A DNA stretch of 61,197 nucleotides from Gammaproteobacteria bacterium (GTDB lineage Bacteria; Pseudomonadota; Gammaproteobacteria; Steroidobacterales; UBA11654), in the NCBI GenBank assembly GCA_029941465.1, contig JAPYQN010000007.1, positions 972-62,168 on the forward strand, written 5' to 3'. This document shows positions 1 to 61,197 of this stretch, piece by piece. A program made the position numbers and the translations under genes. Numbering within the stretch: the stretch's first letter is position 1; each line of letters starts with the position of its first letter. The notes below the pieces were generated by a model, which did not search any database, had not been told where the DNA came from, and was given only the letters and a program-made list of their open reading frames with translations.

Positions 1-1
1 T

Positions 2-325
2 GAGAATGAATGCAAAAATCAGAATATAGATTATAAAAAAGGAATATTCCCATGGTCAGCAAGTGGGAGAGCATTAACTATTGCAAGAAATGAAGGGCTG
101 ACAAAATTACTTTTTGACCCAAAAACTAAAAGAGTTATTGGTGGAGGAATTGTAGGAACTAACGCAGGAGATTTAATCTCAGAAATAGCTTTAGCGATAG
201 AAATGGATTGCGATGTTAGTGATATTGCTCTAACAATACATCCGCACCCAACTTTATCTGAAACAGTAGCTTTGGCAGCAGAAGTATTTGACGGTACGGT
301 GACTGACCTTTATCTGAAAAATTAA
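2..325 (+). CDS. lpdA: Dihydrolipoamide dehydrogenase, C-terminal part (truncated by window start)
   Basis: Manual translation from nt 2: ...GIFPWSASGRA...GLTKLLFD...IGGGIVGTNAGDLISEIALAIEM...TIHPHPTLSE...DLYLKN*. HPHPTLSE is the E3 dimerisation/active-site motif. Not in the ORF track. Confidence 0.93.
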   Translation, partial: ENECKNQNIDYKKGIFPWSASGRALTIARNEGLTKLLFDPKTKRVIGGGIVGTNAGDLISEIALAIEMDCDVSDIALTIHPHPTLSETVALAAEVFDGTVTDLYLKN

Positions 326-326
326 G

Positions 327-1472
327 CTATTGGTTAATTTTATTTAATTTTTTCGAACTCAAGAGATACAAAAGTATTGAAATCAGAATTACTCCTGCAC
401 AGAAGTAATTAACTAGGGCTAAATTATTCCCTTGGATCAGCGAAGCAATTACGACATGACCTATGGATATCCCTCCAAGTTGAGAGGCAGGGATTAATAC
501 AGAGTATTGACCCGTTTTATCAACATTAGCAACCATTCCCATAAGGAATGGGCCAACAAAATTCCAGGAAGTTTGAAATAAGATTGCCCTTATAGTAAAT
601 CCATACCAATCCATATCACCTTGAAAACTAATGACTATTATCATTTGTAATATTAATGCAGAGGAAATAGCCACACTTCTGTTGATTTTAGATGCCAAAG
701 CTGAGGCTGCAAGCGGACCAATAATACTTAATCCAGTGCTTAAAAATAATGCTGTACCGATTTCTTCAGCTTTAAGATTAATACTTAATCCAAAAGGCAC
801 TAGGTTATTAAAGAAGGGACCAACACCCATTTGCCAAATAACCATAATAAACAGACCTATGAGCGGAAGTATTAAAATACCTTTTGGTGTTGTTGCTGAT
901 GATTCTTGCACATTATTTTTTGCTGAATTTGTGAGTTTACTTACAAACAGTAAGGTAAGAAGGGCAATTAACATTGCCGGGACACACATTCCTGCAATGC
1001 CATACTTAGCTATTGTAACCGGAACAATAAGGGCTGTTATTGACCCCATAATCACTTGAGAAGCTACACTGTAGGCGAAATTTTTATCCGGGTTTTTTGT
1101 CCTACCAATTGCAGCAACGCCTAGAGCAAATCCAACTCCATGGCCTAATAGACCAGTTAAGAATCTAATTATTACTAAGGTCTGGAAATCTGCTATCAGG
1201 CTAGAAATCAGATTGCCAATAATAATTACCCCAAGGCCAAAATAGGCTATTTTCTGCCATTTAAATCGGCCAATCCAAAAAATTCCCATAAGAGATGAGA
1301 GCGACATGCCCGCAATTTCTGCGGAAGAGATAAGGTTAGCTTGAGATTGGGAAAAACCTAGTTCAGAAATAATACCACCTACAAAGAATGGCATACCAAA
1401 AACCATGAATACACCTGCGCAACCTACTAAGATCGCAGCAATAACTTCTGAATTTTGATCAGTTTGGTTCAC
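327..1472 (-). CDS. MFS transporter
   Basis: About 12 hydrophobic segments and the MFS motif 'IRFLTGLLG'. Likely start is GTG at 1472, overlapping the nth 3' end, rather than 1493. Confidence 0.8.
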   Translation of the reverse strand: MNQTDQNSEVIAAILVGCAGVFMVFGMPFFVGGIISELGFSQSQANLISSAEIAGMSLSSLMGIFWIGRFKWQKIAYFGLGVIIIGNLISSLIADFQTLVIIRFLTGLLGHGVGFALGVAAIGRTKNPDKNFAYSVASQVIMGSITALIVPVTIAKYGIAGMCVPAMLIALLTLLFVSKLTNSAKNNVQESSATTPKGILILPLIGLFIMVIWQMGVGPFFNNLVPFGLSINLKAEEIGTALFLSTGLSIIGPLAASALASKINRSVAISSALILQMIIVISFQGDMDWYGFTIRAILFQTSWNFVGPFLMGMVANVDKTGQYSVLIPASQLGGISIGHVVIASLIQGNNLALVNYFCAGVILISILLYLLSSKKLNKINQ

Positions 1473-2100
1473 AGGTCTTCTCCTTGAATGCACAGTGTTT
1501 AGCTATATGACATTTATAGCATAGTGGTTTTCTTGCTAAACATATATATCGACCATGCAGAATTAAATGATGATGAGCGTTCATAAGATAACTGTCAGGA
1601 ATAATGGACAGTAATCCATATTCCACTTTTATCGGGCTATCTCCTTTAGCTAACCCCGTTCTATTAGCCACTCTAAAGACATGGGTATCAACCGCAATTG
1701 TGGGTTTGGAAAAAGCCGTGTTCAGTATGACATTGGCTGTTTTTCTGCCAACACCTGGTAATTGTTCCAAAGCTTCTCGATCTTTGGGTACTCTGCCGTT
1801 ATGTTGTGTGATTAAGCGCTCACAGGTTTTTATGATATTTTTTGCTTTATTGTTATAAAGGCCAATGGTTCTAATCTCCTGTTTCAATCCAGTTAAACCT
1901 AATTGCAGGACTGCCTTTGGATTATTAGCTAATTTAAATAAATTTTTGGTGGCTTTGTTAACACTTACATCAGTTGCTTGAGCTGAGAGAATTACTGATA
2001 TGAGTAATTCAAAATTATTTTTGTATTTAAGCTCGGTTGTTGGTTTTGGGTTAATCTTTGCAAACACTTTGAAGATTTCTGTAGCGACTTTAGTGTCCAT
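1459..2100 (-). CDS. nth: Endonuclease III
   Basis: LSAQATD, HhH motif LPGVGRKTANV, AVDTHVFRV and the C-terminal 4Fe-4S motif C-x6-C-x2-C-x5-C. Confidence 0.97.
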   Translation of the reverse strand: MDTKVATEIFKVFAKINPKPTTELKYKNNFELLISVILSAQATDVSVNKATKNLFKLANNPKAVLQLGLTGLKQEIRTIGLYNNKAKNIIKTCERLITQHNGRVPKDREALEQLPGVGRKTANVILNTAFSKPTIAVDTHVFRVANRTGLAKGDSPIKVEYGLLSIIPDSYLMNAHHHLILHGRYICLARKPLCYKCHIAKHCAFKEKTCEPN

Positions 2101-2114
2101 GATCTATAGATTGT

Positions 2115-2438
2115 CTAACTTATTTTCTGACCAGGCTTAGCTCCATGATCGGGCGATAACAGGAATACACCTCCAACATCATCACCCGCAGCTAATAACA
2201 TACCTTCTGAAACACCAAATCGCATTTTCCTGGGTTTTAGATTAGCAACCACTACAATCAGGCGATCGACTAGATCCTCAGGCTTGTAAACTCCTTTGAT
2301 CCCAGCAAATATTGTTTTCTCTTCATCACCCAAATCAATGGTGAGTTTAATAAGCTTATCTGCATCGACAACGTCCTCAGCTTTAATCACTCTTGCAACT
2401 CTTAGATCTGTTTTTATAAACTCATCAAAATTTATCAT
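2115..2438 (-). CDS. Stand-alone tRNA-binding OB-fold protein (MetRS C-terminal domain / Trbp111-like)
   Basis: [14 protein letters not shown]...ADKL...[22 protein letters not shown] matches the MetRS C-terminal domain. It has its own RBS (AAGGA). Confidence 0.9.
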
Positions 2439-2449
2439 TTAAGTTCCTT

Positions 2450-4090
2450 TTATTTATCTAACATTGCCTCAATAGATTCACTTGTAATTCTTGTAATTAA
2501 TGGCTTGTAATCATTGATCTCATGATTAGTTAATCGATCATGGATGTTCTGCCATTCTAGATTTTTAACGTTTAAGAATATCTCACCATTCTTAGCAATA
2601 TTCGGCATTACTGGTTTTAACATGATCATCAATTTAAAAAATAAATTGATGGCGGTGGTGCAGACTTCTAAAACATGCTCTTTCATTTTTGTATCTTTAA
2701 TCATTACCCAAGGTTTTTCTTGATCTAAATATTGATTAGCTTGGTCAGCAAGTAGCATTATTTTTCTCATAGCTTGACCGAATTCACGATTTTCATATAG
2801 TTCTGAAATCTCATCACTAGCATTCTCAAAATTCTCTAGCAATGATTCATCAATAGTTTTCCCGAGTGTATTGTCAAAATGTTGATTAATAAACTTTGAA
2901 CATCGGCTGGCTATGTTGATCCATTTACCAACAATGTCAGAATTAACTCTATTTTTAAAATCAATAGTATCAAGATCAAAGTCATCAATTCCTGAGTTGG
3001 TTTTATAAGCAAAGTAATATCTTAAATATTCAGGGTTATTATGTTCCAAATATGATCTGGCCTTAATAAAAGTTCGTCTAGATTTTGACATCTTTTCCCC
3101 ATTCACTGTCAAAAAACCATTTACAAAAATAGCATCAGGTTTTTTTAATCCAGCGCCTTCTAGCACTGCAGGCCAAAAAAGAGCATGAAAATAAATGATA
3201 TCTTTTCCTATGAAATGAACTAGACGACAATTATCATTATCAGAAAAATAATCTTCGTAGTTAATGCCTGACTCTTTTTTATTTGATAAGTTTTTCAGCG
3301 AAGCTAAGTATCCGATAGGTGCATCTAACCAAACATAAAAATATTTTTCATCTTCATCTGGAATCTTAAAGCCAAAATATGGATGATCTCTAGAAATATC
3401 CCAATCTTTTAGTCCAATTTGAAACCATTCGTTGAGTTTTGATTTAACTGAGTCATGAATTTGAATTTGATTAATCCAGTTTTCAAGGAAGGATTCAAAT
3501 TTTTTCAATTTCATAAAATAATGCTCAGATTCTTTTAGAATAGGAGCTTCACCAGATAAAACTGATTTAGGCTCAATTAAATCGGTGGGTTTATAAGTAG
3601 CACCACATTTTTCACAACTGTCTCCGTATTGATCTCCGCTTTTACATTGAGGGCAAGTTCCACGAACATAACGATCGGGTAAGAACATTTTTTCTTGCTT
3701 ATCATATGCTTGCTCAATTATTTTTTTCTCAATACAATCCGATTGCTTTAATTGTTCAAATATTTCAAGCACTAAAGCTTCATTTTCCTCTGTGTGAGTT
3801 GAGTAATAGTTATCAAACTCAATTAAGAAGTCACTAAAATCCTTTGCGTGTTGTTTTGTGTATTGCTCTGCTAATTCATCAGGCTCTACACCCAATTCTT
3901 CAGCGCTTAACATAATTGGAGCTCCATGGGCATCGCTGGCACAAACATAAACAATATTTCTTTGCTGCATTTTTTGAAATCTAACCCAAATATCAGCTTG
4001 AATATAACCCACCATGTGACCGATATGAATTGGCCCATTTGCATAAGGCAATGCATTAGTTACTAATATATTTTTGTTTGCTTCGTTCAA
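2450..4090 (-). CDS. metG: Methionine--tRNA ligase (catalytic core, no C-terminal domain)
   Basis: ALPYANGPIHIGH (HIGH), Zn knuckle CPQC...CEKC, YVWLDAPIGY and KMSKS. Confidence 0.97.
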   Translation of the reverse strand: MNEANKNILVTNALPYANGPIHIGHMVGYIQADIWVRFQKMQQRNIVYVCASDAHGAPIMLSAEELGVEPDELAEQYTKQHAKDFSDFLIEFDNYYSTHTEENEALVLEIFEQLKQSDCIEKKIIEQAYDKQEKMFLPDRYVRGTCPQCKSGDQYGDSCEKCGATYKPTDLIEPKSVLSGEAPILKESEHYFMKLKKFESFLENWINQIQIHDSVKSKLNEWFQIGLKDWDISRDHPYFGFKIPDEDEKYFYVWLDAPIGYLASLKNLSNKKESGINYEDYFSDNDNCRLVHFIGKDIIYFHALFWPAVLEGAGLKKPDAIFVNGFLTVNGEKMSKSRRTFIKARSYLEHNNPEYLRYYFAYKTNSGIDDFDLDTIDFKNRVNSDIVGKWINIASRCSKFINQHFDNTLGKTIDESLLENFENASDEISELYENREFGQAMRKIMLLADQANQYLDQEKPWVMIKDTKMKEHVLEVCTTAINLFFKLMIMLKPVMPNIAKNGEIFLNVKNLEWQNIHDRLTNHEINDYKPLITRITSESIEAMLDK

Positions 4091-4107
4091 TTATTTATCT
4101 GCTTATT

Positions 4108-6603
4108 TTAGTTTACCCGAATCATTTTCATTAGTAATACAGGCAGAAGAGTTAAATTAGCGATTAATGCAATCATCATAGCGAAGGCTGTGAATACTCC
4201 AAAGTATATTGTGGGTATAAAATTGGATAGTCCCAGGATGGAAAAACCAATAACAATAATGATCGAAGTAAAATAGATGGCTTGACCTGTACTCGCATGA
4301 GCATTATTAATGGCTTCATCTAATTTGACATTATTCTCAAGTTCCTCTCTAAAACGATGAATATAATGAATTGAATGATCCACACCAATACCAATGCATA
4401 TTGCTGCGATTGTTATGGTCATAATATCTAATGGAATATGAAGTAAGCCCATCAAACCTAGGACAGAAGTGGAAGCAATAATGCTGGGTACAATAGCAAT
4501 TAGAGAATATTTAAGTGATCTAAAAAGCACTAAAAACATCAGCGTAATTGCTAGGAAGACCACACCAATGGTTAGAATTTGTGAACGAATAAGACTCTCT
4601 AGAACATTATTATACAAGACTAGCATACCTGTTAATTTTACTTGAGACGGTTTTAAACCGATGGTTTCAATTAGATCTCTGTTAATTTTTTCTATCAGTT
4701 GATTGCGTTGTAACTCAGGGTAAGATTCAAATACTCTAAATGAAATTCTTAATTGATTACCGTCAGTAGATAGGTAAGGATCAAACAACGCTTCTCTAAC
4801 ATCATCCGGTACTTTTTTGTATAGCAAAGAGAGGAAAAAAGTATCAATCTCCTCATTGTCATTCAGTGTTTTTAGAACTTCCATTGTGGTAGAGAAGGAG
4901 ACAACTTTTCCAGCTTCTTCAAGTGATTCAAGATAGTCATGTATTGAGTCGATGGTCTTTAACCGATAAGAATTATACCAATAACTATCACCGCCTATAT
5001 CATAGGTTGAAGTTTCATCTTCAAAAAAATCTTCCTCAAAAAATTCTTCATCATCATAATCATTAATAACCACTGGTTGATTATAATCAGGGTCTGCCTC
5101 GATGATGATGTCAAGAGGAGTTGTTCCTCCCAGTTGCTTATCAATAACACTTAACCCTTGAAAAATCTCAGTGTCTTCTTTGAAGGCTTTAATAAATTGA
5201 TTCTCAGCAGTAAGTTTGGTTATCCCATAAGCGCTTACAGTGGCTATTATAAAAAATAAAAGTAAGGTCTCATTAGCTTTTGATGTAGCCACTCTAGCGA
5301 ACCCTCGAGTTATTTTTTGTGACCAATCTGATGTACTAACTGCTTGGATTTTTTTGAGATTCATCAAAGCAGTTGGAAAAAATAAAAATACCATAACAAA
5401 GATAGCACCCATACTTATCAGCATCATCCATCCAAAATCAATCACAGGCCTTATTCCAGCAACCAATAAAGAGCCAAACCCCACCATGGTGGTAATGGTG
5501 GTGTATAAACAAGGCTCCCATTTATCTCGCATTGTATTGAAAACTAACCAAGATTGCGATTGATCAGGATACAAAGCTACTAATTCTCTATATCGTACTG
5601 TTAGATGGACTGAAATAGAAAGGCTAAAGATAAGTAGTAGGGCAACGAAATTAGCAGACACAACGGTGACTGGCCAACCAACTAGACCCAGAAATCCAGT
5701 CATATTAATTAGCCCTAAAACACAACATGCCATTGAGATAAACATCCACCTTGGATTCTTGAAAATGATTAAAAGAGCAACAATCAGAAAAAGAAGAATA
5801 GCTGCACCAAAAATTTGAATGTCCTTTTGGATAAAATCAATCATATCCACAGTTATCATCGGGACACCACCCAAAAAGATGCCTGCTTTATTTTTATATT
5901 GATCCAAAACTGCACGGATTGAGGCAACCATATTCGCATTTTTATTTCTTTCTTGTTTTCTGAAATTCTTAATTTCTTTGCTGATATCATTCAATTCTTT
6001 AAGTTCAGATCCACTTAATGAGCTAGAGAGCCTTTTTAATCTTAATTCGTCTCTTTTTTCTATCATTGTTTCCAAAGTTTCATTAATTTTTAAATTCAAC
6101 AGGATAGCTGTAGTTTTCCCGTCAGCACTAATAATAAGATTTTTATAAAGAGCGCTATTAAGTAGCTCATTTTTGGCCATTTCTTTATTTGTTCCAGGCG
6201 AAAAATATGTAGGCGCTTCATCCGCTATCTCAGATAGGCTTTTAGGAGGAGATTTTAGTAAGGGTACATCAAGAATACTGACAACTGATTCAACATTTTC
6301 AATAGTTGATAATTCATCTCTAAGTTGTTTTAAATGATCAATCGTATCAGCTGAAAACAGCTCATTTTGAGGTTGATAGGTTACCACCAAGAATTCGTCA
6401 TCACCGTATCTTGCTTTAATGCTTCTGTAATAGCGAAGATCTTCATCATTTTCCAGAAGCAATGAATCGGATGAGGCATCCAACTCAAATTCATCTATGT
6501 GATTAGCAAAAAAAATTGAAATAACAAAAAGAAACGTAAACGGTAACCACGGTTTACTGATGATTTTTTTTATTCCACAATCTATGACTTCTCTCAAACG
6601 CAT
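4108..6603 (-). CDS. MMPL/RND-family exporter
   Basis: Two repeats of TM + large periplasmic loop + 5 TM, with the GIGVDHSIH motif. Confidence 0.85.
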   Translation of the reverse strand: MRLREVIDCGIKKIISKPWLPFTFLFVISIFFANHIDEFELDASSDSLLLENDEDLRYYRSIKARYGDDEFLVVTYQPQNELFSADTIDHLKQLRDELSTIENVESVVSILDVPLLKSPPKSLSEIADEAPTYFSPGTNKEMAKNELLNSALYKNLIISADGKTTAILLNLKINETLETMIEKRDELRLKRLSSSLSGSELKELNDISKEIKNFRKQERNKNANMVASIRAVLDQYKNKAGIFLGGVPMITVDMIDFIQKDIQIFGAAILLFLIVALLIIFKNPRWMFISMACCVLGLINMTGFLGLVGWPVTVVSANFVALLLIFSLSISVHLTVRYRELVALYPDQSQSWLVFNTMRDKWEPCLYTTITTMVGFGSLLVAGIRPVIDFGWMMLISMGAIFVMVFLFFPTALMNLKKIQAVSTSDWSQKITRGFARVATSKANETLLLFFIIATVSAYGITKLTAENQFIKAFKEDTEIFQGLSVIDKQLGGTTPLDIIIEADPDYNQPVVINDYDDEEFFEEDFFEDETSTYDIGGDSYWYNSYRLKTIDSIHDYLESLEEAGKVVSFSTTMEVLKTLNDNEEIDTFFLSLLYKKVPDDVREALFDPYLSTDGNQLRISFRVFESYPELQRNQLIEKINRDLIETIGLKPSQVKLTGMLVLYNNVLESLIRSQILTIGVVFLAITLMFLVLFRSLKYSLIAIVPSIIASTSVLGLMGLLHIPLDIMTITIAAICIGIGVDHSIHYIHRFREELENNVKLDEAINNAHASTGQAIYFTSIIIVIGFSILGLSNFIPTIYFGVFTAFAMMIALIANLTLLPVLLMKMIRVN

Positions 6604-6703
6604 TCAAAATTCCTAGACTTACTAGTCTCAATCAAACTTTTAGTGCATGATACTATTTACAAGGATTAGTTTAATTATTTTCTTATTCATTTCGACTAAA
6701 ACT

Positions 6704-7270
6704 ATGACAATAAAATCAGATAATTGGATCAAACGAATGGTTAAAGATCATAAAATGATTGAACCTTTCACTGAATCTCAAGTCAGAAAAGAAGCAGGTG
6801 AAGCCCTTATTTCTTATGGGACTTCAAGTTTTGGTTATGATGTTCGATGCGCAAGAGAATTCAAAATATTTACTAACATTAATTCAGCCGTTGTTGATCC
6901 TAAAGCGTTTGATGAGAATAGTTTTGTTAATTTTGAATCTGATGTTTGCATTATTCCTCCTAATTCGTTCGCTTTGGCGAGAACTATAGAGTATTTTAGG
7001 ATTCCTAGAAATGTCTTAACAATTTGTTTAGGAAAATCCACATATGCTCGTTGTGGCATTATTGTTAATGTGACACCTCTAGAACCTGAATGGGAAGGAC
7101 ACGTTACTCTAGAATTTTCTAATACCACACCACTGCCTGCAAAAATTTATGCTAATGAAGGGGTTGCTCAAATGATTTTTCTTGAATCTGATGAAAATTG
7201 TGATGAATCTTATAAGGATAGAGCAGGGAAGTATCAGGGTCAGACAGGGGTAACCTTGCCTAAAATTTAA
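6704..7270 (+). CDS. dcd: dCTP deaminase
   Basis: [30 protein letters not shown] and YANEGVAQ. Likely start is MTIKSD at 6704. Confidence 0.96.
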
Positions 7271-7929
7271 TTTTCTTCGATAAGTATCGGTTTATCTAAG
7301 TGATCTCCATGAAACATCACTTTATCATTCTTCATCTTTAGTTGGTCTAAGGCAAACCATTTTAAAGCTTTAGAGTAAATTTGATATTCTCCCTCTTGCA
7401 CTCTCTTTTTAAGAGTATCTGCAGTATCAGATGAATGTATTTTTATCCTGTATTGTATAACAATGGGACCTCCGTCCAATTCAGGGATAACAAAATGGAC
7501 ACTAGTCCCGTGATGAGTTTCTTTAGCTTCTAGTGCACGTTGATGTGTATTTAGACCTTTATATGCAGGTAAAAGTGATGGATGGATATTTATAATCTTA
7601 CCTCTAAAAGTCTCACAAAAGTCATCAGAGAGTATTCTCATATAGCCAGCTAAGATAATCAGATCAGGATTTTCTATTAAAACTGACTGTTTTAATTGAT
7701 CATGGTAGATGCTTTGTTCATCGTACAATTTGTAATCAATAACTTTAGTTGTGATACCTGAAGTATCAGCCTTTTCAATCCCTTTTGCCATAGGGTTATC
7801 AGAGATAACAGCATTTAAAGATATAGGAATGTTACCTGTTGCAATGTTTTCAAGAATTACTTGTAAGTTTGTTCCTGTCCCTGATAGCAAACAGACAGCT
7901 CTCATTAGAGAGTCATCAGCCAGAGTCAT
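7267..7929 (-). CDS. purN: Phosphoribosylglycinamide formyltransferase
   Basis: [25 protein letters not shown] and [11 protein letters not shown]. Confidence 0.97.
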
Positions 7930-8963
7930 AAATTTAACCTTACTTCTTTTTTTCCTGTGGTTATTTCACCGATAAGGAAAGCGTTATGACCTGTTTCAGC
8001 TAATTTATTTATCACTCTTTTTGAATCAGAATTACTTACCACTAAAACATAACCAATTCCGCAATTGAATGTTCTAAGCATTTCTTCATGATCAACGTTA
8101 CCTACTGTTTGTATCCAGTTGAAAACTTCTGGTTGTTGCCAAGCATTCAAATCAATTTCTGCATTAATATTCTCAGGTAAGATTCTTACTATATTTTCTT
8201 TAAATCCACCACCTGTTATATGTGCCATTCCATGGATCTCATATGTTTTTTGAAGGTGATTAATGGCTTTAGCATATATGGTTGTAGGTTGAATAATAGC
8301 TTCTCCAAGTGTTCGATTATCTAGCTTATCTTGTAAATTAATTGAATTGACTTCAATGATTTTCCGAATTAAAGAATACCCATTGGAATGAGGCCCAGAA
8401 GATTCAATACCAATGATTGAATCTGTGGGTTTGATATGTTGCCCATCGATAATTTTTTCATAATCAACCACGCCAACACAGAATCCAGCTAAGTCAAAAT
8501 CACCAGATTGATAAACTCCAGGCATTTCTGCAGTTTCTCCACCGATTAAAGCTATATCTGATTGAAGGCACCCTTCAGCTATACCTTTGATGATGTTAGT
8601 TGCTTCACTAACCTTGAGTTTTGATGTTGCAAAATAGTCTAAAAAAAATAGAGGCTTGGCACCTAAGGTAATTACATCGTTGACACACATGGCTACTAAA
8701 TCAATGCCAATTTGATCAAAACATGACAATTCTTTAGCGAGCATAATTTTTGTTCCTACTCCATCAGTACCCGAAACAAGAACAGGTTTTTTATAGTGAT
8801 TAATATCCAACTCATATAAAGCTCCAAATCCACCAATATTTGAAAGGACATTTTTATTTAGGGTTTGTCTGACAATTGGCTTAATGTTATCTATTAACTG
8901 GTTTGCCTCATCTATATCCACTCCAGAATCAGAGTAAGTAAGCTTTGTTTTTTTAGTCGTCAT
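7926..8963 (-). CDS. purM: Phosphoribosylformylglycinamidine cyclo-ligase
   Basis: YSDSGVDI, GTDGVGTK, GGETAEMPG, HSNGYSL and HITGGG. Confidence 0.97.
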   Translation of the reverse strand: MTTKKTKLTYSDSGVDIDEANQLIDNIKPIVRQTLNKNVLSNIGGFGALYELDINHYKKPVLVSGTDGVGTKIMLAKELSCFDQIGIDLVAMCVNDVITLGAKPLFFLDYFATSKLKVSEATNIIKGIAEGCLQSDIALIGGETAEMPGVYQSGDFDLAGFCVGVVDYEKIIDGQHIKPTDSIIGIESSGPHSNGYSLIRKIIEVNSINLQDKLDNRTLGEAIIQPTTIYAKAINHLQKTYEIHGMAHITGGGFKENIVRILPENINAEIDLNAWQQPEVFNWIQTVGNVDHEEMLRTFNCGIGYVLVVSNSDSKRVINKLAETGHNAFLIGEITTGKKEVRLNL

Positions 8964-9068
8964 TACTGTTTTTTTTGGTTGTAATGGTTTGTCAGGACTA
9001 TAATTATTAGAAACTGTATATTAACATCAACAACTTAATTATTCTTTTAGTTATTCGAGCAACTTTTG

Positions 9069-9638
9069 ATGAAGATTAGATTTAAACTGTCATACATACC
9101 TAATGCAATCTGCATTCTAAGAATAGTTATTGTTATTCCAATTATTATTGCTCTATGGAATAAGCAACATCTCAATGCTCTTGTGCTAATTGCTATTGCT
9201 GGATTGTCTGATTTTCTAGATGGGTTTCTTGCTAAAACTTACAATTGGAGGACCAACTTAGGTGCTACCCTTGATCCAGCTGCTGATAAAGTACTCTTGG
9301 TCTCCTTATTTGTTACCTTATATCTCATGGGCCTTATTCCCTATTGGCTGACTGCTGTGGTGATCATCAGAGATGTGATGATTTTATTTGGCTTATTTCT
9401 ATATAATTACTTTGTAGAAAGACCAAAGCCAGAACCTTCTTTCATAAGTAAGCTCAACACTTTTATACAGATCTTTTTTGTACTATTCATTATTGCCAGT
9501 CAAATTATTATTCAGCCATTCCAATTCTTATCAATTCTCATGGGCTCAATAGTTTTTTTGACATCGGTTTTAAGCGGTTTAGATTATTGGATAACTTGGT
9601 CTAAAAAGGCAAAATTCATACTGACTCAATCGGGATAA
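9069..9638 (+). CDS. CDP-alcohol phosphatidyltransferase family protein
   Basis: Motif SDFLDGFLAK...LGATLDPAADK (DxxDGxxAR..GxxxDxxxD) in a hydrophobic protein. Confidence 0.88.
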   Translation: MKIRFKLSYIPNAICILRIVIVIPIIIALWNKQHLNALVLIAIAGLSDFLDGFLAKTYNWRTNLGATLDPAADKVLLVSLFVTLYLMGLIPYWLTAVVIIRDVMILFGLFLYNYFVERPKPEPSFISKLNTFIQIFFVLFIIASQIIIQPFQFLSILMGSIVFLTSVLSGLDYWITWSKKAKFILTQSG

Positions 9639-9641
9639 AAA

Positions 9642-10322
9642 GTGCATCAAATACCTTTGCCTGTCTCCATATCAGAATACATGACTTTTGAGACTTTTTA
9701 TTCAAGCTCAAATAAAGTGGTCATTGATTCTATTAAAGATGATAAAAATAAACTACTTTGGATTGCTGGACTCAAAGGTTCAGGAAAAACTCATATTCTA
9801 CAGGCAACTCTTAATTACATGGACGACGGGATTAATCGACTGCTTTATTTACCAATGAGAGAGTCAAAAGATTTTACTCCAGATATATTAGATAATTTAG
9901 ATCAGTTTGATTTGGTTGCAATTGATGATATTGAAAATGTTATAGGGGATTTTTCTTGGGAAGAGCAACTTTTGATTTTATATGAAGAATTGATTCACAC
10001 AAAAAGCAGGATCCTTATTTCTTCAAGCGACACTCCACAAGGGTTGAGCTTTAAATTACCTGATTTGGCTTCAAGATTCAGTTTAGGGTTAGTTGATCGA
10101 CTGAAGCCAATGAATGAAGAGCAAATGATTGAAGCCATTTCATTGCATGCAAAAGTTAGAGGTTTTAATTTACCTCAAGATGTAGCTAAATACCTAATTT
10201 CTAGGGTACCCAGAGATGTATCAGTGTTGGTTGATATTATTAAACTGCTTGATTATGAGTCATTATCTAAACAAAGAAAATTAACCATACCCTTTATTAA
10301 AACAGTTTTAGATATTAAATAA
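9642..10322 (+). CDS. hda: DnaA regulatory inactivator Hda
   Basis: N-terminal clamp-binding QIPLP, Walker A GSGKTH, IDDI and LPDLASRF. Typical location near purM. Confidence 0.92.
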   Translation: MHQIPLPVSISEYMTFETFYSSSNKVVIDSIKDDKNKLLWIAGLKGSGKTHILQATLNYMDDGINRLLYLPMRESKDFTPDILDNLDQFDLVAIDDIENVIGDFSWEEQLLILYEELIHTKSRILISSSDTPQGLSFKLPDLASRFSLGLVDRLKPMNEEQMIEAISLHAKVRGFNLPQDVAKYLISRVPRDVSVLVDIIKLLDYESLSKQRKLTIPFIKTVLDIK

Positions 10323-10342
10323 CCCTCTTATCTAATGATTGC

Positions 10343-10371
10343 TTGACCTATGAGGGTTAGACTGATATTTT
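10343..10371 (+). promoter_or_regulatory. Putative sigma70 promoter for the DUF4398-like gene
   Basis: TTGACC-N17-TATTTT about 30 nt upstream of ATG 10401. It overlaps an inverted repeat. Confidence 0.35.
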
Positions 10372-10400
10372 TTTTATTATAAACTTTTTTTAATTATTTT

Positions 10401-10706
10401 ATGAATCAGAGAATTATTACCGTATTCTTAGTTTTGTTTGTCCTCTCAGGATGTGCAACTCTTCCTCCTTTACAAGAAATGAGTAATGCCAGGCAAACAA
10501 TTTCAGCGGCAAAAGAATTAAGTGAGCATGCAGCTGAAGATGAAAAAATTCTTGAAGCAGAACGATTATTGGCAAGAGCTCAAAGAAGAATTGAAGTCAA
10601 TCTATATGATTCTGCTAGACAGGATGCATTGAGGGCTCAGAAAGAAGCAATTGAATTTATTGAAAAAGCTATTTCAAAGAATTCTGAGATAAAAAATAGT
10701 GACTAG
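10401..10706 (+). CDS. Small lipoprotein, DUF4398-like
   Basis: Lipobox LSGC followed by PPLQEMSNARQTISAA and a helical Ala-rich body. Confidence 0.7.
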   Translation: MNQRIITVFLVLFVLSGCATLPPLQEMSNARQTISAAKELSEHAAEDEKILEAERLLARAQRRIEVNLYDSARQDALRAQKEAIEFIEKAISKNSEIKNSD

Positions 10707-10714
10707 ATTGGTTC

Positions 10715-11950
10715 TTAGCCAGAAATTTTTTCCACCAACTCATTTATTGCTATATCCTCTTTGACACCACTCGAACGATTAATATGCTCAATTGTGCCTT
10801 GATCTAGTCCTCTCTTACTAACAATAATTTGATTCGGTATACCTATCAGATCTGCTTCAGCAAATTTTACTCCGGCTCTTTCATCACGATCATCAATCAT
10901 AACTTCTCTTCCAGAGGATTTAATTGCTTCATATATTTCTTTGGCTTTAGAAGTAATGTCATAATTTTTATTATTTAAAGCAATAATAATGTAATCAAAA
11001 GGGGCTATGTGCTCTGGCCAGATAATGCCTTTTTCATCATGATTCTGTTCAATTGAAGCCGCAACAATTCTTGAAATTCCAATACCATAGCAACCCATCA
11101 AAGGACTGATTTTTTGTCCTTCATGATCAAGCACACTTAGCCCCATATTTTTACTGTATTTATCTCCGAGTTGGAAAATATGTCCAACTTCTATACCTCT
11201 TGTAAAGGAGAGTAGTCCACCATTTGGCGCACTTTTAGAGTCTATCATTTCAACATTAGCAGCATAATTCTCTTCATCACAATAGCCAATTTCATCTTCA
11301 CCTGAATCTGCTAAAACATGATATTCATGGGACATAGATCCACCTATTTCTCCGCTGTCTGCCCTTACTTTTCTAAAATTTAAACCGATACGATTAAAGA
11401 TATTGTTATAAGTATTGGCCATTTTATCGTATTCATTATCAAGTGATGACTGATCAAAATGGAATGAATACGCATCCTTCATTTGGAATTCACGAGCCCT
11501 CATTACACCGAATCTTGGTCTTATTTCATCCCTAAACTTTGTTTGTATTTGATAGAAATTTACCGGTAGTTGTTTGTAGCTCGTGATTTCCTTTCTAACA
11601 ATATCAGTGATGACTTCTTCGTGGGTGGGCCCAAAACAGAAAAGACGATCATGACGATCATGTATTTTTAGAAGTAAGTTACCGTATTCATCCCATCGTC
11701 CTGTTTCTTCCCAAAGGCTCGAGGGTTGAATTGCCGGCATAAGAATTTCAAAGGCACCAGACTGATTCATTTCTGCTCTTACAATGTCTTCAATATTTCT
11801 AAGGACTCTTAATCCTAGTGGCATCCATGTAAAGAGACCGGAGGCCAGTTTTTTAATTAATCCAGCTCTTAACATCAACTGATGAGAGACTAGTTCTGCA
11901 TCGGAAGGAGTATCTTTGTAGGTCTTTAAAGGGTATTTTGAAAGTTCCAT
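10715..11950 (-). CDS. proS: Proline--tRNA ligase lacking the INS editing domain
   Basis: GPTHEE, FRDEIRPRFGVMRAREF, GIEVGHIFQLG and MGCYGIG. Only 411 aa. Confidence 0.97.
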   Translation of the reverse strand: MELSKYPLKTYKDTPSDAELVSHQLMLRAGLIKKLASGLFTWMPLGLRVLRNIEDIVRAEMNQSGAFEILMPAIQPSSLWEETGRWDEYGNLLLKIHDRHDRLFCFGPTHEEVITDIVRKEITSYKQLPVNFYQIQTKFRDEIRPRFGVMRAREFQMKDAYSFHFDQSSLDNEYDKMANTYNNIFNRIGLNFRKVRADSGEIGGSMSHEYHVLADSGEDEIGYCDEENYAANVEMIDSKSAPNGGLLSFTRGIEVGHIFQLGDKYSKNMGLSVLDHEGQKISPLMGCYGIGISRIVAASIEQNHDEKGIIWPEHIAPFDYIIIALNNKNYDITSKAKEIYEAIKSSGREVMIDDRDERAGVKFAEADLIGIPNQIIVSKRGLDQGTIEHINRSSGVKEDIAINELVEKISG

Positions 11951-12067
11951 AATTAGAATATTAAGTAATTACTCAGAGAAATGCACCAAGCATGATCAAA
12001 AAAACTGTTTAAAGTTATTTTTTGTACAAACTACTAAGCTCACTTTCTATTCTTGTATAATGAAAAA

Positions 12068-12847
12068 ATGGTGATTAAGAGAAATAAAAATAAAAAGATA
12101 AAACCCTTAAAGAATGGAGTTTTTATACTTCCTAATATCTTTACAACAGCTAACTTATTTTCAGGATGTTTTTCAATTTTCTGTTCCATAGATGGAAATT
12201 ATGAGTTAGCTGCTATAGCTATTTTTATAGCAGTTTTTTTGGACGGTTTAGATGGAAAAGTAGCTAGAGCTGCAAATGCCGTATCGGATTTTGGTAAAGA
12301 CTACGACAGTTTGTCTGATCTAATTTCATTTGGGGCTGCTCCTGCAATATTTTATTATGCATGGTGCTCTAATATTCCAGGTGGAGATTCTCAGCATAAA
12401 ATCATATGGCTCATTTCTTTTTTCTATATTGCCTGTGCTGCTCTCAGATTAGCTAGATTTAATAACTTGCTTCAATTAAAAGATGATAATCATTTTACCG
12501 GTTTTCCATCTCCAGCTGCGGCAACTTTATGTGGTGTTGTAATTTGGCAATGTCAAATTCATTACATTGACCCGTTAATCAGTTATGCATTGATTTCTTT
12601 TGTTTTTTCTATAAGTGCTCTAATGATGGTTTCATCCATACATTACAATAGTTTTAAAAATCTAAGAAGAGTTAATAAAATGCCTTTTTCTGGAGCACTA
12701 TTGGGTCCACTATTACTTATATTAATTTTATTAAACCCTCCAGTAGTATTAACTTTTTTATCCGTGGCTTATATAGTGTCTGGACCAATAAACTCTTTAC
12801 TTCTTTTGATTGGTAAATCTGATTCTAATCCACAAGAAGACAACTAA
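12068..12847 (+). CDS. pssA: CDP-diacylglycerol--serine O-phosphatidyltransferase (type II)
   Basis: LPNIFTTANL, DGLDGKVAR, DSLSDLISFG, ALRLARFN and FTGFPSP. ATG 12068 is the preferred start. Confidence 0.92.
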   Translation: MVIKRNKNKKIKPLKNGVFILPNIFTTANLFSGCFSIFCSIDGNYELAAIAIFIAVFLDGLDGKVARAANAVSDFGKDYDSLSDLISFGAAPAIFYYAWCSNIPGGDSQHKIIWLISFFYIACAALRLARFNNLLQLKDDNHFTGFPSPAAATLCGVVIWQCQIHYIDPLISYALISFVFSISALMMVSSIHYNSFKNLRRVNKMPFSGALLGPLLLILILLNPPVVLTFLSVAYIVSGPINSLLLLIGKSDSNPQEDN

Positions 12848-12861
12848 ATTATATTAACTTA

Positions 12862-13503
12862 ATGTCCAATTTACATAAGTTCCTTGACTATATTGGAATT
12901 CAAACCTACGTATTAAGGCCTTCTATTAAACCGGATTATAAGAGCAGTAGTGAAACCAATTGGGTTGAATTAGAAAAAGAAGTTAGTAATTGTAAAGACT
13001 GTGAGCTTCACAAAACAAGAACCCAAACTGTTTTTGGATGTGGGAATGAACAATCAGATTGGCTATTCATAGGTGAGGCTCCAGGTAAGGATGAGGATCT
13101 TAAAGGAGAACCCTTTGTGGGAAGAGCAGGTCGTCTATTAAATGAGGTTATCTTTTCATTAAATCTAAAACGAGAAGATGTTTATATCGCTAATATCCTT
13201 AAATGTCGTCCTCCAAATAACCGCGATCCCTCGCAAGATGAAATTCAATCATGCACAACTTATTTGCAGCAACAAATTAAAATGATTTCACCAAAAATTA
13301 TTATTGCTGTTGGAAGAGTTGCTGCTCAGCATTTACTTAACACAGATCTGACGATGGCAAAACTAAGAGGTACTGTGCATTCATACGGTTCAAAATCGAT
13401 ACCGTTAATCACAATTTATCACCCTGCTTACCTTCTGAGGAGTCCGTCTCAAAAACATAAAGTATGGTCAGATTTGCAAGTAGTAATGACACTGATGCAA
13501 TAA
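12862..13503 (+). CDS. Uracil-DNA glycosylase family 4
   Basis: CKDC, GEAPG, PFVGRAG, KCRPPNNR and HPAYLLR. Confidence 0.93.
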   Translation: MSNLHKFLDYIGIQTYVLRPSIKPDYKSSSETNWVELEKEVSNCKDCELHKTRTQTVFGCGNEQSDWLFIGEAPGKDEDLKGEPFVGRAGRLLNEVIFSLNLKREDVYIANILKCRPPNNRDPSQDEIQSCTTYLQQQIKMISPKIIIAVGRVAAQHLLNTDLTMAKLRGTVHSYGSKSIPLITIYHPAYLLRSPSQKHKVWSDLQVVMTLMQ

Positions 13504-13506
13504 GCA

Positions 13507-14766
13507 GTGAATTACCTAAAAAGAAAAAAAGTTATTTCTTGGGCTTTTTACGATTGGGCTAATTCTGCTTTTGCAACAACTGTGATGGCAGGTTTTTTTC
13601 CTCTTTTTTTTAAATCATATTGGGCAACAGATCTTTCATCAATTGAGAGCACTGCTGCAATTGGCACAGTTAATTCAATCGCGGGTCTTGTTATTATGAT
13701 TTTAGCTCCAATACTAGGAGCCTATTCTGATTTAGGAAAATTGAAGAAAAAATTTCTTGCATTTTTTGCTCTTATCGGAGTTCTAAGTACAGGGTATCTT
13801 TATTTTATTCCACAAGGCGATTGGTTTCTTGCTGCTGGCCTTTATACATTGGCAGTGATTGGGTTTTCTGGGGGTAATATATTTTATGATTCTTTAATTG
13901 TTTCAGTTTCTAGAGAAGATCAGAGAAATAAAGTTTCTTCCCTGGGCTATTCCTTGGGTTATTTAGGCGGGGGATTATTGTTTCTCATTAATGTTTTAAT
14001 GTATTTGAACCCTACATGGTTTGGATTATCCTCTGAAGTGGAAGCCATACTTTGGTCTTTTTTGTCTGTAGCTATTTGGTGGGCAATTTTTTCATTACCT
14101 CTTTTTAAGAATGTTGAGGAGAAAGGTAATGAAGACAGCTCAATAAATATTTTTAGAACCATTATCAAAGCTTTTAGTGCTGTAGTTCAAACAGTAAAGG
14201 AGATAAAGAATCATAAACGAATTGCTTTATTCCTTCTTGCATATTGGTTTTATATGGATGGGATAGACACCATAGTTAGAATGGCCATTGCTTATGGTTC
14301 AGACATTGGTTTGGATGCATCCTCAATGATTAAAGCTTTGATTATGACTCAATTTATAGGTTTTCCAGCAACTCTTGTTTTTGGAATGTATGCCGATAAA
14401 CTCGGTTTTAAAAAGATCCTCACAATTGGAGTATGTATATACATACTGGTATGTTTTTATGCCACTTATATGACCACAGCTTTTGAATTTTATGTTATTG
14501 CTGGAACAGTTGGCCTTGTTCAAGGCGGTGTTCAGGCAATCAGTAGATCTTTTTTTAGTAATTTAATACCAAAGGGTAAAGAAGCTCAATTCTTTGGTTT
14601 TTATAATTTAGTTGGTAAATCAGCTGTAATAGTAGGTCCTGCCTTAGTTTCTTGGATTGCTTTAATATCTGGTAATCCTAGATATGGTATTCTCAGTTTA
14701 TTGCTTCTTTTTATTCCTGGATTAATACTACTTTGGATGGTTCCTAATAAAGAATTAGCTCAATGA
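13507..14766 (+). CDS. MFS transporter (UMF1/Atg22-like)
   Basis: SWAFYDWANSAF and SLGYSLGYLGG, with about 12 TM. Confidence 0.88.
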   Translation: MNYLKRKKVISWAFYDWANSAFATTVMAGFFPLFFKSYWATDLSSIESTAAIGTVNSIAGLVIMILAPILGAYSDLGKLKKKFLAFFALIGVLSTGYLYFIPQGDWFLAAGLYTLAVIGFSGGNIFYDSLIVSVSREDQRNKVSSLGYSLGYLGGGLLFLINVLMYLNPTWFGLSSEVEAILWSFLSVAIWWAIFSLPLFKNVEEKGNEDSSINIFRTIIKAFSAVVQTVKEIKNHKRIALFLLAYWFYMDGIDTIVRMAIAYGSDIGLDASSMIKALIMTQFIGFPATLVFGMYADKLGFKKILTIGVCIYILVCFYATYMTTAFEFYVIAGTVGLVQGGVQAISRSFFSNLIPKGKEAQFFGFYNLVGKSAVIVGPALVSWIALISGNPRYGILSLLLLFIPGLILLWMVPNKELAQ

Positions 14767-17517
14767 GAGCATTTTAATTTGCTCTTCTATTCGAGTTTTA
14801 TCAAATTCAGCGTTTTTACACTTAATTTTTAGCTCATCAACTACATCTCTAGGTGCTTTATTGATAAAACCCTCACTGGATAATCTATTATTCATAGAGG
14901 TAATTTCATTTAGTATTCTTTCATATTTTTTATTTAACCTTTTCTTTTCCTCTTCTATATCAATTAAACCTTCTAGTGGAATAAATATTTTTATATTACC
15001 TAAAAGTGCTATTGCAGAAATAGGAACATCATCTTTTTCTTTTATGATTTTGATTTCATCTATAGAGGCAAGATCTTTAATATATGACATCGTTTGATCA
15101 AGATTTTTCATGTCCAGTTCAGAAGGCCCTTTAACTAAGATATTAATTTTCTTTTTTGGCGGAATACTCATTTCAGAGCGTATTTGTCTAACATTAGTAA
15201 CAAATGCTTTCAGCCATTCAATAATTGCAACACTGTCATCGTTTGATTCCAGATTTTTATTTTTAGGAAAAGGCTGAGTCATTATACTTGCGAGGTTATT
15301 TTCCTTACTTAGTGATTGCCAAATTTCTTCTGTGATAAAAGGAATTATTGGATGTAAAGCCCTTAAAGAGATTTCAAGAACTTGTATAAGGTTATTTTTC
15401 ATTTGTGATTTCTGACTCTTTGTTTTATTTGCATCATTTAAGAAAGATTTTGAGAGTTCAAGATACCAGTCACAGTAGTCATTCCAAATGAATTCATATA
15501 AACCGTTAGAAGCCCTATCGAGCCTATATTCATTAAAGTTTTTTTCAGTATTAGATATTAGTGAGGATAGTTTCGATTGGATCCAAAGATCTACAATATT
15601 AGCATTAGTTTGTTTTTCTATTTCGGGCTCATATTCAAAATCATTTGTGTTCATTTTTACAAAACGAGCAGCATTCCATAATTTATTACAAAAATTTCTA
15701 TATCCTTCTACTCGATTCAGATCAAGCCTTATATCTCTCCCTGTGGTTGCTTGAATTGCAAAAGTAAACCTTAAGGCATCTGTTCCATATTCCGGAATTC
15801 CTTTAGGAAATTCTTTTTTAGTTTCTTTGATTATTCTTTGTGCCATTTCAGGTTGCATTAATCCTTGGGTTCTTTTCTCAGTGAGTGTTTTAAGGTCTAT
15901 ACCGTCTATTACATCTAAAGGGTCAAGAATATTACCTTTTGATTTAGACATTTTTTGTCCATTCTTATCTCTTATTAATCCATGAATGTAAACCTCATTG
16001 AATGGGATTTCACCCATAAACTTAATTCCCATCATGATCATTCTAGCTACCCAAAAAAATATAATATCGAATCCTGTCACCAAGACATTAGTGGGGTAGA
16101 AGGTATCAAGATCATAAGTCTTATTGGGCCAACCTAGACTAGAAAATGGCCATAGAGCTGAGGAAAACCATGTGTCCAGTACATCATCATCCTGTTTGAG
16201 TCTGATGGAAGGATTTATTTGGTGTTCTTTTCTAACAGTTGCTTCACTCTTGCCAACATAAACATTGCCTTCATTATCATACCAAGCCGGTATTCTGTGA
16301 CCCCACCATAGTTGTCGACTAATGCACCAGTCTTGAATATTTTCCATCCAATCAAAATAGGTTTTTGACCAATTCTCAGGAACAAATTTTAATTTGCCAT
16401 CTTTAACAACTTTAATAGCCGGTTCTGCAAGTGGTTTCATTTTCACAAACCATTGGTCTGTCAGTAAAGGTTCCAAAATAGCGCCACTCCTATCTCCTCT
16501 TGGAACACTGAGTTGATAATCTTCAATTTTATCTAGAAGACCTAATGATTTAATCGTTTCTACAATCATTTTTCTGGCAACGAAACGATCTAGTCCAATA
16601 AATTCATGAGGAACTGATTGATTCATCTTGGCCTCTTTAGTGAGAATATTAATGACTTCTAGGCCATGTCGTTTTCCGATTTCAAAATCATTAAAATCAT
16701 GAGCTGGAGTTATTTTTACACACCCACTACCAAATTCTTGGTCAACGTATTCATCAGCAATAATTGGTATAGATCTATTAGTTAATGGCAATTCTATTTC
16801 TTTTCCTATTAGGTCTCTATATCGCTTATCCTTCGGGTTTACTGCAACTGCAGTATCACCCAACATGGTTTCAGGTCTTGTGGTTGCCACAGTTATTGAA
16901 TCAGTTGTGCCCTTTATCGGGTATTTAAAATGCCACAAAAAACTGCTTTCTTCAGATTGAATAACCTCTAAGTCTGATAAGGCAGTTAAAAGTATAGGGT
17001 CCCAATTAACTAACCTTTTACCTTTATAGATAAGGCCTTCTTTGTAGAGTTTTATAAAAACCTCTTTAACACCTTCAGCCAGTTCATCATCCATTGTAAA
17101 CTTTTCTTTTGTCCAATCTGTTGATGCGCCTAAACGTTTTAATTGGTTAGAAATAGTGTCACCTGATTGTTCTTTCCATTCCCAAACTTTCTTCTCAAAA
17201 GCCTTTCTACCCAATTCAGTTCTGGAGGAACCTTCTTGTTCTAGTTGTCGCTCAACCACCATCTGAGTGGCAATACCTGCATGGTCAGTTCCTACTTGCC
17301 ATAAGGTATTTTTTCCTTTCATTCGTTGATAACGAGTCAAGGTATCCATTATCGTGTCTTGGAAAGCATGTCCCATATGTAATGTTCCTGTTACATTTGG
17401 AGGAGGAATAACAATACAAAAAGAATCGCCCTTTTTACTTGGTGCAAAATATCCAGCATCTTCCCAAGATTTATAAATCCTTTTCTCTATTGTTTTTGGG
17501 TTATAGGTTTTGTCCAT
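14755..17517 (-). CDS. valS: Valine--tRNA ligase
   Basis: PPPNVTGTLHMGH, ATTRPET, DWCISRQLWWGH, KMSKS and a C-terminal coiled coil. Confidence 0.98.
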   Translation of the reverse strand: MDKTYNPKTIEKRIYKSWEDAGYFAPSKKGDSFCIVIPPPNVTGTLHMGHAFQDTIMDTLTRYQRMKGKNTLWQVGTDHAGIATQMVVERQLEQEGSSRTELGRKAFEKKVWEWKEQSGDTISNQLKRLGASTDWTKEKFTMDDELAEGVKEVFIKLYKEGLIYKGKRLVNWDPILLTALSDLEVIQSEESSFLWHFKYPIKGTTDSITVATTRPETMLGDTAVAVNPKDKRYRDLIGKEIELPLTNRSIPIIADEYVDQEFGSGCVKITPAHDFNDFEIGKRHGLEVINILTKEAKMNQSVPHEFIGLDRFVARKMIVETIKSLGLLDKIEDYQLSVPRGDRSGAILEPLLTDQWFVKMKPLAEPAIKVVKDGKLKFVPENWSKTYFDWMENIQDWCISRQLWWGHRIPAWYDNEGNVYVGKSEATVRKEHQINPSIRLKQDDDVLDTWFSSALWPFSSLGWPNKTYDLDTFYPTNVLVTGFDIIFFWVARMIMMGIKFMGEIPFNEVYIHGLIRDKNGQKMSKSKGNILDPLDVIDGIDLKTLTEKRTQGLMQPEMAQRIIKETKKEFPKGIPEYGTDALRFTFAIQATTGRDIRLDLNRVEGYRNFCNKLWNAARFVKMNTNDFEYEPEIEKQTNANIVDLWIQSKLSSLISNTEKNFNEYRLDRASNGLYEFIWNDYCDWYLELSKSFLNDANKTKSQKSQMKNNLIQVLEISLRALHPIIPFITEEIWQSLSKENNLASIMTQPFPKNKNLESNDDSVAIIEWLKAFVTNVRQIRSEMSIPPKKKINILVKGPSELDMKNLDQTMSYIKDLASIDEIKIIKEKDDVPISAIALLGNIKIFIPLEGLIDIEEEKKRLNKKYERILNEITSMNNRLSSEGFINKAPRDVVDELKIKCKNAEFDKTRIEEQIKMLSLS

Positions 17518-17520
17518 ATT

Positions 17521-17958
17521 CTAATCTGCTTTATACGCTTTAATTATAGAACCATTTGCTTTATATGCTTTCCATTTTTCTCTGGCTTTATTTTTTTTAT
17601 TTTCATCATTGCCCACAATTTCATGAATTTTTGAAGTGCTTTTTGATGCCCTTGGAATTTCTTGACTAACATTAATTAGAGCTTCTGCTGTTTCAATTTG
17701 ATTAGTATCCCAACCTATTATTACGGGTGTTTGTTCTTGTTCTGGATTACCTAATATTGTGTGTGGAACAAAGCTTTCTTGTCTAAAAGTCCATAACAAG
17801 CGATCAAACTCTTTAGCTTCATTTTCACTATTGAAATGAATATAGATAGGTTTTGATCCTTGTTTGTAGCCTTTTTCAACTAATCTACAAATATAAACTA
17901 GTAAATCTCTGCCTGATGTTTTTTCAAAGTGATGGAAAAGAACTTGCATATTTTGCAA
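17521..17958 (-). CDS. holC: DNA polymerase III chi subunit
   Basis: DRLLWTFRQESFVPH motif and pepA-holC-valS synteny. Confidence 0.9.
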   Translation of the reverse strand: MQNMQVLFHHFEKTSGRDLLVYICRLVEKGYKQGSKPIYIHFNSENEAKEFDRLLWTFRQESFVPHTILGNPEQEQTPVIIGWDTNQIETAEALINVSQEIPRASKSTSKIHEIVGNDENKKNKAREKWKAYKANGSIIKAYKAD

Positions 17959-17961
17959 GTC

Positions 17962-19464
17962 TTAATTACCTGATTCACTGATTAAAAATTCAGAAACCAA
18001 ACCAACCGGTCTACCTGTTGCTCCTTTGTTTTGACCTTCTAACCAAGCGACACCAGCAATATCAATGTGTGCCCATTCAAAATCGCCCACAAATTTTTGA
18101 AGGAAACACCCCGCAGTGATGGTTCCAGCTCCCGAGCCTCTTGTACTAATGTTTGCAACATCAGCAAAATTACTCACTATCTGATCAGAATAGTCTTCTG
18201 TCAATGGGAGTCTCCATGTTGCATCACCCGAATCAACTCCAGCTTTCAATAGTTTTTCAGCAAGATGATCCGAGTTAGACATCAAACCAGAATGATGCTG
18301 CCCTAGAGCAACAACACAGGCTCCAGTAAGTGTGGCCATATCAATAATCAATTTTGGTTTATACCTTTGTGCATAAGTTAAGGCATCTGCTAGGATTAAT
18401 CGTCCTTCAGCGTCTGTGTTCAATATTTCTATCGTTTGACCTGACATTGACTTAACAATATCTCCAGGTTTGGTTGCTGTAGAGCTGGGTACATTTTCGC
18501 AAGTAGGGATAATGAAAACAGCGTTTAAATTCAAGCCTAGCTCAGCAACAACTTGAAGCAAGCCAACAGTAGTAGCAGCTCCGCACATATCGTATTTCAT
18601 TTCATCCATACTGTTAGAAGGTTTTAGTGAAATTCCCCCTGTGTCAAAAGTAATTCCTTTTCCAACAATCACAATAGGTTTTTCATTTTTTCTTGAGCCT
18701 TTATATTCAGCTATAATCATTTTAGCTGGTTCCGAAGATCCAGCAGTTACAGATAATAGAGAATTCATCCCAAATTTTTTCATCTGAGATTCATTTAATA
18801 CTTTTACACTGACTGCTTTGTGTTTACGACCAATCTTTGTTGCCTCATTAGCAAGATGTGTTGGTGTACAAATATTTGAAGGTAAGTCTGCTAAAAGTCG
18901 TACTGTTTTTATTGCTTTACCGATGGCATCCCCGTTATTAAATCCTTTTTTCATTTCAGAGGATCTGGCATTACCGTTTGTGCCATGATAGAGCTTATTT
19001 AGGGATATTTTCTTTTCATTACTTGGCTTTGTAGTAGTGTACTGATAGGAAATTTGATGCCAAGCTTCAGCTAGTATTTTCGTAGCACGATATTCAGTTC
19101 CAGCTTTATTTCCACAAATATCACTTGTTCCAAGAAAGCTTATAGCACTTTTATGAGTAGTCCTAGACAATTTTGAGAGAGCTGAGATTAATGCCTTTTT
19201 GTAGTTTTTCTCAGAATATTTTTCGTATTTTCCGCAGCCAACCAAAACTAGCCGTTTATAGGTTTTTCCTGTAATAGGTAAGATTCTACTCTGACCAATT
19301 TTCCCTTGTATGTCCTTGTTTTTCTGGAAATCAGAAATAATTTTATTGTTTGCTGTATTTATTGTTTTTGTTGCCCCTCTTAATTTAGGATCATCAAAAA
19401 TAGGGAGGATAAGGCAGTCTACTTTTGCTTCAATAGCCTTGTTTGTATTTATTAAGAAATTCAT
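17962..19464 (-). CDS. pepA: Leucyl aminopeptidase
   Basis: GKGITFDTGG, MKYDMCG, NTDAEGRL and ATLTGA. Confidence 0.97.
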   Translation of the reverse strand: MNFLINTNKAIEAKVDCLILPIFDDPKLRGATKTINTANNKIISDFQKNKDIQGKIGQSRILPITGKTYKRLVLVGCGKYEKYSEKNYKKALISALSKLSRTTHKSAISFLGTSDICGNKAGTEYRATKILAEAWHQISYQYTTTKPSNEKKISLNKLYHGTNGNARSSEMKKGFNNGDAIGKAIKTVRLLADLPSNICTPTHLANEATKIGRKHKAVSVKVLNESQMKKFGMNSLLSVTAGSSEPAKMIIAEYKGSRKNEKPIVIVGKGITFDTGGISLKPSNSMDEMKYDMCGAATTVGLLQVVAELGLNLNAVFIIPTCENVPSSTATKPGDIVKSMSGQTIEILNTDAEGRLILADALTYAQRYKPKLIIDMATLTGACVVALGQHHSGLMSNSDHLAEKLLKAGVDSGDATWRLPLTEDYSDQIVSNFADVANISTRGSGAGTITAGCFLQKFVGDFEWAHIDIAGVAWLEGQNKGATGRPVGLVSEFLISESGN

Positions 19465-19622
19465 TCTATGTACTCATTAATTTAAATTTATATTAAAAGG
19501 AAAAACCTGAAAAAACTATAATCTTTATAGTATTTCTAAGATGATAATTGTAGTGTAATGACATGAGCTTTAAAACCAATAATTAAAGGCTATTTTTTAA
19601 TCTTAATGAATATGCAGATTTT

Positions 19623-20708
19623 ATGAATAAGATTATTGGAAAATATTTTTTAAAGGAGTTAGTAACTACCTGGTTTGCTGTTACTCTCATTCTCCTTATT
19701 ATTTTATCTACTAATAAATTTGCTGATGTTATTGGAGATATTGCGTCTGGGGATTTACCATCATCTTCTTTGTTTCAAGTCATTTTCTATTCATCAATAG
19801 ATTATTTAGTGATTCTTATCCCGCTGAGCACTTTCCTATCTATTCTTATGGTCCTTGGAAGATTTTATAAAAATAGTGAAATGACAGCTATTTTAAGCTC
19901 AGGTGTTGGTCCTTCTCATTTATATCGTGTTTTAAGTGGACCTTTAGTTGTCTTAATAGCCAGCTTATTATTAATTTCTGTTTTTGTATCTCCTCAAGCA
20001 AAAAAGAGTATTGAATTATCAAAACAAAATGCTTTGACAAAGATTGGTATAGAATTTTTTGAACCTGGAAGATTTATTACCTTAAAAGATGGTGCTGTTT
20101 TTTACTCAAAAGAAAGGCTTGGTAATAACAGGTTTTTAGAAGTTTTCATGCAAACTGAGATCAATGGAGAAGTGAGTGTTGTTACAGCAGAATATGCTGA
20201 GATTCAAGGAACTCAGGGTAATAATCTTTTAGTTTTTTTTAATGGTCGAAGATATCAAGGTAAGCCAGGTGATAACGATTTTAGAGTCTTAGAGTTCTCA
20301 GAGCATCAGTTACCTTTATTTATCAGTAAAACTAATAAAGAGGCCAATAATATTTCAACTGAAAGCATGAGTAACCTATTGAGACAGTCAGATTTATTAT
20401 CTCAAGCTGAAATCCAATGGCGACTTTCTCCGCCTATTGCTTTATTAATTCTGGTTTTCCTAGCTGTTCCTCTAAGTAAAACTTCTCCCAGACAAGGTCA
20501 GTATGGAGGCTTGGTGCTCGGTGTTTTAGTTTATATGATTTATGTTAATTTGCTTGGTGCTGCCAGAGTATGGTTTGAACAGGGGGATTCACCTCAGGTT
20601 ATTGGTCTTTGGTGGGTTCATTGCCTCGGTTTTATTTTTACATTGTTTATGATTTTAACCAGTTATAATTTTTTTAGTCGGTTAACAACCATTAGAGAGA
20701 AAAAATGA
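19623..20708 (+). CDS. lptF: LPS export ABC transporter permease LptF
   Basis: 3+3 TM, SEMTA and AEIQWR motifs, divergent from pepA. Confidence 0.92.
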   Translation: MNKIIGKYFLKELVTTWFAVTLILLIILSTNKFADVIGDIASGDLPSSSLFQVIFYSSIDYLVILIPLSTFLSILMVLGRFYKNSEMTAILSSGVGPSHLYRVLSGPLVVLIASLLLISVFVSPQAKKSIELSKQNALTKIGIEFFEPGRFITLKDGAVFYSKERLGNNRFLEVFMQTEINGEVSVVTAEYAEIQGTQGNNLLVFFNGRRYQGKPGDNDFRVLEFSEHQLPLFISKTNKEANNISTESMSNLLRQSDLLSQAEIQWRLSPPIALLILVFLAVPLSKTSPRQGQYGGLVLGVLVYMIYVNLLGAARVWFEQGDSPQVIGLWWVHCLGFIFTLFMILTSYNFFSRLTTIREKK

Positions 20709-21775
20709 AAGTCATAGATTGGTATATTTTTAGATCTATCACAAAGATGACATTTATTGTGTGCTTTATTTTTGCTGCTCTTTCTGGATTTATAGATTTT
20801 ATTAGTCAGGCTGATGATATAGGTATAGGTAGTTATGGTGTTTATGAAGCAGTTCAATACACGTTATTGAAATTACCCAGTTCTATTTTTCAGCTTATGC
20901 CAATAGTGGTATTAATTGGCAGTTTGCTTGGATTAGGAGCGTTGAGTAAAAATAGCGAAATAATCATTATTATGTCATCTGGTTTTTCTTTGTTTAGACT
21001 CAGTTTATCAGTCGCAATCACCGGGTTTATTTTTTGTTTTTTCATAACAATTATTGGAGAGTATCTTTCACCCCCCATGGAGAGGTTTGCTGATCAATTA
21101 AGAACAAAAAGTAAATACAATCTTTCCACTTTAGGGCAATCAAAGGGCTTTTGGCTAAAAGATGAAAATAAAATTATCAATATTAACTTTGTTTCAGAAA
21201 ATAAAAATTTTGGTGAGTTAACCATCTTTGAACTTGGTGAAGACGCTCGAATAAATAAAATCTCTAAAGCATCATCTGCAGGTATTGATGATTATAATCA
21301 ATGGATTTTAAGTAATTTAAATGAATCTACATTCAAAGAATCAGGAGTAGAGTCGACATATTCGAGATATAAAATTGATAAAACAAAACTGAATAGAGAT
21401 CTTGTTAGTTTAACGGTAGTTAAATCAGAGGATTTGAATGTAATAGAACTTTTCCGCTTTATCACATATCTTCAAACCAATAATCTAGATGCTGACCAAT
21501 ACATGGCATCATTCCATAGTCGGGTTGCTTCTTTATTTGTTATTCCTATTATGTGTTTGTTTGCATTGCCAATGTCACTTGGTGTTCAGAGGACTAGAGG
21601 TATGGGCTATCGAATTACTCTAGGGGTTGTTATTGGCTTAATCTATTTCATAATGCAAAATACATTAATGGAGTCAGTGCAAATCTATACAATTAACCCA
21701 ATATTTATAGGATGGTTACCACTGCTGGCATTGACTATAGTTACAACAGGTTTGTATTTAATTAAGAAGAATTAG
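20705..21775 (+). CDS. lptG: LPS export ABC transporter permease LptG
   Basis: LGALSKNSE and GFWLKD. ATGA overlap with lptF. Confidence 0.92.
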   Translation: MKVIDWYIFRSITKMTFIVCFIFAALSGFIDFISQADDIGIGSYGVYEAVQYTLLKLPSSIFQLMPIVVLIGSLLGLGALSKNSEIIIIMSSGFSLFRLSLSVAITGFIFCFFITIIGEYLSPPMERFADQLRTKSKYNLSTLGQSKGFWLKDENKIININFVSENKNFGELTIFELGEDARINKISKASSAGIDDYNQWILSNLNESTFKESGVESTYSRYKIDKTKLNRDLVSLTVVKSEDLNVIELFRFITYLQTNNLDADQYMASFHSRVASLFVIPIMCLFALPMSLGVQRTRGMGYRITLGVVIGLIYFIMQNTLMESVQIYTINPIFIGWLPLLALTIVTTGLYLIKKN

Positions 21776-21781
21776 TAATTC

Positions 21782-22396
21782 ATGACTCAGTTAATGAACA
21801 GCCTGTTTTCTTTTTTTTTATTGTTTCTTGTTTATAGTTGCACAACTGTTGAAACAGTGTCTCCACCACCACAACAAATTAATGTTGATACTTTTAAAGA
21901 GCAACTAAAAGATTTAAAAAAGAAAACTCAACTTCTTGAAGAAGAGATGAATTTGTTGAAGAATGAGTTGTCATTAGTAAAAAAAGATTTTAAAGAGGAA
22001 ATAAATAATGACGTTCTTACAGATTCTGAACGATTAGCCTATCAGGAATCTTTTGAGTTAATAAGACGAGGTGATTACGCAGCTGCCCAAATAGCCTTTT
22101 CAAATTATATTAAATCTTATCAAGGGAGTTCTTTTATTGATGACGCTAAATTTTGGCTTGCAGAGTCTTTCTATTCTCAAGGTAATTATATTAAAGCATT
22201 AGAAATCTTTGAGAATATCCAACGCCAACATCCCAAGTCAGAAAAGATTATGGAGTCAATTTTGAAGTCAGGATTTTGTTATTATGAATTAGGAAACTTT
22301 GAAAAATCAGTCACAATTTTTAAACAAATTATTACTGATTATCCTAATTCTTCTGTATCTCGTCTTGCAGCAGAAAAACTTAACACAATTAGATAA
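21782..22396 (+). CDS. cpoB: Tol-Pal-associated TPR protein CpoB/YbgF
   Basis: Signal/lipobox (VYSC), coiled coil and TPRs (AKFWLAES, YPNSS). Precedes queE-queC. Confidence 0.82.
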   Translation: MTQLMNSLFSFFLLFLVYSCTTVETVSPPPQQINVDTFKEQLKDLKKKTQLLEEEMNLLKNELSLVKKDFKEEINNDVLTDSERLAYQESFELIRRGDYAAAQIAFSNYIKSYQGSSFIDDAKFWLAESFYSQGNYIKALEIFENIQRQHPKSEKIMESILKSGFCYYELGNFEKSVTIFKQIITDYPNSSVSRLAAEKLNTIR

Positions 22397-22402
22397 GTTA
22401 AG

Positions 22403-23050
22403 ATGACTAAGAACGCTCTAAGAGTGACAGAAATTTTTTACTCTATTCAAGGAGAATCAACAAAAACAGGCTTACCAACAGTTTTTGTTCGTTTAACAGG
22501 TTGCCCATTAAGATGCATCTATTGCGATACAGAATATGCTTTTACAGGTGGTGAAAACTTAAAAATATCTGCGGTCATTGAAACTATAAAGGCTTTATCA
22601 AGTCAGTATGTTTGTATTACTGGAGGTGAACCATTAGCGCAACCTAACGTCCATATTTTAATGAATGAACTTGTTCAGCTAGATTATGATATTAGTCTAG
22701 AGACGAGTGGTTATATTGATATTTCAAATGTAAATTCTAAAGTAAAGATAATTATGGATATCAAAACACCGCAATCAGGAGAGGTAGATAAAAATAATTG
22801 GGAGAATATAAATCTTCTTAAGAATGATGATGAGATAAAATTTGTTATTTGTAATCGTGATGATTACAAGTGGTCTAAGGAAATCATAGAGAAACATATG
22901 ATTCATGATAAATGTACAGTGCTAATGTCCCCAACAACAGGGTTGATGGAACCTAGGACTCTTGCAGAATGGATTCTTGAAGATTCTTTGCCAGTAAGGT
23001 TTCAGATTCAATTACACAAAATTCTTTGGAATAATCAACCAGGTAAATAA
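22403..23050 (+). CDS. queE: 7-carboxy-7-deazaguanine synthase (radical SAM)
   Basis: EIFYSIQGE, CPLRCIYCDT, TGGEP and QLHK. Confidence 0.95.
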   Translation: MTKNALRVTEIFYSIQGESTKTGLPTVFVRLTGCPLRCIYCDTEYAFTGGENLKISAVIETIKALSSQYVCITGGEPLAQPNVHILMNELVQLDYDISLETSGYIDISNVNSKVKIIMDIKTPQSGEVDKNNWENINLLKNDDEIKFVICNRDDYKWSKEIIEKHMIHDKCTVLMSPTTGLMEPRTLAEWILEDSLPVRFQIQLHKILWNNQPGK

Positions 23051-23052
23051 AG

Positions 23053-23721
23053 ATGAACAAAGCAATCGTTCTTTTGTCAGGTGGCATGGATTCTTCCACA
23101 GCACTATCAATAGCTATAAAAGAAGGTTTTGAATGCTATGCTTTGACATTGGATTATGGTCAGAGACACCGAGATGAAATTAATAGTGCAAAAAATATAG
23201 TAAAGGATTTTAAAATTACTGAGCACAAACTTGTTTCAATAGATCTAACTGTTTTTGGAGGCTCAGCACTTACTGATAAAAATATAAAAGTCCCAGAGCA
23301 AGCATCTTCTGGAATTCCCATAACCTACGTACCTGCTAGAAATACAATATTTTTCTCATTAGCCCTTGCTTGGGCTGAAGTTATAGAGGCCGATGCAATT
23401 TTTTCTGGCGTTAATGCCATTGATTATTCTGGTTATCCTGATTGTAGACCAGAATATATATCTGCTATACAGGAGTTATTTAATCTTGCGACCAAGATTA
23501 CTTCTGAAGGGAAAAGTATAGAAGTCTGCGCCCCTTTAATTAATATGGATAAAAAAGAAATCATTAAGATAGGGATAGAAAATGGAGTTGATTTCTCTAA
23601 GACAGTTTCATGCTATCAATTGGATCAACATGGCAAGTCTTGTGGTTTATGCGATTCTTGTAGAATTAGATCTAAGGCATTCGAAGAATTAAATCTAGAA
23701 GATAATATTGAATATGTTTAA
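23053..23721 (+). CDS. queC: 7-cyano-7-deazaguanine synthase
   Basis: SGGMDS, TYVPARN, YPDCRP and C-terminal CGLCDSC. Confidence 0.96.
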   Translation: MNKAIVLLSGGMDSSTALSIAIKEGFECYALTLDYGQRHRDEINSAKNIVKDFKITEHKLVSIDLTVFGGSALTDKNIKVPEQASSGIPITYVPARNTIFFSLALAWAEVIEADAIFSGVNAIDYSGYPDCRPEYISAIQELFNLATKITSEGKSIEVCAPLINMDKKEIIKIGIENGVDFSKTVSCYQLDQHGKSCGLCDSCRIRSKAFEELNLEDNIEYV

Positions 23722-23779
23722 AATTCTGTTTTATTTTTGAGACCTAGGTTATTATTCACCAGATTTTTTATTTTACTTT

Positions 23780-23855
23780 GGGCCGTTAGCTCAGTTGGTA
23801 GAGCAGCTGGCTTTTAACCAGTTGGTCGAAGGTTCAAATCCTTCACGGCCCACCA
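23780..23855 (+). tRNA. tRNA-Lys (anticodon TTT)
   Basis: GGGCCGT/ACGGCCC acceptor stem, anticodon arm CTGG-CTTTTAA-CCAG, TTCAAAT T-loop and encoded CCA. 76 nt. Confidence 0.97.
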
Positions 23856-23862
23856 CTTATTA

Positions 23863-23970
23863 ATGAAAAAAAACATAAAAAAATATTGGATTATTTCATC
23901 ACTTATCTCATTATTTTTCTTTGCAATATTAGTTTTTATTTTCATTTTATCTTTGCCTAACAGTAACTAG
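23863..23970 (+). CDS. Putative 35-aa single-pass membrane protein
   Basis: Manual translation MKKNIKKYWIISSLISLFFFAILVFIFILSLPNSN*. It fills the gap between tRNA-Lys and the next ATG (3 nt after its stop). Confidence 0.5.
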   Translation: MKKNIKKYWIISSLISLFFFAILVFIFILSLPNSN

Positions 23971-23973
23971 ATT

Positions 23974-24639
23974 ATGAGCAATCAAACCATCCAATTAAAT
24001 GACGATCTCTATGACTATCTTTTGTCAGTTTCTTTAAAAGAAGACGAGATATTAAAGAGTCTAAGAATGACAACGTCCTCCATGCCAGGCTCCAGAATGC
24101 AGATTGCCCCTGATCAAGGTCAATTCATGGCTATGCTGATTAAAATTATGGGGGCAGAGAAATTAATTGAAATTGGAACATACACTGGTTACAGCACTCT
24201 GGTTTGTGCTATGGCAATGAAAAAAGGACAAATTATAGCTCTTGATCGTGATCCTATATCTACAGCTGTTGCTAGGGATTTTTGGAAACAAGCTGGGGTT
24301 GATGATTTAATTGACTGTCGTCTTGGAGACGCTTTGGAATCACTAAATAAGATTATTGATGATGAAGATGGCTTATCCAGTTTTGATTTTATTTTCATCG
24401 ATGCAGACAAGAGAAATTATAAAAATTATTATGAAATAGGATTGAAGTTATTAAAACAGAATGGGATTATAATTTTTGATAATGTTTTATGGAGCGGAGC
24501 AGTGGCTGACCTCAATGATCAAGATAAAAATACCCTTGCTTTAAGGGAGCTTAATGAGACATTGTATAAAGATAATAGAATTGAACTCAGTATGATTCCT
24601 GTTGGTGATGGCTTAACGATTGTAAGGAAAAAAGAATAA
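23974..24639 (+). CDS. SAM-dependent O-methyltransferase (caffeoyl-CoA OMT family)
   Basis: MQIAPDQG, EIGTYTGYS, FIDADK and DNVLWSG. Confidence 0.92.
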   Translation: MSNQTIQLNDDLYDYLLSVSLKEDEILKSLRMTTSSMPGSRMQIAPDQGQFMAMLIKIMGAEKLIEIGTYTGYSTLVCAMAMKKGQIIALDRDPISTAVARDFWKQAGVDDLIDCRLGDALESLNKIIDDEDGLSSFDFIFIDADKRNYKNYYEIGLKLLKQNGIIIFDNVLWSGAVADLNDQDKNTLALRELNETLYKDNRIELSMIPVGDGLTIVRKKE

Positions 24640-25010
24640 TGAAAGATTCACTAAATGTCTTTGGCGAACCTCTAAATGAATGCAGCAGTTCTCCCAAAAC
24701 TGGTTTTTTTAGAAATGGTTGTTGCGATACCTCAGATGAGGATCTAGGCAGTCACACGGTATGTACTATTCTAACTGAAGAATTTCTTGAGTTTAGTGCA
24801 TCAGTTGGAAATGATTTGTCTACGCCAATGCCTGCACTAGGTTTTTCAGGTTTAAACCCAGGGGACCAATGGTGTTTATGTGCTCCAAGATGGCAACAAG
24901 CTTTTGAAGCAAGCTCAGCTCCAAAAGTAGTTTTATCTTCTACACACCAAGGTGCCTTAGATTACATTGACTTTGAAAATCTAAAAAAGTTTGCGGTAGA
25001 TATTAATTAG
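24639..25010 (+). CDS. DUF2237 family protein
   Basis: NVFGEPL..CS..PKTGFFRNGCC, HTVC, GNDLSTP and GDQWCLCA. Confidence 0.88.
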   Translation: MKDSLNVFGEPLNECSSSPKTGFFRNGCCDTSDEDLGSHTVCTILTEEFLEFSASVGNDLSTPMPALGFSGLNPGDQWCLCAPRWQQAFEASSAPKVVLSSTHQGALDYIDFENLKKFAVDIN

Positions 25011-25034
25011 GTTTTTTTTATTTTTTTACATTGA

Positions 25035-25985
25035 ATGAATATTAAAAAAACAATCTTATTTTCCCTGGTAATCATTATTCAAGGTTGCTCCCTAACTCAA
25101 GAAAAAGACTTTGGGAATCAAACACAAAGATTAGAACAACTATCAGTTGAAAACAGGCTAATAGCTGAAGATCTTATTAAATTTATAGAAGATTCAGATA
25201 ACAAATATTTTAGTTGGGCAGGCTGTATAAATCTTAACTTAACTGCCATTGATAACAATTGTCTTGGTAAAGACAATGGCAATACTGCTGATGAGAGCTT
25301 CCAATCTGTAACAAAATATTCAGATTTTGATATAAGGGTTGCTAGAGGACCAATAGTCGAGAAAATTGGTCGGATGATTTCTGAAGGTAAAATGACTTCA
25401 CCTGGAAGAGGGGAAGAGAGGAATTTATTATGGGGCCGTTTTTATTCCATTGATGTTTATCCAAAAACCCCATTAGTGGGAATGCTTCATGCAACTTTAG
25501 TCCTTCAAATTTTTGAAGATGGCTCTATAGGAACAGGTGGCTGGCTTGATGTTATGCCTGGTACAAGAGTCAAGAGTGACATGAATTATTTAAAAAAAGT
25601 GACAGATGAATATTTCGAAGAAAATAATGCTGATCCAAGTTTATACAGAAGGCTAGTTTGTAAAGGGACAGAAGAAACAATCGCAGAATTTAGAAGAAAG
25701 CCGTCATGTTCTGGAGTTAGCTTTTATGGTCCTCCAGTGTTTAGAGAGAGCGGTGAAAAAAGTTATAGATTCATCAAAGGCATGTACTCAGAATTTGTTG
25801 ATGCATATTTTGAAACTATTCAGAAAAGAATGAATGATCCATTTACAGAAGAAGACCTACTTGCTCAGGAAAAGATGAGAAAGAGCTGGTTAATAGATCA
25901 GTTATTCTCAGATCCTTTCGCCAGTAAAATTGTTCCTTTTGAAGTATGGGCAACTGCTAATGTTGCACCAACGGTGAAATTTTAG
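25035..25985 (+). CDS. Lipoprotein with divergent coproporphyrinogen III oxidase (HemF)-like domain
   Basis: Lipobox IQGC (Cys18). Collinear HemF-like blocks: RGPIVEKIG, SIDVYPKTPLVGMLHA, GGWLDVMP and QEKMRKSWLIDQLFSD. Confidence 0.65.
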   Translation: MNIKKTILFSLVIIIQGCSLTQEKDFGNQTQRLEQLSVENRLIAEDLIKFIEDSDNKYFSWAGCINLNLTAIDNNCLGKDNGNTADESFQSVTKYSDFDIRVARGPIVEKIGRMISEGKMTSPGRGEERNLLWGRFYSIDVYPKTPLVGMLHATLVLQIFEDGSIGTGGWLDVMPGTRVKSDMNYLKKVTDEYFEENNADPSLYRRLVCKGTEETIAEFRRKPSCSGVSFYGPPVFRESGEKSYRFIKGMYSEFVDAYFETIQKRMNDPFTEEDLLAQEKMRKSWLIDQLFSDPFASKIVPFEVWATANVAPTVKF

Positions 25986-25994
25986 GAGATATAA

Positions 25995-26585
25995 ATGAAT
26001 GTAGCAATAAAACAAAACGATGATCCAAATCGTTTCTTTTGGTACTTCATTTATTTAATGATTTCATTCGTTAGTGCTTTGCCTCTTTTTGGACTTAGAC
26101 TTAATGATTTTGGTATTAACTATCTGTTTTTACTATTTATTCATGAGTTTGCTAGCTTTCTTTTTTTTGGCCATACTTTTTTCTCAAATATATGGGCGAT
26201 GCAAATTCGCTTTAACCAAGCAAAAGAAGTTGGTGTTTGGGCAAGGTTTTTTTTAAGAAAGCTAGCCTTATCAATTACGATGACAACTTCGATCATAATC
26301 CCGATAACAGGACTAATGCTCATTGAATCATGGGGCGGATTACATAATGCTCCTTGGGCTTGGAATGCTTATTTTGCATTCTGGTTAATGGCCGCTATAA
26401 GCATTACCCCTGATGTAATTCGTTATGGCAGAAATAGGAATGCTGGTGATCCAAAACACGGAATGGTCAGTGGGGCTATTCGAGGTAATATTGGTACAGT
26501 TTTAACCATTTATATCATTTGTTGCATGATCCTAAAAATTGCTTGGATAACACCATTTGCAAAGTGGTCAATATTTTTAGCTTAA
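25995..26585 (+). CDS. Integral membrane protein, HemJ/DUF2269-like
   Basis: About 5 TM, His in 'YLFLLFIHEFA', 'ITGLMLI' and C-terminal 'IICCMILK'. RBS AGGAG, 9-nt gap from the upstream gene. Confidence 0.5.
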   Translation: MNVAIKQNDDPNRFFWYFIYLMISFVSALPLFGLRLNDFGINYLFLLFIHEFASFLFFGHTFFSNIWAMQIRFNQAKEVGVWARFFLRKLALSITMTTSIIIPITGLMLIESWGGLHNAPWAWNAYFAFWLMAAISITPDVIRYGRNRNAGDPKHGMVSGAIRGNIGTVLTIYIICCMILKIAWITPFAKWSIFLA

Positions 26586-26589
26586 TAGA

Positions 26590-27585
26590 TTAGTTGGTAT
26601 CTTTCTGATACTTAAATCTGTCATCAACCCTTGTTTCTTTTTTCATAGCTTCAGAATTAGCTTCTGCTTGAGCAAGACCATCCTGTATATTCTTTTGCTG
26701 GCTTACTGGTTTATATAGAATTCCTTTGTCTGGATTTATAAATTGTTTAAGTGGGCTAATCTCATGATGTCCATCCATGGCACAAAAACGAGTAATAGAA
26801 TACCTATCATGAGATGTAGGTGGAACCCTGTGAGGCGTTGCTTTAACTTTACCATTAGTCATTATTTCCAACATATCCCCTAACATTACGATGATCTCAT
26901 AACGAGTTGAATCAACCATATGCCATTTTCCTGAACGATGTTTCAATTGCGAACCTTCTGCAGATTGGGTCAGGAGTGTAAAAACCTCATAATCTGTATG
27001 GGCACTGATACCAAAGAGGTTATCTTCTGGAATGCCCTCAACAGCAGGATAGTATATTAACCTCATAGTAGAAGGAGATTTTTCTGTCATTTTCTTGGAA
27101 ATAAAACCCTTATTTATTACTAAAGCCTCCTCAATTTTATTTGCCAATTGGTTCTCTACTTTTGAGAATTCTAAATAGTAATTATAAATTGATTTTTTGA
27201 AATCAGGCATTTTAGGTGGCCATAAGTTTGGACCAAAATTTTCAAATTCATGGTCTATTTCTTCTATCTCATAACACATATCAAATGCGGAACAAGTGGC
27301 TTTTGTATTCGCAGAATAAGCTGGTTCTTCTCCGCAAGGTGACCATCCTCTTCCAGAATGAGAGTAGCGATAATGTGTTGCTTGTTTTATTGGGTCAGAA
27401 TCTTTCATATCATGAAAGGTTTTAGATTGACCATAAGCTTCATCTATGACTTTCTCTGAAACCCCATGATCGATAAGAAGAAAATAGCAATCTTCAATTA
27501 ATGCGTCTGTAAGTCTTTTTAATTCAGTAGACTGATCCTGTTGATGGGAATCATCTAGGAGTCTTTTTAGGCTTATTTTTTTCAC
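26590..27585 (-). CDS. 2OG-Fe(II) dioxygenase (isopenicillin N synthase-like)
   Basis: HTD...H facial triad, RYS 2OG-binding motif, GPNLWP and MRLIYYP. Confidence 0.9.
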   Translation of the reverse strand: MKKISLKRLLDDSHQQDQSTELKRLTDALIEDCYFLLIDHGVSEKVIDEAYGQSKTFHDMKDSDPIKQATHYRYSHSGRGWSPCGEEPAYSANTKATCSAFDMCYEIEEIDHEFENFGPNLWPPKMPDFKKSIYNYYLEFSKVENQLANKIEEALVINKGFISKKMTEKSPSTMRLIYYPAVEGIPEDNLFGISAHTDYEVFTLLTQSAEGSQLKHRSGKWHMVDSTRYEIIVMLGDMLEIMTNGKVKATPHRVPPTSHDRYSITRFCAMDGHHEISPLKQFINPDKGILYKPVSQQKNIQDGLAQAEANSEAMKKETRVDDRFKYQKDTN

Positions 27586-27665
27586 AAAACAAATACATTC
27601 CTTACATCAATTAGTTTAATTTTATATGATCTTTTATAAGATAGAAGGCTAATATTTAAAACATA

Positions 27666-27944
27666 ATGAAAAGTCGAATAGAAATAATTGAACTTACACT
27701 GCGAGATAATCTAAACATTCACAAGTTGATTATAGAGGATCAAGGCCATTTACATAAAGGTCACAAAGCAGCAAAAGAAGGAAAAATGCATTTAAAAATA
27801 TCAATAGTGAGTAATGATTTTAAAGATATATCTCCAATCCAACGCCATCAAAAAGTTTATTCTGTATTAGGCGAGTTTCTAAAAGATGAATTACATGCGC
27901 TGTCGCTAGAGTTGAAAACAATAGAAGAATTAAAGATTATCTAA
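27666..27944 (+). CDS. bolA: BolA family protein
   Basis: HLHKGH, HLKISIVS..F, QRHQKVY and LHALS. Confidence 0.9.
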   Translation: MKSRIEIIELTLRDNLNIHKLIIEDQGHLHKGHKAAKEGKMHLKISIVSNDFKDISPIQRHQKVYSVLGEFLKDELHALSLELKTIEELKII

Positions 27945-29302
27945 TTTTTTACCGCAATTATTCCAGCGTGATCTTTACCGTAATCAGAACTTGCTCTTGC
28001 AGGCCCAAAAAATTTTGCTGAGATAATGTCAAATCCTGCAGCTTTACATTCTCTAGCTAGAGTATCTGGATCTAAACAATTCATATGAGGCGTCATACCT
28101 TTTGGTAATTTTGTCACTGGTAAGCAATCTAGTACATTCTCAATAAATCCAGGAAAAGGATCACCAGCTTCTAGTTTCTTTTCAAACTCCGGTAAATAGT
28201 TTTTCCAGGGACCTGAAAAACAGGTATCAGTAATCAAATAAATTTGACCTCCTGGTTGAAGCCATTTGTACATATTCCCTAATGTTTCTATTAATTCATC
28301 AGGTGTTAGAAAGTGTAAACATCTTGAACAGTGAATAGAGATAAAAGATTCATTCTCAAAATCAATATTGGGGAGTGTGCCAGCCTTGATTTTAAGATTA
28401 GGTTTTAGTTCCTCAGGAGTCTCTTTTAATAGAATATCAAGATGTGCTTGATCCATATCCGATGCAAGGATTTTAGCTCCTTTCTTAAGAGCAGCAATAG
28501 ATGCAATACCATAAGCACAACCTACATCAAGAGAAAGTCCTTTCATTTTAGATGAATCTTCAGCAAAAGACTTAGAGACATCATTTAAATCTTCTTCCAT
28601 AAAACCTCGCCCATTTAAGCAAGGAATAAGCCCCGGTATATAAGCTTTTGGCATAACCTTTTTCCCTATAATTTTAGACAAAAGGTTGATTAATATAGGT
28701 TTAAAAAAGCTTAGTCGTCTTTTAAAGCTGACTTTGTATTCCTTGTTCTCATCATCCATAATTCTTCTATGAAAGGCTTCAAATTTTGGATGTATGTTTC
28801 TCTCATAGAGTTGCATAAGAAAACGATTGGTTATGGAATGGATTAAAGGAATTTTTACCCACTTCTTATATAACTCTTGCATATATATAACCGGTGTTTT
28901 ATGACTTTCAGCGTAGGCAATAAATTTCCAGCCTTCTTTTTTTCTTCTAAATAAAGCACTAATTCTGGCATCACCTCCCCAAGCCTTCATTGGCCCCCTC
29001 ATTTTCATATCATGCCTTACCCAACCAACAGCAAAAACATATTCATCTGATAAAGGCTTGACTTTGATGTTATAAAATCTCATACGAATGGCTTCGAGCA
29101 TTCTTCTTCCAGGAACTGGTTCCCAGTATTTTTTTAGAGCATCCCATCCAATTTTCCAGTCAGCTTGTTCTTCAGCCAAATAAAATGGGTCTGCGTCTTC
29201 TTCATCCCAAAGAGTTTTTAAATCTCCATACTTTTGAGAATCCCATATACGTTCAGCTGATCTGAAAACTTGTTCAATTTCGTTTTGAAGTTCTTGTGTC
29301 AT
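27941..29302 (-). CDS. SnoaL/NTF2-like domain fused to a class I SAM methyltransferase
   Basis: The N-terminal domain ends 'RISALFRRKKEGWKFIAYAES' (NTF2-like). The C-terminal domain has LDVGCAYG, SDMD and LQPGG. Confidence 0.72.
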   Translation of the reverse strand: MTQELQNEIEQVFRSAERIWDSQKYGDLKTLWDEEDADPFYLAEEQADWKIGWDALKKYWEPVPGRRMLEAIRMRFYNIKVKPLSDEYVFAVGWVRHDMKMRGPMKAWGGDARISALFRRKKEGWKFIAYAESHKTPVIYMQELYKKWVKIPLIHSITNRFLMQLYERNIHPKFEAFHRRIMDDENKEYKVSFKRRLSFFKPILINLLSKIIGKKVMPKAYIPGLIPCLNGRGFMEEDLNDVSKSFAEDSSKMKGLSLDVGCAYGIASIAALKKGAKILASDMDQAHLDILLKETPEELKPNLKIKAGTLPNIDFENESFISIHCSRCLHFLTPDELIETLGNMYKWLQPGGQIYLITDTCFSGPWKNYLPEFEKKLEAGDPFPGFIENVLDCLPVTKLPKGMTPHMNCLDPDTLARECKAAGFDIISAKFFGPARASSDYGKDHAGIIAVKN

Positions 29303-29346
29303 TTTTCTTATACACCCTTTGTTATACTTTATATAAACAATACTTT

Positions 29347-30327
29347 ATGTCAAAAATTGAATCACCATCCGCACAATTGAATTTTGCGATCATCAGTGTT
29401 GCTGATTTGAATAAATCAATTGAATTTTATTCAGATGTTATTGGTCTGAGATCTTTACCGATTATGGAATATGAAACTGAATTAGGCGTTAGTATATGGT
29501 CTGTCCCTAAAGGCACTAAAATAAGACAATCTTTATGTCATCGAGATAATAGTGAGGTTGGTCAAGTGCTTTTGATTGAATTCTCAAATGACAAAAAAAA
29601 CTATATAAGAACTGACCTTAATGCGGGTATGGTCAGGGGTTTTTGGAATATTAATTTTTATGTAAAGGATATTTATCAGTCAGTTGAAATTTTAAAAAAT
29701 AAGGGCTATTTACCATGGTCAGACCCAACCGAGCATCAAATTGGTGACCAAGTAGGGACACCTATAGAGGTTATAGTTAATGGCCCAGATGGTATAGCTG
29801 TTAATTTAGTTCAATTGCCAGGAAATTCTCAGCGAGAATCAATCCAAGATATGTGTAGTTTTTTTCAATCTAATGGAACCACCAATAAGGGTTTCACAGA
29901 AATCGTGACGACTTCTCATTGTGTTAGTAATACTGAAAATGCAAAGAACTTTTATCATGATGTTCTTGGTATGCAAGAGATGTTTAGTGATGTACTTTGT
30001 GCCAAAGAGTCTAATCAGTTTCTTAGAAGACCTGTTGAGGGGAAAACACTAATTACCTTTATGAAAGGAGAGCATTTTTATGGAAAAATTGCCCTGTCTG
30101 AACCTTTGAACTATAAGGTACCTAACAATATACAAAACGCATGCCCGCCAAATATAGGTTATTTTGGACAGGGATTCTTAATTAATGATACCCGAAAGAT
30201 TTTGACTAAAAATAATTTAAATATTCTTTGCCAAGGTCCAATTAATATTAGTGAGGAAGAGGTGAGGGAAGCAATTAGTTTAAAATGTCCTGGTAGTGAC
30301 GCCCTCATTTATTTATTAGAACAATAG
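29347..30327 (+). CDS. Two-domain VOC/glyoxalase family protein
   Basis: ISVADLNKSIEFYSDVIGL, GPDGIAVNLVQ, and a second repeat VSNTENAKNFYHDVLGM. Start likely at ATG 29347. Confidence 0.8.
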   Translation: MSKIESPSAQLNFAIISVADLNKSIEFYSDVIGLRSLPIMEYETELGVSIWSVPKGTKIRQSLCHRDNSEVGQVLLIEFSNDKKNYIRTDLNAGMVRGFWNINFYVKDIYQSVEILKNKGYLPWSDPTEHQIGDQVGTPIEVIVNGPDGIAVNLVQLPGNSQRESIQDMCSFFQSNGTTNKGFTEIVTTSHCVSNTENAKNFYHDVLGMQEMFSDVLCAKESNQFLRRPVEGKTLITFMKGEHFYGKIALSEPLNYKVPNNIQNACPPNIGYFGQGFLINDTRKILTKNNLNILCQGPINISEEEVREAISLKCPGSDALIYLLEQ

Positions 30328-30359
30328 GATATAATTCCCTAAATAATGGAGAAAAGGTG

Positions 30360-31388
30360 ATGACAGAAATAGGTGTAGTAATGGAACCAGTTCCTAAGTG
30401 CTCTGCTGAAATGTCCTCCTTGATAGAAGACATGGGTTTCGACATGGTCTTATGTCCTGACACTCAGAATTTATCGGCTGACCCTTATGGACAGCTTTCT
30501 TTAATAGCAAATGCCACAACTACTCTCAGAATGGGAACTGGTGTTACTCACCCAGTCACAAGAGCAGCTGCAGTTACTGCTTCAGCTATGGCCTCATTAC
30601 AAGAAGAATCTGGCGGACGAGCTATTTGTGGAATTGGGCGAGGTGATTCCGCTGCTGCTCACATTGGCAAGCGACAGGCAACCACTGAGGAACTAAGAAA
30701 CTGTGTTCTAACTATAAAACATTATCTAAGAGGAGAGGCCATCGATGTAGGTAATATGCAATCACCAATTCGATGGATTGATCCAGAAATTATTAAACCA
30801 GTACCAATAGATATTGCGTGTACAGGACCTAAAACAATAGCCATGGCTTGTGATGTTGCAGATCGTGTCACCTTTGCAGTTGGAAGTGCAACAGAAAGGG
30901 TAGAGTGGGCAATGAATACTGCAAATGAACAAATTGAAAAAATGGGAAGATCTAGGGATGAATTTAAAATAGGAGCATATGTTAATTTAATCTGTGACCA
31001 CAATGAAAAAAAAGCTATTTCTATGGCAAGAATGTTAGCAGGTCTGGTTGCACACTTTACTGCTATGAAAGAAGCACCAACTGAACATTTACCAAAACAA
31101 TTAAAACCTATTACTGAAAAGCTTCAAACTGATTATGACATGAAGAATCATTCTAGTGAAAAAGGCGATCACCTTGATCTTATTGATGATGAGTTCATTG
31201 ATTGGTTCACAATTGCTGGACCACCACAAAAATGTATTGATCGTTTAGGAGAATTGATTGAACTAGGGCTTGATCATATTTACTTACTTGGTGGTTCCCC
31301 AGTTCAAGAACCAAGAGACGCTAGACTTAGAGCAATGGTAAAGCAAACTGAAGTTTTTGCTAAGGAAGTTCTGCCCTCATTTAAATAG
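30360..31388 (+). CDS. LLM-class (luciferase-like) flavin/F420-dependent oxidoreductase
   Basis: ATTTLRMGTGVTHPVTR, SGGRAICGIGRGDS and IACTGPKT. RBS GGAG. Confidence 0.88.
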   Translation: MTEIGVVMEPVPKCSAEMSSLIEDMGFDMVLCPDTQNLSADPYGQLSLIANATTTLRMGTGVTHPVTRAAAVTASAMASLQEESGGRAICGIGRGDSAAAHIGKRQATTEELRNCVLTIKHYLRGEAIDVGNMQSPIRWIDPEIIKPVPIDIACTGPKTIAMACDVADRVTFAVGSATERVEWAMNTANEQIEKMGRSRDEFKIGAYVNLICDHNEKKAISMARMLAGLVAHFTAMKEAPTEHLPKQLKPITEKLQTDYDMKNHSSEKGDHLDLIDDEFIDWFTIAGPPQKCIDRLGELIELGLDHIYLLGGSPVQEPRDARLRAMVKQTEVFAKEVLPSFK

Positions 31389-31390
31389 AG

Positions 31391-34000
31391 CTAGAATTCA
31401 TAATCCAATGAAAGATTGATTAATCGGCCACGTGGGTCATGAAGCCTAGTATCAAAACTAAAGTCTGGAGAATCATAAAGTAATGGTGCTGATTCATCAA
31501 AAACATTGATTAAATTGAGCCCTAGCTTTAGTTCGCTGTTATTTATTTGAAAAGTTTTGCTGGCTCCAACATCAAACACCAAGAAAGAATCAACTTTGTT
31601 TTTATATCCACTTGAAACAGCTGCTGCTGGCAATGGTCGTAGGTTCTTGTAGCCATCCAGATACCTTGCATTCATCGAATAACGAATTTCTTTATGAGTC
31701 AATCCAAAAAATGTATTTAATCGAAGACGTGGAAGGGAATGTGTGTGAGCATTGTAGTTAAATTTTCCAACCCTGTTAACCATGTGTATATCATGATTAC
31801 CAACATGATCTTCCTCTTCATCATCATCTTCAGGCGTGAGAAATTCAAACAGATGAGTTGCATTAATGCCAAGGTCTAAGAGGCTTCCATTTGTCAATAC
31901 TTTTTCGTAATTCACGGTAATGTCTAAACCTTTAACTTGGGTTCTTTCTTCATTGAAGAATCTTGTACTAACCGCAGTGATGTCACCGTATTCATTTCTT
32001 TGGATATCTGGATTATTTGGGTTTTCTATGATTTTTGTTTGTGCATCTTCAAGTTCAAGACGATCCTTATAATTTATTTTCCAGAAATCCATTGAGAAAG
32101 AGGTATTATCGCTGATTTCCCATAATAGACCCAAATTACTATTGGTTGAGCTTGCAGGTTTAAGGTTTGGATTACCAACTTGGATGATACGAACAAAGAG
32201 TGAACTTGATTGCTCAATGCCGCTAATTACATCTCTTACACCACCTAAAGCAATTTCAGAGCTAAACAGCTGTGCCATTGAAGGTGTTGAAAATGAGGTT
32301 CCGATTGACCCTCTTAGTAATAATTGATCTAAAGGTTTGTAGGTTAAGGTTAACTTAGGATCTAAAGAAGAATTGTTCTCTATTTTTTCATATCTGGTGG
32401 CAAAGAGCATATCTAAACTTTCTGTGAAAACTTTCTCTACTTCTATAAATAATGCTTTTTTATCTCTATCTGACGAGATGTTTTTACCACCTCCTAAAAA
32501 TAGAAGATCTGCAGCTTTAATGAGATTTCCTGATTCATCAAATTCAGATCTAGCTAATTCGTTATATTTAACATCCAGAGACTCATCATTTATCTGGAAT
32601 CCAATAGCAATATTATTATCATTAATCTTGGTTCTAAGGATTGCATCAAGTGAGGTTAATTTTCCAACTCTTAGGCTCTGTTCAGAACCTTTAATATAAC
32701 CTATCAGTTCTTTTGAGTTTGATAAGGGGTCGAAAATATTCCAAATCTGGTTGCCATTATCACCCCCATTTCCGGCAATTGCATTTTCCATTCTTGAATT
32801 AATTGTGTCTGGTCTATGGTGAAAATTTTGATGCTTACTTTGAGTAATAGAAACTTCAAGGTTAGCAGTATCAGCTAGATTAATATTTATTACTCCACTA
32901 ACGTGATATTGATCAATGTCTTTTGGAGATAGGGGAGAGGGGAAAGCGGATCCTAATGGTCTGCCGTACCATGTCACTGGCACATTAAAAGGACTTCCTC
33001 CTTGCCCTGGTAAAATCTTTTTCGACATAAAAGAAAGTGCCGGATACGAGGGTGATTGAGGATTATCATTGACATCGATACTAGACTGAATTGCAGTAAA
33101 CTTATAACTGAAAATATCTGTTTGTTGTTTGTAACTTAGGTAAAACTTTTTATGGTCTTCATCATTAACAACATTAAATCTTGTTCCATATAGGAATTTA
33201 CAGAAGGGCCCAGCTAAAACCCCTCCATTGTCTTCGCAATTTGGGTCAGCAACCCATTGACCAGTCGTGTATGTTCCTGCATAGTCACCAGTTAATACTG
33301 TATCATTCCCGCTAATCTTAAATGTATTACCTAAGGTACTTAGACCATTTTCTGCAATTCTAGGTATCTCTGATGATGAAAGTGGACTTCTGTCTAGAAA
33401 ATTAGCGGCTATTACTAGGTGTGAGTTATCAAACTCTCTACCAAATATGATTCCTAAGGTTTTATCAGTTTGTTCATAATGTGATGTTTCTTGATGAGCC
33501 ACACTAATTTTGGTTCCCACAAACTCATCTAGGGTTATAAAATTGATGACCCCAGCTATAGCATCACTTCCATAAAGAGATGTGGCACCTTCTTTTAGAA
33601 TCTCAATCCTATTAAGTGCAATTTCTGGAATGATATTCACGTCTACATATCCCTCACCTTCATGGGAAGGTGTTCCTGCAAAGGTTTGTCTTTTGTTATT
33701 TAGTAGAACTAATGTTGAAGCATGATCAAGACCCCTGAGTGTAATGGCTGACATGCCTTGATCAATCCCATCCAGTGTATTAGATTGAAAGTGAGACCCT
33801 GAAGAACTTGCAAGATATTTACTTATCTCGCCAACGGTTGTGATATTTAAGTTATTGTAATCAGACTGATCTATGACTTGAATGCTTAATTTCTCAGCTT
33901 CAGTACCAATATAACTTCCTGTCACACTTATTTCTTCAATCTCTTGAGCATAAATACCGATAGAGAAAAATATAATTGCCAATAAAAAGATTTTATTCAT
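31391..34000 (-). CDS. TonB-dependent receptor
   Basis: Signal peptide, TonB box EEISVTG, plug motifs LRGL...RIEILKEGATSLYGSDAIAGVINFI and C-terminal YEF. Confidence 0.95.
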   Translation of the reverse strand: MNKIFLLAIIFFSIGIYAQEIEEISVTGSYIGTEAEKLSIQVIDQSDYNNLNITTVGEISKYLASSSGSHFQSNTLDGIDQGMSAITLRGLDHASTLVLLNNKRQTFAGTPSHEGEGYVDVNIIPEIALNRIEILKEGATSLYGSDAIAGVINFITLDEFVGTKISVAHQETSHYEQTDKTLGIIFGREFDNSHLVIAANFLDRSPLSSSEIPRIAENGLSTLGNTFKISGNDTVLTGDYAGTYTTGQWVADPNCEDNGGVLAGPFCKFLYGTRFNVVNDEDHKKFYLSYKQQTDIFSYKFTAIQSSIDVNDNPQSPSYPALSFMSKKILPGQGGSPFNVPVTWYGRPLGSAFPSPLSPKDIDQYHVSGVININLADTANLEVSITQSKHQNFHHRPDTINSRMENAIAGNGGDNGNQIWNIFDPLSNSKELIGYIKGSEQSLRVGKLTSLDAILRTKINDNNIAIGFQINDESLDVKYNELARSEFDESGNLIKAADLLFLGGGKNISSDRDKKALFIEVEKVFTESLDMLFATRYEKIENNSSLDPKLTLTYKPLDQLLLRGSIGTSFSTPSMAQLFSSEIALGGVRDVISGIEQSSSLFVRIIQVGNPNLKPASSTNSNLGLLWEISDNTSFSMDFWKINYKDRLELEDAQTKIIENPNNPDIQRNEYGDITAVSTRFFNEERTQVKGLDITVNYEKVLTNGSLLDLGINATHLFEFLTPEDDDEEEDHVGNHDIHMVNRVGKFNYNAHTHSLPRLRLNTFFGLTHKEIRYSMNARYLDGYKNLRPLPAAAVSSGYKNKVDSFLVFDVGASKTFQINNSELKLGLNLINVFDESAPLLYDSPDFSFDTRLHDPRGRLINLSLDYEF

Positions 34001-34079
34001 GTTTATTATTTAAGATATTAACCGGGAGCTATTGTAAGATAAAAGATAAAGTAAAAGAATAATTAAGAGATTTAAAATT

Positions 34080-35084
34080 ATGAAATTTAGAAAATTTTAT
34101 GCCCTTACTCTTCTGCTTTTATTTTCACATTCAATTTATTCACATGATAGTGAATGCTTAGTATCTAAAGATACTGAGTACAATGGACCATGTATAGAGA
34201 GGCTTAAACCACGAGCATTGAATGTCATAGACCGGACTATGTTGGAGCCTCAAGCTACATTATTTTCCGAAGATACAGAAGGGGTGTTGGTTAAACCAGA
34301 TGTCCCATTAATAGGGGTTTTAGGAGCGTCTGGAAGGACAGGAATACTTGTTATTCAAGAATTGCAATCAAGAGATTCTAATATAAGAGCATTTTCCAGA
34401 AATATAGAAAAGGCAAAAGAAAATATTAGTGGTGATTTTGAATGGGTCTATGCCGACGTTACTAAACCAGAAACTCTTACTGTAGCTCTGCAAGGTGTCG
34501 ATATACTTATCTCTACCATAGGATCTACTGGCGGAGATAATTCTGAATTAATTGATTACCAAGGCTCAATTAATTTTGTTGATGCAGCTAAGGAGTCAGG
34601 TGTTAAGCATATTATTTATATGTCCTCTATAGGGGCCGGAGGAGCTGAAAATTTTAGCACAGTAATAATTAATCTTGTTACAGACAAGGCAATGAAATGG
34701 AAATCTTTGGGCGAAGATTATATAAGAAACAGTGGCATAGATTTTACCATCGTTAGGCCAGGTGGTTTAAGAGGTGAGCTTGGTACCTTAGGGATACGTT
34801 TTGAACAAGGGGATGAAATCATTGGATGGATACCACGAGGCGATGTTGCCTCTGTTCTAGTTGCATCAATTTATAACCCGGATGCATTAAATAAAACTTT
34901 TGAGGTCATCAATGATGAGTCATTGGCAATAGGTGCATGGAGAGATGAATTCAAAAATTTAACAACTGATGAATATGGGAAAATCGCAACCGGTAATCTA
35001 CCAATTAATTACATATTGGTTCCATTGGTAATATTGGTATTAATTATTTATTTGATTAGAAGGAGGAGAAAAAAGAGATTCTAG
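34080..35084 (+). CDS. Atypical SDR NAD(P)-binding protein with signal peptide and C-terminal membrane anchor
   Basis: GASGRTG Rossmann motif, MSSIG and TIVRPGGL. N-terminal signal peptide and a C-terminal TM followed by RRRRKKRF. Confidence 0.82.
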   Translation: MKFRKFYALTLLLLFSHSIYSHDSECLVSKDTEYNGPCIERLKPRALNVIDRTMLEPQATLFSEDTEGVLVKPDVPLIGVLGASGRTGILVIQELQSRDSNIRAFSRNIEKAKENISGDFEWVYADVTKPETLTVALQGVDILISTIGSTGGDNSELIDYQGSINFVDAAKESGVKHIIYMSSIGAGGAENFSTVIINLVTDKAMKWKSLGEDYIRNSGIDFTIVRPGGLRGELGTLGIRFEQGDEIIGWIPRGDVASVLVASIYNPDALNKTFEVINDESLAIGAWRDEFKNLTTDEYGKIATGNLPINYILVPLVILVLIIYLIRRRRKKRF

Positions 35085-36286
35085 AGTACACCGTCTTTTC
35101 GTAACTGAGTGATTTCCCCTTCATCTTTACCTAAGAGTTCACTTAATACTTCATCTGTATGCTCACTCAGAGCTGGCCCAGGCCATTCAGTAGTCCCTGG
35201 TGTTTCAGTTAGAATAGGCATCATAGCTGGGATATGGAGAGTTCTTCCGTTTGCTTCAACTTCTTGAAACATGCCTCTAGCGATATAGTGTTCATCCTTC
35301 ATCATATCTTCTACACTCAAAATTGGTCCTGCTGGCACAGAAACCTCATCCATGGTTGATAAAACTTCATCTGAGGTGTGTTCTTTTGTCCATTTTTCTA
35401 TAGCCGCATCAATTTCTTTTTCATTATCAACCCTTCCTTGGTTTTCCTCTAATTTAGGGTCATTAGCCATATCTGGCCTACCTATTGCATTCATAAGTCT
35501 TTTAAAAATTGAGTCACCATTCCCACCTATAATCACATATTTATTATTTGAGGTAATGTAGGTGTTAGTAGGTGCTATTCCAGTAATAGTAGATCCTGAA
35601 GGTTCTCTGATGGCACCGCTCCCAGAATATTCTGGGACTACAGCTTCCATCATATTGAACACCGATTCATAAATGGCAGCGTCAACAACTTGTCCTTTTC
35701 CGTCAGGGTCCTTTTCTCTTTGTATATAAGCCAACATTACTCCCATGGCTGCATGCAAACCAGCTAAGGTGTCACCAATACTTAAGTTGGGTCTGACTGG
35801 TGGTCTGTCAGGAAAACCATTGACGTATCTGAAGCCTCCATAGCCTTCACAGACTGATGCATAACCAGGAAGATGGGATCTGGGCCCGGTTTGCCCATAC
35901 CCTGATATTCTTGCTGTAATTAACCCAGGGTTATCTTTTTTTAAATCATCTGGGCTCATTCCCCATTTTTCTAGAGTTCCGGGTTTAAAATTCTCAATTA
36001 ACACATCGGATTCTAAAATTAAGTCTTTTGCTATTTGTCTCCCTTTCTCTGTTTTTAGATTTAGAGTTATTGATTTCTTATTACGGGAAACGCTATGCCA
36101 CCAATATGAAGTATTGTTTTCTGTTAATCGCCAATAGCGAACCGGATCTCCTGTTGGTGGTTCTATTTTGATTACTTCAGCCCCAAAGTAACCTAAAACG
36201 CTACCAGCAAAGGGTCCTGCAATCAGTTGACCCATTTCAATGACTCTCATTCCTCTAAGTGGTTTATCTTGTGCTTTTATATTCAT
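35081..36286 (-). CDS. Family III CoA-transferase (CaiB/BaiF)
   Basis: IAGPFA, GAEVIKIEPP.GD, RNKKSITLNLK, ENFKPG and SGYGQTGP. Confidence 0.94.
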   Translation of the reverse strand: MNIKAQDKPLRGMRVIEMGQLIAGPFAGSVLGYFGAEVIKIEPPTGDPVRYWRLTENNTSYWWHSVSRNKKSITLNLKTEKGRQIAKDLILESDVLIENFKPGTLEKWGMSPDDLKKDNPGLITARISGYGQTGPRSHLPGYASVCEGYGGFRYVNGFPDRPPVRPNLSIGDTLAGLHAAMGVMLAYIQREKDPDGKGQVVDAAIYESVFNMMEAVVPEYSGSGAIREPSGSTITGIAPTNTYITSNNKYVIIGGNGDSIFKRLMNAIGRPDMANDPKLEENQGRVDNEKEIDAAIEKWTKEHTSDEVLSTMDEVSVPAGPILSVEDMMKDEHYIARGMFQEVEANGRTLHIPAMMPILTETPGTTEWPGPALSEHTDEVLSELLGKDEGEITQLRKDGVL

Positions 36287-36313
36287 TAATTCTCTAGTGA
36301 TTTTATAGATAAT

Positions 36314-37174
36314 TTACAAGATCTCGTTATACCATTTTGATAACGCTTTTCCAATTTCATCTGCTGAATCTTCTTGAATAAAGTGCAAACCTTTCACCGT
36401 AATTTCTCTTTGGTTTTTCCAGGTCCTACAAAAATCCCTCACCGTTCCTTGAATTATAGCTCCAGGTTCAGCATTAATAAAAAATTTTGGTATGTCATTT
36501 TCCTGCATCCAATTGGAATAATTATTGACTATTCTGCAAACGTTCTCAGGTTCACCATCAATGGGTATTTCTCTTGGCCAAGAAAGCATTGGTCTTCTAT
36601 TTTCTCCTGGTTCGGTAAAGGGTCTCCGATATTCTTTTTTTTCCTCATCGTTTAAGGTTCTGATAATTGATCCGAATAATATTTTTTCAATAAAATAGTT
36701 TTTTTCTAGAACTAAATGTTCTCCAGCCTCAGATCTGAGTCCTTGAAAAATCCCTTTGCTCTTATCGTTCCATTCTTCCCATGATAATTCTTTGACAATG
36801 GCTTCCATATAAGCAATTCCTTTGACCAATTCAGGGTGTTTATAACTCCAGTTAAAACCCAAAGCAGAACCCCAGTCATGAACTACTAAAGTTATTTTTT
36901 GATCATCAGTTAATTTTCTTATTGCTTGCTCTATATAAAAGAAATGTTCTTCAAACCGATATGAATTTGTGTCTGGGTTATCTAATTTTTCTGAATCACC
37001 CATCCCAATAAGGTCAATACTTATGCACCGACCAGCTGTTTCTAAATAAGGAGTAATATTTCGCCAAAGATATGAAGAGGTTGGATTACCATGTAGAAAT
37101 ACAATTGGCTCTCCTGAGCCCTTTTCAATGTAAGCAATGTGTTTGTTACCAATTAAAACTTTTTTCTTATTCAT
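36314..37174 (-). CDS. Haloalkane dehalogenase (LinB/DhaA-type)
   Basis: HGNPTSSYLWR, nucleophile HDWG, acid YMEA and base GLHFIQED. ATG 37174 overlaps the upstream stop. Confidence 0.9.
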   Translation of the reverse strand: MNKKKVLIGNKHIAYIEKGSGEPIVFLHGNPTSSYLWRNITPYLETAGRCISIDLIGMGDSEKLDNPDTNSYRFEEHFFYIEQAIRKLTDDQKITLVVHDWGSALGFNWSYKHPELVKGIAYMEAIVKELSWEEWNDKSKGIFQGLRSEAGEHLVLEKNYFIEKILFGSIIRTLNDEEKKEYRRPFTEPGENRRPMLSWPREIPIDGEPENVCRIVNNYSNWMQENDIPKFFINAEPGAIIQGTVRDFCRTWKNQREITVKGLHFIQEDSADEIGKALSKWYNEIL

Positions 37175-38009
37175 TTGACTTAATTGCTTTGGCCACAAGT
37201 CCTATAAAGTCAGACTCATTTTCTACTAGAGCTATTTCAGAAGCTTTTACACGATAACCATATTTCTTAGCAATCAAATCATACTTATTTTTCCTGTAAT
37301 CTAACAACTTAGGAAAAACCCATCGGACAAAATTATTTGGATTAATATTTTGGTCTCTTTCGCCTGTTTCGTTTGCATAATATTCAAGATGTTCTAAGAG
37401 AAATTCTTCTGTGTAATACATAGGCTTTGGGTTTCCCCTGGCTCTTTGTATTAAGTCATATCGAATATTGTCATCGTCTTCAATATAAAGAATTAGAGTA
37501 TTTTTAATCAGTGTTGACATGGCTTCAGTATCGTTAAGTTCACAAATACTGCCCCCTGCATCATTAATAAAATGGTCATATTCATAAATTCTTCTGGACT
37601 TTTCAATAAATTCTGGAACATCCATCATTGCTTTAATTTCTGCGTCTTTATGCATTTTTTGACGTTTTAAAAATTCATCAAGAGATAAACCGCCTTTTTT
37701 TGGATCTCCGATCTTTCCTAGAAACATGGAAATAGGTAAAAGATTATCCACAGTTATATTGCTTGAAATATAAATCGAGTCTGTTTTCAGCAGATCTGCC
37801 AAGAATTCAATCTCCATTGCCCCTTCTTTTATATTATCTAGGATCGGTTCTTCTAAGTACTTTGTGCCTATCCTATAATCCCCTGAGTAATGAAACCATT
37901 GAGATTTAGGTAATTTATTTGCAAGTGTCGTCTTTCCAATACCTGACATCCCAAGGAGCGTTATTGCTTTGTTGGGTGATTTTATAAATTCATTATGTGT
38001 GGTTTTCAT
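37167..38009 (-). CDS. Uncharacterised P-loop ATPase/kinase
   Basis: Walker A GMSGIGKT near the N-terminus, then HYSGDYRIGT and NDAGGSICE. Confidence 0.75.
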   Translation of the reverse strand: MKTTHNEFIKSPNKAITLLGMSGIGKTTLANKLPKSQWFHYSGDYRIGTKYLEEPILDNIKEGAMEIEFLADLLKTDSIYISSNITVDNLLPISMFLGKIGDPKKGGLSLDEFLKRQKMHKDAEIKAMMDVPEFIEKSRRIYEYDHFINDAGGSICELNDTEAMSTLIKNTLILYIEDDDNIRYDLIQRARGNPKPMYYTEEFLLEHLEYYANETGERDQNINPNNFVRWVFPKLLDYRKNKYDLIAKKYGYRVKASEIALVENESDFIGLVAKAIKSNE

Positions 38010-38140
38010 TTTTTAAAAATCTCTTATATCTAGATATACTTACTATTGGTAGTCTCCCATCTTATTATGATAATTTATCGGGAAAAGGGTATCATGGGCA
38101 ACTTTTTATGACAGTAGTTTATTGAGATAAGTATAAAGAT

Positions 38141-40594
38141 ATGAGTAAAAATAATTGGCAAATCTATAAGTTTGGTGGGAGTAGCCTTAATGATTCTGAT
38201 TGCATAAACAAAGTTTGCAATTTGATTAAGGGGAATTCCAGTGAAAATTTGATTGTGGTAGTTTCAGCTATGTCAGGGATGACAAATCAGCTGCTTGAAT
38301 ATTCACAGTCAAAAGACGAGTCTATTTTGCAGACTATATCTGATCGCTATTTACAAACTCTGAATGCAACACTTAAAGATGAATCATTTATTGAAAATGT
38401 TATTAATGAATTTAATCAAGATCTAGTGTCAATAAGAGAGAGAGCAAGCCTTGATTCAGGTGTAACTCTAAACATTGAGGATAATCAAATATTAGGTTAT
38501 GGAGAAATATGGTCATCAAGACTTATAAAAAGTGTTCTAAATCAGGCCTCTAGTGATCTAAGTGGCAGGGATTTACATCTAATCAATCCATTGGATGTTA
38601 TCACTATTTATCATACTGATATGGGTGCCAACATAGACTGGACAGAGTCAAAGAAATTATTTAATAAAGAATTCTCTGGTAAGCAGGGAATATTCATTAT
38701 GGGTGGGTTTTTGGCAAGAAAATCTGATTCCATTGCGACAAATTTAGGTAGAAATGGCAGTGATTATTCAGCCTCTATAATGGGTTCACTGGCTGAGGCA
38801 AAAGATGTTTCTATTTGGACAGATACAAATGGCATTATGACAGCCGATCCTAATCAGATTCAAACGGCAAAAACTATTAAGAAAATGTCTTACGATGAAG
38901 CAATAGAATTAGCATACTTTGGAGCTGAAGTAATACATGAAAAGACAATGCTACCATTGATGAATAAAGGCATACCTATTTATATTCGAAATACATTTAA
39001 TCCTGAGTCTAATGGAACCGAAATTTCATCGAAGATGAATGGTCTACAAAGTGTTAAAGGAATAACAACTATTGATAACATTACTTTGGTGAATATTGAA
39101 GGTTCTGGGATGATAGGTGTCCCAGGAACAGTAAAACGCTTATTTTCTTGTCTTAGTAATGCAGAAATATCTATCGTACTGATTACCCAAGCCAGTTCAG
39201 AACACTCTATTTGTTTTGCTATAGATGACAAGTATTCAGATCAAATTGAAAACGTTATTAAGGATGAATTTAGCAATGATTTTCAAAATGGAAATTTACA
39301 ACAACTCCAAATACAAAACAATTGCAGCATTATTGCTGTGGTTGGATCAGGAATGAGTGGAACCAAAGGAATTGCAACTCAATTTTTTAAAGCGATTACT
39401 CAATCAGAAGTTAATATAATGGCTATTGCACAAGGCTCTTCAGAAAAAAATATTTCAGTGGTGGTAAAAAAGGATGATCTAAGAAGAGCCGTAGAGTCTG
39501 TTCATAATGCTTTTTTTATAGGTAAGACTGACCTAATAATAGCTCTAGTGGGTTTTGGTAATGTCGGGCAAGAATTTTATCGACAAGTTCAAGCACAAAA
39601 AGAAATAATACTTAAAAATTTTAACGTTGAAATAAATTTTGTGGCAATTGTAAATTCATCTCAAATGATTCTGGATGAGCTTATCTCTGTTTCTGCGATA
39701 GCTTCATTAATTGCAAAAAATGAATCATGTCAAGCTTCTAACGTTGAGAGTACTATTGATTATCTAGCTACAACACCAGCAAATCTTAAAGTGTTGATCG
39801 ATTGTACAGCGAGTGATCATATCCCAGATCTTTATTCCTCATGTTTCGAATCGGGGATAAATGTTATTACGGCAAACAAGAAAGGTCTGAGCGGGCCATT
39901 GAGTCGTTACCAGGACATTATGAGATCTGCTATAGATAATAAACAAACTTTTTTATATGAAACTACTGCTGGTGCTGCTCTACCATTTATTAAGTCCGTA
40001 AAAGATTTAATAATATCTGGTGATCAAATTGAGGCAATAGAAGGGGTTTTTTCAGGGACACTGTCGTATTTATTTAATTCTTACAATGGGAGTGTGCCAT
40101 TCTCTAAAATAGTAACTGATGCAAGAAACCAGGGTTACACAGAACCTGATCCAAGAGATGATCTTTCTGGAATGGATGTTGCTAGGAAGCTTGTTATCCT
40201 AGCCAGAGAACTAGGACTCATGATTGAAGTCAATAATATTGAAATTGAGAACTTGGTCAACGAGGCCCATCGAGATCTCAGTATTGAGTCTTATTTGCAA
40301 GAAATCGTTAATGATGATGCTGCAATGGAAGATAAATTAAATCAGGCCATTAAAAATAATAAAGTACTGAGGTATGTGGCTCAATTGGATCATAATGGTA
40401 AAGCTAGTGTTAAATTGGATACATTAAATAATGATCATCCATTTTCAGAATTAGTAGGCACTGAAAACATAATTAAATTTAAAACAAAACGATACTCTGA
40501 TTACCCGTTGGTACATAAAGGTCCAGGAGCAGGACCTGAGGTAACAGCGTCAGGAATTTTTGGAGATTTATTTACTCTTTTCAATATTCATTAA
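38141..40594 (+). CDS. thrA: Bifunctional aspartokinase/homoserine dehydrogenase I
   Basis: KFGGSS, LGRNGSDYSA, two ACT domains, GFGNVG, TANKK, EPDPRDDLSG and GPGAG. Confidence 0.95.
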   Translation: MSKNNWQIYKFGGSSLNDSDCINKVCNLIKGNSSENLIVVVSAMSGMTNQLLEYSQSKDESILQTISDRYLQTLNATLKDESFIENVINEFNQDLVSIRERASLDSGVTLNIEDNQILGYGEIWSSRLIKSVLNQASSDLSGRDLHLINPLDVITIYHTDMGANIDWTESKKLFNKEFSGKQGIFIMGGFLARKSDSIATNLGRNGSDYSASIMGSLAEAKDVSIWTDTNGIMTADPNQIQTAKTIKKMSYDEAIELAYFGAEVIHEKTMLPLMNKGIPIYIRNTFNPESNGTEISSKMNGLQSVKGITTIDNITLVNIEGSGMIGVPGTVKRLFSCLSNAEISIVLITQASSEHSICFAIDDKYSDQIENVIKDEFSNDFQNGNLQQLQIQNNCSIIAVVGSGMSGTKGIATQFFKAITQSEVNIMAIAQGSSEKNISVVVKKDDLRRAVESVHNAFFIGKTDLIIALVGFGNVGQEFYRQVQAQKEIILKNFNVEINFVAIVNSSQMILDELISVSAIASLIAKNESCQASNVESTIDYLATTPANLKVLIDCTASDHIPDLYSSCFESGINVITANKKGLSGPLSRYQDIMRSAIDNKQTFLYETTAGAALPFIKSVKDLIISGDQIEAIEGVFSGTLSYLFNSYNGSVPFSKIVTDARNQGYTEPDPRDDLSGMDVARKLVILARELGLMIEVNNIEIENLVNEAHRDLSIESYLQEIVNDDAAMEDKLNQAIKNNKVLRYVAQLDHNGKASVKLDTLNNDHPFSELVGTENIIKFKTKRYSDYPLVHKGPGAGPEVTASGIFGDLFTLFNIH

Positions 40595-40615
40595 ATGATT
40601 TGAAATCAATAGTAA

Positions 40616-41917
40616 ATGAAATACATCAGCACAAAAGCAAATGATGCTATCACTATAGAGGAAGCTTTATTTAGTGGGACCTCAAAAGGTGGTGGGCTTT
40701 ACATGCCTGAGTCTATCCCTAAGATACAAGCTGAGGATTTTAAAAAATTCAATAATTTCCAAGAATTTTCATATCAGTTGTTATCCTATTTTTTTGTTGG
40801 ATCAACAATTGAAGATGATCTAGAGGGCATTGTTAATAACTCACTTAATTTTCCTGTTATTCATCGAGACATCAGTGAAGATCAGAGTCATTATTCTGTT
40901 CTCGAATTATTTCATGGCCCAACCGCTGCTTTTAAAGACTTTGGAGCAAGATTTCTAGCTTCATTAATGTCAACAATTTTAAGAAAAACCAATCGGTCCG
41001 ATTTATACACTATTCTTGTAGCAACCTCAGGAGACACAGGGGGAGCTGTGGCTTCAGCTTTTTATCAACGACCTGAATTCAGAGTTGCCGTCTTATTTCC
41101 TGAAGGTAGGGTTTCACCAAGACAACAACATCAACTCACCTGCTGGGGAAAGAATATTACTTCTCTTGCTGTCAAAGGAGAATTTGATGACTGTCAACGA
41201 CTTGTTAAAGAGGCATTCAATAACCCTGAACTTTCACTTAAGCATAATTTATGTTCAGCCAATAGCATTAATATAGGTCGTTTGTTACCTCAGACAACTT
41301 ATTATGCGTGGTCTAGCATTAAGTATCAAAAAACCACAGGGCTGCCATCTAGTTTTATAATTCCTACAGGAAATCTCGGCAATGCTTTTGCCTGTTTTAT
41401 AGCTAAAGAAATGGGGTTTCCAATAGATCGAATTATTTTTGCTACTAATGCCAATAAAACAATTCCTGATTTTTTAGCTACAAAAGAATGGTCTCCTAGA
41501 CCAACATTACCAACTTTAGCTTCAGCAATGGATGTTGGTAATCCAAGTAACATGGAGCGATTTTTTTATCAGTACCAAGACACTGACAAATTACTGTCTG
41601 TTCTTGAATCATTTTCAGTAGGTGACAATGAAATTAAGGATCAAATACGCTATCAATATGAGAAAAATCAAGTGGCAATATGCCCGCATACAGCCACTGC
41701 ATTTCATACCTATCGAAATTTACCAGCCTCGTATTTAGAGGGTTCTCATTGGACACTTGTGGCCACAGCACATCCTGCAAAGTTTGAGAACATTGTTGAA
41801 CCAATTATTAACGTAGAACTAGAAATACCAGAGAATCTTAAAACATTGATGGCTCTGGAGAGTTCAGCAAAACGTATAGAACCAAGGTTAGAACACTTAA
41901 CTTCCTATTTATCCTAA
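40616..41917 (+). CDS. thrC: Threonine synthase
   Basis: ELFHGPTAAFKDFG (PLP lysine), ATSGDTG, SANSINIGR and TAHPAKF. Confidence 0.96.
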   Translation: MKYISTKANDAITIEEALFSGTSKGGGLYMPESIPKIQAEDFKKFNNFQEFSYQLLSYFFVGSTIEDDLEGIVNNSLNFPVIHRDISEDQSHYSVLELFHGPTAAFKDFGARFLASLMSTILRKTNRSDLYTILVATSGDTGGAVASAFYQRPEFRVAVLFPEGRVSPRQQHQLTCWGKNITSLAVKGEFDDCQRLVKEAFNNPELSLKHNLCSANSINIGRLLPQTTYYAWSSIKYQKTTGLPSSFIIPTGNLGNAFACFIAKEMGFPIDRIIFATNANKTIPDFLATKEWSPRPTLPTLASAMDVGNPSNMERFFYQYQDTDKLLSVLESFSVGDNEIKDQIRYQYEKNQVAICPHTATAFHTYRNLPASYLEGSHWTLVATAHPAKFENIVEPIINVELEIPENLKTLMALESSAKRIEPRLEHLTSYLS

Positions 41918-42706
41918 TCGATCAAAAAGGTTTTTTGAGTTTTCTAGTGTTATTGCGGAAAGCTCAGAAATATTAGTTTGCATTTGTATGGCTAATTCAT
42001 TGGCAATCTCACCAAGAAATTGTGGTTCATTTCGTCTGGTCTTTAATTGTTTTGCTAATAATCTTGGCATCAGATAAGGAGCATCGGTTTCAATCAATAG
42101 ACGGTCTTTTGGTAAGTACTTAATAGCATCCAGCAGGTCCATGTTTCGACGAGAATCACAAACCCATCCAGTTATGCCAATATATAACCCTGCATCAAGG
42201 TAGCTTTTTAATTGCTCTTTAGTTCCTGTAAAACAATGTGCCACTCCTTTAACTGGATGAGTACAATGCTCCTTTAGCATGGACAGAAAATCATCATGAG
42301 CGTCTCTTTGATGAAGAAATAAGGGAAGCTGTAGTTCAACTGACAATATTAGTTGTTTTTCAAATACAATCTTTTGCGCCTCCTTAGATGAGAAGTTTCT
42401 AAAATAATCAAGACCACACTCGCCCAATGCAATGACTTCATTTTGATGCAGTAATTTACTTAAGTCTTGTTCAAAAGACTTGTCTGTGAGTTCAGCATTG
42501 TGGGGGTGTATCCCAGCTGTTGCCCAAAGTTTTCCTGGGTATTGTTTAGCTAAAGAGATCGCTTTTTTTGTGTCCTTGATCGAACTGGATGTAACAATAA
42601 TTGCTTCTAATCCTTTATCAAAAGCATTCTCAATGACTGTTTCTCTATCATGATCAAAACTTTGATCAGTCAAGTTTGCACCAATGTCTATGAATGGATC
42701 TGCCAT
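41909..42706 (-). CDS. tatD: TatD family nuclease
   Basis: DIGANL, GIHPH, GECGLD, HCFTG, ETDAPY and RNEP. Confidence 0.94.
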   Translation of the reverse strand: MADPFIDIGANLTDQSFDHDRETVIENAFDKGLEAIIVTSSSIKDTKKAISLAKQYPGKLWATAGIHPHNAELTDKSFEQDLSKLLHQNEVIALGECGLDYFRNFSSKEAQKIVFEKQLILSVELQLPLFLHQRDAHDDFLSMLKEHCTHPVKGVAHCFTGTKEQLKSYLDAGLYIGITGWVCDSRRNMDLLDAIKYLPKDRLLIETDAPYLMPRLLAKQLKTRRNEPQFLGEIANELAIQMQTNISELSAITLENSKNLFDRLG

Positions 42707-43005
42707 AAGCTGTTTCTCAATATGTCTTTATTCTATCTTGTTACAATACAAAACAAATAATACACTGATGCTAATTTTTCTAAAAAAAATAACAATAATT
42801 ACTTTTGTAATGTTATAAATGTTAAAAGAAAAATTGAGGGGTATATCATTTCATTTGAACTTATAACTGTGACGATTGTTTGGCTTATTTCCTTCTTTAT
42901 ACTACCCAGCTTAGAAGATCAAAAAAAAGTGAACTTGGTTCAAAGACTAAACTTTGGAACTATTAACGCTATTCTGGTGCTGTTGTTATTCTTTAGTTTA
43001 AAGAG

Positions 43006-45615
43006 TTAATTAGCAATCAGTCGTCTTATAACGTATTGAAGTATTCCTCCGTTTTGGAAGTATTCCCATTCTTTAGGTGTGTCGATCCTTATAGTTACCT
43101 GGAAGGTTGTTGAATCCTTTCCATTAGTCATCATGATCATATCTGTTGTCTTATCTCCCGATTTAATTTCTTTAAGTGTAAAGGACTCAAAACCTTTTAT
43201 ACCAAGTGAATCAGCATTTTGATTGGCTATGAATTCTAGTGGAAGGACACCCATTCCAATTAAATTTGAGCGGTGTATTCTTTCATAAGATTCAGCAATA
43301 ACCGCTTTAACACCTAGTAGTGAAACCCCTTTAGCTGCCCAATCTCTAGATGAACCTGTTCCATATTCTTTGCCCGCTATAATCAATAAATCCGTGTTAT
43401 CAACCTTATATTGCTCCGCAGCTTCATAGATTGACATAGGTTCTTCATCTTGACTTATCTTAGTCCAACCGCCTTCGGTTCCGGGAGCAAGTCTGTTTCT
43501 TAATCTTATGTTTGCAAAAGTTCCTCTCATCATAACTTCATGATTACCTCTTCGTGACCCATAAGAATTAAAAGCTGTTCTCTTAACTCCGTGTTCAAGA
43601 AGATATTTTCCAGCAGGCGATTCAGGATCTATATTTCCTGCAGGAGATATATGATCAGTCGTAACGGAATCTCCCAATAGGACTAAAAGACGAGCGTTTT
43701 TGATTGAACTCATTTCAGGGATATCAAGGGTCATAGAGTCAAAATAGGGTGGTTTTTTTATATAGGTTGAATTGTCTTGCCATTCATATATTTCCCCACT
43801 AGGTATATCGAGTTGTTGCCATGCTTGATCACCTTTTAATGATTCTCGGTAAGCTTCTATGAACATTTGAGGAGTAATTGTTGTTTCAATGAGATTATAT
43901 ATTTCTTCTTTTGATGGCCAGATATCTTTAAGAAATACTTCTTCACCAGTCTTTGAAATTCCAAGCGGTTCTGTTTCTAGATTTATTAACATTGAACCGG
44001 CAATAGCATAAGCTACAACAAGGGGTGGAGAAGCTAGGAAGTTATGTTTTACCAGCGGATGAATTCTACCCTCAAAGTTCCTATTACCTGATAAGACTGA
44101 AGAAGCTATTAGTTTCTTATCTATCACAGTTTTTGCTATTTTTGGTTCCAAAGGGCCTGAATTCCCAATACAAGTTGTGCATCCATAACCCACAATGTTA
44201 AAGCCCAGACTCTCAAGGTCCTTGAGTAGGCCTGTGTCTTCTAGATATTTAGTAACCACCTTAGAACCTGGAGCTAGACTTGTTTTGACCCAAGATTTTG
44301 ATTCCAGACCTTTGGCCTTAGCATTTCTGGCTAAAAGACCAGCTGCAATCATAACCGCAGGGTTAGAGGTGTTCGTGCAGCTAGTAATTGCTGCAATCAA
44401 AACTGAACCGTTTGAGAGTTCTTCAGGTGAACAGTCAGCTTCTTTAATTTCATTACTTACAACTTCAGGAACTTGACTCAAAACAATCCGATCTTGAGGT
44501 CTTTTAGGTCCAGCTAAACAAGGCTCAACTTTTGTTAAATCTAACTCAATGACATCTGTATAGACAGCTTCTTTTCCTTCTTCTCGCCAAAGGCCTTGTG
44601 CCTTTGCATAATGTTCTACAAGATTAACTTGTGCTTCATCTCGACCAGATAATTTAAGATAACGAATGGTCTCATTATCAATAGGGAATATTGCACAGGT
44701 GCTGCCAAACTCTGGTGCCATATTGCTTAAAGTGGATCGATCTGACACTGGTAGATTATTCAGCCCGTCACCAAAGAATTCAACGAATTTGCCTACTACT
44801 CCATAATTACGCATCATTTCAGTGACTGTTAGGACAAGATCAGTGGCTGTTACACCTTCTCTAAGTTGTCCTGAAACACGGATACCAATAACCTCTGGGA
44901 GAAGCATTGTAATTGGTTGGCCTAGCATCGAAGCTTCTGCTTCAATACCGCCCACACCCCAACCAAGACATCCAATACCATTAATCATTGTTGTGTGAGA
45001 ATCTGTTCCTACAAGAGTGTCAGGGTAAGCAATCAATCCATTTTGACCATCATTTGAAAAGACCACACGACCTAAATATTCAAGATTAACTTGATGAACA
45101 ATTCCTGTATTGGGCGGTATAACCTCAAAATTAGAAAAAGCTTCTTGCCCCCACCGAAGGAATCGGTAACGCTCCTCATTTCTTTCAAATTCAATAGTAT
45201 TATTCTTTATCAATGCTTCTTCTGAGCCAAAATGATCAACTTGAACAGAATGATCGATTACCAACTCAGCAGGAGAAAGGGGGTTTATTTGAGAAGCATC
45301 ACCTTTCATTTTGGCAACGGCGTCTCTCATAGCTGCTAAATCAACCACCGCGGGAACACCAGTAAAGTCTTGTAAAATGACTCGACTGGGAGTAAATGAT
45401 ATTTCTGTAGTATTGCCTGATTTGGCATCCCAATTAAGTATTGTTTGAATATCTTGTTCTCTACTGGGGTCTTCCTGAGTATGTCTAACTGCATTTTCTA
45501 AAAGAATTTTATGTGAGAAAGGAATACTGTCTAAAGATGAAGCACCCAATAAATTCAGATCAAAATATTGATACTCCTTAGGACCTATTTTTAATGATTT
45601 AATGTATTGTGACAT
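43006..45615 (-). CDS. acnA: Aconitate hydratase A
   Basis: QDFTGVPAVVDLAAMRD, DSHTTM, AITSCTNTSNP, GYGCTTCIGNSG and GSSRDWAAKG. Confidence 0.97.
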   Translation of the reverse strand: MSQYIKSLKIGPKEYQYFDLNLLGASSLDSIPFSHKILLENAVRHTQEDPSREQDIQTILNWDAKSGNTTEISFTPSRVILQDFTGVPAVVDLAAMRDAVAKMKGDASQINPLSPAELVIDHSVQVDHFGSEEALIKNNTIEFERNEERYRFLRWGQEAFSNFEVIPPNTGIVHQVNLEYLGRVVFSNDGQNGLIAYPDTLVGTDSHTTMINGIGCLGWGVGGIEAEASMLGQPITMLLPEVIGIRVSGQLREGVTATDLVLTVTEMMRNYGVVGKFVEFFGDGLNNLPVSDRSTLSNMAPEFGSTCAIFPIDNETIRYLKLSGRDEAQVNLVEHYAKAQGLWREEGKEAVYTDVIELDLTKVEPCLAGPKRPQDRIVLSQVPEVVSNEIKEADCSPEELSNGSVLIAAITSCTNTSNPAVMIAAGLLARNAKAKGLESKSWVKTSLAPGSKVVTKYLEDTGLLKDLESLGFNIVGYGCTTCIGNSGPLEPKIAKTVIDKKLIASSVLSGNRNFEGRIHPLVKHNFLASPPLVVAYAIAGSMLINLETEPLGISKTGEEVFLKDIWPSKEEIYNLIETTITPQMFIEAYRESLKGDQAWQQLDIPSGEIYEWQDNSTYIKKPPYFDSMTLDIPEMSSIKNARLLVLLGDSVTTDHISPAGNIDPESPAGKYLLEHGVKRTAFNSYGSRRGNHEVMMRGTFANIRLRNRLAPGTEGGWTKISQDEEPMSIYEAAEQYKVDNTDLLIIAGKEYGTGSSRDWAAKGVSLLGVKAVIAESYERIHRSNLIGMGVLPLEFIANQNADSLGIKGFESFTLKEIKSGDKTTDMIMMTNGKDSTTFQVTIRIDTPKEWEYFQNGGILQYVIRRLIAN

Positions 45616-45653
45616 TAGATATTCTTAATTTGAGCTAGATTGTATACGAATCT

Positions 45654-46763
45654 TCAGTTTTTGTCTTCTTTAGGTATGGCCATAATCTTGCCACCACCCA
45701 AACATTTTTCATCTTTGTATAGGACGACATATTGACCTTCTGTTACAGCCCACTGTCTATCTTTAAACTCAATCATTAGACCATTTCTAAACGTTTGAAT
45801 AGAACATTTAGCATCATTTTGGCGGTACCTATTTTTTGCTTCACAATGTATTTCTTCTCCATTTGATAAGAGAGTAGGGACCTTTGGATCCAACCAGTTA
45901 AGAGCTATAGCAAAGAGTTTTTTAGTCCACAACCTTGGGTGTTTATGGCCTTGAACAACGATTAGCTCATTAGTTTTTATATTTTTTTCTGCAACATACC
46001 ATGGTTTTCCAGAATTATTTTTTATACCACCAATGCCAATGTCTTTTCTTTGCCCTATAGTAAAATACATTAAGCCATCGTGCTTACCTAAGGTTTCCCC
46101 TTGTTCATCAACAATCTTTCCTGGGTCTGGAGGTAGAAAATTTTGTATAAAGCTTTTAAATGGCCTCTCACCTATAAAACAAATACCTGTGCTGTCGGCT
46201 TTATTGTGATTTGGTAACCCTTTTTTATAGGCATAGTCTCTAACTTCAGATTTGATCATATCACCCACAGGAAAGATAACTTTTGAAAGAACATCGGGGT
46301 TAATGGCATGTAAGAAATAAGTTTGATCTTTGTTTACATCAGTTCCTTTGTGCAGTTCATAGCCATGTTTTGTTTTAATCACTTTGGCATAATGTCCAGT
46401 GGCAATTCTTTCCCCGCCTAAACGAAAAGCATATTCGGCAAATCGATCAAACTTGATCATACGATTACATAAAATATCTGGATTAGGGGTAAGTCCAGAA
46501 TTTAATTCTTCTAAAGCCTTATCAAAAACTTCTTTTCTGTATTCTTTAGAGAAGTTCACGTGATGCATAGTGATACCTAGTTCATTACAGGCTTCTCTAG
46601 CATCTTGGTGATCTTGTGCTGCGGTGCAATAGGGGTCTTCATCATTCCAATTAGTCATATGTAAACCCTCAACTTCAAATCCTTGTTCTAAAAGTAGTGA
46701 AGCAGTCACGGCTGAATCAACACCCCCTGACATGCCGACTATAATTAATTCTTTTTTATTCAT
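45654..46763 (-). CDS. mnmA: tRNA 2-thiouridylase
   Basis: GMSGGVDS, TPNPDILCN, ATGHY, KDQTYFL and DSTGICFIG. Confidence 0.97.
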   Translation of the reverse strand: MNKKELIIVGMSGGVDSAVTASLLLEQGFEVEGLHMTNWNDEDPYCTAAQDHQDAREACNELGITMHHVNFSKEYRKEVFDKALEELNSGLTPNPDILCNRMIKFDRFAEYAFRLGGERIATGHYAKVIKTKHGYELHKGTDVNKDQTYFLHAINPDVLSKVIFPVGDMIKSEVRDYAYKKGLPNHNKADSTGICFIGERPFKSFIQNFLPPDPGKIVDEQGETLGKHDGLMYFTIGQRKDIGIGGIKNNSGKPWYVAEKNIKTNELIVVQGHKHPRLWTKKLFAIALNWLDPKVPTLLSNGEEIHCEAKNRYRQNDAKCSIQTFRNGLMIEFKDRQWAVTEGQYVVLYKDEKCLGGGKIMAIPKEDKN

Positions 46764-46794
46764 AGGAGACTGAATAGACAGAGATAGATAGAGG

Positions 46795-48159
46795 TTAGAT
46801 TTCTTTGGCTAATTTTGAAGCAAGTCCAGTATAGTTTTGAGGTGAAAGTTCTTTCAGTTCGTTTTTTACAGATTCATCAATCTTTAGAGAATCAATGAAT
46901 GAAATTAATTTATCTTTATCTAAAGTTCTTCCTCGAGTTAGTTCTTTTAAATGTTCATAGGCATCTTCAACTTGTTCACGCCTCAGTATGGTTTGAATAG
47001 CTTCAGCTAAAATTTCCTGATTTGACTCCAAATCATTATTTATTACATCTTTATTAATTTTAATTTTATCCAACCCTTTCATCAGTGATTGATTAGCAAT
47101 GGTCATATAAGCAAATGCAGACCCTATATTTCTTAGTGCGGTTGAATCGCTAAGATCTCTTTGAAGTCTCGATATAACTAATTTAGAAGCAAGGTGGTCT
47201 AAAATTGAGTTTGCCAGACCGATATTACCCTCAGCATTTTCAAAATCGATAGGATTTACTTTATGGGGCATAGTCGAAGATCCTACTTCTGATGATTTTA
47301 TAGTTTGTTTAAAGTAACCCAGAGAAATATACATCCAAATATCTTTGCTCAGATCTAGACAAATATTATTGATTCTAATCAGAGAATGAAACAGTTCTGC
47401 CATCCAGTCATGAGGTTCAATTTGAGTTGTGTAGGGGTTATTAGTTAGTCCTATACTTTTGATAAATGTTTCACTTAAATCAGCCCAGTTAATATCAGGA
47501 TAAGCAATTTTATGAGCATTAAAATTCCCTACTGCACCGTTCATTTTTGCTCGATATTCAATGGCTTCCAGAGTGTTTATTTGTTGATTGAGACGATACA
47601 CAAAATTTGCAAATTCTTTACCCATCGTTGTAGGGGTAGCAGCTTGTCCATGTGTTCGAGATAACATAGTATCGTCTGCCCAATGATGTGACTGCTTTCT
47701 TAAAGTATCAATAAGGAGATTTAATTCCTTTATCTGTAATGCAGTTGCCTCCTTGAGCATCAGCGCATAGGAAATATTATTAATATCTTCTGATGTGCAT
47801 GCAAAATGGATGAAAGGAATTAAATCATTACCATCTGGTAGATTTTTAATTTTTTCTTGGAGAAAATATTCTACTGCCTTAACGTCATGATTTGTTTCTT
47901 TTTCAATAGACTTAATTCTTTTAGCGTCTTCAATAGAAAACTGACTAATAATATCTTCCAGAAGATTTTTTAGGTCTTTAGATAATCTCGGGACTTGATT
48001 TAGGTCTTTATTTTGAGATAGAAATATTAACCATTTTATTTCAGTTAAGACACGGTAGCGCATGATTGCAGACTCACTAAAGTATTGCCTTAAGTGAGAG
48101 CTTTTCTCCAAATATCTACCATCAAGAGGAGAAATGGCTTGTAGCTGATCTTCGTTCAT
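46795..48159 (-). CDS. purB: Adenylosuccinate lyase
   Basis: SPLDGRY, TNHDVKAVEY, RTHGQ and GSSTMPHKVNPIDFEN. Start at 48159 follows RBS GAGGTGG. Confidence 0.97.
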   Translation of the reverse strand: MNEDQLQAISPLDGRYLEKSSHLRQYFSESAIMRYRVLTEIKWLIFLSQNKDLNQVPRLSKDLKNLLEDIISQFSIEDAKRIKSIEKETNHDVKAVEYFLQEKIKNLPDGNDLIPFIHFACTSEDINNISYALMLKEATALQIKELNLLIDTLRKQSHHWADDTMLSRTHGQAATPTTMGKEFANFVYRLNQQINTLEAIEYRAKMNGAVGNFNAHKIAYPDINWADLSETFIKSIGLTNNPYTTQIEPHDWMAELFHSLIRINNICLDLSKDIWMYISLGYFKQTIKSSEVGSSTMPHKVNPIDFENAEGNIGLANSILDHLASKLVISRLQRDLSDSTALRNIGSAFAYMTIANQSLMKGLDKIKINKDVINNDLESNQEILAEAIQTILRREQVEDAYEHLKELTRGRTLDKDKLISFIDSLKIDESVKNELKELSPQNYTGLASKLAKEI

Positions 48160-48254
48160 TTCAACCACCTCTATCATCAAAATTGAATGATACACGAAAG
48201 TTTCTTCTGTGACTGCTATTCTCTATGTATTATGATATGGATAAGGAGTTAATT

Positions 48255-49634
48255 TTGTCAGATAAGGAATACAGAATAGAAAAAGATAGCATGGGAGAGC
48301 TTAAAGTTCCTGCCGATAGTCATTGGGGTTCACAAACGCAAAGAGCTATTGAGAATTTTCAAATCAGTCAGATAAAAATGCCGTCAGGCCTTATTAGATC
48401 TTTGGCTTTGTTGAAGTGGGCATTGTCTTCTGCAAATGCAAAATTAGGTACTTTAAGTAAGGATAAAGCTGATGCCATAGGTAGAGCTGCACTAGAAATA
48501 GCTGACGGAAAATATGCCGATCAGTTTCCAGTTGATGTTTTTCAAACAGGTTCTGGAACTAGCACTAACATGAATATGAATGAAGTAATTGCACATTTAT
48601 CTTCCTCAGATAAGCTCGATATTCATCCCAACGATGACGTTAATCTAGGACAAAGCAGTAACGATATTATTCCCTCAGCGATCAATGTTTCGTCTACCTT
48701 GTTGGTTAATACAGATTTACTCCCTGCTTTGGAACATTTACATGTAATCATGGATGGGAAAGCAGCGAGTCTTAATGATGTTGTTAAAACTGGCCGGACG
48801 CATTTGATGGATGCGATGCCTATTACCTTTGGACAAGAAATCAGTGCGTGGTCTGCACAAATCAAAGATCTAAAGAAACAGTTGGAACTGATGCAAGTAG
48901 ATCTCCAACAATTAGCAGTTGGGGGAACAGCGGTTGGAAGTGGGGTTAATGCTCATCCTGACTTAAGTCCAATCACTTGCAAATTTATGAATGAAAAAAC
49001 TGGCATGAATTTTCAGCCAGCCTCGAATGCATTTAGATCAATTAGCTCCCAAGATATTTCTCTCGAGCTTTCATCTAAAACAAAAACTCTGGCGGTAATT
49101 TTAACCAAGATTGCAAACGATCTAAGATGGATGAATAGTGGTCCTTTAGGTGGTTTAGGTGAAATTCAATTACCAGCACTTCAACCTGGTAGTAGCATCA
49201 TGCCAGGTAAGATAAATCCCGTAATACCTGAATCAGTATCAATGGTAGCTGCACAGGTAATCGGTAATGACACGACCATAACTATGGCTGCTCAATCTGG
49301 AAATTTCCAATTGAATGTAATGCTGCCTCTTATTGGCTTTAATTTAATTCAATCAATTTCAATATTAAGCAATGCTTGTAATGCCCTTGCAGATAAAGCT
49401 ATCAGAGATTTTACGGTGAATCATGAAAACATCGAATCTGTTCTCAATCACAATCCAATTCTAGTAACAGCTCTTAATGCGAGCATTGGTTATGAGACAG
49501 GTGCAAAAATTGTAAAAAAAGCTTATAAAGAAAAGCGGTCAATTATTGACGTTGCATCTGAATTAACTGACCTCGATGAAGCCACATTAAAAGATATTCT
49601 AGATCCTTTAAAATTAACTCAAAATAAACAATAA
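48255..49634 (+). CDS. fumC: Class II fumarate hydratase
   Basis: RIEKDSMG, QTGSGTSTNMN, GRTHLMDA and GSSIMPGKINP. TTG start follows AAGGAG. Confidence 0.95.
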   Translation: MSDKEYRIEKDSMGELKVPADSHWGSQTQRAIENFQISQIKMPSGLIRSLALLKWALSSANAKLGTLSKDKADAIGRAALEIADGKYADQFPVDVFQTGSGTSTNMNMNEVIAHLSSSDKLDIHPNDDVNLGQSSNDIIPSAINVSSTLLVNTDLLPALEHLHVIMDGKAASLNDVVKTGRTHLMDAMPITFGQEISAWSAQIKDLKKQLELMQVDLQQLAVGGTAVGSGVNAHPDLSPITCKFMNEKTGMNFQPASNAFRSISSQDISLELSSKTKTLAVILTKIANDLRWMNSGPLGGLGEIQLPALQPGSSIMPGKINPVIPESVSMVAAQVIGNDTTITMAAQSGNFQLNVMLPLIGFNLIQSISILSNACNALADKAIRDFTVNHENIESVLNHNPILVTALNASIGYETGAKIVKKAYKEKRSIIDVASELTDLDEATLKDILDPLKLTQNKQ

Positions 49635-49648
49635 GACCCCTCTTTTTT

Positions 49649-50263
49649 ATGTTGAATAAGATAAGAGAGAGTTATCACGGCACTCAACCCTCCACTGATC
49701 CAGTATTAGAGGTAATGAATAGATTGCCAGTGCATATCGTCAAAGATTATTTACAAAAAATAAATCTAAAACACGCTGGAGTTTTATTAGGTCTTCAGCA
49801 GTCTGCGTCAGGCATAAATATTATCTTGACAAAAAGAACAACTAAATTGAAAAATCATGCCGGTGAGATTAGTCTTCCTGGTGGTTCTTTTGATGAATCT
49901 CAGGATAGCAGCATCATAGAAACTGCTGTAAGAGAAGCTAATGAAGAGATTGGTTTAGCTCAGAGTTCATCTGAAATTATTGGCTTTGTTCCACCACAGA
50001 TCAGTTTAGGGACCGGTTTTATTGTCACCCCTGTAATTGCTTTCGTAGAAGATGATTTTTCTCCTGTTCGAAATCAGGATGAAGTTGAAGAAATATTTCA
50101 AGTGCCCTTAGACTTTCTTATGGACCAAGTAAATCTTGAGCACCAGCATAAGGTTTATGATGAGATTAAATGGTCTGTCTACAGCTACAGTTATGAGCAA
50201 TATTATATATGGGGTCTAACCGCACAAATCATTAGAAAATTTTGTAACTTAATTAAGCAATAG
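49649..50263 (+). CDS. Nudix CoA pyrophosphatase (NudL/PCD1-like)
   Basis: LTKR...HAGEISLPGG, Nudix box AVREANEEIG and IWGLTA. Confidence 0.9.
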   Translation: MLNKIRESYHGTQPSTDPVLEVMNRLPVHIVKDYLQKINLKHAGVLLGLQQSASGINIILTKRTTKLKNHAGEISLPGGSFDESQDSSIIETAVREANEEIGLAQSSSEIIGFVPPQISLGTGFIVTPVIAFVEDDFSPVRNQDEVEEIFQVPLDFLMDQVNLEHQHKVYDEIKWSVYSYSYEQYYIWGLTAQIIRKFCNLIKQ

Positions 50264-50272
50264 GAGAATATT

Positions 50273-51043
50273 TTGGAAAAATTACATCAAATTACATCAC
50301 AACTTAGAGACCCTGAAAAAGGATGTCCTTGGGATAGGGAGCAAACATTTGAGTCAATTGCTCACTGTGCGATAGAAGAAGCATATGAAGTTGTTGAGGC
50401 CATTGAGAATAAGGATTATGAAGCTTTCAAAAATGAATTAGGAGATCTCTTATTCCAAGTAGCATTTCATTCAAACATTGCCGAGGAAATGAACTTATTC
50501 ACTTTTGATGATGTGGTTGATTCAATTACTACTAAATTGATTAATAGACACCCTCATGTGTTTTCAGATTTATCAATAGAAGATTCTAAGGCACAAACAG
50601 ACCAGTGGGAGAGAATTAAAATTGAAGAGAGAAAACAGAAACATGGCATAAACAGTATTCTTGATGATATTGGCACAAATCAGCCAGCATTGAATATAGC
50701 CTATAAGATAGGGAAAAGAGCACGATCAGTTGGATTTGATTGGAGTAATGTTGGTGGTGTTATTGATAAAATTGAAGAAGAAATCGAAGAGCTTAAAGTT
50801 GCTATAAGTTCAGGTAATCAAAGCAATATTGAAGAAGAGGCTGGGGATTTATTATTTAGCATCGTTAGTCTCTCGAGGCACACCTCAATAGACCCTGAAT
50901 CAGCATTAAGGAAAGCTAATAAAAAATTTGATCAACGTTTCAGATCTATGGAAAGAGTTTTAAAAGAATCTAATAGGGAATTCTCTCATATGACCGAAAG
51001 GGAGCTTGATAAATTATGGGAAAATATAAAAGAAAAAGAATAG
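50273..51043 (+). CDS. mazG: Nucleoside triphosphate pyrophosphohydrolase MazG
   Basis: GCPWDREQT, EEAYE, ELGDLL, RHPHVF and a second domain EEAGDLLF. Confidence 0.95.
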   Translation: MEKLHQITSQLRDPEKGCPWDREQTFESIAHCAIEEAYEVVEAIENKDYEAFKNELGDLLFQVAFHSNIAEEMNLFTFDDVVDSITTKLINRHPHVFSDLSIEDSKAQTDQWERIKIEERKQKHGINSILDDIGTNQPALNIAYKIGKRARSVGFDWSNVGGVIDKIEEEIEELKVAISSGNQSNIEEEAGDLLFSIVSLSRHTSIDPESALRKANKKFDQRFRSMERVLKESNREFSHMTERELDKLWENIKEKE

Positions 51044-51047
51044 TTGG

Positions 51048-52874
51048 ATGAATGATAAATTTAATACGCTTAAGAATTACGCAAGACGACTGACTAGTAA
51101 ACCTGGTGTTTATTGCATGATAAACAGAAAAGAAGATGTGATTTATGTTGGTAAAGCAAAAAATTTAAAAAAAAGAGTCATTAGCTACTTTACTTCAGTT
51201 AATTCAGGGGGTAAGAAACAAGCGATCTTAAAAGAGACTCATTCAATTTCAATCACTATTACTCGAACCGAACGAGAGGCTTTGATTCTAGAAAATACTC
51301 TAATAAAAAAATACAGACCTAAGTTCAATGTTTTACTCAAAGACAGTAAGAGTTATCCATATATAGAAGTAAATAATACCCACCAATTCCCACGATTTTC
51401 TTTTCATAGAGGGAAAAAAGATTTAAAAAAAGCAGAATATTATGGTCCTTATCCTAACGTAAGTGCTGTTAGAAATACGTTGAGTCAGTTACAAAAAGTT
51501 TTTTTATTGAGGAATTGTGATGAATCCTTTTTTAATAACCGATCAAGACCTTGTTTACAATTTCAAATAAAGAGATGTTCAGGACCTTGTGTGGGTTTGG
51601 TCACAAAAGAGGAATATCAATTTAACGTCAATCAAGCTCTCGACTATTTAAAAGGCAATGATCAATCCATTATTGAAAAGTTTATTGGAAAAATGGATCA
51701 ATCTTCAGCCCAACAAGATTATGAAAAAGCTGGTTTTTATAGAGATCAAATTAGTTCATTAAAAGTTATACAATCACATCAATTTGTTGATGGAGCAAAT
51801 CGAATTGATGCCGATGCCATAGCACTTACCGAATCATCAGGCATGTTTTGTATTTCTGTATTATTTTTACGCAAAGGACAAATTTTAGGTAGTCGTTCAT
51901 TTTATCCTCAAAAGACAAATATGGCTGATGCTCAAGAGGTGATAGAGTCTTTTTTAATGCAGTACTACACTATGTATCAACCACCTAAAGAGATATTACT
52001 TAATATCAAACTTGAAAATCTTAGACTGCTTCAAGAAGCCCTTTCTGATGAATTAAAAACCAAAGTAATCATAAAACACAGCGTCAAGTCCTACAGGAAA
52101 AAATGGCTTGAAATCTCTGCATCAAATTCTATTGAATCATTAAAATCTAAGTTAGCCTCAAAAGCTTCAATAGCAGCTCAGTTGTATGAACTGACTGAGA
52201 TTATTAGCCATGATAAGTTTGTCCAGAATATCGAATGTTTTGATGTTAGTCATTTCATGGGTGACAAGTGTGTAGCTTCATGTGTTGCATTTAATCGAGA
52301 GGGATTTAATAAACAGGGTTACCGACGTTTTAATATTAGTGGAATAAATAAAGGTAATGATTACGCTGCTATGTCACAAGCTCTTTCTCGTCACTATTCA
52401 AGAAGTTTAAAAGAATCTAGGTTATTACCCGACATCATTCTTGTCGATGGAGGCAAGGGCCAGATAAATATTGCCATTAGTGTATTTAAAGATCTGGGAA
52501 TAATCGGAATACCTATACTCGGTATTGCTAAAGGCCCAAACCGCCAATTGAAAGAAGATCGAATTTTCATTAATAAAAATAAAAGCCCTCTTTCAATGGC
52601 AAATAATTCACCAGCTAAGTTTTTAATACAATCAATTCGTGATGAGGCTCATCGATTCGCAATCACTGGGCACCGCAATAAAAAAAGAAAAAAGCTATTA
52701 ACTTCTGATATCCAGTCAATTGAAGGTATTGGCCCAAACAAGAAAAAGGATTTACTAAAACAATTCGGAGGTATTCAGGAAATTAAACGAGCTTCAGTAG
52801 AGGATTTAATGACCGTTAGAGGTATTAATAACAATTTAGCAAATAAAATTTATAATCATTTCAATGCTAATTAA
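51048..52874 (+). CDS. uvrC: Excinuclease ABC subunit C
   Basis: GIY-YIG (PGVY..YVGKAKNL), ECFDVSH, DGGKGQ, RDEAHRFA and C-terminal HhH. Confidence 0.97.
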   Translation: MNDKFNTLKNYARRLTSKPGVYCMINRKEDVIYVGKAKNLKKRVISYFTSVNSGGKKQAILKETHSISITITRTEREALILENTLIKKYRPKFNVLLKDSKSYPYIEVNNTHQFPRFSFHRGKKDLKKAEYYGPYPNVSAVRNTLSQLQKVFLLRNCDESFFNNRSRPCLQFQIKRCSGPCVGLVTKEEYQFNVNQALDYLKGNDQSIIEKFIGKMDQSSAQQDYEKAGFYRDQISSLKVIQSHQFVDGANRIDADAIALTESSGMFCISVLFLRKGQILGSRSFYPQKTNMADAQEVIESFLMQYYTMYQPPKEILLNIKLENLRLLQEALSDELKTKVIIKHSVKSYRKKWLEISASNSIESLKSKLASKASIAAQLYELTEIISHDKFVQNIECFDVSHFMGDKCVASCVAFNREGFNKQGYRRFNISGINKGNDYAAMSQALSRHYSRSLKESRLLPDIILVDGGKGQINIAISVFKDLGIIGIPILGIAKGPNRQLKEDRIFINKNKSPLSMANNSPAKFLIQSIRDEAHRFAITGHRNKKRKKLLTSDIQSIEGIGPNKKKDLLKQFGGIQEIKRASVEDLMTVRGINNNLANKIYNHFNAN

Positions 52875-52906
52875 TCTTTTTTTCAAATAAATATTATAAT
52901 CATTAC

Positions 52907-53479
52907 ATGAGAGCCACATTTAATTTTGCAAATGCATTAACGCTTTTCAGGATTGCCAGTATTCCTTTGATTGCTGCTTTATTCTTTTCTTCAATTGATA
53001 ATGCTAGACCACTAGCTGCTATGGTCTTCATTTTAGCTGCATTAACTGATTGGTTGGATGGTTGGGTTGCTAGAGAATACAATTTATCCTCAAGATTTGG
53101 AGCATTTTTGGACCCTGTGGCAGATAAGCTCATTGTTTCAATTGCGTTAATTTTAATCGTCCAGAGTGACCCCAGTCTTCTAAACGCGATTATAGCATCA
53201 ATTATTATTGGTCGTGAACTCACAATTTCTGCACTTCGAGAGTGGATGTCTGAGCTTGGGGAACGGCATAAGGTTTCCGTGATTGGTTATGCAAAACTTA
53301 AAACCATTTTACAGATGGTCGGACTCTCTTGTATGTTGTTTAGTAAACCTATTTTTTATGTTGATATATACTTAATTGGCAGTGTTTGTCTTCTAGGCTC
53401 TGCTGTTTTAACACTTTGGACCATGATAGTTTACCTAATTAGAGCATGGCCAATAATTTCAAAAGGTGATTATTTGTGA
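52907..53479 (+). CDS. pgsA: CDP-diacylglycerol--glycerol-3-phosphate 3-phosphatidyltransferase
   Basis: TDWLDGWVAR, FGAFLDPVADK and GRELTISALREWM. Follows uvrC. Confidence 0.95.
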   Translation: MRATFNFANALTLFRIASIPLIAALFFSSIDNARPLAAMVFILAALTDWLDGWVAREYNLSSRFGAFLDPVADKLIVSIALILIVQSDPSLLNAIIASIIIGRELTISALREWMSELGERHKVSVIGYAKLKTILQMVGLSCMLFSKPIFYVDIYLIGSVCLLGSAVLTLWTMIVYLIRAWPIISKGDYL

Positions 53480-55215
53480 GATCTAAACCTTTCTTAGCAA
53501 TAATTCTTCTGCTAATAATCGGTGCTTGTGGAACAGGCAGTGAAGATGCATATTTTAACCAAATCCTAGACGATGAGTGGAGCAGAGGCATGGAAGAAAA
53601 TCCAGTCTACGCTTCTTATATGGGAGATAAATCAGCTAATCAAGATTGGCCCGATATTTCTGATCAAGCGGTAAGAGAAAGACAGAAAAAGACTCGAGAG
53701 GTCCTAGAAAAAATTAAATCCGTTAATCCTCAAAAACTCACAGAGGAGAATCAACTTAATTATAGATTGTTTCTATACAATTATGAGCGATCGGTAAAAT
53801 CACAGAAATTTGACAGCCATTTACTCACCTTTGGTCAAAGAGGAGGGATTCAACTAGAACAAGAGACAGCAGAAGGACTAAGTTTTAATAGCTCACAGGA
53901 TTACAAAGATTGGTTAGCAAGATTAGAAAAATTACCTGAATTAATTAATACACATATTGACCTTGGAAAATTAGGCATCGAGAAGAGTATTACCGCACCA
54001 AATATTTTAATGCAACGCGTTGCTAAGCAAATTCAATTGCAATTAGTAGACGATCCAGAGGATAGTCCTTTTTATAATGTTTTTTCAGATATACCCAAAA
54101 CAATTAATGATTGGGAAGCGCTTCAAATACAAGCAAAGGAAGTGATTAAAGAGCAAGTTGTTCCTGCTTATCAAACCCTTGATTTCTTTTTTAGGACTGA
54201 ATATTTACCAATGTCACGTGATACTTATGGTGTTTCTGCTTTGCCAAATGGTTACGAATGGTATGAAAATTTAGCTGCATATCACACAACCACTGATTTA
54301 AGTCCTGATGAAATTCATAATATTGGTCTATCTGAGGTCAAACGAATTCGATCTGAAATGCAAGAAGTCATTGACTCAATCGGTTTTGAAGGAACTTTTA
54401 ATGATTTCTTAATATTTCTTAGAACAGACCCACAGTTTTATTATGAAACAGAAGATGAATTATTTGAGGCCTACTTAGCAACCTCTAAGAAAATAGATCC
54501 AGAAATTGTTCGACTTTTTAAGGTCTTACCTAGAACGCCTTATGGATTAAAACCAATACCAAAAGAATCTGCACCAGATACAACAACTGCCTATTACATG
54601 AGACCAGCAGCTGATGGATCAAGAGCTGGTTATTATTATGTCAATCTTTATCGACCAGAAGTCAGACCAAAATTTGAAATGGAGGTTCTCTCAGTCCATG
54701 AAGCGGTGCCAGGTCATCATCTACAGATAGCATTGGCTATGGAACTTGAGGGGATACCTAATTTTAGAAAATATTCAGGATACACAGCCTTTGTCGAAGG
54801 TTGGGGCCTTTATAGCGAGAGCTTAGGATATGATATTGGTCTTTATGAAGACCCGTATTCAAAATTCGGAGCATTAACTTATGACATGTGGCGTGCCGTT
54901 CGGTTAGTGGTCGATACGGGTATGCACTATAAAGGATGGAGTAGACAACAAGCCATTGACTTCTTTAAAGACAATGCCGCAAAAACTGAGCAAGATATTG
55001 TCAATGAGATTGATCGCTATCTGATTATGCCGGGCCAAGCACTCGCCTATAAAATAGGACAATTGAAACTTCTCGAATTAAAACAAAGGGCGAAGAATCA
55101 GCTTGGAGATCAGTTTGATATTAAAGAATTCCATCATGCCGTTCTTAGTCAAGGGGCACTTCCCTTGGCCGTGCTTGAAGAGCGAATAGATGATTATCTT
55201 TTAGAGGTTAAATAA
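53476..55215 (+). CDS. DUF885 family lipoprotein (putative metallopeptidase)
   Basis: Lipobox IGAC, HEAVPGHH, FVEGWGLYSE, RLVVDTGMH and PGQALAYKIG. Confidence 0.9.
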   Translation: MRSKPFLAIILLLIIGACGTGSEDAYFNQILDDEWSRGMEENPVYASYMGDKSANQDWPDISDQAVRERQKKTREVLEKIKSVNPQKLTEENQLNYRLFLYNYERSVKSQKFDSHLLTFGQRGGIQLEQETAEGLSFNSSQDYKDWLARLEKLPELINTHIDLGKLGIEKSITAPNILMQRVAKQIQLQLVDDPEDSPFYNVFSDIPKTINDWEALQIQAKEVIKEQVVPAYQTLDFFFRTEYLPMSRDTYGVSALPNGYEWYENLAAYHTTTDLSPDEIHNIGLSEVKRIRSEMQEVIDSIGFEGTFNDFLIFLRTDPQFYYETEDELFEAYLATSKKIDPEIVRLFKVLPRTPYGLKPIPKESAPDTTTAYYMRPAADGSRAGYYYVNLYRPEVRPKFEMEVLSVHEAVPGHHLQIALAMELEGIPNFRKYSGYTAFVEGWGLYSESLGYDIGLYEDPYSKFGALTYDMWRAVRLVVDTGMHYKGWSRQQAIDFFKDNAAKTEQDIVNEIDRYLIMPGQALAYKIGQLKLLELKQRAKNQLGDQFDIKEFHHAVLSQGALPLAVLEERIDDYLLEVK

Positions 55216-56223
55216 CGTCTCAAAATTGCTTTGAAGAATTAATTTCATCTCCATAGCTGAATATTCATTGATTTCCATAGCCTCAACGAAGTTTTCTAAA
55301 TGACTTGCCGTATAACCAGGAAATTGAGGGCCATCAGATCCATAAATTACTCTATCAATCAATCCTTCTTTTTTAATAATTTTAAGATATTCGGGTAAAA
55401 CTTCAGCTGCTTTTCTGGCGCCTAAAGCACCGGGTTCAAAATAAACATTATCGTATTTTTTAGCCAATTGAATACAAGATTCTAGATAAGTTAACTGAAT
55501 TAAAAAACTATCATAACCAGTGTGTCCCAAAATAAATTTTGTCTGAGGATACTTGATAATTGATTCTTCTAAATATAGTGGATCAACATAGGGTGGCTCT
55601 CTTCTTGTGTAAGGGTTTGGGCTGGTTCCTGTATGAATATAAATTGGTTTATTTAAGCGACCAGCTATTTCATAAATTCCATCAAAGCGTTGATCATCCA
55701 ATCTCATTTGCTGATGTGCATGAGCTAGCTTAATGCCAGTGGCTTTGTATTTGATCAGGTCACTTTCTAATTTTTTAAGTTCTTTATCAGCATTAATATT
55801 CCAATGGTCGGTTCTTATACTATAGAACCCGAACATTCTCTTTGATTGATCTTTTATTTGTTGATATAAGAATTCATTATTTGCAATTCCAGTGGTATCA
55901 GGGCTGTAGACTGCAAACACTCCTGCACGACGAATCCCAGCCTTATCCATTTGTTTTAGAATTCCTTCTGATGTTAAACCACTTCCAAGAAGGTTTTCCA
56001 TTAGAAATTTAAAGGGTTTTGGAACTCTTTCAGAATACCTTTCTTTGTAAGGTTCAGTTAAAGCTTCCCAAGTCCCAGTGTGAAGATGCATATCAATGAT
56101 ATCTATATCCACGCCATCAATGGTGAGTCCGTAAGTTGGTTCCGCGTCATCTTTTATTAAAAAGTTATAGCCCACTCCAAATAGGATGATGAGAATAATG
56201 ACCCTGTATAAATTTTTTTTCAT
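55201..56223 (-). CDS. Amidohydrolase family 2 protein with N-terminal membrane anchor
   Basis: IDMHLH, YIHTG, ILGHTG and YGSDGP. Confidence 0.85.
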   Translation of the reverse strand: MKKNLYRVIILIILFGVGYNFLIKDDAEPTYGLTIDGVDIDIIDMHLHTGTWEALTEPYKERYSERVPKPFKFLMENLLGSGLTSEGILKQMDKAGIRRAGVFAVYSPDTTGIANNEFLYQQIKDQSKRMFGFYSIRTDHWNINADKELKKLESDLIKYKATGIKLAHAHQQMRLDDQRFDGIYEIAGRLNKPIYIHTGTSPNPYTRREPPYVDPLYLEESIIKYPQTKFILGHTGYDSFLIQLTYLESCIQLAKKYDNVYFEPGALGARKAAEVLPEYLKIIKKEGLIDRVIYGSDGPQFPGYTASHLENFVEAMEINEYSAMEMKLILQSNFETLFNL

Positions 56224-56264
56224 AAGTTGTTCAGCTGCTGGTATTAATAATAATCAACTATTGA

Positions 56265-58394
56265 TTAATTTTGTAACAAATAATGAAGTGCAAAGCCATA
56301 GACATCAGAAATATATTCAATAGTTTTATTCCTGGGTGTTCCCGCACCGTGTCCTGCTCTTGTTTCTATTCTGATAAGAATAGGGTTTGTACAATTTTGT
56401 GCTTCTTGCATTCTGGCTGCAAATTTATATGAATGCGATGGAACAACACGATCATCAAGTTCTGAAGTGGTAATCAAAGTAGGTGGGTAGCATTCTCCTC
56501 TTTCTATATTGTGATAAGGGGAATACTTAACCAGCACTTGAAAGTCTTCTAGTTTCTCTGGGGAACCGTAATCACTTTCCCAAGCCCAGCCAATGGTAAA
56601 TTTATTAAAACGAAGCATATCCATTACCCCTACACTAGGTAGAGTAACACCAAATAGATCAGGTCTTTGAAGCATGGTTGCTCCAACCAATAACCCACCA
56701 TTTGAACGACCCTCAATAACAGTTTTTTTAGGGCTAGAAATGTTCATCGTATGTAAATATTCAGCAGCACTCACAAAATCATCAAAAACATTTTGTTTGT
56801 TTTTTAACATGCCTTGTTGATGCCATTCCTCCCCATATTCACCGCCACCTCTAATATTGGGAACTGCAACAACTCCACCCATTAGCATCCAAGCTAAGTA
56901 GCGTTCTTTGAAATTTGGCAGTATTGAGATATCAAAACCACCATAACCGTATAGTAATAATGGGGCATTCACACCCAATTCAGTGTCTTGATGGTGTGAA
57001 ATAAACATGGGAATCATGGTTCCATCCTTAGTGGGATAGAACACCTGTTGACTTATATAGTGATCACCATTGAATTGAGGAATTTCTTTTGCCCATACAA
57101 GTGAAATGTCATCATTTTTGGCATTGTATTTGTATATTTGATTCGGTTGGATGTAATTCGTGTATGAGAAATAAAAAATATCGGAGTCTTGATTTGACGA
57201 AATGTTGGAGATAATTCCTTGTCTATTGAAATTAATTGTTTTCTTTTTTAAAGACTCTTTTTCATAGAGAAAGACTTCGCTTGCCACATTGTTCAAGTAT
57301 TGACATAAAATATAGTTTTCTAAAATTTCAACATTTGTTAGAGCGTCATTTTGCTCATCGATCAATACCTTCCAGTTGTTCTCTTCAGGGTGATTGATAT
57401 CAATTGATATTACTTTTCCCTTGGGAGCATCTAGATTTGTAAAAAACCAAAAAATAGATCCCTCATTACCAAGAAAAGTAAATTGTGCTCTCAAATCTGG
57501 AATCAATTCTACGAAAGACTCGTCCTGTCTTAAATCCTTATAAAATAATCTATTTCTTTCGTCTGTACCCTCGCTAACAGATAGAATGAGATAACGACCG
57601 TCTTCAGTTATTGTAGTTCCCCAACCCCATTCAGGGTGTTCAGGTCGTTCATAAATTAATTGGTTTTTGGATTGAGGTTGACCAAGAGTATGAAAAAACA
57701 GTTTCTGATTCCTGTTTAGTTCTTTATATTCATCACCTTTTTGAGGTTTAGAGTATCCTGAATAATAAAATCCTGAATTATCTTTAGCCCATTCTGCGTT
57801 ACTAAATTTTGACCATTTAATAGTGTCTTCTAGTATGTCACCATTTTTAATATGTTTGATTTTCCATGTTTTCCAATCTGATCCGCCATCCGATATGGAG
57901 TAGGCGATTAGTTCAGAATTAGGGCTTACACTAACTGAGCCGATTGAAACAGTGCCATCTTCAGATAAGAGATTAGGATCAATAACCAGTTTCTTTTTAT
58001 TTTGCGTATTTTCCTGATAGAAGAGCTTGCTTTGTTGCCATGCCCCATTGTTGTAATAGGTAAAAATCTTTGATTTCTTTCGAAAAGGGACAGATTGATT
58101 TTCTTTGTTGTAAATTTTTTCTAGTAGTAATTTAATCTGCTTTTTCTCTGAAAGGTTATCTAAATAAGAATTGGTAAAACGATTTTGCTCTATGATCCAA
58201 GATTGAGTCTGTTCTGAGTTTAAATCCTCTAATCCTCTATAAGGATCATCAATAATAATTCCATGATAGTTATCTTGAGTATTACCTTTAATAGATACTG
58301 GATAATGAATAGTTTTAGCGACACTATGGGTTGAGAAAATTACCAAAGAAATGTAGCAGAATAATAGGTAATATTTATAGATAGTTTTAAACAT
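56265..58394 (-). CDS. Prolyl oligopeptidase (S9A), exported
   Basis: Signal peptide, DPYRGLE, YGYGGF, GRSNGG (Ser), DDRV (Asp) and AGHGAG (His). Confidence 0.94.
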   Translation of the reverse strand: MFKTIYKYYLLFCYISLVIFSTHSVAKTIHYPVSIKGNTQDNYHGIIIDDPYRGLEDLNSEQTQSWIIEQNRFTNSYLDNLSEKKQIKLLLEKIYNKENQSVPFRKKSKIFTYYNNGAWQQSKLFYQENTQNKKKLVIDPNLLSEDGTVSIGSVSVSPNSELIAYSISDGGSDWKTWKIKHIKNGDILEDTIKWSKFSNAEWAKDNSGFYYSGYSKPQKGDEYKELNRNQKLFFHTLGQPQSKNQLIYERPEHPEWGWGTTITEDGRYLILSVSEGTDERNRLFYKDLRQDESFVELIPDLRAQFTFLGNEGSIFWFFTNLDAPKGKVISIDINHPEENNWKVLIDEQNDALTNVEILENYILCQYLNNVASEVFLYEKESLKKKTINFNRQGIISNISSNQDSDIFYFSYTNYIQPNQIYKYNAKNDDISLVWAKEIPQFNGDHYISQQVFYPTKDGTMIPMFISHHQDTELGVNAPLLLYGYGGFDISILPNFKERYLAWMLMGGVVAVPNIRGGGEYGEEWHQQGMLKNKQNVFDDFVSAAEYLHTMNISSPKKTVIEGRSNGGLLVGATMLQRPDLFGVTLPSVGVMDMLRFNKFTIGWAWESDYGSPEKLEDFQVLVKYSPYHNIERGECYPPTLITTSELDDRVVPSHSYKFAARMQEAQNCTNPILIRIETRAGHGAGTPRNKTIEYISDVYGFALHYLLQN

Positions 58395-58437
58395 TCATTA
58401 ATTATAAGTATTTTGGTAGAAATATAAGCAAAAATCT

Positions 58438-58818
58438 ATGGAACAACTTTTAACAAGCGTCGGGTTAATGCAAAACGATGTACTTTTACCCGGTTTTATT
58501 TTTGGGGTTGTGCATGTTAGCCTTGTGATCCTAGGTTTTTATACCGGCTGGAGTATTAATCGGCTTTTAAAGAATGTCACCAAAGGTTATATTGCCGGCA
58601 TTATAGGTGCCTCATTGGCCCATGTAATTGCAGATCTTGTCGCTGCCATTATTGATCCAACCATGAGGGCAAGAACTGCAGGGATAGTTTTGGGAGGGTT
58701 ATTGCCATTGTTCTTGATTCCCTTTTTAGAAAAATATGTTACAAAAAGTAAAAGCCATATTATGATTGGTGATCATGAGGACATTGAGAAAGATTTAAAT
58801 GATGAACATCATCATTAG
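58438..58818 (+). CDS. Small 3-TM membrane protein with His/acidic tail
   Basis: Three hydrophobic helices, intramembrane His and Asp, and a C-terminus GDHEDIEKDLNDEHHH. Confidence 0.65.
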   Translation: MEQLLTSVGLMQNDVLLPGFIFGVVHVSLVILGFYTGWSINRLLKNVTKGYIAGIIGASLAHVIADLVAAIIDPTMRARTAGIVLGGLLPLFLIPFLEKYVTKSKSHIMIGDHEDIEKDLNDEHHH

Positions 58819-58890
58819 TGATTCTATAACCTTTTTCTAAATGAAACACATATTCAGATTAAGTTGGCTGAATTAAGAACACAAAGTGCC

Positions 58891-58918
58891 TTAGCATGAT
58901 TCTGTGGAATCGTATAAT
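58891..58918 (+). promoter_or_regulatory. Putative promoter with palindromic operator upstream of the ferritin-like gene
   Basis: TTAGCA-N16-TATAAT with GATTC-N4-GAATC in the spacer. Confidence 0.35.
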
Positions 58919-58996
58919 AGATGAGAGGGGTTACGGAGATAAATTTTTTTTATTTTTTAGTACAATAATTAACTTGAGGTTACAAAAAAGGTTGTT

Positions 58997-59434
58997 ATGC
59001 AAAACTTGGATTTAAAGAAAACTTGTGAAATTCTGAACACCATCATGGAGTATGAACTTTCAGGTGTTGTTCGCTACACTCATTCTTCAATAATGGTTAG
59101 CGGCCCATATCGGATTCCAATTGTTCAGTTTCTTCAAGCTCAAGCAAATGAATCGTTGTTACATGCTCAAGAGGCAGGCGAATTATTAACGGGACTTGAA
59201 GGTCATCCCACTCAACAAATTGCCCCTATAGAAGAAACACATCAACATTCTGTTGAAGACATTCTTCAAGAAAGCCTTGACCATGAATTACATGCTTTAG
59301 ATCTTTATAATTATCTTTTAGAAGCCGTTGATGGCAAATCTATTTTCTTGGAAGAATACGCTAGAAATAAGATAGCTCAAGAGGAGCAACATTCTTTGGA
59401 GCTAAGAAAGATGTTGCGTGATTATTCTTCTTAA
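58997..59434 (+). CDS. Bacterioferritin-like (ferritin superfamily) protein
   Basis: Four-helix pattern E..Y / ES..H / E...Y / EEQH, and EAGELLTGLEGHP. Confidence 0.85.
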   Translation: MQNLDLKKTCEILNTIMEYELSGVVRYTHSSIMVSGPYRIPIVQFLQAQANESLLHAQEAGELLTGLEGHPTQQIAPIEETHQHSVEDILQESLDHELHALDLYNYLLEAVDGKSIFLEEYARNKIAQEEQHSLELRKMLRDYSS

Positions 59435-60225
59435 TTAGTAGATTTTTGATAGAAAGTTCTAACTGTTGATGCTGCAATTTTTTGTAGAAATAACTTATCA
59501 TCAGTCTTGATAAGACCGTTATAGTCATAGTTTAATCCAACCGGCGATTCATTAAATACACTAGCAAAAACAGTACATGCTGCTAAATAAGTGCCTAATA
59601 GAGCTGGATGTGTGCCATCAAGATTGTGAAGTTTTATAGCTGGTCTTTGCTTGTAAGCATTTTCAAAGGCTAAACCCACTGGAATGACAAGGGTTTGATT
59701 TTTGTTTCCAGCAGTCACATACATCTCCTCAATCACTCTAATGAGATTTGGGTCAAAACTTTTGTGTGGCTCAACGTATGCATGAATCATATATAAAGCT
59801 GCTTCAGAGCCATTAGCTTTTATTCTTTTAATGTGTTCATTCGCTTTTTTAGCAAAAGCTTTCCTGTCTTTCTTTGATAATCCTTCTCCGCTGCCACCTT
59901 GAAGAATCACTAATTCAAATTTATTAATTAAGCTAATTGCTTTAGGTTTTAGTAAATGATCAAGGTTGTGGTGTTTTAATCTAGAGCCCCCAATTGTTGA
60001 TGACTTGACATTTTTACCTCCCTCATAACCTGGGTATCTTTCATCAGCCATTCTTTTAAAATGATTATGCAAACTATCGTTGTAGTAAAGATAACTATTA
60101 CCAACAAATAAAATACTCGTTGGCGATGTGCGCTTTAATTTTTTGATCTCTGGAGTAACTGCATCAGTTATTGATGAATAATTCACAAACACCAAAATCA
60201 GCAGAGATATACTTATTTTTTTCAC
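59431..60225 (-). CDS. Exported SGNH/GDSL-type hydrolase-like protein
   Basis: Signal peptide, LFVGNSY (block I), VILQ and DGTHP (DxxH). Confidence 0.75.
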   Translation of the reverse strand: MKKISISLLILVFVNYSSITDAVTPEIKKLKRTSPTSILFVGNSYLYYNDSLHNHFKRMADERYPGYEGGKNVKSSTIGGSRLKHHNLDHLLKPKAISLINKFELVILQGGSGEGLSKKDRKAFAKKANEHIKRIKANGSEAALYMIHAYVEPHKSFDPNLIRVIEEMYVTAGNKNQTLVIPVGLAFENAYKQRPAIKLHNLDGTHPALLGTYLAACTVFASVFNESPVGLNYDYNGLIKTDDKLFLQKIAASTVRTFYQKSTN

Positions 60226-60235
60226 TTCTATTCTC

Positions 60236-60919
60236 TTAATTTATTATCTCAGCATGATTTCTCAGTGAGGAAAATGCAAAGCTTAAGGAGAATATGCTCA
60301 ATAAATGAATAAAGGTTATTAATTTTTGCATTGTCGCTTGCATTATCATTGCCTCAATACTCATTAAAGGACTGTCTGCTAATAATTGATATAAAACATA
60401 TGAGAAGGTGCTTAATAGAAAAAATAAAGTGACAAATGAGTAACTTTTCTTAATAGGACTTCTTAGCAACACTACTAGATAAAAGATACCTGCAGGAACC
60501 ATTAATCTAAATCCATTCAAGGCAAAAAATATATGTTGATCCAAGTATAAATCATGCGGTGTAAAACCCACTCCTGCGAAAAAACATGTCCCCATAAAAA
60601 AGAACATTGATCCAACAATAGCTAAATAATAATTAGTTCTATCATTCTTGAATAAGCCCGGCACATACAAGAACGCTATGCCACCAAAAATAAAGCTGAT
60701 CATACAGGCGTTGAAAATATATGATGAAACAACATTTGTTTCTCCTGAACGTGCATTCATACCTCCTAAATCACTTAGAAAATTATGAGTGAAAGAATAG
60801 CCAGTTTGTAGAGGATCATGAATGTTTCCTCCTGGATAATAATACATAGAAATTGCAATCCCAATTGTAAATACTATTGGGATAAATCTTATTACCTTGA
60901 CTGTCCAGAAATACTGCAT
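60236..60919 (-). CDS. Integral membrane protein (DUF998-like)
   Basis: YPGG...YSFTHNFLSDLG, GVGFTP.D...H and about 6 TM. Confidence 0.6.
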   Translation of the reverse strand: MQYFWTVKVIRFIPIVFTIGIAISMYYYPGGNIHDPLQTGYSFTHNFLSDLGGMNARSGETNVVSSYIFNACMISFIFGGIAFLYVPGLFKNDRTNYYLAIVGSMFFFMGTCFFAGVGFTPHDLYLDQHIFFALNGFRLMVPAGIFYLVVLLRSPIKKSYSFVTLFFLLSTFSYVLYQLLADSPLMSIEAMIMQATMQKLITFIHLLSIFSLSFAFSSLRNHAEIIN

Positions 60920-60964
60920 GGCATTAATCTACATTTCTATTATTGCTAAAGCAATCCAAAAAAA

Positions 60965-60993
60965 TTAGAGATGTAATCGAAATTCGCTATAAT
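60965..60993 (+). promoter_or_regulatory. Putative sigma70 promoter of tRNA-Gly
   Basis: TTAGAG-N17-TATAAT ending 18 nt before the tRNA 5' end. Confidence 0.5.
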
Positions 60994-61011
60994 GATACCT
61001 TCATAATTTTA

Positions 61012-61084
61012 GCGGGAATAGCTCAGTTGGTAGAGCGTTTGCTTGCCAAGCAAAAGGTCGCCGGTTCGAACCCGGTTTCCCGCT
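61012..61084 (+). tRNA. tRNA-Gly (anticodon GCC), CCA not encoded
   Basis: GCGGGAA/TTCCCGC acceptor stem, anticodon arm TTTGC-TTGCCAA-GCAAA and T-loop TTCGAAC. Discriminator T is followed by CAA. Confidence 0.96.
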
Positions 61085-61159
61085 CAATTTTTAACAATAA
61101 CGGATGGTGTAATTGCTACTCATGCAGTATATACAAAAAATTATACAGAACATTAGGTT

Positions 61160-61197
61160 ATGAAAACCGTAAATAAATTGATCCAATTTATTTTTCT
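61160..61197 (+). CDS. Possible start of a CDS truncated by the window end
   Basis: AGG then ATG; reads MKTVNKLIQFIF... open to the end of the window and looks signal-peptide-like. Confidence 0.3.
   Translation, partial: MKTVNKLIQFIF

Follow-up and report, generated by a model that had tools for sequence, protein, structure and literature searches.

A gene for a HemF-like protein with an export signal lies directly upstream of a gene for a small membrane protein in a Steroidobacterales genome (assembly GCA_029941465.1, contig JAPYQN010000007.1). As HemF is a cytoplasmic or mitochondrial biosynthetic enzyme, this arrangement raises the question of what its exported relative could do outside the cytoplasm and whether the neighbouring protein takes part in it. 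The original prediction, made from the 61,197-nucleotide stretch analysed here (the window), had proposed a repurposed envelope module acting on tetrapyrroles, composed of an exported HemF-fold lipoprotein and a HemJ/DUF2269-like membrane partner that shuttles electrons.

The gene layout on which this proposal was built is exact. ORF A (25035–25985, + strand, 316 aa) and ORF B (25995–26585, + strand, 196 aa) are co-oriented and separated by 9 nt (25986–25994), and an AGGAG ribosome-binding site read from the sequence (25984–25988, + strand) overlaps the TAG stop codon of A and ends 6 nt before the ATG of B. A DUF2237 gene (24639–25010, + strand; PF09996, 176.6 bits) is the constant upstream neighbour. 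In the RNA libraries, both genes are covered by contigs, which span the junction between them in two of four runs; being assembled contigs, they are mute on strand, level and single transcripts, may include DNA carry-over and are uninformative for the parts that they leave uncovered. Between 23700 and 27800, promoter-like (14) and terminator-like (2) sites showed no excess over shuffled sequences (means of 16.3 and 2.1, respectively) and thus do not delimit a transcript. A and B are probably co-transcribed at this locus.

The HemF-like protein ORF A

ORF A scored 25.5 bits against Pfam PF01218 (E = 6.3e-6), below the cut-off of 31.8, and 32.7 bits against the NCBIfam HemF equivalog NF003727, far from reaching the cut-off of 297. 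Some of its relatives are placed marginally above the PF01218 cut-off (31.8–42.8 bits), while canonical HemF copies score approximately 290–458 bits. A phmmer search of the PDB matched A to the Leishmania coproporphyrinogen oxidase (CPO; E = 1.3e-7), and a profile of the A family matched solved CPO structures with E = 5e-14. When the AF2 model of A (pLDDT 86.2) was compared with the PDB using Foldseek, the 16 top rows among the matches listed were all coproporphyrinogen oxidases (E 1e-9 to 2e-5, TM 0.46–0.69), and next came PcyA and RCCR, two bilin reductases that likewise bind tetrapyrroles. Pfam, phmmer, the family profile and Foldseek agree that the resemblance of A to HemF is genuine and exceeds chance; on sequence and model, A belongs to the HemF superfamily and is predicted to retain the HemF fold. 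No fused or longer form of A was found among 1898 candidates, a result that counts as weak evidence by the tool's own grading.

In the tree, a 100/100 branch with a length of 3.03 sets off the A family together with P0252, and 13 canonical HemF rows form their own 100/100 branch. Among 1.84 billion representative proteins, 180 matched the A family at E ≤ 0.001 and 43 at E ≤ 1e-30, and the family is only about 30% identical internally. By its sequences, A is a distinct, putatively exported clade of the HemF superfamily, for which a literature search on HemF-like and paralogous proteins revealed no paper describing an exported HemF-like family or clade.

The hydrophobic N-terminus of A (MNIKKTILFSLVIIIQGC) reads as a signal peptide and contains the lipobox-like motif IQGC (residues 1–18, 25035–25088, + strand), the lipobox Cys18 being encoded at 25086–25088. 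An N-terminal hydrophobic 12-mer was detected in 112 of 114 full-length A homologues compared with none of four canonical HemF proteins, and a lipobox-like motif in 31 of the 114; one paralogue (L023) carries the twin-arginine-like sequence NRRELLHL. Two cysteines, C209 and C225, are near-invariant in the family. The signal-like N-terminus and the CPO fold matches together uphold the proposal of an exported HemF-fold protein. In E. coli, a serine at position +2 after the lipobox cysteine directs lipoproteins to the outer membrane; by this rule the Ser at +2 of A would imply an outer-membrane destination, away from B.

For the active site, we relied on the roles of the human HemF residues His258, Asp282, Asp400, Ser244, Asn260, Arg262, Arg332 and Arg401 and of the 400–413 loop as given in the accessible part of a recent preprint (bioRxiv 10.64898/2026.07.02.735896). 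The corresponding positions of A were mapped from profile and PDB alignments, and invariance was judged in 25 family members. The catalytic equivalents H152 (His258), D182 (Asp282) and D293 (Asp400) were invariant in these 25 members, S138 (Ser244) was present in the main subgroup, and R282 (Arg389) was kept. Positions assigned to substrate recognition are changed, with T154 replacing Asn260, Val or Leu replacing Arg262 and P294 replacing Arg401; no Arg of A aligned with Arg332, and the active-site loop 400–413 is shortened. As far as these alignments go, A keeps the residues of HemF chemistry, while the arginines and the loop with which HemF recognises coproporphyrinogen III are replaced.

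The window copy deviates from its family at one further position. A His within an HPxxP motif occupies position 142 in 119 of 120 A homologues, and the window encodes Tyr at this site (codon 142, TAT, 25458–25460, + strand), which the homologue alignment identifies as a private substitution. RNA-library contigs from all four runs carry a C at 25458 and thus encode His142. Tyr142 may therefore mark an impaired copy or a base error in the metagenome-assembled genome (MAG), both being possible.

Haem biosynthesis in the host and the proposed role of ORF A

In its canonical setting, HemF acts in the cytoplasm, preceded by HemE and followed by HemJ, HemG or HemY and by HemH. Searches of the genome carrying the window (91.8% complete) yielded no match for ALAD (hemB), URO-D (hemE), HemN_C or HemJ and, apart from A, no PF01218 match, so that a canonical hemF was not found. 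ALAD was detected in one of 20 genomes of the same family and in none of its seven good ones. Five genomes of the sister family, which are 98–100% complete, contained no real URO-D, ferrochelatase or HemN, no canonical HemF and no HemJ above the cut-off, and canonical HemF was found in neither of the two A-bearing families. These absences were called by Pfam and NCBIfam searches of MAGs, which non-homologous haem enzymes would escape. Overall, the host lineage seems unable to make haem, yet its genome encodes a haem-copper oxidase (COX1, 466 bits).

The nearest relatives bear the label Woeseiaceae, and the accessible text of a study on this group (PMC12175321) reports haem transport genes in its planktonic members. 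Haem auxotrophy is mentioned neither in the accessible parts of that study nor in those of a SAR86 isolate paper; the gene tables of PMC12175321 and the taxon table of a preprint on haem auxotrophy (10.1101/2021.01.11.426183) may already list the lineage. Restriction of the A family to haem auxotrophs was considered and rejected, as two of five A-bearing genomes from other lineages encode a real URO-D (325 and 412 bits).

With the rest of the pathway missing, A is very unlikely to serve as a biosynthetic HemF in this host, and the repurposed, non-biosynthetic role originally suggested for it fits this gap. Our preferred reading, to which we assign a probability of roughly 0.5, is that A is a periplasmic tetrapyrrole-handling protein, lipid-anchored in this lineage, and that B is an independent neighbour. 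After export to the periplasm and anchoring by a lipid, A would bind a scavenged propionate-bearing tetrapyrrole and probably modify it oxidatively, through decarboxylation of a propionate to a vinyl group or a related step, thereby acting outside biosynthesis. Tetrapyrrole handling is read here from fold and residue conservation only. As HemF chemistry needs O2 alone and no cofactor, it would work outside the cytoplasm, and since the host apparently cannot make haem, we infer a scavenged rather than a biosynthetic substrate. The dispensability of A within the genus weighs against this reading: A is absent from four of the 13 B loci of the own family. It is also missing in five of 13 sister-family genomes.

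An exported HemF-fold clade with its catalytic residues kept and its pocket rebuilt, occurring in bacteria that seem to lack haem synthesis, points to a so far undescribed extracytoplasmic tetrapyrrole reaction. Seawater is rich in tetrapyrroles such as haem, porphyrins and the products of chlorophyll breakdown, and they have been poorly monitored there. Apparent auxotrophy for haem spans a streamlined planktonic lineage and a sister family with larger genomes, closed ones included, which matters for cultivation: such bacteria may require hemin as a growth factor, and in the ocean haem may be traded as a public good.

ORF B and its association with ORF A

ORF B is predicted to be a five-helix inner-membrane protein (AF2 model, pLDDT 84.3) distantly related to DUF2269. 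Its score against PF10027 (DUF2269) was 23.7 bits, below the cut-off of 28; 15 of 25 B-family members matched this profile at E ≤ 0.1 (best E 1.2e-5), hhalign of B against 11 true DUF2269 proteins gave 83.9% (E = 7.8e-6, 106 columns), and several close homologues of B bear a precomputed PF10027 label. DUF2269 proteins are likewise integral membrane proteins; their invariant H10 and G19 align with H50 and G59 of B, and a similar M-x-x-K is seen by eye towards the end of the final helix. They differ in having approximately 155 aa and four helices with the invariant His in the first, whereas B has an extra N-terminal helix and, as invariants of its own, E51, H60 and a PDxIRY motif. H50, E51 and H60, all invariant and all within helix 2, form a constellation that could hold haem b or a metal.

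The proposed kinship with HemJ fared less well. PF03653 (HemJ) was matched by three of 25 B-family members (best E 0.0093), the window's B gave no match, and hhalign against four HemJ sequences returned 0.6%, a value for which the HemJ profile is small, so that distant kinship is still possible. A language-model atlas ranked DUF2269 clusters first, followed by HemJ (0.81–0.82, a lead only) and then CopD. Foldseek of the B model against the PDB returned nothing (best E 0.55), and a wide VIA-align search retrieved generic helical bundles with a best Z of 11.6, where values of about 13 are common for helical bundles according to the tool; neither search speaks for or against any fold family for B. 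Like B, HemJ/PgdH2, a membrane-bound b-haem protoporphyrinogen oxidase, is a small membrane protein built of helices and has a conserved His close to the start of one of them; the host of B, however, appears to contain no haem pathway in which B could act. The assignment of B to the DUF2269/HemJ/CopD kind stands, with a weak but real relation to DUF2269, while a direct relation to HemJ was not confirmed; as far as sequences tell, the link to HemJ is weak and at the clan level only. To our knowledge, roles within this group are known for HemJ and CopD only, and our literature search found DUF2269 in passing mentions. B is a well-conserved and experimentally approachable addition to the group.

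Of 73 A loci, 10 have B at a distance of no more than 6 kb, and every one of these belongs to the low-GC clade of the window; at the other 63, B is absent from this range. Within the clade each A has B beside it, the two being adjacent at all ten low-GC loci and at all nine A-bearing loci of the own family. Elsewhere the genes are separate or single: in the sister family none of 11 A loci has B and none of 15 B loci has A, the closed genome G050 contains A and lacks B, five genomes (G079, G100, G130, G137 and G011) contain B and lack A, and the single B locus of family f12 (L044) has no A. The four own-family B loci devoid of A come from same-genus genomes and share the synteny MT-DUF2237-B-2OG-BolA, in which B follows DUF2237 directly. 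In our preferred reading, the B gene is the older resident of the locus, and A occupies a variable slot just upstream. At the family level, both A and B are found in the same two families of the order and in no others, except for one strong (f12) and one weak (f15) match to B. Co-folding of A (residues 24–316) with B, run as one job with no controls, gave a score of 0.00, which speaks neither for nor against binding.

A has no constant neighbour outside its own clade (70 of 73 loci reviewed), and clade-specific ones were seen, some of them Pfam-checked; the greedy ORF calling of this survey took antisense frames in high-GC loci ("cluster 1"). In other lineages, Pfam assigned an MFS transporter, a Rieske oxygenase, SnoaL-like proteins and methyltransferases next to A. 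Further neighbours were noted by eye only as hydrolase-like and TauD-like.

Co-occurrence in other genomes, on which the two-gene system had been staked, failed in part, and the system as such is not borne out: a joint function does not follow from a pair that is adjacent in one lineage only. It appears unlikely to us, although this alternative survives best, that in this clade A acts on a tetrapyrrole while B, as a His-ligated haem b protein, either oxidises what A produces or hands the electrons on to the quinone pool. The 9-nt spacing on one strand, the AGGAG site, the bridged junction and the unbroken adjacency at own-family and low-GC A loci would suit such a partnership, but the adjacency is restricted to one clade, and most A loci lack B nearby. 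The shared confinement to two families, bar the f12 and f15 matches, would point the same way, but is offset by B standing without A in four congeners of the same synteny and in five further genomes, by A standing without B in G050 and by the varying neighbours of A in other lineages. The invariant H50, E51 and H60, with H50 aligned to the invariant His of DUF2269, and the order of the atlas clusters would be compatible with such a module; the hhalign result for HemJ argues against it, and the Ser at +2 would send A to the outer membrane. Also in its favour, functional coupling of HemJ, a b-type haem protein, with coproporphyrinogen oxidase is on record for Synechocystis in the accessible text of PMC13564367. 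The best reading of B remains that of a separate, more widely conserved protein and independent neighbour of A.

Further alternatives and related systems

Also unlikely, and ranked behind the joint module, is a purely non-enzymatic function of A, in which this periplasmic lipoprotein would bind haem or another tetrapyrrole, as a carrier, a store or the partner of a receptor, and support haem uptake by an auxotroph, with the conserved His as ligand. A host that keeps a haem-copper oxidase while apparently unable to make haem would profit from such a protein, the fold binds tetrapyrroles in CPO, PcyA and RCCR, the substrate-recognising arginines of HemF are lost, and the haem transport genes noted above for planktonic Woeseiaceae (PMC12175321, accessible text) belong to the label borne by the nearest relatives. 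However, a His/Asp/Asp set that stays invariant at about 30% family identity exceeds the needs of binding, A is absent from four congeners that still need haem, and it also occurs in URO-D-bearing genomes.

We consider it improbable that A acts on a non-tetrapyrrole, for example another propionate-bearing aromatic compound or pyrrole, and that its position next to B is coincidental, like the haem status of the host. The varied neighbours of A, its deviating pocket residues and its occurrence in genomes with and without URO-D would agree with such a substrate, but tetrapyrroles are bound by every relative of the fold with a solved structure, and the residues with which HemF acts on the pyrrole are kept in A.

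More of a long shot is the idea that in haem-auxotrophic marine Gammaproteobacteria A decarboxylates scavenged precursors outside the cytoplasm and the HemJ-clan protein B oxidises them at the membrane, which would amount to a periplasm-facing salvage of late haem or porphyrin intermediates and, if true, to a bacterial counterpart of the CPOX/PPOX arrangement of the mitochondrial intermembrane space. An exported ferrochelatase-like ORF, encoded on another contig of the own genome, may join this route where present. A set of three exported late-haem enzymes occurring together (A, B and this ORF) was weakened as a candidate, as the ORF is sporadic in the own family (two of 13 other genomes); it is also present in all 13 genomes of a family with neither A nor B.

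That A and B are simply the HemF and HemJ of an ordinary or cryptic haem pathway is scarcely credible: A is the sole PF01218 match of its genome and neither A-bearing family yielded a canonical HemF, but ALAD, URO-D, HemN and HemJ are unmatched in the own genome and ALAD in all seven good family genomes, A carries a signal peptide, has lost Arg262 and scores 32.7 against an equivalog cut-off of 297, and it is absent from four congeners and five of 13 sister-family genomes.

The preferred reading of A as a periplasmic tetrapyrrole-handling protein finds a precedent in HemF2 of the tolyporphin cluster, a neofunctionalised enzyme that, according to the accessible part of PMC10548856, acts on protoporphyrinogen IX by decarboxylating its ring C and D propionates. 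Compared by description only, both proteins are HemF-derived with an altered pocket, and HemF2, which has a different tetrapyrrole substrate, illustrates that the fold can be re-aimed; HemF2 belongs to a cytoplasmic biosynthetic cluster with other hem genes, whereas A is putatively exported and has no hem genes around it. Leishmania, described in the accessible text of PMC4114063 as a haem auxotroph whose HemF, HemG and ferrochelatase have been retained for exploiting precursors from the host, shares with the bacterium studied here the apparent auxotrophy and a retained HemF-type protein. Its HemF is canonical and is matched by A in the PDB at 17–20% identity, while A appears exported and remodelled.

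Among the known systems, HemF/CgdC/CPOX (PF01218, NF003727) is closest to A, with the same predicted fold, detectable homology and the equivalents of His258, Asp282, Asp400, Ser244 and Arg389. A differs from it by its separate long branch, its signal peptide and lipobox, the loss of Asn260, Arg262 and Arg401, the shorter loop, an equivalog score far under the cut-off and an end that is reached about 25 residues earlier. By eye, the C-terminal PPxV[KR]F of A resembles the LPPxVRW of HemF.

Kinship, export signals and active site of A

Both open reading frames were recovered exactly at the positions originally predicted, with A (25035–25985, + strand, 316 aa) and the co-oriented B (25995–26585, + strand, 196 aa) separated by a spacer of 9 nt and an AGGAG motif (25984–25988) overlapping the stop codon of A. 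Against the Pfam HemF family, A scored 25.5 bits, below the cut-off of 31.8, and against the NCBIfam HemF equivalog 32.7 bits, far below the cut-off of 297. The proposed HemF likeness of A was nevertheless borne out by a phmmer match to the Leishmania coproporphyrinogen oxidase (CPO, HemF) in the PDB (E 1.3e-7), by a profile of 25 A-family members matching PDB CPOs (E 5e-14), and by Foldseek analysis of an AF2 model (pLDDT 86.2), in which the 16 listed rows above the first non-CPO row were solved CPOs (E 1e-9 to 2e-5, TM up to 0.69), with PcyA and RCCR, both bilin reductases, ranking next. Maximum-likelihood phylogeny of 47 rows, picked by hand and excluding fragments, separated the 25 A-family rows and the TPR-fused protein P0252 from the rest by a branch of length 3.03 with 100/100 support, and the 13 canonical HemF rows formed their own 100/100 branch. 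We concluded that A is a HemF-superfamily protein, yet no ordinary HemF. At thresholds of E<=0.001 and E<=1e-30, respectively, 180 and 43 of 1.84 billion representative proteins matched this small family, many being fragments, and a literature search returned no description of HemF-like proteins forming an exported clade.

Related architectures were also observed: the metagenomic protein P0252 combines a signal peptide and a TPR-like domain with an A-like domain, and P0341, likewise metagenomic, carries a signal peptide, an unknown domain of ~170 aa and a HemF-like domain. P0312, P0313 and P0335 are short, divergent HemF-like forms of 250–277 aa from metagenomes, lacking a signal peptide, which end in the C-terminal PPxV[KR][FY] motif of the A family.

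The suggestion that A is exported also held. By a crude hydropathy measure, used in place of a trained predictor, a signal-like hydrophobic 12-mer was found within the first 45 residues of 112 of the 114 homologues of at least 290 aa (out of 120 listed), 31 of which additionally carried a lipobox-like motif. The two exceptions were a truncated start call (P0074) and an Ala-rich signal under the hydropathy threshold (P0102), and none of four canonical HemF proteins from related genomes had such a stretch. One A paralogue contains the twin-arginine-like motif NRRELLHL, and two cysteines are nearly invariant in the family. Judged from its sequence, A is thus predicted to be an exported protein.

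Residues were mapped through printed alignments of the A family to the Leishmania, yeast and human CPOs, with roles as given in a human CPOX preprint of 2026 (bioRxiv 10.64898/2026.07.02.735896), whose numbering follows in brackets. H152 (His258), D182 (Asp282) and D293 (Asp400) are invariant in the A family, R282 (Arg389) is kept, and S138 (Ser244) is kept in the main subgroup. Asn260 is replaced by Thr, Arg401 by Pro, and Arg262, to which the same text assigns a role in substrate recognition, by Val or Leu. The loop 400–413 is shorter than in CPO, and R104 and K110 are invariant basic residues of the A family's own. The histidine of the HPxxP motif is present in 119 of 120 homologues, the copy in the window alone having Tyr142; position 25458 is T in the window but C, giving a His codon, in contigs from each of the four RNA-library runs. 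At this conserved HemF histidine, Tyr142 is either a variant private to the window's copy or an error in the MAG consensus.

B and its association with A

The original prediction had likened B to HemJ and DUF2269, of which a distant likeness to DUF2269 stood and the likeness to HemJ found no direct confirmation: hhalign gave 83.9% for the B family against 11 true DUF2269 sequences, with H50 of B aligned to the invariant DUF2269 His, compared to 0.6% against four HemJ sequences and 13% for DUF2269 versus HemJ. B itself scored 23.7 bits against PF10027 (DUF2269, cut-off 28), which matched 15 of 25 B-family members. A protein language-model atlas ranked DUF2269, HemJ and CopD clusters in this order (0.79–0.89), values that serve as leads only, and fold searches with the AF2 model of B (pLDDT 84.3, five long helices) were uninformative. 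B is thus probably a distant DUF2269 relative, a family for which our literature search found no paper on function. Across gammaproteobacterial MAGs, B homologues are strongly conserved at ~60% identity, with invariant H50, E51, H60 and PDxIRY; by the positive-inside rule, helix 2 would carry H50 and E51 close to its periplasmic end and H60 mid-membrane.

Pfam searches identified an O-methyltransferase gene and a DUF2237 gene 5' of A and B, and on the 3' side a convergent 2OG-Fe(II) oxygenase, beyond which lie BolA and a SnoaL-like-domain methyltransferase. RNA-library contigs spanned the A/B junction in two of four runs, which fits co-transcription, short of proof, and a promoter and terminator scan around both genes gave sites no more frequent than chance. 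The only positive support for a true partnership of A and B in the clade of the window is their adjacency there, B lying directly downstream of A in 9/9 own-family loci with A, within the order MT-DUF2237-[A]-B-2OG-BolA. In four genomes of the same genus (L032–L035), DUF2237 is followed by B after ~45 nt with no trace of A at the locus, and in two relatives an extra signal-peptide protein of ~490 aa (L056:4466-5932 and L060:1838-3328) separates DUF2237 from A; the space ahead of B is therefore a variable slot holding zero, one or two genes for exported proteins.

Among 151 sampled genomes of the order, A was found in 17 (the source genome, 8/13 others of its family, and 8/13 of the sister family f16) and in no other of 22 families. 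B was found in 26, namely 12/13 in the own family, 11/13 in f16 and one genome each in two more families, one match being weak. A and B never adjoin in f16 (11 A loci with 1.5-kb flanks, 15 B loci), nor at locus L044 of family f12. At one genome per species, B lay within 6 kb of an A relative at 10 of 73 loci, all 10 from a single low-GC clade (0.34–0.38), and no other neighbour of A was constant across loci. The observation behind the original prediction was confirmed and its interpretation partly supported, the exported HemF-fold protein standing and the conserved A–B gene pair not. The gene for B is independent of A and the older of the two at this locus, and a genuine partnership appears unlikely even in the window's clade.

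Other neighbours were noted at individual loci. Directly after the A homologue, two f16 genomes belonging to the same genus encode a membrane protein that weakly resembles ferric reductases (20 bits, cut-off 28; L013:2189-2815, L014:852-1565), and a Fur-like regulator was recognized by eye nearby at L013:5-412. For B loci including L037, L041, L042 and L051, neighbours assigned by eye were a small regulator-like ORF together with a protein of 338 aa at four f16 loci, and FAD-oxidase-like and SDR-like genes at two others.

Haem biosynthesis in the host and a possible role of A

In the source genome (1.39 Mb, 91.8% complete), A was the only PF01218 match; profile searches gave no canonical HemF and no HemJ, HemN_C, URO-D (hemE product) or ALAD (hemB product) match, and haem-copper oxidase subunit I (COX1) scored 466 bits. 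ALAD occurred in 1/20 own-family genomes and 0/7 good ones. Canonical HemF (about 290–458 bits) is present in most families of the order and was not found in the own family or f16, the two families with A. Five f16 genomes of 98–100% completeness, four being closed single contigs, contained no real URO-D, no real ferrochelatase, no HemJ above the cut-off and no true HemN over the cut-off (0/5), solely HemW-length proteins. Across f16, ChdC occurred in 2/31 genomes, and ALAD was kept in 26/31, where it could serve sirohaem or cobalamin. The host thus seems unable to make haem, with an apparent auxotrophy spanning both families. The association of A with auxotrophy does not hold generally, two of five A-bearing genomes of other lineages having real URO-D.

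A cannot be acting as the biosynthetic HemF of this host. Most simply, A would be a periplasmic protein still performing, or at least binding for, HemF-type chemistry on another tetrapyrrole. As described in PMC10548856, this chemistry requires no cofactor beyond O2, and it would thereby suit the periplasm; HemF2 of the tolyporphin cluster, covered in the same paper, is a precedent for a re-aimed HemF fold.

A lone own-family ALAD (G148:C117:2033-2974, 450 bits), encoded in an 82%-complete MAG on a short contig, and a lone canonical HemJ (G127:C4:11319-11756, 156 bits) represent either retention or bin contamination. A 2025 paper (PMC12175321) describes water-column Woeseiaceae as having small genomes (1.7 ± 0.7 Mb) and the family as carrying haem transport genes, and its searched passages contained no mention of auxotrophy. 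The source genome further encodes a 491-aa chelatase-like ORF (contig C20, L002:949-2424, + strand) whose hydrophobic N-terminus reads as an anchor or a signal, with a marginal ferrochelatase score of 28.5 bits (cut-off 27) and no PDB sequence match. With 52–58% identity across other families and occurrence in 2/13 other own-family genomes, 7/13 of f16, 13/13 of f22 and 2/13 of f19, it looks like an uncharacterised chelatase-like family.
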